A stretch of DNA of 64,000 nucleotides from Octopus sinensis (lineage: Eukaryota): NCBI RefSeq assembly GCF_006345805.1, contig NC_043000.1:73098001-73162000 (forward strand). Direction: 5' to 3'. The notes beneath the pieces were generated by a model, which did no database searches, had not been told where the DNA came from, and saw only the letters and a list, made by a program, of their open reading frames with translations. Shown one piece after another: positions 1-64,000 of the stretch (position 1 is the first letter of the stretch; each line of letters opens with the position of its first letter). A program made the position numbers and the translations under genes.

Positions 1-164
1 ACCATGGTTGTTGGTGAACTTCTCTTTCTACCTTAACTGTTGATATGTTTAAAATTTACCTGATGATGACAGGATTTTGCCACGATGTAACTAGAAATGC
101 ATGAATAAAATACTACTGAAACAGCTCATGTAAATTTTGAACTCCACTTCTGTTCTTATCTTCT

Positions 165-400
165 ATATTTTACTTGTTCCAGTCATTAGACTGCAGCCAT
201 GCTGGGGCACTGCCTTGAACTTTAGTCAAATGAATCAACCACAGTCATTTTTTAAAAATCCTGGTACTGTTTGTATCAATCTCTTTTGCCGAACTGTGAA
301 GTTACGGGGAAATAAACATATCAACACCAATAGGCAAGTGGTGGTGGTGGAGGACAAACACAGGCACAAAGACACACACAAACACATATATATATATGGT
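165..400. mobile_element. Degenerate SINE-like interspersed repeat (related copy at ~53030-53230)
   Basis: Motif cagtcatt...catgctggggcac..ccttgaa ... aagttac.ggga..taaacata.ca.ca ... caagtggtggtgg shared by both copies; ends in (CA)n/(TA)n. Confidence 0.6.
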
Positions 401-624
401 GGTCGTCTACTCCTTATGCAGAGTCTGAGCACCTCCTGTACCTACACCTTAGAACCATCATACATACATATGACGGGCTTCTTTCAGTTTCTGTTTACCA
501 CCTGCCCAAGGTGCCATGCAATGGGACTCAACCTGGAACCATGTGGTTGCGAAGCAACCTTCTTACCACCCACCCCACATTTGTGCCTATACATACATGC
601 ATACACACACACACACACACACAC

Positions 625-659
<35 letters not shown>

Positions 660-782
660 ATCAATATAGGGTGGCAAAAAATTTTTGTAGAATTTTTTTG
701 CCACCAGCGGCCTAGTGGGAAAAAATTAATAGTCATATACCATTTTTAAGTTCAACATCACAATCAAGGAACAAGGATTGTG

Positions 783-814
<32 letters not shown>

Positions 815-824
815 TATATATACA

Positions 825-1837
825 CATCATCATCATCATCATCGTTTAGCGTCCGCTTTCCATGCTAGCATGGGTTGGATGGTTCAACTGGGGTCTGGGA
901 AGCCAGAAGGCTACACCAGGCCCAGTCTGATCTGGCAATGTTTCTATGGCTGGATGCCCTTCCTAACGCCAACCACTCCATGTGTGTAGTGGGTGTTTTT
1001 TATGTGCCAGACGAGGCTGGCAAACGGCTACGATCGGATGGTGCTTTTTACGTGCCACCGGCATGTGGGCCAGGCGTAGCTGGCAACGGCCATGATCAGA
1101 TGGTGCTTTTTAGGTGCCACCAGTATGAGGCCAGTTGGGGCGGCACTGGCAATGGCCACGTTCGGATGGTTCTCTTACGTACCACCGGCACTGGTATCAC
1201 AGCTGCAATTTCTATTGATGTTGATCGATTTCGATTTTGATTTGTATTTTCATTTTCACTTGCCTCAACAGGTCTTCACAAGTAGAGTTTTGTGTCCCAA
1301 GAAGGGAAGGTATGCATAAGTGGACTGGCTACATCCCATGTAGAAGCCACGGGTTATGGTCTCACTTGTCCTGCCGGGTCTTCTCATGCACAGCATACTT
1401 CCAAAGGTCTCGGTCTCTAGTCATTTCCTCGGTGAGACCTAATGTTCGAAGGTCGTGCTTCACCACCTCGTCCCAGGTTTTCCTGGGTCTGCCTCTTCCA
1501 CAGGTTCCCTCAACCGCTAGGGTGTGGCACTTTTTCACAACTATCTTCATCCATTCTCGCCACATGACCATACCAGCGCAAACGTCTCTCTTGCACACCA
1601 CAACTGATGCTGCTTAGGTCCAACTTTTCTCTCAAGGTACTTACACTCTGTCGAGTGTGAACACTGACATTACACATCCATCGGAGCATATCCTCAGCAG
1701 TCACAGCCCATGTTTCACTGCCATGTAGCATGGCTGTTCGTACACATGCATCATACAGTCTACCTTTTACTCTGAGCAAGAGGCCTTTTGTCACCAGCAG
1801 AAGTAAGAGCTCTCTGAACTTTGCCCAAGCTATTCTT

Positions 1838-1838
<1 letters not shown>
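825..1838 (-). mobile_element. 5'-truncated RTE-clade LINE: ORF C-terminus, 3' UTR and (GAT)n tail
   Basis: Minus-strand frames give WAKFRELL..LL.TKGL.LRVKGRLYDACVRTAMLHGSETW, RRLRWYGHVARM and GRGRPRKTWDEVVKHDL, which are typical post-RT RTE motifs. These run directly into a UTR ending ggacgctaaacgatgatgatg. Confidence 0.9.
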
Positions 1839-1869
<31 letters not shown>

Positions 1870-1870
1870 T

Positions 1871-1917
<47 letters not shown>

Positions 1918-1960
1918 AATATATACATATATATATATATAATATATACATATATATATA

Positions 1961-2313
1961 TCTAACTATTTTTAACTAATTTCTATATCTATCTAATTAT
2001 TTTAACTAATTTATCCATTACCCATCTCGCCTCTCGTGTATTCATCAACCATCGTGTATTCGCGCCTTCTTCCTCCGGACAATCTTTATTTAAAAAAAAA
2101 AACGCAGCCCCAAACTTCTGCTCTTTCATTCATTCATTCATCTAACAGATAAGTTGAATGCTTATTTATTATTTCACTTCCCCATCAATCATACATGCTT
2201 TCTTATCTATCTAACTATTTTTAACTAATTTCTATATCTATCTAATTATTTTAACTAATTTATCCATTACCCATCTCGCCTCTCGTGTATTCATCAACCA
2301 TCGTGTATTCGCG
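1961..2313 (+). repeat. 104-bp direct repeat (1961-2064 and 2210-2313)
   Basis: tctaactatttttaactaat...catcgtgtattcgcg occurs twice, apparently identical. Confidence 0.85.
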
Positions 2314-2557
2314 GTGCACCCGCCCTGCCCACCCCCACCACCAATACTGGATATCTCTATATTTTTGCTCCATCCATCCCGGATGTCGCTTCTCCCACCA
2401 CCATAATAGGTGTCTACTCTTCGAACCCCCCTCTTCAATACGCTATTTCACCATGCATTACCCCTCTCTTGATATCCTACGTTCTACTTGCCTAGAACCT
2501 GTCATCATTTCTCTGAACCACCCCTCCCCACTGGTGCTCCCCTATATTTCTGCACCC

Positions 2558-2811
2558 TCCCCACATAAAAAAAGCACCATCCGAACGTGGCCGATGCCAG
2601 ACCCCTCTGGCACCTGTGCAGGTGGCACGTAAAAAACACCCACTACACTCGCGGAGTGGTTGGCGTTAGGAAGGGCATCCAGCTGTAGAAACTCTGCCAG
2701 ACTAGACTGGAGCCTGGGGCAGTCCCTTGCTCCCCAGACCCCGGTCGAAACCGTCCAACCCGTGCTAGCGCGGAAAACGGACGTTAAACGATGATGATGA
2801 TGATGATGATG
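2558..2811 (+). mobile_element. RTE 3' UTR-only copy with (GAT)n tail
   Basis: Reverse complement of the 825-1300 UTR; ends ggacgttaaacgatgatgatg. Confidence 0.85.
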
Positions 2812-2899
2812 ATATATATATATACATATATATACATATACATATATACACATAGATATACATATACATATATACATATATACATATATACACATACAC

Positions 2900-2930
<31 letters not shown>

Positions 2931-3929
2931 TACACATAAATATCGAACAAGAATGAGTGCTCAATCCCACATTGGTGGATAAAGATTTTTTATTTGTGTA
3001 TTGCGGCTCCCATTGGTTTTATGTTACAGAATACAATTATCAAGCCTGTCACGTGAAACATCAGTGTTCATATCCATTTTGGATTAAAATGCAAAAAGTC
3101 AAGGAAAGTTACAATAAAAATATTCAAGTATCTCAGTAAACAAAAAAGCACAAGACACCAGGGGAACAACTTTTGGTGTTTGTCAAAATTATCATTTAAA
3201 AATGCCCATTTTTTCAAAAGTCATGAAGAAACAAATCTGACTCTTGTGAATTTTCCGAAATTCCTTTCCCCACTCTACCAAAAACACTTTTTTCCGAAAC
3301 AAATTCACATATGATTGGAACCTGCACCATCTGAAGTGTATTTGTAGAAAATTTCATTTAAAAAATATCCATTTTTCTGGAACTATGAGAAAACAAAGTT
3401 GGTCAGATACATTTGTGTTTGAATAACCATTGCTTTAACATAAATATCTTTGAATATAATTTTTTAAAATACATGTTTATTATGGACTTCAAGTAACATA
3501 AGCATGATGATATACAATAAGTAGCGAGAGTGAAGTGCTTATGACTGGATTAGTTTTGGCATCTTGTGCAGATTCCAATAATATAAAAATTTTTTGTGAA
3601 AATATTTTTGTAAGGGTAGTGAGAGGAGTTTTGGAAACTTCACAGAAGTTAGCTTTGTTTCTGTTGTAGGAAACTAGTAATAATGGTACACCTCTCCCAC
3701 ATGACGAGTAGAATGAGCCAGCCACTATAAAGTAAGGTGATGTCAACCAGTATCGTGAGGAGTGCATAGAGTACCAGACAATGTGTAGACTGTACTGAAA
3801 GCTGTGTCTGTGCTGATATAGTAATTATACAGTGGTACTGAGTGGGCACAATAACAATCCAACCTTTTGAGGATAACAACACTGTATGACTGGGGATTGT
3901 ACAGTGCCAAATAGAAATATCCTGTCGAT

Positions 3930-5320
3930 GACTTTGGAATATAACAATATGTCACAGTGACAACCGTAATGCAAAGACAGATACAACAGTGGTAACCCAT
4001 GTTTTGCATGTGGTGATAAGCACCTGAGTAAAAATTGTCCATTTAAAAAAGTGGAGCGTTTTCATTGTGGAAATATAGAACATATAATGTCGCATTGTAG
4101 AACAAATATGACAAAACAACAGAACAAGGAGAAAAGGTAAAAGTTTTTCATAGAAATAAAAGCTAATACAGCAAACAGAAAATTGGTGAATGTGAAAATT
4201 AAAAATACAAGAGTAAAAAATTGAAGTTTGACACAGGTAGTGACATGACTATTATAAACAAAAAATGTGGAAATATGTTGGTAAGCCAAACTTAATTAAA
4301 TCTAAAAAGGTACCACATGGTGTTATGGGAAAAAGATTATATTTTTATCGGTGAATCCATATGTAACATAACATTTCGAGGTCAAATGAAAAGTGCTAAG
4401 ATATATGTATTAAAACATTCAATTTATTTGGCACAGAGTGAATACAACTATTTAATTTATGGGATACACCCATAAGTGTTTTGTGTAGAAATATAGATGC
4501 CTCAGTCAAGGGTTCAAATAAGACAGAAGAATTGAAACAAAAAATTGCAGTAAAACACGCAACAACTGTATGTAGGCCAAAAAGAAATGTACCATTTGCA
4601 GCTATAGACCAGGTTAACATAGAACTAGAAAGACTGGAAAGTTTTGGTATAATTGAAAAGAATAACCATGCTGACTGGGCAACACTGACAGTTTATACAA
4701 AAAGGAAGAATGACAAATGAAAAGTTTGTACAGATTTTTCAACAAGGGTGAATGAATTTTTTAGTCACACATGTTCACATTAGTTAAAAATTAACACACA
4801 CTGTGGCTTATGGTAAATTTAAGTGGCTTCCCTTTGGTGTGGCAATAAAGTGTGAATTCTTAGTGGAAAAAAAATTCAAATACTTAGGACAAGTAATTGA
4901 TGATAATGGAACGCAATTTGTATCTTGTGAATTAAAAAAATTTTGAGAAATGCTTGCAGTATGACGCCATACCATCCCAGATCTAATGGACAGGCAGAAC
5001 GTTTTGTTGCTACCTTTAAAAGAGCTTTAAGGAAAGCACGGATGAAATAGCTCTTCAGCAATGTTTAAGAGTGTACTGTGTTATACCAAATCCGAATACA
5101 CCAGCAAATAGCTCACCAGTGGAGTTGATGTTTGCAAGTAAAGTAAAGTGAGTTTTTGATAAATTGCTACCTGGCAAGAAAAGAAAAAGTGCCAGAGAAG
5201 ACATAGCAGGATTTTTTAAAGTTGGTGACAAGGTGTATATGAGGACATACGAAAATGGAAAGCAGAACTGGGAAGAGGGCCAAATTATCAAATACAAAGG
5301 CAAAATGATGTAAAGAACAC
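3930..5320 (+). mobile_element. Decayed, internally deleted Ty3/Gypsy (K02A2.6-like) element
   Basis: Zinc knuckle CFACGDKHLSKNCPF..HCG..HIMSHC, RT N-terminus RPKRNVPFAAIDQVNIELERLESFGIIE, integrase PYHP.SNGQAERFVATFKRAL; many stops. Confidence 0.8.
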
Positions 5321-5329
5321 CTTTTGAGC

Positions 5330-5792
5330 ATTGGGCTTCATGGAGACAAAGTGGTTAAGTTCCTTTTGAGCAAAGGAGCCTCACAGGGGTGAAATGGCTG
5401 AGTTCCTTTCATGCATTGGGCCTCAAGGAGGCAAAGTGGCCGAGTTTGTTTCAGGTGTTGGGTCTCATGGAGACAATAACTGAGACCTTTGGCATTATGT
5501 CAAGCTCGAGAAGACCCATTAAGCCAGCAAAGTTGCAATTGTGGTAGATACTGGTTTCAAGCAAATTGGCACTCATGCCAGTGGCACATAAAAGCACTTC
5601 GGTGTCATGCTGATGGCACATAAAAACACCCATTACATTCTCAGAGTGGTCAGTGTTAGGAAGGGCATCCAACCATAGAAAACAATGCCAAGTCAGACTG
5701 GAGTCTGGTGCAGCCTTCCAGCATGCCAGCCCAGTCAAACCATCCAACCCATACCAGCATGGACAACGGACATTGAATGATGATGATAATGA

Positions 5793-5795
<3 letters not shown>
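5330..5795 (+). mobile_element. Diverged RTE 3' end/UTR copy
   Basis: gttaggaagggcatcca...ggacaacggacattgaatgatgatgat matches the family UTR. Confidence 0.7.
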
Positions 5796-5825
<30 letters not shown>

Positions 5826-5828
<3 letters not shown>

Positions 5829-6749
5829 GGTGCACAAGGTATTTGAGGATATAGCTTTTTTTGGGTCATTGCTGCATTTTTTGCTAACTCTGTATAATCT
5901 TTGTTTCAGAAAATAATAATGGCAGACTCTCAGCTTACTCAAGAAATGAAGAGGCATGCTGTTATTGTGGTTATAAAGACTGAGCATAGCAATTAGAAAA
6001 ATCTCGATTTTTAAAAGTTGCCAGATCTTTTATCTACAAAGTTTGTAAGGAGCTAGAGACTGAAGATGGAAATGTATCACCAGTATCAAAGCATAAAACA
6101 CATTCTAAATGCTCTGAAATTATCAGAGTGCCTGAATTTATCCAGCAGGTTCAACAGACCATTGATTACAATCCCAGAGTGTCCATGAGGTCAATTGCAA
6201 AAGATATCCATATGTCAGAAGGAACAATCAGAAATGTTGTCCACTAAGACATCAATTTTCTATGACGAGGAAAAGTCAATTTGTTAGAAAAAGCGAAAGA
6301 AAATCACTACATTGGATCTAAAAAGGCTCTAAAACAAACTGAAAAATCCAGAAGAAGAAGATTTGATTTTGCTTTTCTCAAATGAGAAAAACTTCAACCA
6401 AGATCAAAAAGTTAACAGAAAAAAAGGTAGATGATTATGTGCTGACCCTTCTAAAGTTCCAAGTGTTATTCATACAAAATTTCTTGAAACTGTCGTGGTT
6501 TTAGGAGTTGTCAGCAATGAAGGACACCAAAGATTCTTTGAAAGAGTAATGTCCAAAATGAACCAGGACTACTTGATTCAAGTATGTAGATGATTCAGAT
6601 CTCATATAGAAGCAGATGATGAAGCTGAAGATGGCTTCATTGAATAACATGATAAAAAAGATTTATGTTTATCCTCATAGCATTTTTAGATAAATAAAGC
6701 TATTATCTGTTATTTTATAAACATAAATCTGTCCTCAAATATCTTATGC

Positions 6750-6755
<6 letters not shown>
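5826..6755 (+). mobile_element. Internally deleted IS630-Tc1-mariner transposon (maT/DD37D-like)
   Basis: TIRs cagggtgcacaaggtatttgagga / tcctcaaatatcttatgcactctg. Decayed transposase SMRSIAKDIHMSEGTIRNVV and FSNEKNFNQDQKVNR..VLGVVSNEG. Confidence 0.8.
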
Positions 6756-6784
<29 letters not shown>

Positions 6785-6789
6785 TAATA

Positions 6790-7440
6790 CCAAAAATGTG
6801 CAGAAAATAGACTCCATCAAATGCCAGTGGAGAACACTAGAAGTAGTTGATAGCTTCTGTTACGTAGGTAACTGAGTCAGTAGCGGAGGTGGATGTTCCT
6901 AGAGTGTAGCTGTGAGAATAAGAATAGGCTTGGCAAAGTTCTGAGACCTCCTACCTCTGTTGGCAATAAAGGGCCTCTCCCTCAGAGTGAAAGGCAGATT
7001 GCACAATGCCTGTGTGTGAACAGCCATCCTACATGGCAGTGAAATATGGGCTGTGACTGCCAAGGACATGTAAAGGCTTGAAAGAAATAAAGCTAGCATA
7101 CTTCACTGGATGTGCAATGTCAGTGTGCATGCATGACAGAGTGTAAACATCTTGAGAGAAAAGTTGGGCCTAAGAGGTATCAGATGTGGTGTGCAAAAGA
7201 GATGACTGCACTGGTATGGTCATGTGATGTGTATGGACAAAGAAAGCTGTGTGAAGAAGTGTTGATTTCTAACAGTGGAGGTTAACCCGTGGAAGAGGTA
7301 GACTCAGGAAGCCATAGGACAAGATGGTGAAGCATTACCTTTGAACATTGAACCTCACAGAAGCAATGACAAGTAATTGAGACCCTTTGAACTTTGGGCC
7401 TCATGGAGGCAGTGACAAGTGACTGAGACCTTTGGCAATA
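6790..7440 (+). mobile_element. RTE LINE ORF fragment (pseudogenised)
   Basis: LEVVDSFCYVG...GGGCS.SVAVRIRIG.AKF..LLPLLA.KGLSLRVKGRL; same family as 825-1838. Confidence 0.85.
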
Positions 7441-7442
7441 TT

Positions 7443-9047
7443 CACTGCAACCCACATTATTAGGCAAATCAACCTTCTCTCAATAAATAAATGTATGTTC
7501 ATTCAAAACCTGTTGTTTTCCCACTGACTGTTGGCAACACCTATCTGCACACATTCTGTTAAAATAAATCAGATCTACGCAGGTGGAAACATACAGTAGC
7601 CATTATTGAATAGCAGCAACATTTCTGCTGTCCCAAATTATTAGGCAGGTACCCAATTTAGGTGTCATTATGGGTTAGAAATGTGATCTTACCTCGAATG
7701 AGAAGTCTACCATCATGTCAGAGCTTGGAAAAGGAAGAACAACCATAGCAATATCGAAAATACTGGGAAGAGATCACCAAACAGTGAAGAAATTTGTGCA
7801 ATCTCCTATTTCTGTCTGGTGGAGGGGAGATAAGGGTGAATCAAGAGTTGCTTTGAATCATACTTTGCCACGTATGAAAAGGGAAGTTGAGTGGAACCCA
7901 TGTCTGACAACTAATGAACTCTTAAAACATCGTGGCAGGGAAGATGTATTGAAAACTATCAGATGTCACCTCTTGAAGCTGGTAGTCAGGAATGTCAAAC
8001 CTTTTACAAGGTCCCATCTGAAGGCTGTTCATAAACAGAGGAGACTGAAATGGGCAGAAGAATACATGAAGGAAGATTTTTCAATAGTTCTGTTCACTGA
8101 TGAATGCCGTGCTACCCTTCATGGACCAAATGGCTGGAGTAAAGGTTGGGTATCAATCAGCAGGAACCATCCTTGTCATTTGAGACACCAACAGTAGGGA
8201 GGTGGAGGGGGGGTCATGTTTTGGGATGGCATCATTTGTGGTATGATGGTAGGGTCATGGAAGATGACATCAAAAACATGTTACCTTCTTAAAGGACAAT
8301 TACCAACTATGGTTCAAAAAGCAGAAACTTTCATTTAAGAGAAAGCTGGTCTTCATGCAAGATAATGCCCCATCTCATGCAGCAAAGAATTCTAAGGAAT
8401 ACCTGCAGCAAAGAATTCTAAGGAATACCTGCAGCAAAGAATTCTAAGGAATACCTGCAGCAAATAGGCTTCTCTGTAGGTCATTTGATGGAGTGGTCAT
8501 CTTGTTCCCCTGACTTAAACCCGATCAAGAACCAGTGGAGTGTCCTGAAGAGGCACGTTTACTAAGATGGATGGCAGTTTTCAAGTAAAGTTGCCCTTCT
8601 GGGATGTTACTGTAGATACTGCTCAAAGAAAGCATGACACAAGAGGATATCATCACCATGACAAATTCAATGGATCAGAGCATAAGAAAGGTTATTGCAT
8701 GTGGAAGATAATGCATCAAACATTAGAAGCTATATGACATCATAATCCCATGATTATTTCATTCGAATGTATTAGCATGTTTACCATTAAAACCTTTATG
8801 AATAATTCTTTTGTTAAACCTTTACTGTTGAATTAAATAAATGTTTATTCTGACATTTTTATTATACTTGCCTAATAATTTGTGATAGTGAAAATGTTGC
8901 CCAATCACAAAAATGACTGCCATTTGTTGGTGTCTGTGCAAATCCGATTTATTTTAACAATGTGCACAGACAGGTGCTGCCAACAGTTAGTAGGAAAACA
9001 ACTGGTTTTGAATGAAGGTTGATTTCCTAATAATGTGGGACACAATG
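7443..9047 (+). mobile_element. Tc1-like transposon with long (~200 bp) IR/DR-type TIRs and a disrupted transposase
   Basis: TIRs cccacattattaggcaaatcaaccttc / gaaggttgatttcctaataatgtggga, with inner repeats (c/a)caaattattaggca at ~7634 and ~8868. ORF 7715-8197 has HTH plus VLFTDECRATLHGPNGW; later MQDNAPSH and SPDLNPI.N. A 26-bp unit is triplicated at 8379-8456. Confidence 0.9.
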
Positions 9048-9049
9048 TA

Positions 9050-9306
9050 CTATGCTTGAGAAGACCTGTCAAGCCAAATGAGATTGCAGTTGTGGCCAAT
9101 GGTGGTATTTCATAACTGGCACCCATGCCGATGGCAAGTAAAAAGCACACTCTACACTCTTGAAGTAGTTGATGTTAGGAAGGGCATCAAGAGTAGAAAG
9201 CATGCCAAAATTACACTGGAACCTGGTGCAGCTCCCCAGCTTACCAGTTTTGTCAAACCATCCCAGCCATGCCAGCATGAAAAATGGATGTTCAATGATG
9301 ATGATA
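9050..9306 (+). mobile_element. Diverged RTE 3' UTR copy
   Basis: gttaggaagggcatc...catgccagcatg...gatgatgat tail. Confidence 0.7.
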
Positions 9307-9617
9307 ACATATGTAGGCAATTCAATTAAACAATCATTTCAAATAAACAAATACTAAAAATAACAACAACAGACAATAAGAGAGCATACACTAAGAATGT
9401 ATTAGTTTGATGCTCAGTAAAAGGAGAGAGTTTATGATGTTTCGAGCATAACTCTTCATTGGAAAGGAGAAAGGGAAAAGTCCAAAGAACGAAAAGAAAT
9501 CAACCACAGCTTGTGTTATTTATATATATATATAACATGCAACAAAAACAGTACTGAAAGGAAACCCCAAAACAGTGAAAGGCAGTGCTCCAGCACGGCT
9601 ACAGCCATATCAATATG

Positions 9618-10871
9618 TTGGGTCATCCAATAAATAATGCGGTTTTTTCAATTGCATGCATTAAAAATCAGAAGAGGACAGGATAAACTACCTGAATCAA
9701 CTTGCTATAAAAGCAGATAGTAATTTTATATTGTGCTTATTCTTAGTGCAAGCTTTGAAGAGTGCAGTTCGATATTAACAGTCATTTTTTAAAGCTATAA
9801 TGGAAGTGACAAAGCATATTCAGCATATTTTGCTTTATGAGTTCAATAAAGGCAACAACGCAACAGAAAGAGTGAGGAATATTAATGCAGTACATGGGGA
9901 TTTGACAAGTGTCACCCAGTGTCAATGGTGGTTCCAGAAATTTCAAGCCAGAAACTACAGCCTAGAAGATGAGCCTCATCCTGGAAGATCTATAGAGCTC
10001 AACAAGGACGCCCTGCAAACCCTGGTGAAAAAAACTCCCAACGTAACTGTTGAGCAACTAGCAGAGAAGCTTGGATTTGGTCATTCAACTATTTGACACC
10101 TGCATGCCATTAGAAAGGTTAGCAAATTAGGTCAATGGGTTTCTCACAAATTTTCTGAGTCTAATCATCAGCAGAGAGTAAATGTGTGCTCTTCTTTGCT
10201 GTCACATCTCACGAATGAACCTTTCTTGGACTGAATAGTGACTGGTAACGAGAAATGGGTTCTCTATAAAAAGTCAAGTGCCAAAGACAGTGCGTAGGGA
10301 AAGGAGAAACACCAGCACCCCAAGCTAAAGAAGGTCTTAACCCATGTAAGATGTTGTTATCTATTTGGTGAGATATGAAAGGTTTAGTCCACTTTGAACT
10401 TTTAAACCCAAGCCAAACGATAAAAAAGGAGATATACTACAAGTAGCTTGAGTGGCTAAAGTCAGTGCTAGAAGAAAAATGGCCACCTTTGGTTTCAAGA
10501 TGAAAGGTGTTCTTCTATCAGGATAATGATCGGCCACATATAGCGAGGATGACTGGAGCAGTTTGAAAGGGAAACAATGCCCTACTCACCATATTCGCCA
10601 AACATTACCCCATCTTGTTATCATTTATTCTGCAGTCTTCAAAATAATTTCGATGGAAAAATATTAATTCTGTAGACAAGGTCAGGATAGTAGTGGGGGA
10701 GTATCTTTAGTCACACACAAGTGAAGAGGGAACTTTTGGAAGAAGGACCTTGCAAGTCTAGACGGAAGAGCATTCTAGAAAGTGAAGGAGAGTATATTTT
10801 AGATTAAAAAAGAACTTTATCTTAATTTTGAAAAAGTATTTAAAAACCACATTATTTATGGGATGACCCAA
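9618..10871 (+). mobile_element. Full-length but decayed mariner (DD34D-type) transposon
   Basis: TIRs ttgggtcatccaataaataatg / cattatttatgggatgacccaa. Transposase from 9800: HILLYEFNKGNNA..WFQKFQARNYSLEDEPHPGRS, later IVTGNEKWVLY, QDNDRPH and HSPYSPNITPS. Confidence 0.92.
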
Positions 10872-11469
10872 TATATATTTATATATATACTAGACTACCT
10901 GTGACCTGTTGGGTACCTGGAAAGTCTGAGTTTCCCAGCAACAGAGTTTTGTTTCATGATTTTTTATTTTCTTTTTGAGGTTATTCTGCATGCTTTCAAC
11001 AGATCTGACATTGAAATCACATGCAAACGGCTCCTTTCCCTGGAAAAGGAAAGACTTGGCTGCTATTTCTTGCACGTGCTGCGACCATATAACAGGTATT
11101 TTGGGTCCTTTATCGCAAATAGTTGTTACCTGGTAGCAGAGCATGCTAGAAATAGCAGCCAAATCTTTGGAGCTGAGATACATTGAATGCACTCCAAAAA
11201 ATTTTTGTAATTGTATTCCCTTGGGGCAATCTTTCACTTTGACTCTCAGAAATTTCATCCAGATCAGCTGGTTTTGTTCATTAATTTCTGTTAACAACTT
11301 ACATTTTCCAAATCACATTCAGTTCACAACATTTTTAAATGATTGAAATATTGTGAATATCAAAAAGTCAATATTGCCTTTTTCGTAGAGAGTGTGAACA
11401 CTTTGTATAGGTCACAGATTCTGCACATGTTTGTGTTGATTCACAAGCCATGACATTCATTATGTGTAT

Positions 11470-13700
11470 ATATTATGTGTTTTGTGCAATTTTTGCCTCT
11501 TTGGCCGCAGGTAAAGTGGCAAAGAATTCTTCTGGTTTGGTTACTTGCCTGTGTCCTTGAGGTGTAGTGAACACACTTTGGAACTGATTGTTCAGTATTT
11601 CACTTATCCTCATGGGATTTCCTGTGAGGGAGCCATCTTTTTGGAAGAGAGGTCCTATTCTCTGGTGCACTGTGGCTGTCTCTTTGGCAAACTTAAAGAA
11701 AGCTTTAGGGTTTGACTTTATATTTTCTATTACCCAAGCTTCTTTATTTGCACTCTCTTTTTCATGAGACTGATGCAGACTTTTCTCAATTTCCATTAGC
11801 CGAGACTTCTCACCACTTTTGGTGTGCTTGCTCAGGCGGTTCGCAATCCTTGTCCGTCATCTCATAAGAATCTTCCTTTCTCTGGGGATCCTGTTTTTGT
11901 TTTTGTGTGTGCTGGCCCTGCACACTGGGACATATTTGTCACATGGCTTGCATTATGGACATGAAGCGTTTGTGTGTCATGTCAATGTCTGGTGTGGAGA
12001 GACATTTAGGCCAATCCTGTTTGAGGATCTCTTTCTCGATCAACTAACAATTTGCTTTATGAAAGTTTAAGTTGGAGAGATTGTGGATGCTTCGTAAAGG
12101 CTGTGTGTCTGCGGGAGCTTTTGGTCCATACATAGGACAGCTCTATTATGTTGTGATCCGAGATCATTGTCGGCATCACTTTAACATTATGGATAATATC
12201 CATATTGTTTGTGAAGCAGAGATCCAGTATATTATCTGCCCTTGTTGGTTGCAGCACTATTTGCTCCATGAAAGAGGCATTTGTGAGATGGAGCAGGGAC
12301 TCTGCCTGTGCCTGCTGATGGTGTGTCATCCCTGGGAGCATTCTGCTCCCCAGGCCATTCCACATTGAGGAAGTTAAAGTCACCCATGAAGAATACACTG
12401 TTGTGTTGTTCCAGGTTGGTGAGAACTTCTATTTTTGTTAGGCAGTCTTCAAACATGTCTGTGTGATTTGGGGCATCTGGTGGGCGACAAGTAGTATATA
12501 TGACGATATTCAGTTGTCTTATGTGTACAATTTGAGTGTCACACACTGAGTTTGAATATGATAACAGGACCTGGGGCATGAGGTCATCTCGGATGTACAT
12601 TGCAACTCCACCATAGCTCCTCCCTTTTCTATCTGAGCGTATGACAGCATATTGCAGTATGTGTATTTCTGCATCTCCTATATTGGGTCCAAGATGCGTT
12701 TCTATGAGTGCCATGCATATAGCTTGATTGCATGCCACAAGGTCTCTCAGGAATGAGATTTTCCTTTTACAGTTGCCGCGCAGCAGCCCTCCTATGTTCA
12801 GTAGAAATATTTTTGTGGTGTGTGTGTTGGTGTCTATGGTGGCCATCTTGCATCTGTTGGTGGTGGCCTTATGTGGTGGTAGTTCCAGCTTTGTGTTTGT
12901 AGCCAGGTCAGCTGCTGGACAATTTTTTGTGCCATGCACAAAAAAGATTGCTGTTCAGCTGCTGCCCTTCTCACATCTGGGTGAAGCTGGCCATTTGTTG
13001 GGCTATGCAGTATCTTTTTTGAACCACACACTACATCCACATATCGTCTTTCAGGAGTAGTCAGTGCGCCATTTTACCTTCTTTGATATTTTTCTTTTTC
13101 TTTTTGTTCTCCCCGAGGGGGGGGGTTGTCTTGTGTCCATGCGGTTTTGGCAGGGCTTCTGATGTGCAAAATGACAGCAGTCTCCCTTCAGGTAGAATTT
13201 GCAGATGCTTCTGCTTTTGCCCTTGTAGCTTTTGCTGGGGTTCTTCTGTTTTTTTCTGAACAGTGTTTGTTTTAGTTTTCTTGTCTTTTACCTCTTGTTT
13301 TCCGTCGATTTTAGGGTGCTTTCCTTTTTTTGCGTTTTCAGTTGTGTTGGGGGATGGACATGTGCCATTGTTTCCCTTGGTTGCAGGTATCTCAGTTGTG
13401 TCTTTTGTTGGGTCCTGGATGCTTTCTCCATCCTTTTGGTCTTCCCTGGTGCAGTCACCTCCTAGGATGATGTCCAGAGTGTCCATGTGTTGCCTGATTA
13501 GAGAGCGTATGAACGGAGGAATTCTCGTTTCTTTCGCTCTATCTGGGCGGTGGTCCTGGATAAATCATTGCTCTTAAGCGCCGCTGTAATGATATTGTTT
13601 GGCGAGTCACCCTCGGCAATCTTCCAGGCGCGGACGAACAATTGCAACTCCCTCGCAGACCAGTTCCTTGACACCTTCGCCTGAGATACAGTGAGAATGA
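11470..13700 (-). mobile_element. 5' half of a CR1/L2-group LINE (ORF1 remnants, APE endonuclease, pre-RT linker), broken before RT
   Basis: 12232-12939 encodes LLNIGGL..ETHL..RSDRKGRSYGGVAMYI..RPP..MGDFN; PTRADNILDLCFTN..SDHNII; NIKSNPKAFFKFAK..IGPL..ILNNQFQSVFT. Upstream purine-rich tract at 13700-14030. Confidence 0.88.
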
Positions 13701-15459
13701 AATAGAGGAACAGAGAGAAGGAAAGATAAGATGGTTGACCTGAGGGGGAGAGGAGAGAAGAGAAGAAAAAAGCTGGTGGCAGATCAGCCGGGGGGGGGGG
13801 AATAGAGAGAGAGAGACAAGGGAATTGACCTGAGAGGAGAGAGAAAGAATGGCAGGTCAGCAAGGGGAGGGGAGCGGGATAGAGGTGTGGTAGAGAGAAA
13901 GAAGTAAAAGGACAGGGAGGAAAAGAGAGACAAGGGGATGGACCTTAGGGGGAGCAGGGAGAAGAAAGGTAGAGAGAAAAATGGAGAGGGAGAGAGAGGG
14001 GGGGATAGAGGTACAAGAGAGTGAATTAAATTGCAAGTCTTTGGATGCCACAATAGTAGTGTGGTCCATGAAGGCCTGTAGTGGTGACATTTGACATCCT
14101 CTGACAAGTTCCACTGGTTATTGCCTTAGTTACTGCGACTCTAAGCACCTACATTGCCAGAATAAAAAATATTGGTGACACTGTGCATCCCAATGCAATT
14201 ACCACCTCTAGTTAAGCCCAAATGGTTGTGTACATTTTGGTGCAGAAGCACATCTTAAATCCAGTGGAGTATGAACCCAAATGGTGGAGTGGTATAACCA
14301 TCCTTGAGAAGAGTTTAACATGAAACCTGCATTGTTCTCAGTGGAATATGCCACTTGGGATTCAAATATGTCTTCCTCAAGTGCTCTTCCACAATGTCCT
14401 GCTCTATTGAGAGTGCTCTTGATGATGGCTGATTGAAGAGACTCCTGGTATATTTGTAAAGCTTCTGGAAGGACTGATCTTATTCTCTCCTTCATTTCAG
14501 TCATTGTCTTTACTGAAAGCATTATATCTTTCTGAGGTCTTTCCAGATTTTTAACTGTCACTCTGTCTCTTCAGAATTAGGTGCCTTTTTAAGTTTCTTT
14601 TCTTATTCTTTAAGTACTCCATTTGTCTTTACCATTTGTTCTTAGCTGGTAACTTTATGTTTTCCCTTTTACACTACATTGTTCCTTGCAGATCTTATAT
14701 ATGCCCTCTCTATAAACTACCAGGTGCTTATTGTACAACATTTTACCCAGTTCCTTGTTACTGTGTTTGGAAAATTGCACCATCAAGCCTACTCCAAGCT
14801 CCTTCATTGCTCACTGGTGCTCTTGATCACCACTGCAAGAGTGAATTTTTATATCTCTTTAATATTTATTGTGTTTTTAACACATGTCCACAAGAGATGT
14901 TATCTCAGGACAAACACTGCAGCAATTGGTCTATCGACAGTGTACATACATTAAATATAATACATAGATGGTTTTATGTGTCATAAATTAAATCAACAAT
15001 AGTGCGATTGAAGTCCTTATTCAATTTACAATTGAAAGAAGGTTCAAAATAAAATCATCTGAATATTGTGTTGTGTGCAATTGGTTTTTACTTCTAAACA
15101 TTAAGCAACACACTTCCAAAACCTAAACTGTTCAAACATTTATTAATTAATTGAAAATCATTAAGTTAATGTTTAACAAAATTAAATATTCAATAAGAAA
15201 ATGAAAAGATTAGAAGTTAATTTTTTTTATTAAAAACGTGTCAAAAATATAATATCCCACAGCGATACCAATTTTTGTTTTATATTAGTTTGACTCAAAC
15301 TTGATGCAATATACAGAGCAACAACTAGGAAACAACAAACACTTGTCAGTCTCAGAAAGCAGTCTTGCAAAGTATAGGAGTAGGGGCACAATAAGTAAGA
15401 TTTATTGCATTTTTGACTTTGAAAAAAGATGTTTTTTCATAAAAACTATGTCAGTTAAG

Positions 15460-16290
15460 CAAATGAGCTCTAAATGCATGAAATTTTTGAAAATTCATGA
15501 TTTTTTCCACCCTTCCCCCTCCAGACTAATTTTTTTTTCTGGCCAATTTCTCTTTGCATTACACACTTAAAAACGATGGGAGAAGCCTTTTTGGTAGATA
15601 AAAAATTTTTTAAAACATTTTCAGAAGAAAAACTGATTTAAGGGAGATTTAGCTGTCTTGAACATGTATTGATGTTTTTCAAACTTTCCTCACCATAAAC
15701 ACATTTTATGGAATGGTGGTCCATTGCTGGGATTTAAGCAACAAAAAGAAAAGTTGTAATTTAAATTTCTATCCTCTTCCCCCACACTAAGCGAGTCCGT
15801 GTAAGAAAAAGACATTTACTAACAGAAGAGTATGCTATTAAAATACATTATCTTTTTAAAATCACTATGGACAAATCCCATCAGACCTTAGGTCCCTACC
15901 AATATTTTTAAAATTATAAACTGAAACAAACGGGAGGGGACTGAAAAAAATCATAAATTTTCAAATTCTTTTTGTTTTTAATGATATACTTTTCTGTTAG
16001 TAAATGTTTTTTCTTACACACAAACACACAGACTCGCTTGATATTGAAGGGTGGGGAAGAAACAAAGTATCGGGTAGGTGGTAGGATGAGCTAAAAACAA
16101 CTGAATAAATCTCCCTTAACATACTTTTTATTCTGAGAATATTTTCAAAAATTCTTTTTCACCAAAAAGGCTTTCCCATCGTTTTTAAGTGCTTAGTGAA
16201 AAAATTTTACCAAAACCAGTAAGGGTGAGGATGGAAGGGGAGGTGGGTGAAATTTTTTTTTAATTTTCAAAATTCTTTTTCATAAAAAGC
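15460..16290. mobile_element. Diverged foldback/long-TIR non-autonomous element
   Basis: cacttaaaaacgatggga.aagcc is inverted between ~15560 and ~16180; ttactaacagaa.agtat is inverted between ~15815 and ~15990. Confidence 0.55.
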
Positions 16291-16949
16291 TCCCCTACCC
16301 CATTATTTCGAGGCGGTGGTGGAAAAAAACCCAGAAAGAATCCCGTCAAAGCGGAGAAAGTCCAACCTACGTGGGCGTCCTGATCCCAAACTGCGCCAAA
16401 ATTTAAATTATGTAGGTCAAATGGCACATATGAAATTAACGAAACTCGACTAAATCTAGAAAGTAAACAGAATATTTTCACGGTCTGCTGAAGTGGTTCT
16501 CTACATAATATATTTACGCACCATTCAGTAAAAGAAGAAAAAAATCATTGAAATGAGTCATTACTCATTTTGTCCCAGTTTAGACCTTTTTGTTTTGGAA
16601 ATTATCAAATTAGTGTGGGGAAAAAATTGACTTAGAATCCAACAAAGAGAATATTGCTTGTTAAACACTAAAAATTATCCGGATATTTTATTAGCAACCT
16701 CAATTACAATCGGGTCTAAGTTGAGGAAAAATTTTTTGAAAAAGGTATGTCACCTGACTATATTTCAAACTCTCTCAACTTCAACAACTATGCCGACCAA
16801 TTTTTACTCCCAAGTATGACGCGACAGTACAAAATGATGATGTAATACTTGCAATGTCATAGTTTTAAACAGATAAGTAAAGAGGCATTAAAAGAAATTA
16901 GAAGTTACTCGTTTTGCCCCCCTACTGAATAATAGTATTTATCCACCCA

Positions 16950-17300
16950 AATATATACAGATCGAAGGCATGGGACGATATACCGCGAAATGTTTTAGGA
17001 AAGCTCATGAGAGAAATCGCGATCACACGAAAAGGTAAAGTAGTCTAAGCAATTATAACGAAACCATCACCGGCTTGGAGAAGTCCAAAGAACGCACAAA
17101 ATTGAGTGTCAAAAGAAATATTCTCGCAGTCATGTAGTAATACAAGAAATCAGGGTGGACTCCGACCAATATGCAAAGATGTAGCTAGACATAACATGCG
17201 AAGATTTGATATACATACACGCAGCTGGAACACAGCAGCTAAAGAGCTGGAACAGCTAGAAACTGATAAACTTACCCTACAACTCGGGATGATGAACTAC
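16950..17300 (+). mobile_element. Decayed RTE-like LINE C-terminal fragment
   Basis: QGGLRPICKDVARHNMRRFDIHTRSWNTAAK resembles the RTE motif G.P..R.KD...RD......W...A. Confidence 0.5.
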
Positions 17301-17413
17301 TTAAAATGATAGCAATAACAAATAATGCAAATATCATTGTCAGTGTATCCAGCTGTTATACACAAAAAGAAAGAAAAACATTCGTTGTGATTTTTTTTTT
17401 TTTTGTTACTTGC

Positions 17414-17565
17414 CTATTAAATGTTTCCAAAGTATATGCGATCAACGGTTTCCCCATAATGGGCCAAAATTGCTTTGGAGTAGGCACTCCCGTCCGTGAA
17501 CCATAACCTCCAGCCGGCAAAACAACGCACACATTGAAATCCACTGGACTTTCGTCACCCGACAT
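17414..17565 (-). CDS. CRPPA: First coding exon of D-ribitol-5-phosphate cytidylyltransferase (CRPPA/ISPD)
   Basis: [50 protein letters not shown](R) matches the IspD-family N-terminal motif (human [35 protein letters not shown]). Similarity ends at AG|GCAAGT (phase 2). Exon 2 was not found in the window. Confidence 0.9.
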
Positions 17566-17604
17566 TGGAAACGTGTTGTTTGTTGATGATTTGTGACAAA
17601 GATG

Positions 17605-17650
17605 GGGATTGGCTGCTATTTTCGTTCGAAGAAAATCGACCAATCACTGA
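17605..17650. promoter_or_regulatory. Two oppositely oriented CCAAT boxes just upstream of the CRPPA ATG
   Basis: ATTGG at 17608-17612 and CCAAT at 17640-17644, in a locally CpG-retaining region. Confidence 0.45.
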
Positions 17651-18023
17651 CAGCAACATAGATTGCTGTAGAAACAGATTTGATAACACAAATATTGTAA
17701 TTATCAGAGCAATGATACAATACAGAATAAAATATCAGAAATGGAAAGAAAAATAGTTAGGTAATTTTATAACAGGCTATTTTCACAAGTAAATAATTGT
17801 AAATATTACACGTTTCCTATGTTTGAAATACCTAAATTGTAAGTTAAATACAAAAAAATGGTCTGTGTACAGAATGTTAATCTTAAATTCGTTGGGTCTT
17901 TTTGTTTATTCTTTTTCATGTAAAGTTGCGTTAAGCCGCCTGCAAAATTTTGAGAAGCAAAAAACTGAAATCGGAGAATAAAACAATTTTAAGGAAAAAT
18001 ATACAAAAAAAATATTCATCGAA

Positions 18024-18370
18024 TCATCATCGTCGTTTAACGTCCGCTTTCCATGCTAGCATGGGTTGGAGAGTTCGACCGGGGTCTGGGAAGCCAGGAG
18101 GTTGCACCAGGCTCCAGTCTGATCTGGCAGTGTTTCTACAGCTGGATGCCCTTCCTTACGCTAACCACTCCATGAGTGTAGTGGGTGCTTTTTACGTGTC
18201 ACCAGCACGGGCGCCAGTGAAGGCGGCGCTGGCATCGGCCACGTTCGGATGGTGCTTTTTAGGTGCCACAGGCACGGGTATCACAACTACAATTTCCATT
18301 TGATTTTTATTTTGATGTTGATGTACTTGACTCAGTAGGTCTCCTCAAGCACAACAGGTTACCCTACGAT
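18024..18370 (-). mobile_element. RTE 3' UTR copy
   Basis: catcatcgtcgtttaacgtccgctttccatgctagcatggg start, as in the other copies. Confidence 0.85.
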
Positions 18371-19559
18371 CCAAGGTTAGCACATGTACAGATTTTTTTT
18401 ATGACTTGATGTGATATGTACTGGAAAACTAACACTTCTTTTTTCTGAGCTGGGAATGCCACTTGCAAAACAGACGCGAATGAAATTTCTTTGTCCTGTC
18501 AAAAGATGATGGCTGGATTTCCCTTCGACCTCCAGCCTGAGCTGTGTCATTTAAAGTTCAAATGGACATGAGGCGACCTACATAGGTAGAAATTACTCCT
18601 GTGGTATGTCTGTCCTTCTAGCTGAGATAACCATGATAAATACAGTCAGATACACAACAGATGAGCAGACAGCCAGTAAGGAGCAAACCTTTGACAGACA
18701 GCAGTTAACTTGCACTAGTCAAGCAGCAAACACAGAACCACATATTCAGCAAGAGCGACCTAATACAGTAGCAGTCACAGAACATAAACAGACACTACCG
18801 AATGACCAATGCACACACAGACACAAAACATGCCTCATCACACTGACACAGTGTTTCTCCTGTTGCCTGTTTTTACTTCGCCAACTAGAAGCAAGTTGGT
18901 AATGTCATGTAGCGGATTTCCTTGTGTCTACAACACATAAATGCAAGTGTTGATTAAATAAATTATTTAACCACAATCTGATGCTTTCCTATTGTTTTAC
19001 TTTGATGTCATCCACATGCCTATTTAATCTGCTACCTCAACAACATTTTTTGCTACACATCCCACTACACATTTATTGACAACTGAATGAAATATGAACT
19101 GGAATCTTTTTTAATCTTTTTCCCCCCATTTATTTACTATATACTTTTGTAAAGTGTGCACTTTTTAGATTAATGAACTGTACATTGATCATGCAATTTA
19201 TAATACATAAATTCAAATAATACAATTCTCCAAATATATTTTTATGAAAATCAACCAATAGTAAACAGATACTTCAGCACATTTACAATATCAGTAAAAT
19301 CCTCTGTGATTCTTAGCTGAGAAAATTGTTGTAATTATGTCACTCATCCATTATTTACGGCGGTCCTATACTTCCAGTCTTCATTCACTTCTGATTCACT
19401 TCCTTTAACTGTATTTAAATTTCATAACTAAAGTCGGCTTGTTCTTATGATTGAATAAAACCTTTAATTGTGGCATCTTCAGCGTCTGCATGTAACATAA
19501 TTTTGTTCTGACATAAGAATAGTAATGGATCCAAAAATCTTCCAAAAAACACTTGTTGG

Positions 19560-20820
19560 TGAGTTGTCTGAAAAAGATTACAATTATTAGCAGAAAATGT
19601 TACGTGTACATGAAGCAAGCAAAATACTCACCGAACTGCTTTTTCCCTTCAGTGCTGTCAATGAGTGTACCTTATTCCAGGAAGTCCTCAATCTCCTTAT
19701 CAAAAACACATTTTCTATTATGGCTTGATACAGATTACGTAACCAAACTCAAGCAGAAGACCAGTTGATAGACCTGAAAAATATTGCAAGGAAGTGTCTA
19801 AGTGCAGAATATCATGACTTATTAATTTGCGATGCTTGCATCTCAGGAATAAGTTCATCGACCATTCATCAATAGTTACTTGAGTCTACCGAAGACGACC
19901 TAGAATTATTGGTAAAACTTGCTTTAACAATGGAATTGGCCAACAAGGATGCAAGGAACTTGTCAATGATGAATCCTTCATGCCCTCCAGTTCTGGTAGC
20001 TTCAGAATGATCCTTCTACTGGTCTAGTGGACCTATTCATTCAAACTCTACCTGTAATAACTGCCACCAAAAAGGACACTGGGCAATAAGTTAAATGATC
20101 ACACACTCTACTGGATGCTGAATCAGATAGGGTCTTTATTTGTCTAGATCTGGCCATAGCGTTTGGGCTTTTTCCAACAATGTCAAAAAATGCCATCCTT
20201 TTAGCCAATGAAAAGCATTTAAGATTGTGTTTAGTCACACTAGAGTGGGATGGATGGTATAACAAAGCAGTGCTTAAGGAATTAAGTTGCCAACATTATA
20301 TGTCCAAATTAATATCGATCGCTACGAAATCGTGAAGAAATCACTGTCATAGAGTTCATCGAAGGTTAAATGAAAAGAATGTTGAAAATGGGATTATTCA
20401 GGAAACTAGAAGTGCGTGGAGCACACAGTCATTCATCATGTCAAGAATTAAGACTAATAGTTGACTATTCCAACACCATAAATTGCTTTAGTCCTATTGA
20501 CGCTTATCCTGCAGCTAACTCGAAAGAATCACGTACAATTATTACTTCTCTACTGTCAACTTGAAGGAAGGCTATCATCAAATTCCATGACAGTTTTTGA
20601 AGCCTATAGCAAACTGTTCAAATTTACTTGCCTACCATTTGTGTGTACCAATGCTGTCACCATCTTTCAATGCATTATAGATTCATTCATTCAGGATAAT
20701 TCTCTTCAAAAGACCTATTGTTACATTGATGACATCATTATCAGAGGTGACACAAAGAAAGAACATGACTGTAATTTAGTCAAGTTCCAGCAGGCAGCTG
20801 TATATGCAACAGTAAAATTT
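19560..20820 (+). mobile_element. Decayed Ty3/Gypsy remnant (gag and RT)
   Basis: DACISGISSSTIHQ.LLES (gag-like), LRLIVDYSNTINCFSPIDAYP and TYCYIDDIIIRGDTKKEHDCNL (RT). Confidence 0.75.
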
Positions 20821-22349
20821 CAAATATTATTCCCATGAATTTGGATAATTTCATTCTCCAGTGGAGGAGAATCTGACATTTCAAGACTGACCGTTTGTAT
20901 GAGAAGAAAGTGTTTTTCCAACAAATCACTCTCCTCTTTGGTGAATGGTTGGTTCACACCTTAAAGCTACATCAGTATATCTTAAAGCATAAGCACAATG
21001 GGTAGTTGGCTGATGCCTACAATGAAGTTTTAAAAGAGTAAGGTAAAAGGACAGGTAAAATGAATTTTTTACAATTTCTGTCATAGTACATGAAGGAAAT
21101 TTCTTCATTGCTGGTTACATAGAACAGACACAACACTTGGATTACAGAAGCCACACACATAATAATACTCAGACTGAGCCTCAACAGAAAACATGAATGG
21201 AATAACACTCATGTATTCATCTGCACTATGCAACCTGATGACTAAAGACAGAATGAGAGAAGAAAAAAACCACTTACAAACAGTATAATACATAAATCTA
21301 TACACACGCACAAGACACATATATACATACTAAAGATAGAATATGAAAAAAATATTAATAAGCAAATAAATGAATAAAAAATAACTAAATAAAAGATGCA
21401 GGTGCAAACAGTGTAGTAAACAAGCCCACATGCATGCACACAAAACACATAGACATGCACACATACACAAACACAGATACATATACAAATGCATGTGCAG
21501 ATAAGGATACATACCACGGAAAGACAGAATGGACTAAACAGAACATAGGAGGTGTAATGAAAGATTTCAGATAAAGGACACTAAATAAGAATAAGAATAA
21601 AACTGAAGCGAAGACCAATTATATACTGAGTGTGTTTAGTTGGCAAAAATACAACCATACCCAAATATAACAAGAACTGTTGCAACACAATTTCACATCA
21701 TGAATCTTGCAAAACAAATACATAAACGTATTTTTGAAGCCTATAACAAACTGGTTGTGGCCAGTCACGGAGTTACCATTAGTTTTGCACCATTAATGCT
21801 CTTAGCAACATAGTGCGAGTCATCAGACTCACTGGCCAGAGGCACAGAACCTCTCTACTACTGGAGGTAAGAATACACTCTTGGTCAGTTAGTGTTGTGA
21901 GAAAACCTCCAAAATGAAATTCTACTGAGCGACATCCTTTCTGGATGGCATGGAGTTATCTCCCTTCAACCAGCTCCAGTTGTGTCCAAAAGGGTCATAT
22001 ATGCTTTTTTTCAGTTCACTAGTCAGCGAGCTGGGAACCCCACGTTTCCAACACAAATTTCCTCTGATGTCGAAAAGCGATTTTGTTTTAGTAAATTACA
22101 GAAAACATAATTTTTTATTTACCCTTCTGTGTGAATACATATATAAAGACAGACGGAATACTGCTAAGCATTTCACCTGGCATGAATAACGTTTCTGCCA
22201 GCTCACCACCTTATGAGGAAAAATATCGAAAAACATCAATATATGTGAGAGTAATAAAGAAATGATTTTGTTAAAAAGTATCCATTTTGTTTTAATAAAT
22301 TACAGAAAATATGAGTGTGCATAATTTTTTATTTACCCTTCTGTGTGAA

Positions 22350-23889
22350 TCTCTATATATATAAAACTGAGAATGTGTGTCTGTCTGTCAGTTTCCCTAA
22401 AACTTGAGAACTACACAACCAATTTCATTCAAATTTTACACATGCCTTACTTAGGGTCCGGGGAGTGTCATCGGCAAAAAAAATATTCAACTTCTTGCCT
22501 AGGGCGAGCCCATAGCAATATCATATCTTCTCCACTATTTCAGTATTACGTGTTAAAAGTGAAACAGAAACATTTCTCAATTTTATGAGATAATAATAAC
22601 AATTGAATTATATGTAGTAAGTAGTAATTAAAATCAAACTAAAGTATAATATAATAATTAAATCATAACATAACAAAAGTAAAAATAGCAATTGGTATAA
22701 AATTGCATCAATGACTTGAACTTAAATAAGTGGTTTCACATGAATGGGAATAAATTAAAAATAAAATAAGTGTACAGAAATGGAATAGTCCAGATGGAGC
22801 TGTGCACATACCTTTTACCACAGCTTTTACATTAGATTATCTGCTAATTAGCTAGCATTAAGTATCTATATGAAGTTTGGCTGTATGTAATGTCTGTTTT
22901 CTAGAACAGCCGCTTCTACTGAGTACTGCTGTTGGTTTATTTCTTATACATAAAGGACTATAGCTTCAACTGCGTACTGCTTTTTGATTCACCATAAGGT
23001 TTGTTGTTATTATTATAACTGTTTAACTATTGTTATCACGTTTGTTGGTTCCTCGAAAGGGAAACGTTGTTGTGTTGCATTTGTTAAATAATTGTAAACC
23101 GTAACCCTCCCACTTTGGGAGAAAGAGCTTTGGTTATTGTTTAAAAATTGAATTGTGTCCGTGTTTGGGGACACAATTCAATTTTGACAATATTTTCACC
23201 GTCTATACGGAAGCATTTTCGTTAAAATGCCTTCAATAGAAGAAAGTCCAAAAATGAATTTCGTTTCAGCCGTCGGTGGGCACGAACTCATTACAACTCA
23301 TTAAAATGGAAGAAATACCAACCTATTTCGGATTGATCACCGACAAAGACGGTGAATCTAGGATAACACCACCAAACGAAATAAAAAATTAAATTAAAGA
23401 AAAGACTATTGTCTATAAAGTATACAATGTAGAGAAAAAAAAAGATTTGAATGCCTGGAGGAAAGCACCATTGAAAAGTGTCTTGGTGTGACTATGAAAG
23501 ATATCGAATATCTAACCAGAGGCGGTAAGCAAGGTTCAAATCAACAGAGCGTGCAAGGGAGTACTTGACTCGAACCTTGCAAAGTGGAAATATTTAATTT
23601 TTACCTTTATATCTGGGACGTAGGACATCCTGGATAAAAATTTAAAATGTCCCCCCAGAAGTAGAGGTAGGCTGGATTGTAGTCACACTTCTATACAAGA
23701 GGGAGGACAAGATACAATTGATTGAAATTGCAAGAGACGGGCCTACAATTCCAGTCTGTTATATATTTTGAGTATTGTTATCACTAGTGATATCAACATA
23801 TAACTTTGTATTTTGTATTTTATGTGTAGATGTACACATATATACAAGCACTAGCACTATGACCCGGCAATGCCGGGTCATAATGCTAG
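22350..23889 (+). mobile_element. Non-autonomous Helitron with both ends intact
   Basis: 5' A|TCtctatatatataaaactgagaatgtgtgtctgtctg; 3' perfect 11-bp hairpin tatgacccggc-aat-gccgggtcata (23858-23882) followed by CTAG|T. Inserted between A and T with no TSD. Confidence 0.88.
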
Positions 23890-26800
23890 TATATATATAA
23901 TCACTATGTAAAGTATGTGCTTCAAATAGTATGAATATTATTTAAACTAGCAGAAAGACTGCCCTTCGAATAGTTTTATGCTAGCCACTTGATAATGTTT
24001 TCACATTTGATTCCCAATTCTAATAATCTTTATGATGTCTAATTATTTCTTTAATAATAGTGCTCACTTGCTTAGTAAATATTACTTTCATTATTTTATC
24101 ACAGTCATAATCTCTTTTTTTAAACAAACATCATGGTAGTCCAACAACAGTTTTACCTTTCCCTCAAAGCAACATAGAGATTACAATTCAGCAGCCCATC
24201 TGTAAGCTTTGCAGCGTGTATGTGCGAGAGAGAGAGAGTGGGGAGGAGAGAGAACATTGAGAACGATGAATGAAATAAACATGAAATGAAAAAATCATAA
24301 TAAAAGGGCATTTCTACAGATGTACATGCCCCCGACTTTGTTGCCTCATAACATCCAGAAAAATGGATACTTTTCAACAAAATTTCTACCACTTAGATGT
24401 TGTAGCTTCAGAGTATATAGAGATTTATGGGGAAGAATTTTCCAAGGAAGTGGAGGGAGGAGTTTTCTGAAAATTTACACAATCTGATTTTTTCCTTCAT
24501 AACTTTCAGGAAAATGGGTATCTTTTAATGAAAGTTTATACAAATTATTTCCAAATGAATTTGTGTGGAAAATTTTTTCAGGGATTTTCCTCATTTTTAT
24601 TTAAACCACAGCCTTTGAAATGATGAAGTTGGGTAGAGGGAGGCATCTTTGTATGAAAACTCTTTTTTTCTTTACAACCCGCCTCCTTCATCATCCCTCT
24701 CTAGACCTATTTTGGCCAATTTTTTTTTGCACTACAAAATCATGGAAAGAGCATTTTTGGTAAAAAAAAAAAAAAACTCACTATTTTGAGAGGGAAAAGT
24801 GAGAGATTTTAGGGCAATTTGGCTATTGTTTCTAGCACATCCAAAGACAACCCTCCTTGTTTCTTTATCACTCTTGCATGTATTGATGTTTTTCAATATT
24901 TTTTCCTCATAAGATGGCGAGCTAGCAGAAATGTTATCATGCCAGGCGAAATACTTAGCAATATTTCATCTGTCTTTACATTCACCAATGTTAACTTTAT
25001 CTTTTATCCTTTCAGGGTCAATAAATTAAGTACCAGTTACATACTGGAGTCGATCTAATTAACTGGCCCCCTCCCCAAAAATTTCGGGCCTTGTGCCTAG
25101 TGTAAAAAAGAATATTTTTTCCCCTTAAATACATTTATATGCTATAAAAAAGAAAATTTGAGAAATTATGAATTTTTGAAACCCACACCCTACCCCCGAT
25201 TGTTTCTTGTTTAGAAATTAAAATATTGGTGAGCCTGAGAAGGTCATTGCTGGCATTTATCCACAGTGATTTTTAAAAAGTTACACAAATAATTCATTTT
25301 AATAGCATACTTTTCTGTTTGAAAATGTTTTTTTCATACACACACGCACTGCTTCTTTTAATTGAGGTGGGGGTAAAAATTTAGATTACAATTTATTTTG
25401 TTACCTATAGTCCATCAAAGGACCACACATGTGTTACTTCAGCAACATCATTCCATAAAATGTGTTTAATGGGAGAAAAATATTTGAAAAAGCATTAATA
25501 AATGTGTAGGTGAAAAGGGATTGTGGTTTGAGTTGTGCTAGAAACAACAACAAAGCCTCTCTTGAATTGTTCACCTTTTCTCTGGAAATATTAACGATTT
25601 ATTTTGTTCTTTTTTACCAAAAATGCTCTTTGCATGGTTTTTAAGTTAAAAAAGAAAATGGCCAAAATCAGTCTGGATAGTTATTATTGTAAGGCTTATA
25701 GCGTTCCAAACAGCCATAACAACAAAATCACTTTTTAAATTGTTTTACAAAAATTATACAGGTATTTTAAAAAATTTTCATTCAATAAATAATGTTTTTA
25801 CATTACATATACATTAATAGAATAGACTGTCGGTTTTCCAAATAGCAAACTAAAACTTGAAATGGAAATATTGAAAGAGAAAGGGAGAGACTTTGCAACT
25901 GAAAATGGAATACTCCACAGTGAATGTAATGAATGTTTAAATTTGTGAAGAAACGGATGCAGTGAATACAATGAATATTTAAATTTGCAAGAAATTGGAG
26001 TTAAAAAATTCAATAAACTTGAGAAATCAAAATTATAGGAAATTTCTTAGAACATGAATTTATAAAAATATTTCCAAATAGTCAACCCTTTAATAATTGT
26101 TTTCTTTTAGTAACTGTTACATACCTAATTAATAAGCAGCTTTCTCCATTATAGTATAGAAGATATTACAAATTATTTTATTAAGTCCATATAATAATGA
26201 ATGTGTACAAGGTGCTTGTTGCTTTGTGCTGACTGTTAGGAACTATATATGACTGCTGAGAGCTGAACTGTAGCTGGTGGAGATGAGGCTGACTGTTAAC
26301 TGTTGTGTGCTTGCTATTATTTCTAGTGCTGGTGGCCAACAGTTAAACATAGAAGAAAACAAAATCTATTGAAATTTTTTACAACAAACATTCTTTTTGT
26401 ACTCAAACAGAAGGCAAATACTGTTGTTACTACAAATGACAAATGTTGAGAGAGTTTGGATGTTATTGTTTTGGTATAATTGTAGAGTATCCAAAAAGTT
26501 ACTGCAAGTTGTGTTGCTGTAGCCGATATTTCATTATGTTGAATGTCAGCTTGGTTCAGCCACTGCCCATATCTATTCACTTTCTCTGCTCATCTCAAAA
26601 GCTCTGTCTGGTGGACGCATGTGTGTCATTTTATATCTATTGATGGACTCAAAGGAGAGCAGCAAAAGTTGAGATTGCCGTTGAAGCTACATGAAGTCAT
26701 GTGAAGATTGGCCAGATTTTGTTGATTATATGGGCAACATTATTTCCAGGCAAAGTCATTATTGGTTAAATTCGCTGATCATGTGGGCAACATTCCAGCA

Positions 26801-27384
26801 CATCATGACATCATGTGATTGTTAAATATTCTCGATACAAATGCTCTACAATACATTCTTCTAGAGTTTGAAGGCAGCCTGCATCTGTATCTAAGGTGGA
26901 ATCAGCCTTGATATTTTGATTGCAAACATGCTCATTGAAACTACAAACCAGCTAAGATTGTTTTATTGTAAACTATAACTTTTTTGTCAAAGCTTTTACA
27001 TTTCCTTCTCTGTCATTGTCATCACGTTGATAGAGGCCATGGGGAATGAGATTCTTTTCTCTTGTGCATAAATGTTTGTCTGAAGTACAGATGACAAATT
27101 AATTTATTAGCTCATTAATACAGAAACTCGAGTTTGGGGTTAACTATAAAAATATTTTATAATTTCATCCTCTTTGAAATTGCTTTTATTCATGGTTTGG
27201 GTTTTGTCTGCCCTTTCTAGCATTCAAGGTGTCCTGTCAAAGATTACCTCTTTTGTGTATAAATACTTAATTGTTTGTACACTATTATATATGAAAATAT
27301 GTTGTCTATTGACTTTATTACACATGCTAGCCACTGGTATGAGAGTTTTTCTAAATTTTCTACCCTTATTATTTTGAAAGTATA

Positions 27385-27386
27385 AA

Positions 27387-27424
<38 letters not shown>

Positions 27425-27426
27425 AA

Positions 27427-27468
<42 letters not shown>

Positions 27469-27482
27469 ATATATAATATAAT

Positions 27483-27574
<92 letters not shown>
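27385..27574. repeat. (TA)n/(TG)n microsatellite
   Basis: Direct reading. Confidence 0.95.
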
Positions 27575-27577
<3 letters not shown>

Positions 27578-27880
27578 GAGGCGCAATGGCCCAGTGGTTA
27601 GGGCAGCGGACTTGCAGTCGTAGGATCGCGGTTTCGATTCCCAGACCGGGCGTTGTGTGTGTTTATTGAGCGAAAACACCTAAAAGCTCCACAACGCTCC
27701 AGCAGGGGGTGGTGATCCCTGCTGTACTCTTTCACCACTCTTTCTCTCACTCTTTCATCTGTTGGCCTGCTCGCTTAGCCAGCGGGGTGGCGTCATTCGA
27801 AGGCTAAAACAATGCGAACGCATTGTGACCAGCAATGTGTAGCAACATCTGATGGTCTGGTCGGTCACGTGATCACGTGA
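27575..27880 (+). mobile_element. tRNA-derived SINE
   Basis: A box tggcccagtgg and B box ggtttcgattccc, then a non-tRNA body ending in a tandem (cacgtgat) tail. Confidence 0.85.
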
Positions 27881-28669
27881 TATATATATATATACTAGAT
27901 ATACCCATGTTTGAATCTACATGTTTGTATATATAAGTGTATGTGTATGTATGCATGTGTGAGTGTGGTGAATTTTTAAATAAGGCATATGTGAGATTTT
28001 TGGAGGCTTGGTTTGAGAAAGAAAGGTATGTTTTCCTGGGATGGTATAAACCTCTTCAAGTTGAAAATATCGATGTGCAGTGACTAAGGAAGAAATGCTA
28101 TTTTATTTAAAATAGTAATTTTTATATTTCAATTTTGGATTTGATTTGCAAGATTCTTTATATGAGTTCGTGTGTTGAAGCATATTCTGTTGTGTCTGGG
28201 GAGAGTTATTTTCTTTTTGTACCTTATAATTTTACACACTCACTCATAAAATTTCCACCTAGGAAAATAAAAATAAGAAATAAGTGGAAATTTTACCGGT
28301 GAATGTATTAATTATCAGGCACAAAAAGAAAATGACTCTCCCCAGACACAACAATAATTTTTATCAACTTAATCAAAGGGCAAAAAAACAGAGTCCCTTC
28401 TAGTGAATTTATTTCAACTCCATGTTATACCAATAGAAGCCATCCAACAGCACAGGGAGGAAACAGTCAAAAGTTTTTGCAATGCAACAACAGATTAAGG
28501 GAGTAAAAAAGAAAGCATAGTAATTTTCTCTTTAAGAAAACAATTAAGTTGAAAACGTGGATTTGAAGTACCGACCCCCTTCCCCCCAAAGTCGAGTGAG
28601 TGGAAATAGATTACTATGATTATCTTTTTGAAATATGAGGTCAGTCCATCGCCACTTAATAGGTTTCTG

Positions 28670-29130
28670 ACCTTCAAATAATTCCTTCATTTTTGGTGGT
28701 AAGTCATGTAATGGTGCGAAATTAACTTTTCCATTAATACAGCAAAAGATGGCAATTTCTCCTGGAAATTTGAAAGCTCTACAATAGGGGCATATTTGAT
28801 TCATTTCTCCAAGAGAGACATCAATATCTTGATGGTTGCAGAGTTGACGGTGCTGGTTTTGAAGCCATTGAGCTTCTAATTTAAGTCGTTTCTGTTCTTC
28901 ATTTTCATTCAAATGAACTTGCTGTTGTCTCATTCGATCTTGCTCTAGTCTTTCAGCCCTTTGAGCATAATTTTCATTTAAATATCGGAGTTGTTGTCTT
29001 TCCAATTTACATTGTCTCTGTTCTTCAGTTTTAAGTCTTAATTGCTCTCTTTTTAATATCTTGATGTCTTTCCCTGTTTAGTTGATACCTCTCCCTTTCT
29101 CTGGTCCTTTTGGCTTTGTGTGTTGGAAGG
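28670..29130 (-). mobile_element. Helitron Rep/Helicase N-terminal fragment
   Basis: SLGEMNQICPYCRAFKFPGEIAIFCCINGKVNFAPLHDLPPKMKELFEG matches the Helitron motif G.M...C..C.A.KF..E....CC..GKV...L..PP, preceded by a charged R/E/Q repeat. Confidence 0.8.
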
Positions 29131-29495
29131 CTTAAATCAAGCCTTTTTGGTAGCATCTGGGAAAAATATTCTTATGAATTCTTATAAAAAATATCTCATA
29201 AAAATATAGGGAGAATTTCTATCTTTCACTCCACAGCACTTATTCAAAGTTGTTTGAATGACTAAGGGAGGAAAAAAGAAAGTAAAAAAAAGTAAGGGAA
29301 AAGGATGTATGGTGGTAGCTATGATGACTCTTTTTGAAGTGTTGCCACCACAAATCAACATTTTCAACTTGATATTTTTTTCTTAAAGGGAGAAATGTCT
29401 ATTTTAGTTGTAATTTTTATCTTAATCAAAGGGCAGGAAAACAGACAAACTTTGAGTTTTAGTTTAATATAGACACACATAAACACACGCACATG

Positions 29496-29539
<44 letters not shown>

Positions 29540-30075
29540 TATAGATTGCTTCAAGTGGTGTACAGATTTTATATTTTAAGAAAAAGGTGGTCAGAATTTG
29601 GATAAAAACTATTTATTTAGTGCTTTCATCCCTCTCCGGGATTCCTCATGAATGGGTTGTTTATATGTGTGACTTAGTTGAAAAAAATCTGGTGTTGAAT
29701 TTGTTTTCTCAGGAAAAGGATGTTTTGAGAGTGGCTAGTTGAGATGTTCATTGTCATTTTGAATCTACATGTTTGTATATATAAATGTATGTGTATGTAT
29801 GTGTGTGTAAGTGAGTGTGGTGAATTTTTAAACAAAGCATGTGAGATTTTTGGAGGTTTGGTTTGAGAAAGAAAGGTGTGTTTTTCTGGGATGGTATAAA
29901 TTGATGGCATGCCAAACTTTTTATCACTTGCACTAACAGGATATTTGGTCAGCTGTCATGTTGCCCAGCTGTAGAAAATTAAATCTATCAAATAGCTTGA
30001 GAAGGCTTTTAAATGTGTGTGTGTTTAAGCATATGTGTGTCATTGGTTGTTTAAGTGAATTTTTCCAGTTATTTT

Positions 30076-32520
30076 CATCATCATCATCATCATCATCATT
30101 TAACGTCCGCTCTCCATGCTAGCATGGGTTGGACGGTTCAACTGGTGTCTGGGGAGCCCGAAGGCTGCACCAGGCCAGTCAGATCTGGCAGTGTTTCTAC
30201 AGCTGGATGCCCTTCCTAACGCCAACCACTCCGAGAGTGTAGTGGGTGATTTTATGTGCCACCGACACAGGTGCCAGACGAGGTTGGCGAACGGCCACGC
30301 TCGGATGGTGTTTTTATGTGCCACCGACACAGGTGCCAGACAAGGCTGGCAGACGACCACGCTCGGATGGTGTTTTTTATGTGCCACCGACACAGGTGCC
30401 AGACGAGGCTGGCGAACGGCCACGCTCGGATGGTGTTTTTATGTGCCACCGACACAGGTGCCAGACAAGGCTGGCAGACGACCACGCTCGGATGGTGTTT
30501 TTATGTGCCACCGACACAGGTGCCAGACGAGGCTGGCGAACGGCCACGCTCGGATGGTGTTTTTATGTGTCACCGACACAGGTGCCAGACAAGGCTGGCA
30601 GACGACCACGCTCGGATGGTGTTTTTTATGTGCCACCGACACAGGTGCCAGACGAGGCTGGCGAACGGCCACGCTCGGATGGTGTTTTTATGTGCCACCG
30701 ACACAGGTGCCAGACAAGGCTGGCAGACGACCACGCTCGGATGGTGTTTTTATGTGCCACCGACACAGGTGCCAGACGAGGCTGGCGAACGGCCACGCTC
30801 GGATGGTGTTTTTATGTGCCACCGACACAGGTGCCAGACAAGGCTAGCAGACGACTACGCTCGGATGGTGTTTTTTATGTGCCACCGACACAGGTGCCAG
30901 ACGAGGCTGGCGAACGGCCACGCTCGGATGGTGTTTTTTATGTGCCACCGACACAGGTGCCAGACAAGGCTAGCAGACGACCACGCTCGGATGGTGTTTT
31001 TATGTGCCACCGACACAGGTGCCAGACGAGGCTGGCGAACGGCCACGCTCGGATGGTGTTTTTATGTGCCACCGACACAGGTGCCAGACAAGGCTAGCAG
31101 ACGACCACGCTCGGATGGTTTTTTATGTGCCACCGACACAGGTGCCAGACGAGGCTGGCGAACGGCCACGCTCGGATGGTGTTTTTATGTGCCACCGACA
31201 CAGGTGCCAGACAAGGCTGGCAGACGACCACGCTCGGATGGTGTTTTTATGTGCCACCGACACAGGTGCCAGACGAGGCTGGCGAACGGCCACGCTCGGA
31301 TGTGTGTTTTTATGTGTCACCGACACAGGTGCCAGACAAGGCTGGCAGACGACCACGCTCGGATGGTGTTTTTTATGTGCCACCGACACAGGTGCCAGAC
31401 GAGGCTGGCGAACGGCCACGCTCGGATGTGTGTTTTTATGTGCCACCGACACAGGTGCCAGACAAGGCTGGCAGACGACCACGCTCGGATGGTGTTTTTA
31501 TGTGCCACCGACACAGGTGCCAGACGAGGCTGGCGAACGGCCACGCTCGGATGGTGTTTTTATGTGCCACCGACACAGGTGCCAGACAAGGCTAGCAGAC
31601 GACTACGCTCGGATGGTGTTTTTTATGTGCCACCGACACAGGTGCCAGACGAGGCTGGCGAACGGCCACGCTCGGATGGTGTTTTTATGTGCCACCGACA
31701 CAGGTGCCAGACAAGGCTAGCAGACGACCACGCTCGGATGGTGTTTTTATGTGCCACCGACACAGGTGCCAGACGAGGCTGGCGAACGGCCACGCTCGGA
31801 TGGTGTTTTTATGTGCCACCGACACAGGTGCCAGACAAGGCTAGCAGACGACCACGCTCGGATGGTGTTTTTTTTTATGTGCCACCGACACAGGTGCCAG
31901 ACGAGGCTGGCGAACGGCCACGCTCGGATGGTGTTTTTATGTGCCACCGACACAGGTGCCAGACAAGGCTAGCAGACGACCACGCTCGGATGGTGTTTTT
32001 TTTTATGTGCCACCGACACAGGTGCCAGACGAGGCTGGCGAACGGCCACGCTCGGATGGTGTTTTTATGTGCCACCGACACAGGTGCCAGACAAGGCTAG
32101 CAGACGACCACGCTCGGATGGTGTTTTTTTTTATGTGCCACCGACACAGGTGCCAGACGAGGCTGGCGAACGGCCACGCTCGGATGGTGTTTTTATGTGC
32201 CACCGACACAGGTGCCAGACAAGGCTAGCAGATGACCACGCTCGGATGGTGTTTTTTTATGTGCCACCGACACAGGAGCCATATTAGGCTGGCGATCGGC
32301 CACGATTGGATGGTGATTGTTACGTGCCCACAGCATGGAGGCCAGTCGGTGCGGTACTGGCTACGCCCACGTTCGGATGGTATTCTTGTGTGCCACCGGC
32401 ACTGGTACCACAAAGATACAAATTCCATTGATGTTCATCTATTTTGATTTTGTTTGATTTTCACTTGCCTCAACAGGTCTTCACAAGTGTCACAAGAAGG
32501 AAGGTATGCACAGGTGGACT
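30076..32520 (-). mobile_element. RTE 3' UTR copy inflated by an internal VNTR
   Basis: Canonical (CAT)n-ttaacgtccgc end and gcctcaacaggtcttcacaag upstream part flank the array. Confidence 0.88.
30257..32261. repeat. Tandem array of 32 ~62-bp units alternating A/B (16 dimers of ~124-128 bp)
   Basis: A: tgccaccgacacaggtgccagacgaggctggcgaacggccacgctcggatggtgtttttatg; B: ...gacaaggct(g/a)gcagacgaccacg...; 16 A and 16 B counted by eye. Confidence 0.95.
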
Positions 32521-32559
32521 GACTAGTAACAGTAATGAGAACATTATTAATAATAATAT

Positions 32560-33450
32560 CTGGTGACTATCTGGTTTACTTCATTTGAGAAAGTAATTTT
32601 TTTTAAGTAAGAATTTCTCATGATTGCATAAATATACTTTTTACACGTTTTGTTTTGGTGAATTTTTTTTTTTAATTTAGTTTCATTGCCATCCAGTGTT
32701 TTGGAGAATCACTTGGGCATTTGTTGAATGGAAAAATCTTGAATCAACTATTTCCGCATATTTCCAGAAGTTTGCTCAATAGAATCTTACATAATTCTTT
32801 TTGTTTGGTATGTTGCACATTATCAAGGGGAATTGGTGGTTTCATCAATATAATTTTCGTTGCAACTGGGGCAGGTTATGCAGTAAATAAGATTCTGTGC
32901 CTTGTGGTTCATGTTTGCATTTATTTGGAAGGAGAATACACTTTTATATGAGAACCAGTATCCAAATATTTGAAATTGTTGTTGTTATTGTATATTCTAC
33001 ATCTTTTGTCTCCATGGAACATTCTGAATTATCTTCTGATGTAAATTTTGCTCTTGTGAGATGCTTTTAAAGACTTTTTTGGTTGATGTTTGATGTTCCT
33101 TGAGATTTTCATCAACTAGTTTTTTCCATTTTGAGGCTTTGAAATAGTATTCATAGGTTTAATTTGGTAGCATTAATTATGTTGGTTCCTCCTGAATCAT
33201 GTGTGTTCATAAACAGAATAGTATTTTCTTCAACTTTTTTCATAGTTATCCTCAGTTGTACAATGTCTAGTTTCATTGCTCTTATAATTCAATTTTTTAT
33301 TAATTTTAAGGAGTAACTCTGTTCTTTTAGGGAGCCTTTAACTTCATTAAGTTGAATTTGACATATTTTTGGGTCAATCACTATTGCACAAATACATCAT
33401 GCCATACTATATGGAATGTTCTTTTTTTTGTAATTTTTATGTGGATGTAA
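32560..33450 (-). mobile_element. Penelope-like element fragment (GIY-YIG region)
   Basis: Minus strand NMNHKAQNLIYCITCPSCNENYIDET; same family as 53917-54400. Confidence 0.7.
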
Positions 33451-33759
33451 TCTTTATGTGGATGTCTAAGGACAGTAACTTTTGTCACTGGTTTCTGTTG
33501 ATAATGAAACCCATTTTGAAACATTTGTTTATCTTCTCTATGTTCTTTTTTACCCATGCATTTATGTATGTATACCTTTTTTGTATATAATCGTTTAAAT
33601 TTTTCCTCTGAAGAAGAAGCTGGGCAGATACAAAGCTGAAGCATTAACTAAAAAACAGTCAACATCAGTGACTGAGTTACTCTATTCAACCGCCTGTGGA
33701 AGTGACAATATGTCATAAGCATATTTTAACTGACCCAAGGTTCATTTATTCCTAATCAT

Positions 33760-34680
33760 TGCTTAGCACTTATTCTATTATACATACATACATTACTTGT
33801 CTGATAACCTTAAGTACATGCCCACAGAAGTTGCATAACCCTACCACAACATATCAGATGAAAGGACGAGCATACATCAGCAGAAGACCATGCATGGATA
33901 TATTAGCAGAAAGCTCCGGGATGATAGTAACATTGATTATCAAAGCAGTCTATAATAGACCAACAACTGGATTACTAACTCCCACTTTGAAGGGTATGCG
34001 TTTGCAATCCAGGAACAGGAAATATCAACCAAATACCTAATGCACAAAAGGGACAGAAATGCAAGAAAAGCAGCAAAAAAAACAAAGAAGACTTTATGGA
34101 GTTAACACCAAAGATATCAGCCACATCATAAGCAGTTGTCCGAAAATGTCATCACAGTATTATCTACTGATGAGACAGGATGTTGTATCCAAAACACTGT
34201 ATAATGAGATCCATCAGAAGGATAACTTCAGGGCCTAAGAAATAAGACCCCTCAGTATGGTAGAAGCCATAGCCACTCTTAATAAAAAGGAATATTGGTG
34301 GAACGTTCCAGTGAAAACCTCAATAAAATGTAAATGTAATAGACCTGACATAGTGATTTGGGATAGAGAAGAAACTGTGTACAGTAGGGGAAATTAGCTA
34401 CCCACTGGATGTTAACATAAAAGCTAGAGATCAGCGAAAAGGAAAATACTTATGCTGAACTATTGAGAAATCTCCAGTTACTCTATCCAAGTTCAGATTT
34501 ATACCTGTAATTATTGGGTCACTGTGATATGTAACACACTGCCTAAGTATGAAGCCTGAGAAATCAGGCTTCTCAAAGCCAGAAAGGAGAAAGCTGATTC
34601 GAAGATTACAGATCCAAGCTATCACTGGAACTGTAAACATCTGTAAAACTTTCCAGAAGTTTATTATTTGAGTATATATA
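33760..34680 (+). mobile_element. R4/Dong-like non-LTR retrotransposon 3' fragment (restriction-like endonuclease)
   Basis: HFEGYAFAIQEQEISTKYLMHKRD, DISHIISSCPKMSSQYY, WWNVPVKT..RPDIVIWD, FIPVIIGSL, QIQAITGTVNICKTF; decayed. Confidence 0.75.
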
Positions 34681-34704
34681 AGCATGTCTAGACATGCTTA
34701 TATA

Positions 34705-35440
34705 TATATGGGTGGAGCAGAGAAGATGAACGTTTTTAAAATGGCTATTACTCAGCCCCAGGGGGAGGGACATATGTCCAACAGGTACCATTCGGCCTGT
34801 GGTATCTTAGCATTTTTTTTCTTTTCAGGTAAAGCCATGGTACAGTGAATGATATAGCATCACGTGTTTGTCTACGACTGTTATGTGAAGAATGGCGAGT
34901 CTTTCACAGCAGTTCAGTATGAGTTTTAGCACCACTTCAACATACACCAAAATCAAGCTGTTCCCACTCATAACACAATCTTACATTGTATATGAGGTAC
35001 ACTAATGAATAGGAAACCAGTGGAGACACACACCATGAATGGTACAAACCCTAGAAAATGTGGAACGCATCAGACAAGCTTTGATACAGAGTCCAAATCA
35101 CTCTGCTTGGAGGCATTCCACTGAACTTGGCATCGGTAATCAATTGGTAAGGCGTATTTTACATGAAGGCCTGCATTTCCACCCATACAAATTAGTCATT
35201 GGGCAAAAGTTGAAATTAACAGAGCAATCCTGGAGAGAGTGGAGGCCAACTTCCAAGAATGCCTTCAGAAATGCATCAATGAAAATGGACATCACATGAG
35301 GGTTGTTGTTTTCCACACTTGATTTTGACAAATGCTAATTCAATACAGATACATTGATGTCAATAAAATTTGTTTACAACTAAAATTAATGATTTTGTGA
35401 ATTTTTTGAACACATCCGTCCTCTGTGCCCTACTCTGTAT
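34705..35440 (+). mobile_element. Internally deleted Tc1/mariner-type transposon
   Basis: Diverged TIRs gggtggagcagagaaga / tcctctgtgccctactctgta; transposase piece QSPNHSAWRHSTELGI..VRRILHEGLHFHPYKL. Confidence 0.7.
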
Positions 35441-36060
35441 ATGCATGAGAATACATATATGAAACAAAACATACAAATCTGCACATATACATACATAAAT
35501 ACATGAATGCATGCATGCTGCATACATACACACACACGCATACATACATACAAAAATATCTTGTTGATGTTGTTGAAATCCCAATGAAGGAGCCTCGGAT
35601 CTAGGTTAGAAACTGGCTCTTTCTCTACCCTCCTCCTCCTTCTTCTTCAAATAACACACACACACAATGGAAGATGCACAATGTGAAAGCATATCTTTGA
35701 TGCAAGCCTGATGAAGTGCCACTCAAATGTCTAAACCTGCAAGCATTACATAAATTTTCACTTTGAATTTTTGTGTAAACTGGTGTTACAAGCTGAGTTG
35801 GTACAGAAACAACTGTAAAGAATCATTAAAGATTTGTTAAAGAATTTCTTTGTCTTCTTATTATTTGGATTATAATTTACTCTTTTCCACACCCACACTA
35901 TGGGGTTACCATTGTAAAACCTGGATTTTCTTCACTTGAAGAATTTTGGTATTAGTCTGGAATCCAATTGTGTTAATAACCCAGAACTTGAGCTGAGTGC
36001 TTCACTGGAAATAGCCTACATTTATACCCTACCAGGATCTAAGATATATATATGTTTAGT

Positions 36061-36262
36061 AGGTTGTTTGTTATGGCTGGTCAGAGAGTAACCATTGGTT
36101 TCACACCTATAAAGCACTTGGCTGTATAGGTGACTCATCAGACTCAAAAGGTTGGACTGGAGGTAGGCTGGCTATTTGAGTCTGACAAGTCACCTACACA
36201 GCTAAGCGCTTTATAGCTGTGAAACCAATGGTGACTCTTTAACCGGCCATAACAAACAACCT
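36061..36262. repeat. ~88-bp inverted repeat with a ~26-nt loop (MITE-like hairpin)
   Basis: aggttgtttgttatggc...tcagactcaaa pairs with tttgagtctga...gccataacaaacaacct; about 10 mismatches. Confidence 0.9.
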
Positions 36263-36349
36263 TCTATATGTATTATTACTCTAATGTTGTAGAATGTGCT
36301 TCTTTTTCGGATAAATGAACTACTGATGACACACACACACACATATATA

Positions 36350-36620
36350 CATGGTTTAGTGGTTGCGTATTACACTCATGACCTACTGATCATGGTTTCA
36401 ATTTCTAGACTGAGTGGTGTATTGTGTTCTTGAGCAAAACACTTCATCTCATTTTGCTCTGTGGTCACTTTGACACCTGACGCGTAGTACACCACGAACC
36501 TATTCAGATAACAGTGAATAGATGGTGACATGAACATTTGATGACTATAAATAAATCAGTTGTGCAGGTCGTTCAACAAAAGTTGAATGCTCATTCATCA
36601 TCTTCGAGAGGAGAGTCCAT
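36350..36620 (+). mobile_element. Diverged tRNA-derived SINE
   Basis: tggtttagtggtt...ggtttcaatttc head followed by tgtgttcttgagcaaaacactt core. Confidence 0.65.
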
Positions 36621-37605
36621 CATATATGTGTTAATGACATGGTTTTCGAGAGTTAAGTAAACTTTTTTTATAACTATTGATTGTTAAATTTGAATCTATA
36701 ATTATTTTAGTTGTTATTGATAATTTAGATATATATATACGTAAATTTTAAGATATTAGTCACTGTGGTATATAGATCGTAAAATAGTCATACGATTTTT
36801 TAAAGATAGGTTATACATTTTTAATTTAATTTTTATTTTCAAAATTGTATTTCATAAATATATTCTATAGATATTTATCATATTTATGTAAGTAATAATG
36901 GACTAATTTATTTATTTTTGGTTATATGTTTATATATTTATTAATAGAGAAAATTTTATATTTTAGATTTTTAATTACTATATTTGTTGATTATAATTTA
37001 GATACTTATTTTTATGTATTTATTATTTTATACTTATTCAATCTGAACTTAAATCTAAAAATATTAATAGTGATTATTTTGTTAAATAATTTGGTAATTA
37101 AATATTGGAGTATAACTGAGTTTAAGATATTCAATAGTTTTTTATGTTTTTTAAAGCCAAAATATATCTTCAAAGATAAATACATATTTCTACATATTTC
37201 TATCTATTTTTTTACCTTAAAAATTAAATATTTAACATAATAAGTGTGTTGTAGGAAATAATCCTAATGTTTTAAGTTTCTAATTTAGTTAATGAAGTAT
37301 TTTTCTATAAGAAAAATTATTATTTTATTTATTTCTTAAATAAATATTGTTTAACTCTATTTGCTTATTTATTTAACTATTATCATTAACCTGAAGATTG
37401 ACTATAATTTTAAATCGAATTTATTTCAATTGAATTTAAACTTAATTGTAATTCGAATTTAATTGTAGCCATGAAACATATGTAGTTTTTTTAATTAATA
37501 TATTATATATTGATCATTCATTTTTATACTTTTTGAGATCTAGTTATAAGTTATACGTTTTATAAAAATATATATTATTTGTCATTTATGTATTGGTTTA
37601 TGTCT

Positions 37606-40600
37606 ATTGTGGTGTTGGCGGTGTTATGGGCTGTGATGAGCTATGTGGTGTTGGTGGAAAGGATGACAGATGAGGTGGACGGAAGTAAGGCTTGCAGAGG
37701 CCGGCGGAAGAGTGAAAGGCACATGTGTGGGCAGGAAGCACGTGTGGTCAGCGAGCAGAGCGACAATGTTGAATTCGTGAGAGACTACTGATTTCAACAA
37801 GGTAAGGCCTTTTGTATTTCTTTCTCCCGTTGCTTCTTTTTCTGTTGTCCTTTTCCTCCATCACGCTACAAGCTATTTCGGCTCATAAAAAAAACAAAAA
37901 AAAACGAACAATGAGTGTTGCCCATATTTCGAACGAGATGATCAAACCATTTTGCGGTGTCACAGATGTAGTCGCTTGGTTGAAGAAGGTGAAGTTGGTG
38001 GTGAAGCTCCACAAAATAAGCGACCTAGTGAGTTTTATACCACTGTACTTGGATGGTTCGGCATTGGCGCTGTATCTAGAAATGGAAGAGAGGGACCAAC
38101 TTAGCACGGAGAAAATAGAAATTCGGTTGATGGAGGCCTTTGCGGAGGGAATGTTTGAGGCATACGCTTGCCTGGGGAAAACAAAATGGACTGGGGAACA
38201 GGTTGACATATTTGCCAATGAACTTAGGAGATTGGCTAAACTGGCGGGTTATGAGGGAGAGTCACTGGACCGGACGGTTAAGTTGGCGTTTGTGACTGGC
38301 TTTCCTGACAACATGTCAGTCGAGTTGCAGAAGCTTCCAAACATTCACTCGATGGCAATGGCGGACATCATATCTTGGGCTCGCGTGCTAGTTTTGTGCT
38401 GCAGAGCAACGTCGGTAGCAGCGACTGCAACAACGCAAAGTGGCCGAGCAAGGAGCAGCGGAGAGGGGTCGAAGAAAGAACATGTGCGACCATTCAAAGG
38501 ACAGTGTCAGGGCCCGCATATGGTACGAGACTGCAAGTCACCCAAGCCTGAGGTCATTTGCTGCTGGTGTCGAGAAACGGGGCATATAGCCAGTGAATGT
38601 CTGTGAGGAAACGGTCTGAGGGAGACTAGTGCGCTGGTAGTTGTCCCTTTGGATCAATAGAGGTGCGTTTATCATCATTACCTGTAGTCGACATTCTGGT
38701 GGAGGGGAAGATGTCGCGAGCCCTTGTGGATATGGGCTGTACGACAACCCTGATGATTTCAGAAGTGGCAGAGATATGGAGTGGAGAAAGCAGTGTAAGA
38801 GCAGTCGACGGAAGAGAAGTACACTGTGAAGGCGTTACAGATGTGCAGATTGTGGTGCAGGGAATAAGACTGATGCTGCGAGCAATTGTAGTTGGCCACT
38901 TGGTGGACGAGATTGACATAGTGATGGGGATGGATGCAATCACCCATTTGGGAGGTGTCACCTTTAACGAGGCCGGTGTAATGTTCGGGTTTGCGGGGAA
39001 ACCATGTATGGCGAGACCATGCACTGGCGACAACTGTGAGGAAAAGCATGCTGCACAGGCCATTGAAGATCAGGACTTTTAGGCTGTCTTCGATGGCAGT
39101 GAAGTGGCACTGGAAGGGAGAGCCCCGACGTTAAAAAATAAAGTGGGCTGCTATCAGCATACTCTAAAAGGAGATGCCAGAAGTGAGTTCGAGGGAGAGG
39201 TGAAGTGGTGGATTAAGGAGGGCATATTGATCCCTTGGGAAAAAGAAGAGAGCAGAGTCCTGCCACTGATGGCAGTGATACAGCCCACAAAGCATAAGGT
39301 CAGGCCAGTGCTTGACTTCCAAGAGCTGAATGACCACGTATCATGTCATACAGGTGGCGAGGCCACGGATGTCTACGGAGACACCTTGTGAGAGTGGACA
39401 CAGATGACAAGGGCCTCCATGATCGTCGATTTGAAGTCAGCATACCTACAGGTGCATGTGGCTGAGAAACTGTGGAAGTATCAGCTTGTCAGGTATAAGG
39501 GCTGGACGTACTGTCTGACCAGGTTGGGGTTCGGGCTGAATTCAGCGCCAAAGATTATGGCAACAATTCTCAAGGCCATCCTGGGAAAGGTGGACAGAGT
39601 AAAAAAGGCCACTAATTTGCACATTGATGATATTCTGGTGGATGAAACCGTAATGCCAGCAATGGAGGTCATAGGCCACCTGAAGAGTTGTGGACTGATC
39701 ACCAAGCCACCAGAGGCAATGGAGGGAGGTGCTGCACTGGTCCTCAAGCTATGGAGAGACAAGGTTGGTGTTCTGGCGAGGGAACGAGATCCCCGAACTG
39801 GGCACCAGCATGAGTAGACGGGAACTGTTCTCAGTGTGTGGGAAGCTGGTGGGACACTACCCGATTGCAGGATGGCTCTGGACAGCATGTAGCTTCATCA
39901 AGAGAGCCAAAGGAGTGAAGTGAAACGATAAAGTGGGGGAGAAGACGGCTGACATGATACAGGAAGTCTTGGTCAGAGTAAGAGCAGAGGATCCAGTGAG
40001 GGGCAGTTGGTATGTTCCCAAATCAAAGAGCAGAATTGTATGGTGTGACGCCAGTAGCATCGCAATAGGGGTTGTTTTAGAAGTGGGAGGTGTCATGGTG
40101 GAAGATGCAGCCTGGCTCAGGAAGACGGATGATTGCAATCATATCAATGTGGCGGAGTTGGATGCCGTGTTGAAGGGAGTGAACCTAGCCTTGAAGTTGG
40201 GGTTGAACACTATAGAAATCAGAACTGATTCGGCCACTGTACTTGGTTGCGTAACAGCAGTCATCGCCAATGAGCGGAGGGTGCGAACCAAAAGGGCCAC
40301 AGAGATGCTAGTAAAGCGTCAATTGGGGATACTGTGTGAACTAACCACTGAGTTCAATCTGAAGCTGAGTGTGATCTTTGTGCCTTCCCAGAAGAACAGG
40401 GCAGACGTCCTGACCAGGGTAAAGCGAGCCTGGTTGCAGGTGCCAGAGGATGCGGAGCAGGCTGTGGCTGCAGTATGCCGTCTGAGTGACTCAGAGTTGC
40501 AGAGATTGCATACCATGCATCACATGGGGTTGGACAGGACATTGTTCCTAGCTAGGAAAGTTGACTCCGATGTAAAAAGACGGAGTGTGCAGAGAGTGGT

Positions 40601-41342
40601 TAGCAGCTGACAGGTGCCAGTCCATCAACCCTGCTCTGGGCGTACATGAGGCGGGAAGTATTCCAGTGGACCACAGCTGGAAACGACTGGCGGTGGACAT
40701 AACACACTACCAGCAGGGTACATACCTCTCAATGGTTGACTGCGGACCAGGGCGGTTGGCCATATGGTGGGAGATGAAGACGGGACCGCAGAGGAAATTG
40801 TGAAAGTATTGAATGAGATATTCCTGGAACAAGGCCCCGTGGATGAAATACTTCTGGATAATGGCACTGCATTTCGCCTGGAGGTGCTGAAAGAAATGCT
40901 TGATGGGTGGAAGGTCAACCGCTTCTTCAGGGTGGCATACCAGCCAAGTGGAAATGGGGTGGTGGAAAGGCATCATCATACCATCAAGACCATGGCAGAG
41001 AGGGGCCACATTTCACCAATCGAGGATGTATTTTGGTACAATATGTCGCCCAGATCAAGACAGGCTGAGGAGTCGGTGCCACACAGGGAAATATTCAGGT
41101 ACAAGTGGAGGCATCCATTTACTGCATCAATGCGACCCAGGGCAGAGGAAGAGCACGCCTTCATGCAGGTCGGCTTGCTGGGGCCGGTGGAAGAGTGAAA
41201 GGCGCATACGTGAGCACGAAACACGTGTGGTCAGTGAGCAAGTGGGGTCAGTTCCAGCACAGATGGCAGAGCGACAAGACGTGTTGAATTTGTGAGAGAC
41301 CACTGATTTCGCTGAGGTAAGGCCTTTTGTATTTCTTTCTCT
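37606..41342 (+). mobile_element. Near-complete Ty3/Gypsy LTR retrotransposon with frameshifts and stops; 3' LTR partial
   Basis: Gag 37911-38606 with CCHC (CCWCRETGHIASEC); protease RALVDMGC; RT DLKSAYLQV..LGFGLNSAP..HIDDILV; RNase H WCDASS..AELDAV..RTDS; integrase H..HH.G, SGNGVVERHH. LTR-derived sequence at ~37690-37850 recurs at ~41175-41342. The LTR start position is approximate. Confidence 0.9.
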
Positions 41343-41344
41343 GA

Positions 41345-42215
41345 AGATCATTCAACCAACTACCCACACCCTCCTCTCAACCCCAACCACATGCCTTAAC
41401 TTGTCTCATAATCAACCAACCAGCGAGGAGGGTACTGCTCCCTCTGTGACTGCTGCGGGACTTTAGGACTGACCTCAGTTCCTGGCATGTTCCTGCCGCC
41501 TTCGTCCTTTTGTCCATTACTGTTGGCTCCACCCTCCATTGCATTGATGATCCTGCGCACATCCAAAACATGTCGTGGCATGCCATCTATGGATATGTTG
41601 TTCCTTGAATTCACAGAGGTTATTGCTCCCTTTTCCCACTGTGATGTGCACCACACATTTGGGGGCTTAACCCAGATTTCTTTTCTGACCTGCACAAAGC
41701 ATGCTCTTTCTCTTCTGCAGGATGCGGCGATGCAGTACATGGATGCCTCCAATCATACTTGAATATTGCCCTGTGTGGCATTGACCTCAGCCTGTCCCAT
41801 CCTGAGTGACATATTAATACCAAAAAACAGCCTTGATTGATGAGATGTGGCTCCTCTCTGCTATGGTCTTGATGGTACAATGATGCCTCTCCACAACCCC
41901 ATTGCCACTTGGCCAGTATGTTGCCCTGAAGAAACAGCTGACATGTCACTTGTTGAGCATTTCCCCCAGCACCTCTGAGCAAAACACAGTGCCATTGTCC
42001 ACAAGCAGCTCATCCACAGGGCCTCATTCTAGAAATATCTCATACAGTATTCTTGTGATTTCCTCTCCAGTCCCTATCTTCATCTCCCTCCATATGGCCA
42101 ACCTGCCCGGTCCACAGGCGACCATCAAGAGGTATGTCCCCTGCCGGTAATGCATCATGTCCACTGCCAGTCCTTTCCAGTTGTGTTCCACTGGAATGCT
42201 TCCTGCCTCTTCACA
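41345..42215 (-). mobile_element. Second copy of the same Gypsy family (integrase, 3' region, PPT) in inverted orientation
   Basis: Reverse complement reads GSIPVEHNWKGLAVD..MVACGPGRLAIWREMK..SGNGVVERHH, ending PPRWLVDYET and a purine tract ggggttgagaggagggtg. Confidence 0.85.
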
Positions 42216-42399
42216 CCATATCTAGATGGAAGTACCTGAGCTGACCATTGTTATAGACAATTCTTTCACAACATACATAATTGGGAGTGTGAACATAGAC
42301 CACGGCTACTGACCATTTCTTCATATCATGCCAAGGCAAGATGCTAGTGATGGTCAAGGCTACAGACAGTTCTACAATGTCAATAATGGAATGGCAGCT

Positions 42400-42860
42400 A
42401 AAGCTCTGGCTACAGAGTGTTTCCCCAACATCCCACCCGACAAAAGGCATTTTGCTCAACACTCTAATGATTCTGCTAGTTTGATGCAGTGCCTGAAATT
42501 AGGGTGGGTATGGGGATCAGCCGATTACATCGAACCCAGGACTTGACTTGTACTTTGCAGATGAAAGACATGTGACCACGGCAGAATTTGAACGAAAAAC
42601 ATAAGGAGTTGGAACAAGTACCACAAAGCATTTTTTCTGACACTAATGATTTTGCCAGATTGTAATAATAATTCTTTGTACTCTAAACACACGACCTGAA
42701 ATTCTTGGGGAGAGGATAGTCGATTACATCAACCCCAGTGCTAATTTCATCAACACTGGAAGGATGAAAACCAAAAGCAATCACAGTGGAATTTGAACTC
42801 AGAAGAAATGCTGCAAGGCATTTTGCCCGGCTTCCTGACAATCCTTTGCTGCCAGCTTGC
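42400..42860. mobile_element. Two to three tandem diverged SINE copies
   Basis: Repeated cgattacatc.accccag..ct and gcagaatttgaac / ggaatttgaactcag motifs. Confidence 0.55.
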
Positions 42861-43710
42861 CAACTGTGTAAACTACTTTTTGCACACTCTGCCTGGTCAC
42901 ATCAGAATGGTGATGGTGATGGTAGAGAAAGGTGACGTTGAGATGAATGTGACGGTGGTCAAAAACATCTTGAGATGTTGCATGTTGGTGTCGTTGCGGG
43001 AACATGGCTGAGTCACTGGAACTGGCTGGTCTGTCGCTAGATGCTGTGTGGTCAATGATCGAGGACCAAAGACGCAATACGGTTTGTTGTGACTAGCTTT
43101 ATAGAGATTATTTGGCTCAAACAAAGCATTTAGAAGACTGTGTCATGGGACCTTATCCAAAGGCCATGATTGGTTGGTTTACACAATGGCATGAAATAAA
43201 ACTGCACCAAAACTAACCAATTAGGGCAGTGGATACAACCGATCCCTAGCTTCCGAAGGATGGCTGCTATCTGCCATGACATTATTTCTATGATGTCTCT
43301 CAAACAGTGAGGATATCACTGAGGTATGCTACAAACTTGACCAACATATTTAAAATTTTTGTTTCATTTCTGATCATTCTAATGTCTAAGAAAAAATACT
43401 GATCTGTATGAGTCATTTCTCAAATATTCTAGAGAATTGAAAAGATAAATTTATCTTATTTTGTCTTACTCATTCTGCCCCAGTTAAATTTGTCTTTTAT
43501 ATGCTCAAAGAGAATGGAGATAATTTTCTGAAATAGTACTTAGATTATGTTATAGTGTTTTTAGTGCTTTTAGAGAGGGTCATTTTCTTAGATGATTTAG
43601 CTTTTGTAAGTTAGTGAACATTTGTAAAAAGTATATTTTATCTCAAAGTCAAAAATGTATAAATCTTACTCATTGTGTCCCGTTCGATATGCACAACTTG
43701 TCGAAGAATG

Positions 43711-44421
43711 GGATCTTTTCCTTTTGAACGGCAGTTTTCAACACAATTTCTAGTTAACTAAACACTTTTAAACTTCGTATACTGGTAGAATGTGTTAAAT
43801 TAAAACATACTTTTCTCTTGGCTTTCTTTGGAAAATTGTAATTTGTAAGTTTAACGTAGTTTAATTTTAACCAATCAATGACCTCTTTTGAGCTAAAATC
43901 ATTTACTGCGTCTAAAACTGAGTAAACATCCTGTCACTATTATGTTTACGTTCGGAAAACGTGTGTATAAAATTATAGAATTATTTTGTTTGTTAATTGT
44001 TTAAATTATTTTCCATTGCTTTCGTTTTTTTTTTCTTAAGCAATGGAAAATAGTTTAAACAATACACGTGTATCTCAAAACAAAACGAATAATTTTAGAC
44101 ACACGCGTAACAATTAAATTAAGTTAACAATTAAGAAAAAAAAAACGAAAGGCTAGAATTTAGGGTTAGGGTTAGTGTAGGGTCAGTGACAGGATGTTGT
44201 CTCAGTTTTAGACGCAGCAAATGATTTTAGCTCAATAGAGGCAATCGATTGGTGAAAATTCGAAAAATTAAACTACGTTAAACTTACAAATTACAATTTT
44301 CTCAAGGAAACCAAGAGAAAAAAATGTTTTATTTTGACACATTCTACCAGTATACGAAGTTTTAAAGTGTTCAGTTAACTAGAAATTGTGTTGAAAACTG
44401 CCGTTCAAAAGGAAAAGATCC
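43711..44421. mobile_element. 711-bp MITE with ~215-bp TIRs and an 8-bp TSD (Merlin-like)
   Basis: GGATCTTTTCCTTTTGAACGGCAG...CTGCCGTTCAAAAGGAAAAGATCC; TSD gaagaatg at 43703-43710 and 44422-44429. Confidence 0.9.
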
Positions 44422-44959
44422 GAAGAATGTATTATTACTTTCAAACATTCAGACTTAAATTTAAATAAACATTGTCCTTGCTTTTTATTTAATCGAATTA
44501 AATAGATATTTTGATGGAAAGATTCGTCGTCATTGTTGCCACATGTCATTTATACAAGTACGGTCACCATTATATTTCGTTTCCGTTAATACAAAATAGT
44601 TATCTCTTTTAGTTGTAATTGGTGCAACCACTCATCATCATATCCATTATTTACAATGTAATTTTACCTACGTTTTTAACCTTTTTGATAGTCTACTTTT
44701 ATTTTAGCTGGTATGCTTTTCGTATTGTTTAATGAAACTCACAAGTAGACACTTCAAAAATATTAAACACATGCTCTTTACATGTTAATTTAATATAACT
44801 ACGAATACAGAAAGTTTCGTTGATGTACCACCAAAGTCTCTTACTGCTTCTCTTCCTTATTACATTTACGCCCTCTATCGGAATTCATTCAGTTCATTCA
44901 TTTTTAAAATAGGTCGACATTTAATGTGATTACTAACTGATAATAAATATTTGTAAGCT

Positions 44960-45011
44960 ATGTCAACAAAACCAAGTAGCAAGGATGCACCCCCACCTGT
45001 TCCTAAAAGAG
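44960..45011 (+). CDS. Candidate first coding exon of an unidentified plus-strand gene (MSTKPSSKDAPPPVPKR/G)
   Basis: ATG-initiated, non-repetitive frame with a PxxPxR motif ending at AGAG|GTAAAC; Inr-like TCAGTT about 70 bp upstream. No homology recognised. Confidence 0.35.
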
Positions 45012-45425
45012 GTAAACTGCTTTCAATTTTAATTGTTCTTCCAGTCACGAATAGGAAGATTTTAAAACGATGTAGTGGGTCAACCATATTCGCAGTGAAT
45101 ATCATTCCATGAATTATCTTTTCTAAAATGTATTATTCAATATTCATATTATAATTATTGCACATTTCTTGTTCATATTATATTTAGAAGGCACATTCAA
45201 CTAGGTTGCTGCAATTATAATTTGTTGCAGTACTTTCTGTAAAATTGTCCATTGATAAATTTACGATATTTATCGATCATGAATATTCAACAAGTTCTGT
45301 TTATTATTTTGTTAGTTACATCTTTTATATTGATGTTTAAATATATTTCTTCATCAGTATTTCAATGTTTTCTGTAAATATCATTTTCCAGGCGTTCAGA
45401 AACTGAAGTAAGTTGGAAGAAATGT

Positions 45426-45505
45426 GGCAAAGGTGAAGAATACGTACATCACCCGAATCGAGGTTAGGGTTACAACGGGTGGTGTGCGTATTCTTTACTT
45501 CGGCC
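45426..45505. mobile_element. 80-bp mini-MITE with ~30-bp TIRs and an 8-bp TSD (Merlin-like)
   Basis: GGCAAAGGTGAAGAATACG...CGTATTCTTTACTTCGGCC; TSD agaaatgt at 45418-45425 and 45506-45513. Confidence 0.85.
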
Positions 45506-46748
45506 AGAAATGTTTAGTCCTAGGTCCAATTATACAAACTTAGCCATGACCATCTCATCATTTATCAGACACAGTTTCTCCAAAACATTAAAATGATAGG
45601 GAGTAGATATGAAGGAAATTTTAACTTTTGCAAGTCATGGGGATAGAATATCAAGCTTAGTGAATAATAGTAAACAACAAAACTCGTTTAATTTCGGTTA
45701 ATCATATTTTTTGTTCGAATAGTAATCTTTACATAGATGTTAGTGGATTGAGAAAATGTGTAACTTAAATATAAATTGTGAGTTAAATAGGCTAAAACGT
45801 GACAATAAGCATTCGGTTTGATAGTTATATTTTGACATTAGTCAGAAATCATGTATGCCTATAATTTGAATGTTTAAAGTCTGAAACTGAAGTATAATTC
45901 GTTTATGGATTTGGTTTACAGGATTCGGTTAAACTAAAGCGTTTGACCCAAGATTATTTATGTGTGTTGAAGCATATTCTGTTGTGTCTGGGGAGAGTCA
46001 TTTTCTTTTCCGTTTTAATATTATACAGGATCTAAATGTGAAGAAGCAGAAATGTGAAAAGCGGGTAATACCGAAATTTGGCGAATAAAACCGAAATTAA
46101 GTCGCTGCAACTCTTTCATGTTTTTTTCCTCACCTCCTCAACTCTCTTTAGACCGTATGTTTTAAAGTGATATTTTATAGAAATCGTTTACGATGGTGTT
46201 GATTAGGTAATGTTAATATTTCAGACATATATTTGAAAGAAAGAAAACACTTGTTAAAAGTTATGGGAATTGGTGATAGGATAAGAGAGAGGATGTGTGT
46301 GTGCGCGGGGCGGGAAGAATAGTCCGAAATTCTTGAAAAAAAATTGTTTTTATTATTCTAAATTTTATCATCATGAACATAGAGAACCGATCTCTACAAA
46401 ATTTCATTTAAAAATATGTATATTTTTCGAAAGTTATGAGGAAATGAAGTCAGGGAGATATTTAAAAAAAAGTAGGAAGAAAGTTTTGACTGATACTGCA
46501 ATGAAAGATAAGTCAGCAAGTGTCTATAGATCTTTTCTGTTTGGCTTACACTTTTTGAAATTTTAAAATTAAGTGAAACTTTTCGAATTTCGTATACTGA
46601 TGTTATTTTTCAAAAATGTTACAGCTGTTTAAAGCTTGAGTATTTTTATCCAATCAGAAAACAGGGTTTGGATGCTGGCATTTTTTTGCGTGATAATTTT
46701 TATTAAGCAAAATGAAAGCAAAAATTAAGGTTAATGTTGACATTATTA

Positions 46749-48232
46749 CCCGGAAACGAAATCGAAAAAAAGAAAAAAAATAGTGCAACGGGTGTTAAAG
46801 AAAAGTGTAGAAAACGAATATGAAAACGAAAATGCGCGGAAAGCAACTGGGTGCGGAGAGGACTTCGGAAAATTCACAAGATCCGAGTTTGGTACTTGTC
46901 TATTGTCGTGGTCCCGGTTTCTCACACGCGAATTCGCGCGCGCACCAGACGTAGGTACTCGATACTCGAGATCCTACGAGGTGACTTGCGCATGCGCAGT
47001 GCAGAATTCGCGCATGCGCGTTAACCGCCCCCCCAAAAAAAGGTGTTGGATTTCACTAAAAATATATGTGTGTGTGTATATATAACATTTTCAATTTTAC
47101 ACAAAAAAATTACATAGTCGCTTTCCTCGCGGATTTACAGATAAATGAATTAATTACTATTTTACAGAATAAAATTAATGAATTAATTATATAAATTAAA
47201 TAATTCTTGAAAATTAATTAATATTAATAATATTTTTTGAACAAAGTAAATAATTTATAAAACTTGGTTAATAATTTTTTTTACACAAACGCGAACGTAT
47301 ATAATTTGTGAAACTTTTTTTTTTTTACAGACGTATATATTTGGTAAACTTAATGAATTAATTTCTTCTCATCATCATCATCGTTTAACGTCCGTTCTCC
47401 ATGCCAGCATGGGTTGGACGGTTCGACCGGGGATCTGGGAAGCCAGAAGGCTGCACCAGACTCCAGTCTTATCTGGCAATGTTTCTACAGCTGGATGCCC
47501 TTCCTAACGCCAACCACTCCGAGAGTGTAGTGGGTGCTTTTTACATGCCACCCGCACAGGTGCCAGGAGAGGCTGGCAACGGCCACGGTCGGATTGGTGC
47601 CAGTCGAGGCGGCTCTGGCATCGGCCACGATTCGGATAGTGCTTTTTACGTACCACCAGTCCAGGGGTCCTGGCATTTGCCGGGTGCCACACTTGCCCCA
47701 ACATGTCTTCGCAAGCAAGGGGGTTGGCGTGGGTGCCTGTCGTGGGATGAGGTTCGATATCAACTTCGCTTGCCTCAACAGGTCTTTGTGTATAAATGTA
47801 TAAATTTTTCGCACTAAATTCTTTCCGTAGAATTTATCAAAAAACGCGCAAAATTATTCCGTAGAATTATCAAATTAAAAAACGCAAAATTAATATATTT
47901 TTTGAAATTGCAAATTATTTAGAATATAAAACAAATGAAGTTAAATTTTAAAAATAAATGTCATATACTTATACTCTGTAAGGTGCTGTGTTCACACTTC
48001 AATTTACTATTTTCTAGAAATGTTGCTTTTCTAATTGAAACAATTTTTCTCAATCTCCATTTAAAAATCCATAATGCCTCTTGAGACATATCAAAATGAA
48101 CAACTTTGAATTACGCGGCGGCGGTGGTGGTGGTGGTGTGAGGTTCTAATTTTTTTTCTGATCGCTCTTTGCCCCCCTAGATGGAGGTGTGGTGGGGAGA
48201 CAGATGAAAGATGTTTCATTCTCTTATATATA

Positions 48233-48266
<34 letters not shown>

Positions 48267-50739
48267 TTCTTAAACCTACACGATATAGTCTATAAATTTG
48301 GGATGTTTTTGAAAGATAATATATTTTGTCATCAGAATATATATACTTTCTCACACTACAATTGAGATATATTTATTTTAAATCGTTCATCTTTTCCCTC
48401 GACAACAAAAATTGGGCGCGAAAATTTTTCTAAATATTAGCGGAATGAACAACTGAGATAAAGAGGGGGCAAAGAGAGATCAGAAAAAAAAATTAGAACC
48501 TCACACCACCACCGCCGCCGCGTAATTCAAAGTTGTTCATTTTGATATGGCTCAAGAGGCATTATGGACTTTTAAATGGAGATTGAGAAAAATTGTTTCA
48601 ATTAGAAAAGCAACATTTCTAGAAAATAGTAAATTGAAGTGTGAACACAGCACCTTACAGAGTATAAGTATATGACATTTATTTTTAAAATTTAACTTCA
48701 TTTGTTTTATATTCTAAATAATTTGCAATTTCAAAAAATATATTAATTTTGCGTTTTTTAATTTGATAAATTCTACGGAATAATTTTGCGCGTTTTTTGA
48801 TAAATTCTACGGAAAGAATTTAGTGCGAAAAATTTATACATCTATACACAAAGACCTGTTGAGGCAAGCGAAGTTGATATCGAACCTCATCCCACGACAG
48901 GCACCCACGCCAACCCCCTTTGCTTGCGAAGACATGTTGGGGCAAGTGTGGCACCCGGCAAATGCCAGGACCCCTGGACTGGTGGTACGTAAAAAGCACT
49001 ATCCGAATCGTGGCCGATGCCAGAGCCGCCTCGACTGGCACCAATCCGACCGTGGCCGTTGCCAGCCTCTCCTGGCACCTGTGCGGGTGGCATGTAAAAA
49101 GCACCCACTACACTCTCGGAGTGGTTGGCGTTAGGAAGGGCATCCAGCTGTAGAAACATTGCCAGATAAGACTGGAGTCTGGTGCAGCCTTCTGGCTTCC
49201 CAGATCCCCGGTCGAACCGTCCAACCCATGCTGGCATGGAGAACGGACGTTAAACGATGATGATGATGAGAAGAAATTAATTCATTAAGTTTACCAAATT
49301 ATATACGTCTGTAAAAAAAAAAAAAGTTTCACAAATTATATACGTTCGCGTTTGTGTAAAAAAAATTATTAACCAAGTTTTATAAATTATTTACTTTGTT
49401 CAAAAATATTATTAATATTAATTAATTTTCAAGAATTATTTAATTTATATAATTAATTCATTAATTTTATTCTGTAAAATAGTAATTAATTCATTTATCT
49501 GTAAATCCGCGAGGAAAGCGACTATGTAATTTTTTTGTGTAAAATTGAAAATGTTATATATACACACACACACATATATATTTTTAGTGAAATCCAACAC
49601 CTTTTTTTTTTGGGGGGGGGGGGGGGTTAACGCGCATGCGCGAATTCTGCACTGCGCATGCGCAAGTCACCTCGTAGGATCTCGAGTATCGAGTACCTAC
49701 GCCTGGTGCGCGCGCGCGCGCGAATTCGCGTGTGAGAAACCGGGACCACGACAATAGACAAGTACCCCGAGTTTTTCTCTCATAACTTTCAGGAAAATGG
49801 GTCTTTTTTTAAATAAAATTTCTTATAAATACCGTTCTAACGGCATACATTACGATTATAACGAAATTTGTGGGTAAAAATCTTCTCCGAAGGGGTGGGG
49901 AGAGTACTTAGGAAAATTCAGAAGATCCGATTTTTTCCCTCATAACTTTAAGGAAAATGGATATCTTATAATGAAATTGTGTATAAACACCTTTCAAACG
50001 ACATGCATTACGGATGTCTAATGTGCCGTAAACCCCTTATTTTTGTTCGGAAAAGTGGGGGAGGACCCCCAAAAATGCGTTTTTGAAGGTGAGATGCGAA
50101 ACTTTATTAGCCATCTTTCTTTACCCATATTTTAAGCTAACAGTTAGCAGAAATACGTTTTCTAGAGTGTGGATTACATTGAATTGAAAATTCAAACAAG
50201 TTTGAAAAGAATAATAAGTGAAAATGCTGAAGTTATGAAAATTAGTGGTAACGAAGTCTGAACAGGAAAGAGAAAGAATGATACAAAATCCTTACAAAAA
50301 CCACGTTAGTGTTTGTGTGTGAAACAAGTAAAATACTATTAAAACAAAATATCTTTTACATACCCCTTAAAAATCGCTGAATATATTAATCCCAGATTGT
50401 GGCATATTAGGTCACTGTAGTTCAGTCATTAAAAGATATCCATTTTCCTTAAAGTTACGAGGGAAAAAATTGGATCTTGTGACTTTTACAAAATCCTCTC
50501 CCCACACATTCAGAAAAGATTTTACCCACAAATTTCGTTATAATTATAATGTATGCTGTTTGAAAGGAATTTATATGAAATTTCATTAAAAAAAAAAACC
50601 TAATTTCCTAAAAGTTATGAGGGAAAAACTTGGATCTTGTGAATTTTCCAAATTCTCCCCACCATTGCTTTCTGTGCATTTTCGTTTTCATATTCGTTTT
50701 TTTACACCTTGTTTTACACCCGTTGCACTATTTTCCAGG
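46749..50739. mobile_element. Outer long-TIR non-autonomous element (~1.1 kb without its insert), probable TA TSD
   Basis: Left end cccggaaa..atagtgcaacgggtg..aaaattcacaagatccgagttt continues after the insert as ttctctcataact; 50420-50739 is its reverse complement, ending gttgcactattttccagg|ta. Confidence 0.75.
46891..49766. mobile_element. 2876-bp foldback element with ~1.29-kb TIRs, a 286-bp spacer and an 8-bp TSD
   Basis: Arms 46891-48177 and 48464-49766 are near-identical reverse complements; termini GGTACTTGTC...GACAAGTACC; TSD ccgagttt at 46883-46890 and 49767-49774. Confidence 0.93.
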
Positions 50740-50959
50740 TAATAATTAATTATTACAATGGAAGTTGTAAAAATTTCTGGAGTTTTGATAAGTTTAAACT
50801 AATAAAATCATGTGAAAAATTGGAACAGGCAATATAAAAAGGAAAAATCCTCAATGAGTTTATTTTTTGCGAAAAATTACAACCCCATCTCCCCCAAACT
50901 GTACATTATACTACTATAGTTCAGTTCGTGTAAACAGTGAAAATGAAAGTTTGAAATAG

Positions 50960-51035
50960 GCTAGGGTTAGAATTAAGGTTTAAAGCTTAGGGTTCGAGTT
51001 AGGGTTGAGGTTTAGGGTTAGAATTAGGGTTTAGC
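50960..51035 (+). repeat. Degenerate TTAGGG-like tract (interstitial)
   Basis: ctagggttag..ttagggttcg.gttagggttgaggtttagggttagaattagggttt. Confidence 0.65.
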
Positions 51036-53239
51036 GTCAGTTTGACTAGTGGATGACCTGTGGTTAATCAATTAGTAGCATATTTTTAGTGAAAATTTTT
51101 CTAAAATAGCATGCGTGTAAAACTACATTAATATATCAAATTAGAAAATTTACACTTGATTTTAAAATTTCAAAAACTGTGACAGCAACAGAAAGGACTC
51201 ATTTATCTGTCTGATAAAAAAAAAATGCTAGACTAACTAACATTCAAACAGGTATGTAAACAATTTGGAAAGAAAAAATCCTCAATGAAATTTTTTTGGA
51301 AAATATTGCCAAAAAGCAAATTGTATGTTATAATGTAGTAATAGTTCAGTTCATGTAGACAATACATTTATTTCGCAAAAATTCAAAAACAAAAGTTCAG
51401 AATATAGCTCCGTAATGGCTTTAAGCAGACAATAGCTTGGTTTGTACTATAAAAAGAGGCACTAATGCATCTGGGATTTGTGATTGGCTAAAATTACTCA
51501 AAATTTGCAAAGTTTAAAAGCTATTAACTTAAATTTATGGCAAAAATGAATTTCATTTCCATAATCAGCATACAAAACTACTATGCACCAAATTTGAAAT
51601 CAGTTGGAACAAAATTAAAGGAACTGAAAAGTGAAAGCTAAACAAAAGAGCAGTGTCTTCATTAATACCCAGCAAGTTAGTTGCATGATAGTAATGCTTA
51701 TGCAACATTTCTCATGGGATAAGATCTGTGGTCTTTCTAAAATTTTGAAGCTCTAGATTTCCAAATATTGTAGCATCATCTGTCAGATGATATATGAAGT
51801 AAGCACACTGACATCTCCCACAGGAATCTTTCATTTTATGTATCAAAACAGTGAAATATTTCTCTTCATATAGATAGATATTAGTATGTATTGTATAAAC
51901 AATGCACTTAATGAAATGTCAAATTGAACAGTTTCTAATGACTTCTGTATTTAAATATTAAAAATTTGTTGATTGATCTCTAGCCTGACCTTTTGTTGTG
52001 AGACCAATTTCCGTTATGTCATATTGAAGTCAACTAGCCTTTTATAGGCTCAGCACGTTAATCTATAATGGTTGATTGTCTTACCTATCATGTGAGTTGG
52101 GAACATTGGTTGAATCCTGTGCTTTGATTGGTCAAGTATTGCGTGGGATATAGATCAAAGGTCCAATCACATTGCATGTAATACATATCTGAATGTACAT
52201 ATGTTGCGTGTAATACATATCTGAATGTACACACATTGCGTGTAATACTAATCTGAATCTACACTGGATCCTACTCTCTGTTTATATATAGATCTAACAA
52301 ATTATCTACGAGCAAAAGGGGTGAGCGATTTTCATGAAGCCAAGTCATGTTATTAGTATAATGGAGCACATATAACCATTACCGGCCAGAGCTGGATTTT
52401 CCAAACGATAGATGAACTATACAACCACCAGAATTCGTGATGCTCTATTTGGTCTACTGTACTATTTAATGGAGGAATAAAGTCTTGCTGTTATTTTTAA
52501 AGTTTGTTTCTTGTCTTATTTCAACGAGTGAACATGCAACATATGTTACATGGTTCCATAGTAAAACCAAGGGAGATTTGATACTATCACCATTAAAAGT
52601 TGTTCTGTTTTTGTGTTAAATTCATATGCGTAAATGGAATAAAAATACACATCTCAATGCAGGTGAATGATCTGAAATTACCCTAAAAAATGCTTATCTT
52701 CTGCATAGCACTAGGTGAAGTTCTAAGTTTAAGTGATGTCAAAACTATAGTCATATTGCATTTCAGCGCAAACTCTATCATATACCCTGAGGTTTGATGA
52801 TCCCTCACTTAGAATATACTTTAAAAAGAAATATCTAATTCTTGAATCCTCAGTTCATTTCACCCACCTGTTTCAGTTAAACCTTGAACAAAGATGCGTA
52901 GGAATGTCTACCTTTGATGAACATATACTGCAATGGAATCAACTAAATGTACCTAAGTGCTACATCAAAAGACAGAAAAAGCATCAGATTAGAATTCAAT
53001 GAGAATAAACTTTTATCATTTACTTATTTCAGTCATTATGCTGGGGCACCACCTTGAAGAATTTTTTTAGTTGAATAGAGCAACCTCATTTTGGGGTTGC
53101 TTCATTCAACAAAAACAATTCTTTTATTTTTTAAAGTCTGATCTCTTTTTCTGAACCACTAAGTTACAGGGATGTAAACATACCAGCATCGGTTGTCAAG
53201 TGGTGGTGGGGAACATACAAAGACACACACACATACATA

Positions 53240-53288
<49 letters not shown>

Positions 53289-53399
53289 TTTATGAAGTGA
53301 TGTACAGATATTGTATATTTAGAATAATAAGGTAGTCAGAATGTTGGAATATATATATATATATTTTGTAAGAAGTTTTTGAGTTCATCAAGTCTAATT

Positions 53400-54400
53400 T
53401 GGCAAATTTGTGGGTCAGTTACTATGGTGCAGATGTATCTTGCTATACTGTATGAAATGTTTCTTTTGATGTGTGAGGGGTGGCAAGATTAGAAAATTAA
53501 ATATGTGTGCGTGTCTGTTTTTTATTTGTAAAATATATCTGTTGTGACAGTGGAGTTGTGTATTTTGTTGTGAATGTCTAGGAATGGTAGTTCATTGTAG
53601 CTGATTTCTGTTGTGAATTTGATAGATGGGTGCAGTGTGTTGATGGTGAAGTGTTCGTAGGTCTTCTTTAGGTCTATCCTCCAAAATGAAGCAGTCGAGA
53701 TAGTGTTTCCACTTCTTCACCATGTTTTCCTTGAAGTTGTGATCAAAGGTTTTTCCTACTTTCCTCATAAAGTCTACCTTCTAGGTAACTTGTGCCTATG
53801 TTGGCATATGAGAGTGCAAATTTTGTACCCTTAACTTGTCGGTATATCTTATCAAATCTGAAGGTGTTTTCTTCTAGTACTAGACGAGTGGCTTTGGTAA
53901 TGAAGTCTGTTTAGAAATGGTCATCTATACATTTTCTGTGTTTCTTTACAACAATAACTACAAATACATAGACGGGGACACACACATAAAATTTAAGAGT
54001 GGATTCCTATTCAAAGTAAATGAAAATATGAACTGCAAGGAGAATTATATTGGCAAAACCAATAGTTCCCTTTGCCAATGTGCAAAAATCCACAGACAGC
54101 ACATCTGACAAGAGGAGCTAAAGAAAATTCCACTGAGTAAACATTTGGAAATATGTAGAGAAGGAAAATTCAAAATCTTCCCCTTCTACAAATGCTCAAA
54201 GTACAACTCAAACTTCTGAAAAACAATGGAACTACACTTCATAAAGGAGTTCTCACCAAAATTAAATGCTTGAAAAAAGGAAACAATTGGAAATATGTGA
54301 AGGAAAATTCAAAGTTCCAAAAGATAACCAAACTATATTTGACAAAAAAAAGTCCTCAACAAAAATTAACATAACTATATATTTTTTTGAAATTCCACCT
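53400..54400. mobile_element. Penelope-like element fragments: RT C-terminus on minus (~53400-53900), GIY-YIG on plus (~53917-54400)
   Basis: Minus strand TDIFYK.KTDTHTYL..SCHPSHIKRNISYSIAR; plus strand NCKENYIGKTNSSLCQCAKIHRQHI. Confidence 0.75.
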
Positions 54401-54883
54401 ATGAGAATTCTATATGAATTTGATTGTATATATATGAAAGATGATCTCAAACCATTGCTAAAACCTTTTTGCCACATTGTTGATGGACCTTGCAAAACAC
54501 TCCAGATTCCAAAATTCTATAAGAATAGCTGCTTTCCCTCTTCTGTACTTGGCTCTCTTTCTCCTTTAGAAAATTCTAGGTTGGAGCTTTAAAATATATT
54601 CAAAACAAAGCAGTCAACCAGAAACAGATGAATTTGGAAATATAATTGTGACAGCATTGTGTACTGCTTTATTAAAATTCCACTTTTGCAGTCTGAAGGA
54701 CAAATACTTGGACAAAAATCAAGAGTAGTGGCTAAAATGACCAAAACTTTCCAAGTTTATTTAACCAGAGAGATGAATCTTGAATTAAATTAATTATTTT
54801 TGTTTTGTTATCTTATAATTGTTATGTGTACTTATGTATGTGTGGTATGTGTTTGTGTGCACAAATATGAACATGTACATATA

Positions 54884-55035
54884 TAGATGTCTTTGAGTAT
54901 ATATATATATATGTGTGTGTGTGTATGTATATGTATATGTATGTATGTATGTATATGTATATGTATGTATGTATATATATATGTATGTATATATGTATGT
55001 ATATATGTATGTATATATATATGTATATATGTATG

Positions 55036-55096
<61 letters not shown>

Positions 55097-55171
55097 GTAT
55101 ATATATGTATGTATATATATGTATATATATATATGTATATATATGTATGTATATATATATATATATGTATG

Positions 55172-55204
<33 letters not shown>

Positions 55205-55415
55205 GTATATATATATATGTATGTATATATATGTATATATAATATGTATGTATATAATGTATATATATATGTATATAATGTATGTATATATGTATATATA
55301 TATATGTATATAATGTATGTATATATAGATATGTATGTATATATATGTATATATATATGTATATATATATATGTATGTATATATATAGTATATATATATG
55401 TATATATATATGTAT

Positions 55416-55455
<40 letters not shown>

Positions 55456-56120
55456 GTATATATATGTATGTATATATATGTATATTATATGTATATATAT
55501 ATATGTATGTATATATGTATGTATATATATGTATATATATATGTATATATATGTATGTATATATATATGTATGTATATATATATATGTATGTATATATGT
55601 ATGTATATATATATGTATGTATATATGTATGTATATATATATGTATGTATATATATATGTATGTATATATATATGTATGTATATATATGTATATATGTAT
55701 GTATATATGTATGTATATGTATGTATGTATATATATGTATGTATATGTATGTATGTATATGTATGTATATATATGTATATATTTGTATGTATATATTTGT
55801 ATGTATATATATGTATATATATATGTATGTATATATATGTATATATATGTATGTATATATATGTGTATATATATGTATGTATATATATGTGTATATATAT
55901 ATGTATGTATATATATGTTATATATATGTATGTATATATAGTATGTATATATATATATATATGTATGTGTATATATATGTATGTATATATATGTGTATAT
56001 AGATGTATATATATGTATATATATTGTATGTATATATATGTATGTGTATATATATGTATGTATCTATATGTATGTATAATATGTTGTATATATATATGTA
56101 TATTATATGTATATATATTG

Positions 56121-56159
<39 letters not shown>

Positions 56160-56221
56160 GTATATATGTATGTAATATATGTATATATAATGTATGTATA
56201 TATATGTATATATATATGTAG

Positions 56222-56270
<49 letters not shown>

Positions 56271-56390
56271 GTATATATATGTATATATATATGTATGTAT
56301 ATATGTATGTATATATATATATCTGTATTCATATATATATATATATATGTACGTGTATGCATATATATATATATATATATATATATAATT
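54884..56390. repeat. ~1.5-kb compound (TA)n/(TATG)n microsatellite
   Basis: Direct reading; source of the Y/I/M/V-rich pseudo-ORFs. Confidence 0.97.
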
Positions 56391-58179
56391 GCTGTGTGAG
56401 TGTATAGTGAACTAAAAAAATTACTCTTTCGAAAACATCAAGAATTTCTATTAAAAAAGTTGACCACATTCATACAGCTATTCTCTAATGAATACAAAAG
56501 AACAAGACCTGGAAATGCAGTTAGAATTTTTCTGAAGAAAGTCAAAAATGACAAATGCTTTTTCAATTATATATATTTATTACGTTCGCTATTTTCCAGT
56601 AAATACCGGTGCTTCGTTGTACCATTTATTTACTTTTATGTATAAGTTTACCCTCACGGGCTAACCTTTACTGGAGAGCAATACTCTCGTATTGCATTAC
56701 TATTTTCATTGAAACTTCTTCACTGTTCTCGTTCTGTCAACGTTTTGGCGTTCAAACGAGTGTACTGGCATAGTTGTGGCAACATTTGAAATGTTGTTGA
56801 GGTTTATGCAGCTGATGAGGATAAATCAAATATACGTTTGGCAGGCGTATTTTGAAAAATCTGAAACCGGTACTGCATTATCCGTTATCTAAGTTTTTCA
56901 TTTTTCAGATGTTCTTCCTAGAGGTAAGACAATTTTTTTCATGTTTGTTGCACACACGCATCTTTACTAGTACATACGCAGTGAAGCTATACATTAGCGT
57001 CGTATTTATTACGTTCGCTATTTTCCAGTAAATACCGATGCTTCGTTGTACCATTTATTTACTTTTATATCTCTATATATAAAACTGAAATGCGTTTTTA
57101 TCGCTTGGATCGCTTTCAATGCCACTATGTCCTGTCCGATTCGCTCCAAAATTTACAGGGACATGTAGAATGAGGTGACGATGCCCATGGGCTACCTTAG
57201 AATTCGCTATCTTAAAAGGTGTGGTTGCTAGGGGCCATCTTCCTCACTCATGCTATTTCCTATATTCCCCCCTAACTCCCCTTTATATATAACTTTGACA
57301 ATTCCACTCCCGTTATTTAATGTAAGAACATTTTCACTCACTCTATCTCTTTGCTTCCCATAACTTTTACTCATGTATCTGTCTGCATTCATACAGAGAA
57401 ACAAATATTCCATCGCCATCGCTTTCTATTGTCTACCTGTCAATGCGCCCATCGACCAAATACAAACAGAACACACCAACGAGCATTTATATATATGTGT
57501 GTGTGTGTGTGTTCTATATATAAATATGTATATATAATGTATATATACAAAGTGTATATATCTGTATTTATGTAAATTAAACTTTTTAATACTTTTTGAT
57601 AGTTACGTAAAAGGAACTGGTTGCTTCTTTACACTTTTTGGGTGCAACTTGGGTGCGAGACAGATAATTTTCTCTGTTAATTACGTGATCAACAGGGGGA
57701 AATTATGCCTAAACATGAGCGCAGCGCATGTGAACATCTGACGTGCTTTGAGTCGGGAGAAGAAGTGAGCTGACACAGACGTGTTGCAAAACAAGGGAGT
57801 ACACGTGCAGAACAGAGGTGCATGAGTGCAATAGGGCTTGCTAGGCTGAAATACAGTGTACAGTATTGAATATCCCAGTGATTAATGCAGTAAGGCTGAG
57901 GCTGCCAGCCAGTGCTTGAGCTATTATATGCCTCGGTCGTGCAGGAACAAAAGTGTGGCATGCTGGCGCGTTGTAAGGGACAAACAACTTTCTCTATGTA
58001 TGCGTGACCGACCTAGGGTCTTACAGAGATGAGTTGTGTTTACAAGGGCACATTGAGCATGGAAAACAAGCGAGAAAGGCATGTGTGGCGTATGAATGTG
58101 ACAGAGATAGCATTTGTGTGTGTATTAACTATGTGTGTTCATGTGTGCGACAAAAGTACAAACAAGGTGTATGCGGGCA

Positions 58180-58812
58180 ATGGGCTTAAAAATCGTTTTT
58201 GATGACGATCTGACGAAGGCCAACTTTTTAGATATTACGCTTAATTTACACAGTGACTCTTACTTCCCATATCATAAACCGTTGACCAATCTTAAGTACA
58301 TTAGCAAATTTAGTAATCATCCTGGAGCAATTACTAAGAATTTAGTTAAGAATATTTCATTTAGATTATCTAAATTATCTGCTATGTTGATATTTTCAAT
58401 AATAACGCTGAATTCTATAACTCTGCCTTAATCAAGCAGGTTATACAGATAAAATTTTCTACATTGATTCTGCTCAGTCTAATTGTAAATTCAATAATGT
58501 AGATAGATTTCTAGTCGTAAAGAATATTGATAACAAACATAACTTACGCACCGATACAAAGCGAATGAAGGCAGATAACCCTTATTTATTCCACTATTAC
58601 CGATCTAAAAGTAAATATAACACCTCAAAAGTAATTACGCTATGAATACTAGTAAAAATATTTGGTTAATAATTCCTTACGGAGACAAATTAAATCTAAT
58701 CTCCCACTGCTGTTTCGTCAAGCTATTGCTAGGAATTTTCCAAATAATTCTAGATATTACTCTATAATTAATTCACATAAGGTTAGGATAGGTTTTTCAA
58801 ACACAAAAAATC
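58180..58812 (+). mobile_element. Penelope-like RT C-terminal fragment, cut by an assembly gap
   Basis: KANFLDITLNL..YFPYHKP..YISKFSNHP..RLSKLS; same family as 61812-64000. Confidence 0.75.
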
Positions 58813-58912
58813 NNNNNNNNNNNNNNNNNNNNNNNNNNNNNNNNNNNNNNNNNNNNNNNNNNNNNNNNNNNNNNNNNNNNNNNNNNNNNNNNNNNNNNNN
58901 NNNNNNNNNNNN
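58813..58912. other. Assembly gap (100 N)
   Basis: Run of n; the exact length of 100 suggests a placeholder gap of unknown size. Confidence 0.98.
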
Positions 58913-59233
58913 ATATCTATTCATATATTAATACATATATATATATATAGTTAATCCAAAATGAAAGCACAAAAAAAACCTGAGGACGTGGAACAATATA
59001 GTATTATTGGACGCTCAGAAAGAAGGACGGTTTAATGTTTCGAGCGGAGCCTTCCGTCGGAAACATAGGAAAAGGAAGATCCAGAGAAGGGAATACAGGG
59101 TAAAATCCCCAACGGTACACCACGCGGTCACATTGTTGGAATGTGAATATATTAGATATATATATTAATATATATATATATAATACAGATAATAAATACA
59201 TATATATGTAAATAAATACATATATATATAAAT

Positions 59234-59266
<33 letters not shown>

Positions 59267-59832
59267 CAATACACACACACACACACACCCACATAGATAT
59301 TATATAATACATACATATATATATATATACATATAAATACATATATATATATATACATATACTTATATATATGTATATATACGTACATATATGTATATAT
59401 ACGTACATATATATATATATATATATATACTTATATATATGTATATATACGTACATATATTCATATATATATACATACATATATATATATATACACATAC
59501 ATATATTTATATATGAATATATATATATGTGTTTGTGTGTGTGTGTATATATATATATATACACACATACATATATTTATAATATATATATATATATATA
59601 TAATAAATATTAGGGAATAAATCCAAATTTACAGGGAAAAAAATCAGATTTAGGATTAAATCCAATTTTATAGTAAAATATTATAAAATATTATATTAGA
59701 GCAAAACCACTATTTTGCAAAACAAACAAGGAAGACTTAATCAATACATAAAATTGTCATAAATAGTCTTTATGTATTGATTAAGTCTTTCCTTTTTGTT
59801 TTGCAAAATAGTGGTTTGTCTCTAATAATATT

Positions 59833-59869
<37 letters not shown>

Positions 59870-60000
59870 CATATATTTATATATATATATATATATATAC
59901 ACATACATATATTTATATATATATATATTATATATATATATATATATATACAATATACAATATATATATATAAATATATATATTTATATATATATATACT

Positions 60001-60069
<69 letters not shown>

Positions 60070-60119
60070 ATACATACATACATGCATAACTTAGAATAAC
60101 TTTAAAAGATTTTTGCCAG

Positions 60120-61780
60120 TACTGGCCCAGGCCATGTCTGACTTAACACCACCACCTGGCGAAGTCTTTCAATTCAGGATTTGGGCACCAAGGCCCATTC
60201 GAGCAGAGAGTTATTGTTTGCGGTGACATATCCTGGTGTGGGTGGTTTGTCCAGGACTGTTTGAAGGAATTTGACCAAAGACTTCTTGAATTTTGTGTGG
60301 TGAGTTTCTGTTTTGACGTGTCCTGCTGTAATGTTGAAGAGAGCGGGTCCAATTCAGGTGAAATAATTGTGCCGTATTGTTGTTATGTGATGCGATTTAG
60401 ATTTTTGTTGTGGACGGATGGCATGTGGTCCAAGCCTTGGATGTATTTTGAAGGTGATGCCAACATCATTCGGACAGTGCTGATGGAATATTTTCCACAT
60501 CATACAGATAATGTAGCGTTCACGGCGTCGTTGGAGTGAATACAGTTTCAGCTTCTCTAATCTACCCCAGTAGTCGAGGTCTGACATGCCATCTATCTTT
60601 TTTGTGATTGACTTTTGGGGAGCTTCATTTCTCATAATATTTTGTTTTGTGTAGGGAGACCACAGTGGACAGCAGTATTCAAGGTGGGGTCGGGCCAAAT
60701 TGGAGAAGAGAAGGATAATGGTGTGGGAATCTCTCGACTGGAAGGTTCTGAGAATCCAGGAACACATTCTGCGGGCCATGTCAACTTTGCTGCTTATATG
60801 TGTAGCCCAGCTTATGTTGTTGTCCACTGTTACTCCCAAGTCTCTGATGTTGTTAGATGCCATGAGAATTTCTCCAGAAGGAAGGGAGTTTCAGAGCGTC
60901 CTCCCTTCCAAAGTGGATCAGTTCGAATTTGTCTTCGTTTAGCAACATGTTGTTCCTTTCCGCCCATTGGACAACATCCAGTAGGTCTGACTGAAGGCTT
61001 ATTCAGTCATCCATGCCATTGATGACCTTCTGGAGCTTGGAATCATCAGCGAAGGTTCTGATGTTACTGTGTTTGATGGTGTCAGTAATATCATTTATGT
61101 AGATGATGAAAAGAAGTGGGCCCAACACAGTGCCTTGTGGGACACCACTGCTGACTTTGGGTGGGCTGGATTTGACTCCTTCGACTACAACATGTTGGGT
61201 TCTGTTAGACAGGAAGCACTTGATCCACTGCAGCAGCTTTCCCGTGACACCAATATTGGACAGTTTTCTCAAAAGGAATTTATGATCAACCCTGTCAAAG
61301 GCCTTGCTGAAATCAAGGTAGATGACATCAGTGTTGGAACCCTCTCCCAAGGCTCTCAAAATGTCATCAAAATGATGCAGTAGCTGCGTCAGGCAATCTC
61401 TTCCATTACGGAATCCATGCTGGTTGGAATTCAGCATATTATGACTCTCAAGGAAGTGAGTTATACGCGATCTCAGCACTCTCTCAAATACCTTAATGAT
61501 GTGAGAGGTGAGTGAGATTGGACGGTAATTCACGGCAAGCGATTTGTTTCCTTTTTTGAAAACTGGGACAACAGACTGGGATAGAAGGTCTTCTGGTATA
61601 TATCCAGCATCCAGTGAGTTCCGCCACAGATTGGCTAGAGGGGGTGCAAGTTGGTGTTGACACATCTTCAAGACACAAGCAGGGAACCTATCGGGACCTA
61701 CTGCTGAATTATGCTTCATTTCCTTTATTGCTGCTAAGACATCAGGAGCACCAAAGGTTATGTCCGATAAAGTATATTGG
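60120..61780 (-). mobile_element. CR1/L2-group LINE: RT domain and 3' end
   Basis: SAVGPD..NYRPISLTSHIIKVFE..QHGFRNGR..YLDFSKAFDRV..GVPQGTVLGPLLF..FADDSKL, then RDLGV..RPHLEYCCPLWSP..LYSLQRRRERY. Confidence 0.93.
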
Positions 61781-61811
61781 GGAGTATTTACATATATATA
61801 TATAAGTAAAT

Positions 61812-64000
61812 AAATGGCTGACCAGTTCCCAGACATCTGTGGAGGTCTATTTCGTGATGATTGTCTGCTTTACCTCGAAAACATTTCAAATCAAAAAATA
61901 CAGAAGGTTAAGAATAGATTAGTTAGGTTTTTTCATAGAATGGGCTTTCACATCGTTTTTGACGTTGAGTTAACTAAAGCTAACTTCTTAGATATTACTC
62001 TTAATTGACAAAATAACTCGTACTTCCCATACCACAAACCTTCTACAAATCTCAAGTATATTAGTTCTTCCAGTAATCACACTAGGGCACTTACTAAGAA
62101 TTTAGTTAAAAACATTTCAGTTAGATTGTCTAAACTATCCGCCAATGTTGACATTTTTAACGACCAGGCAGAATTTTATAACTCTCTTGGTTAAAGCTGG
62201 GTATAAAGAAAAAGTTACATACATTGATTCTGCTCAATCTCGTCCTTCATCTACTGTTCAAGTAAAAAAATTTAGTTGTAATAATAAGAGTGATTTTAAT
62301 TCTAATATTGTAAACAACACAAAAAATAATAAAATTCCTTTACGGGGTAAGGGAGGCAAGCGTTATAATAATAATAATAATAATAATAATGAAATTATTG
62401 TATACAGTGCTCAGGTGCACCACAACTTGTCAGAAAGTGCATATAAAGTATATGCAGTAATGTACAAATGTCTGGAAAGAGAACAATGTATGAGTCAGAT
62501 ACATGCTTGTGTGTGTATGGAGGGGAGGAAATCAGGTGTAGAGTTGGCGAATCTCAGAAAGCAAGGAAGTTTTGAAGGATGCAGTGCTCCGACAACTAAC
62601 AACTGATGCTGGCAGTTTGTTCCATGCTTCAGCAACTCTGAGCGTGAAAAAATGTTTCCGAAAGTCATGGGAGCTGTGCTGTTTTCTGATTTTGTAAATA
62701 TGTCCACAGGTGTTAGACTGGTGGAGTTTGAAAAGGTGCTCTGAGTTATTGTTTGTAAGATGGTTGATAATTTTATGGGTGTCTGCCAAGTCAGCTGCCA
62801 GATATCGAAGTTTCAATGTGGCCATGCCCAGTGAAGTAAGTTGTTCAGAATATGGCAAATGCCTGATGGAGGGTATTCTTTTGGTTGCACGTCGCTGAAC
62901 GACTTCCAGACGATTGATATCCTGGGCAAGATAGGGGTTCCAGACCGGTGATGCAAATTCCAGGTAAGGTCTTACCATAGCTATATAAAACCGCAGATAG
63001 ATAGTCGGAGAGCAGCTCACAAAGGATTTGGTGAGTGATGCCAAGACACCCTCAGCCTTCTTGACAATTTTAGCGATGTGTTTTGTCCAACGCAAATCAC
63101 TGTTGACAATAACACCCAGGTCACGTTCACACAAAGACTTTTTGAGATTAGTCTTGTGGAGGGAATAGGTGGACGCTGGGTTTCTCCTCCCAAAATGCAT
63201 GGGTACATTTGTCCACAGCCAGCTTGAGTTGCCAGTCTATGATCCACTGCTGCATTGTGTCCAGGTCTGCTTGCAATAGAGATCTATAGTGTACAGGATC
63301 TGACCTCTTTATTTCAAGGTACAGCTTGATGTCATCTGCATATTTCAGCACTGTGGCATTCTTTAAGTTGGCATCTATGTCATTAACATATGCAACAAAA
63401 GCCCATTTTTTTCACTCTAGAGGTATTTCACCGTCCTATTGAATGTTAATAGGAAAACTATCTGGTTTGTAATTCTGTATGGAAAACAAATTAAATCTAA
63501 TCTTCCTTTACAATTCCGTGAAGTGGTTGGTAAGAACTTTCCAAAAAATTCTAAATATTATTTAATTATTAATTCTCATATAATTAGGGTTGCCTTCTCC
63601 AACACAAAGAATCTTTCACAAATTATATCTTCTCATAATACCAGTCTGCTAAATAAAAATTCATTTTCTGGGAGTTCCAACATTAATTTTGTTTAGTCCA
63701 GCCCCTCACATAATAATAATAATAACAACAACAACAGCAGCAGCAGCAGCAACACTAAAAACATGGTTTTGGTCTCTGAAGACAACCCCAACAGAATTAA
63801 ATTCATGTCTAATAATTCTAAGATCAAGAATTCTATATACCAATGTAAAATTTCTTGCAGTACTGATGTCTAATCTCACTCTTATCGTTGGAACAGATAC
63901 AGAGACATCAGGAAAGGATTTGCTGATTGTTGTTGGATCTGTTTGGATAGATGATCAATGCTGATCAATGTTGCATTTCTAAATAAAATAATTAATTTGT
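61812..64000 (+). mobile_element. Penelope-like element interrupted by a LINE (PLE parts ~61812-62360 and ~63405-64000)
   Basis: GGLFRDDCL (RT catalytic motif), FLDITLN, SNH; after the insert it resumes RKTIWF..IKSNL..KNFP..INSHIIRVAFSNTKNL. Confidence 0.75.
62365..63400 (-). mobile_element. 5'-truncated CR1/L2-group LINE (second family) with a short (ATT)n tail
   Basis: KYADDIKLY..LQADLD..WQLKL..MHFGRRN..ERDLGVIV..VRPYLEFASPVWNPY..LEVVQRRATK; (aat)n at 62366-62391. Confidence 0.9.

What the first reader, a model, noticed from the sequence alone, without database searches (positions are those of the whole stretch)
46891..49766. Giant foldback transposon whose two 1.29-kb arms carry the same retroelement insertion
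Seen: about 90% of the 2876-bp element is inverted repeat. The arms differ only by homopolymer/(CG)n length and a few substitutions, and an exact 8-bp TSD (ccgagttt) flanks GG...CC termini. Each arm holds a mirror-image RTE 3' UTR copy (47370-47787 and 48849-49268) at the identical position. Known: retrotransposition hits one site at a time, and GG termini with 8-9-bp TSDs are typical of the Merlin/IS1016 superfamily, whereas hAT and P usually start (C/T)AG or CA. Inference: either one arm was copied onto the other (arm-to-arm conversion or foldback repair) after the insertion, or the palindrome was built from a single end and then transposed as a unit. Either way a DNA transposon is amplifying a LINE tail as part of its TIR. 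If transcribed it would form a ~1.3-kb nearly perfect dsRNA.
Basis: partly seen in the sequence, partly recalled or inferred. Interest (0 to 1): 0.75.

Follow-up and report, generated by a model that had tools for sequence, protein, structure and literature searches.

The report
Foldback Merlin transposon carrying retroposon tails
This is a real, young, roughly 85-copy jumping gene of the Merlin type in what appears to be an octopus genome; its two 1.3-kb mirror-image arms each carry the same piece of a very common retroposon, so it is an unusual form of a known kind of element, not a new kind.

Summary
Window 46891-49766 is a 2876-bp element with two ~1286-bp inverted arms (89% of its length). 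The arms differ by 6 substitutions plus homopolymer and microsatellite indels. They enclose a 288-bp loop and are flanked by an exact 8-bp duplication (CCGAGTTT). A paralogous copy of the host repeat at 49893-49967 has that 8-mer once and no element, so this is a true insertion.

The 27-bp terminus occurs 168 times in the 2.72-Gb genome (about 85 elements). The 2.65-3.0-kb foldback form is the commonest, and each copy has its own 8- or 9-bp duplication.

Elements of 4.3-5.3 kb share the first ~90 bp of the termini. They encode an intact 291-307-aa IS1595-type DDE transposase (Pfam E 3.5e-20).

Only arm positions 1-407 and 111 bp of the loop derive from the autonomous element. The rest, including the (ATG)n-tailed retroposon piece, was recruited and mirrored before amplification.

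Twenty-eight sites carry the same derived base on both arms, so arm-to-arm copying recurred. Arm-specific differences are also inherited, so the palindrome moves as a unit.

Not verified: the RTE identity of the retroposon piece, transcription, and confirmation by long reads.

The parts
46883..46890 (.). Left copy of the 8-bp target-site duplication CCGAGTTT
   Evidence: The paralogous empty site at 49893-49967 has this 8-mer once (D3 and D5).
46891..49766 (.). Whole 2876-bp non-autonomous foldback Merlin element (termini GGTACTTGTC...GACAAGTACC)
   Evidence: About 85 genomic copies share the 27-bp terminus (86 forward + 82 reverse, control 1/0).
46891..48176 (+). Left arm (element positions 1-1286)
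   Evidence: Self-alignment and inverted-repeat pairs I1-I6, I10.
48465..49766 (-). Right arm, mirror image of the left arm
46891..47297 (+). Merlin-derived outer part of the left arm (element positions 1-407). It is homologous to the ~650-bp TIRs of the autonomous elements, and the first ~90 bp are near-identical apart from (CG)n length.
   Evidence: BLAST against L065, L066 and L068 and printed termini.
49360..49766 (-). Merlin-derived outer part of the right arm
47369..47787 (-). Retroposon 3' fragment in the left arm. The tail ...CGTTAAACG(ATG)n reads on the minus strand and its 3' end lies at 47369-47383. Only 47369-47600 is shared with other genomic copies; the inner boundary is uncertain.
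   Evidence: (at least 4253 candidates). Word depth is about 3.5-6 million against about 50 for unique flanks.
48849..49268 (+). Mirror copy of the same retroposon fragment in the right arm
   Evidence: (I1: 385 nt, 100% complementary).
47788..48176 (+). AT-rich inner arm segment of unknown origin, mirrored at 48465-48848. The ~70 bp at 47298-47368 between the Merlin part and the retroposon tail are likewise of unknown origin.
   Evidence: The segment matched only family copies in the sequences held. The genome search scored only family copies among 303 candidates.
48177..48464 (.). 288-bp unpaired loop with a (TA)n microsatellite. All full-length copies share it, in either orientation relative to the chromosome.
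48303..48413 (-). 111-bp loop fragment derived from the interior of the autonomous element, just upstream of its transposase ORF (L065:2640-2755, 88% identity)
49767..49774 (.). Right copy of the 8-bp target-site duplication
49893..49967 (+). Paralogous empty site: an uninterrupted copy of the host repeat into which the element inserted
   Evidence: D3: 46849-46890 against 49893-49934, 88%. D5: 49767-49807 against 49927-49967, 85%. The two overlap by exactly the 8-bp target.

Best explanation
The element is a non-autonomous, foldback-shaped member of a young Merlin DNA-transposon family in a genome that appears to be an octopus. It moves by cut-and-paste. A Merlin (IS1595-like DDE) transposase, made by 4.3-5.3-kb autonomous copies elsewhere in the genome, recognises the shared termini and inserts the whole 2.9-kb palindrome, making 8- or 9-bp target duplications. 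Only the outer ~407 bp of each arm and 111 bp of the loop come from the autonomous element. An ancestor acquired ~880 bp of foreign sequence, including a 5'-truncated (ATG)n-tailed retroposon tail. That material was then copied in mirror image onto the other side (inferred: template switching or repair between the already inverted TIRs), extending the TIRs to 1.29 kb. The resulting palindrome became the master and amplified to about 85 copies, from which independent internal-deletion derivatives arose. The arms keep exchanging sequence, so they evolve in concert. Shown: family membership, copy number, TSDs, the autonomous partner, the mosaic origin of the arms, symmetric substitutions and inheritance of arm-specific differences. 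Inferred: the molecular route of mirror copying, trans-mobilisation by this particular transposase, and current activity.
For: The structure and TSD are confirmed, and an empty paralogous site exists (D3 and D5). The 27-bp terminus is found 86 + 82 times against a control of 1/0. Among 35 terminus pairs, 17 span 2650-3000 bp, 14 span 232-1742 bp, 2 carry extra insertions and 2 are autonomous-like. Of 24 copies examined, about 19 have their own TSD: 8 bp in REF, L033, L035, L041, L045, L047 and L070, with L032 matching at 7 of 8; 9 bp in L036, L038, L039, L040, L044, L048, L068 and L069, with L067 at 8 of 9 and L065 offset by 4 bp. Five copies (L034, L037, L042, L046, L049) have no TSD. Autonomous L065 (G000:C4:131877045-131881345, 4301 bp) has the same termini over ~90 bp and a 291-aa ORF matching PF12762 DDE_Tnp_IS1595 at E 3.5e-20, 73 bits against a cut-off of 27. 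That ORF has D137, D198 and E266 in the conserved blocks. L066 has an intact 307-aa ORF. Only arm positions 1-407 and loop positions 1413-1523 match the autonomous elements. Symmetric derived bases occur at 28 sites, against 81 one-arm singletons and about 0.1 expected by chance. Within subfamilies, left arms group with left arms and right with right. Short copies have different breakpoints, so they are independent deletions. Recruitment of internal sequence to extend TIRs is documented for Galileo (PMC3573991). Merlin is defined by 5'-GG termini, 8/9-bp TSDs and the IS1595 domain (PMC8101967).
Against: No precursor with the retroposon piece in only one arm was found that cannot equally be a deletion derivative (L042, L047). 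The order of events is therefore inferred. No long reads spanning the palindrome were available; the runs offered were short contigs. Transposase activity and trans-mobilisation are untested. Merlin TIRs are described as 24-462 bp, so 1.29-kb arms lie outside the published range. Five of the 24 copies examined lack a recognisable TSD.
Confidence: 0.85

Rival explanations
1. The palindrome is regenerated at every transposition from a single end (for example by a hairpin or snap-back replicative step), not inherited as a two-armed unit with occasional arm-to-arm conversion.
For: The arms of several copies are very similar (0.3-0.5% substitutions). L040, L069 and L033 have sister arms. In L050 the mirror symmetry even extends 190 bp into both flanks.
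Against: Within subfamilies, the left arms of different copies group together, apart from their own right arms (REF/L035/L044 and L037/L046/L070). Seven sites have the same arm-specific state in two or more copies. The asymmetric 288-bp loop is conserved in all full-length copies. Both arms are therefore transmitted faithfully.
Confidence: 0.08
2. The element belongs to another superfamily with 8-9-bp TSDs and long or foldback TIRs (MuDR/Foldback, hAT, P/Galileo), and its resemblance to Merlin termini is coincidental.
For: Foldback architecture and 8-9-bp TSDs also occur in MuDR/FB and P/Galileo elements.
Against: Elements with identical 27-bp termini, near-identical over ~90 bp, enclose an IS1595-type DDE ORF. 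The reference loop contains 111 bp of that element's interior. No other transposase was seen between such termini.
Confidence: 0.03
3. Assembly or hairpin-read artefact: the real locus has one arm, and the assembler or a chimeric long read created the mirror copy.
For: The arm differences are mostly homopolymer or microsatellite length changes, which are typical of long-read errors. One copy (L050) has mirrored flanks that could be such an artefact. No spanning reads could be examined.
Against: The element has distinct left and right flanks that join into an uninterrupted paralogous sequence with a single 8-mer. At least 17 loci have the same ~2.87-kb form, each with its own TSD. The arms carry 6 real substitutions, and arm-specific variants are shared between loci.
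Confidence: 0.02
4. Two independent retroposon insertions hit the two arms.
For: The retroposon is extremely abundant: at least 4253 candidates and about 70,000-fold word depth.
Against: The two pieces have the same truncation, the same mirrored position and orientation, and 100% identity over 385 nt. The same holds in every family copy.
Confidence: 0.01

Closest known systems
Merlin superfamily of eukaryotic DNA transposons (Feschotte 2004, as summarised in PMC8101967), related to the bacterial IS1016/IS1595 family
   Same: 5'-GG termini, 8- or 9-bp TSDs, a ~300-aa transposase with the DDE_Tnp_IS1595 domain in the autonomous partner, and non-autonomous derivatives mobilised in trans.
   Different: Published Merlin TIRs are 24-462 bp. 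Here the autonomous copies have ~650-bp TIRs and the amplified derivative has 1286-bp arms, two-thirds of which is non-Merlin sequence including a retroposon tail. 8-bp and 9-bp TSDs occur within one family.
Galileo (P superfamily) and other foldback-like elements of Drosophila (FB, Tetris)
   Same: Kilobase TIRs around a short middle. TIRs are extended by recruiting internal sequence and by tandem repeats (PMC3573991). Structure varies between copies, chimeric copies occur, and some copies lack TSDs.
   Different: The transposase superfamily differs (Merlin, against P or MuDR-like). The arm extension here is foreign retroposon-bearing sequence, not the element's own tandem repeats.
Other octopus Merlin elements with kilobase arms noted earlier in this scan (s1-107224, s1-106792)
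   Same: Same genome, same superfamily, and very long inverted arms.
   Different: Those arms are reported to be built from the tail of the element's own transposase gene, and the elements to be autonomous. This family is a non-autonomous palindrome whose arms hold a retroposon tail. I did not compare the sequences.
MITEs and internal-deletion derivatives of DNA transposons carrying nested or captured sequence
   Same: Non-autonomous, far more copies than the autonomous partner, shared termini, and breakpoints consistent with abortive gap repair.
   Different: At 2.9 kb it is not miniature. It is almost entirely a palindrome, with concerted evolution of the arms.

Membership tests
Merlin superfamily | Autonomous members encode a DDE transposase with the IS1595/ISXO2-like catalytic domain | tested here: met
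   L065:1624-2499(-), 291 aa, matches PF12762 at E 3.5e-20, 73 bits against a cut-off of 27. D137, D198 and E266 lie in the conserved blocks. The ORF lies between termini identical to those of the window element.
Merlin superfamily | 8- or 9-bp target-site duplications | tested here: met
   8 bp in 7 copies and 9 bp in 8 copies are exact, all with different sequences. Three further copies are imperfect: L032 at 7 of 8, L067 at 8 of 9, and L065 with a 9-mer offset by 4 bp. The empty paralogous site confirms 8 bp here.
Merlin superfamily | Terminal inverted repeats beginning 5'-GG | tested here: met
   GGTACTTGTCTATTG... at both ends of every copy.
Merlin superfamily | TIR length within the described range (24-462 bp) | tested here: not met
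   The arms are 1286 bp, and the autonomous TIRs about 650 bp. This is a descriptive range, not a mechanistic criterion (PMC8101967).
Non-autonomous derivative of that Merlin family | No transposase ORF, and termini plus some internal sequence shared with an autonomous element | tested here: met
   No IS1595 match inside the element. Arm positions 1-407 and loop positions 1413-1523 match L065, L066 and L068.
Foldback (FB/MuDR-like) elements | Associated MuDR-like (FB4/Phantom-type) transposase | tested here: not met
   The only coding partner found between these termini is IS1595-type. MULE domains were not searched genome-wide.
RTE-clade LINE (identity of the retroposon piece) | Continuity of the 3' tail with an RTE-type endonuclease and reverse-transcriptase body | tested here: inconclusive
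   All copies held are short 3' ends with the (ATG)n tail and variable 5' ends or 62-bp tandem units. The LINE ORFs in the window (12232-12939, 61003-61836) are not joined to this tail.

The most novel reading that the evidence does not exclude
These Merlin palindromes may be active generators of mirror duplication. The same arm-to-arm copying that homogenises the arms (28 symmetric substitutions) may sometimes run outward past the termini, as at L050, where 190 bp of flank is mirrored. It would then seed larger inverted duplications and rearrangements in the octopus genome. Transcripts through any of the ~85 copies would give ~1.3-kb near-perfect hairpin RNAs, which could serve as substrates for small-RNA or A-to-I editing pathways.
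Probability: 0.25. Interest if true: 0.6.

Novelty: new variant of a known kind. Interest (0 to 1): 0.42.

Why it matters
It links a complete system: an intact Merlin transposase source, a dominant 2.9-kb palindromic passenger, and many deletion derivatives. This shows that Merlin, a little-studied superfamily described with short TIRs, can produce foldback-type elements like those of the P and MuDR superfamilies. It also gives a clean natural data set for studying concerted evolution of the arms of a mobile palindrome. It shows a DNA transposon spreading a retroposon fragment by cut-and-paste, which can mislead repeat annotation and age estimates. Finally, it flags about 85 kilobase palindromes as possible sites of genome instability or hairpin RNA in an animal known for heavy RNA editing. 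None of this changes the basic picture of how such elements work.

Tried and rejected
1. A Merlin ORF lies 1.3 kb from foldback copies on contig C30. It is outside the element, only 68% identical in protein to the true partner, and the two loci are segmental duplicates (97.7% over 8.5 kb). It was rejected as the autonomous partner.

2. L031 and L043 have only one end within 4.5 kb. They contain no transposase ORF and are truncated or interrupted copies.

3. L042, L047 and the other short copies were considered as one-armed ancestors. Their substitutions are as few as in full-length copies and their breakpoints all differ. They are best read as deletion derivatives, so no precursor was identified.

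4. Reads: the only runs offered were short Logan contigs. They cannot span the palindrome or show strand or expression. The 'empty-site' joint 46886 to 49771 has sides of only 25-26 nt and is expected from paralogous host-repeat copies, so it is not evidence of polymorphism. One run guessed to be RNA has contigs on the arms and loop, but with another copy's flank. This gives no conclusion on transcription.

5. A donor locus for the inner arm segment (47800-48176): the genome search scored only family copies among 303 candidates, so this is unresolved.

6. RTE identity: window ORFs with endonuclease or RT domains are not attached to this tail.

7. After no further genomic loci could be cut out, so 68 unlisted terminus hits and other retroposon copies were not examined.

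8. The search of earlier findings by place returned nothing.
Full report
OBSERVATION. The repeat finder on 46000-50600 returns a nested series of inverted-repeat segments: 385 nt at 100%, 266 nt at 99%, 166 nt at 96%, 100 nt at 98% and 53 nt at 100% complementarity. Together they tile two arms. A global alignment of the element with its own reverse complement places the arms at 46891-48176 and 48465-49766, which is 89% of 2876 bp. The arms surround a 288-bp loop.

The arms differ by six substitutions and by length changes in (CG)n, a C/A homopolymer block, a TG/TA microsatellite, six single-base homopolymer steps and a (GGT)2 step. The termini are GGTACTTGTC...GACAAGTACC. The 8-mer CCGAGTTT flanks both ends.

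The flanks belong to a local repeat, and an uninterrupted paralogue lies at 49893-49967. There, 46849-46890 aligns to 49893-49934 and 49767-49807 aligns to 49927-49967. The two alignments overlap by exactly the 8-bp target (D3 and D5). That is a paralogous empty site, and it fixes the insertion boundaries.

THE ELEMENT IS ONE OF A FAMILY. The window is G000:C4:73098001-73162000 of a 2.72-Gb assembly with about 30 chromosome-sized contigs. Earlier notes of this scan call this genome an octopus; I did not verify the species.

The 27-bp terminus, with up to 3 mismatches, occurs 86 times forward and 82 times reverse, against 1 and 0 for the reversed control. That corresponds to about 85 elements. 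Among the 100 places listed, 35 form plus/minus pairs:
- 17 pairs span 2650-3000 bp.
- 14 pairs span 232-1742 bp.
- 2 pairs are foldback copies with extra insertions (3970 and 4916 bp).
- 2 pairs are 4301 and 5292 bp.

I fetched 26 loci. Full-length copies are colinear with the window element at 96-98% identity including gaps. They all share the same 288-bp loop, in either orientation relative to the chromosome. Short copies have different internal breakpoints and as few substitutions as the long ones, so they are independent internal deletions.

Each copy has its own target duplication:
- 8 bp, exact: REF, L033, L035, L041, L045, L047 and L070. L032 matches at 7 of 8.
- 9 bp, exact: L036, L038, L039, L040, L044, L048, L068 and L069. 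L067 matches at 8 of 9, and L065 has a 9-mer offset by 4 bp.
- No duplication: L034, L037, L042, L046 and L049.

SUPERFAMILY AND PARTNER. IS1595-type DDE domains are abundant in the genome (690 candidates). Two of the terminus pairs, plus a third element with only its left end in the stretch fetched, enclose such a gene.
- L065 (G000:C4:131877045-131881345, 4301 bp) has a 291-aa ORF matching PF12762 DDE_Tnp_IS1595 at E 3.5e-20, 73 bits against a cut-off of 27. D137, D198 and E266 sit in the conserved VDES, SDCW and DEF..W blocks.
- L066 has an intact 307-aa version.
- L068 (5292 bp, 9-bp TSD) is frameshifted.

Their termini are identical to the window element over the first 27 bp and near-identical over about 90 bp, apart from (CG)n length. 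One 136-bp subterminal block is 98.5% identical. These three features, 5'-GG termini, 8/9-bp TSDs and the IS1595 domain, are the ones that define Merlin (PMC8101967 summarising Feschotte 2004).

A different Merlin ORF lies next to foldback copies on C30. It is outside the element, only 68% identical in protein, and sits in a segmental duplication. It is not the partner.

WHAT THE ARMS ARE MADE OF. Only arm positions 1-407 (46891-47297 and its mirror) match the ~650-bp TIRs of the autonomous elements. In addition, 111 bp of the loop (48303-48413) match their interior just upstream of the transposase ORF at 88%. The inner ~880 bp of each arm is foreign.

Within that foreign part, 47369-47787 (mirror 48849-49268) is GC-rich and ends in ...ACGGACGTTAAACG(ATG)n. 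The last 232 bp (47369-47600) belong to a very abundant repeat. There are at least 4253 first-look candidates, and word depth is about 3.5-6 million against about 50 for unique flank.

Six other copies lie in this window: 830-1124, 2574-2803, 5608-5792, 9116-9305, 18015-18255 and 30084-30310. The last of these is attached to a 62-bp satellite at 30307-32251. All six end in the same (ATG)n tail and vary at their 5' ends. That is the signature of a 5'-truncated non-LTR retroposon, either a LINE tail or a SINE using it.

I could not show continuity with an RTE body. 'RTE' therefore remains a plausible label, not a result. The AT-rich segment 47788-48176 matched nothing but family copies.

HOW THE MIRROR COPIES AROSE AND PERSIST. 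The two retroposon pieces share truncation point, mirrored position and orientation, and are 100% identical over 385 nt. The same arrangement is in every family copy. So it arose once, before amplification, and independent insertions are excluded.

I aligned both arms of 14 full-length copies oriented by their loop. The site patterns were:
- 81 variable sites are singletons in one arm of one copy.
- 28 sites carry the same derived base on both arms of at least one copy. At several sites this is true of whole subfamilies, for example position 797 in L036, L037, L041, L046 and L070.
- By chance I estimate about 0.1 such sites.

Sequence has therefore passed from arm to arm repeatedly.

The tree adds a second point. 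Within subfamilies, left arms group with left arms and right arms with right arms (REF/L035/L044 and L037/L046/L070). Seven sites have arm-specific states shared by several copies. So both arms are transmitted as a unit from master copies and are not rebuilt from one end at each jump.

Some copies depart from this pattern. L040, L069 and L033 have sister arms, which suggests lineage-specific homogenisation. L041 and L048 have arms from different subfamilies, so they are chimeric.

Within-copy arm divergence is 0.3-2.4%, median about 0.7%. Between copies the median is 1.24%. On the calibration quoted for Octopus vulgaris repeats (JC 0.09 is about 25 My; PMC13282606), this would be a very young family, if that calibration applies here.

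Extension of TIRs by recruiting internal sequence has been described for Galileo (PMC3573991). That is the closest mechanistic precedent. The molecular route here (template switching or repair between the inverted TIRs) is my inference.

RIVALS.
- A foldback element of the MuDR or P type is rejected by the transposase found between these termini.
- An assembly artefact is rejected by the distinct flanks, the empty paralogue, at least 17 loci with the same form and their own TSDs, and arm-specific variants shared between loci. No spanning long reads could be examined, because the runs offered were short contigs.
- Regeneration of the palindrome at each transposition is unlikely, given the inherited arm-specific differences.

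VERDICT. The object is a new structural variant of a known kind: a non-autonomous Merlin element with foldback architecture whose arms hold a retroposon tail. The published Merlin TIR range is 24-462 bp. Earlier notes of this scan report other octopus Merlins with kilobase arms built from their own transposase tail. I did not compare them with this family, but they suggest that long arms are a recurrent trait of Merlin in this genome. Interest is moderate.

Noticed in passing
L050:1-4801 (G000:C30:12472054-12476854), with upstream sequence in L027: At this family copy the mirror symmetry runs 190 bp (97% identity) beyond both element termini into the flanks, with a 129-bp exact run. The loop is itself partly symmetric (loop positions 1-73 on both sides). 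This is either a real outward extension of the palindrome into host DNA or an assembly artefact.
   Followed up: partly
L041 and L048 (G000:C2:153393640-153396495; G000:C7:88242291-88245109): The two arms of these copies belong to different subfamilies in the arm tree. They are chimeric elements, consistent with repair from, or recombination with, another copy.
   Followed up: partly
L034, L037, L042, L046, L049: Five of the 24 family copies examined have no matching target duplication. This would fit recombination between copies or flank deletions, as reported for Galileo.
   Followed up: no
L046:2440-2917, L067:1622-3769, L070 (loop region): Three copies carry further insertions in the (TA)n part of the loop. 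In L046 the insertion is a second copy of the same (ATG)n-tailed retroposon with four 62-bp tandem units. In L067 it is about 2.15 kb and begins with another copy of the retroposon tail; the rest was not characterised.
   Followed up: partly
window 30084-32251: A copy of the same retroposon tail (30084-30310) is joined to a ~2-kb satellite of 62-63-bp units derived from its own upstream module (30307-32251). The satellite creates long spurious ORFs on the plus strand.
   Followed up: partly
window 46848-46890, 49767-50600: The element sits in a cluster of direct and inverted copies of a ~160-bp host repeat (inverted pairs 49799-49974 with 50426-50600, and 46848-46890 with 50466-50508). This is probably another small transposon or local duplication.
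   Followed up: no
window 61003-61836 (-) and 12232-12939 (-): There are LINE remnants here: an RVT_1 reverse-transcriptase ORF (E 3e-27) and an endonuclease-like ORF (E 3e-5, just below the Pfam cut-off). Window 39933-40610 has an RNase H / RVT_3 ORF.
   Followed up: partly
L063 and L064 (G000:C30:9067000-9076999 and 9405000-9414999): This is an 8.5-kb segmental duplication (97.7% identity). It holds a related Merlin gene (68% protein identity to the partner transposase) 1.3-1.4 kb from a deleted foldback copy. The two foldback copies differ in length (1812 against 1561 bp).
   Followed up: partly
L065:286-300: In the autonomous copy on C4 the 9-bp duplication (TAGAAATTC) is separated from the left terminus by four extra bases (GGTC). 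This may be a small duplication of the terminus or a repair footprint.
   Followed up: no
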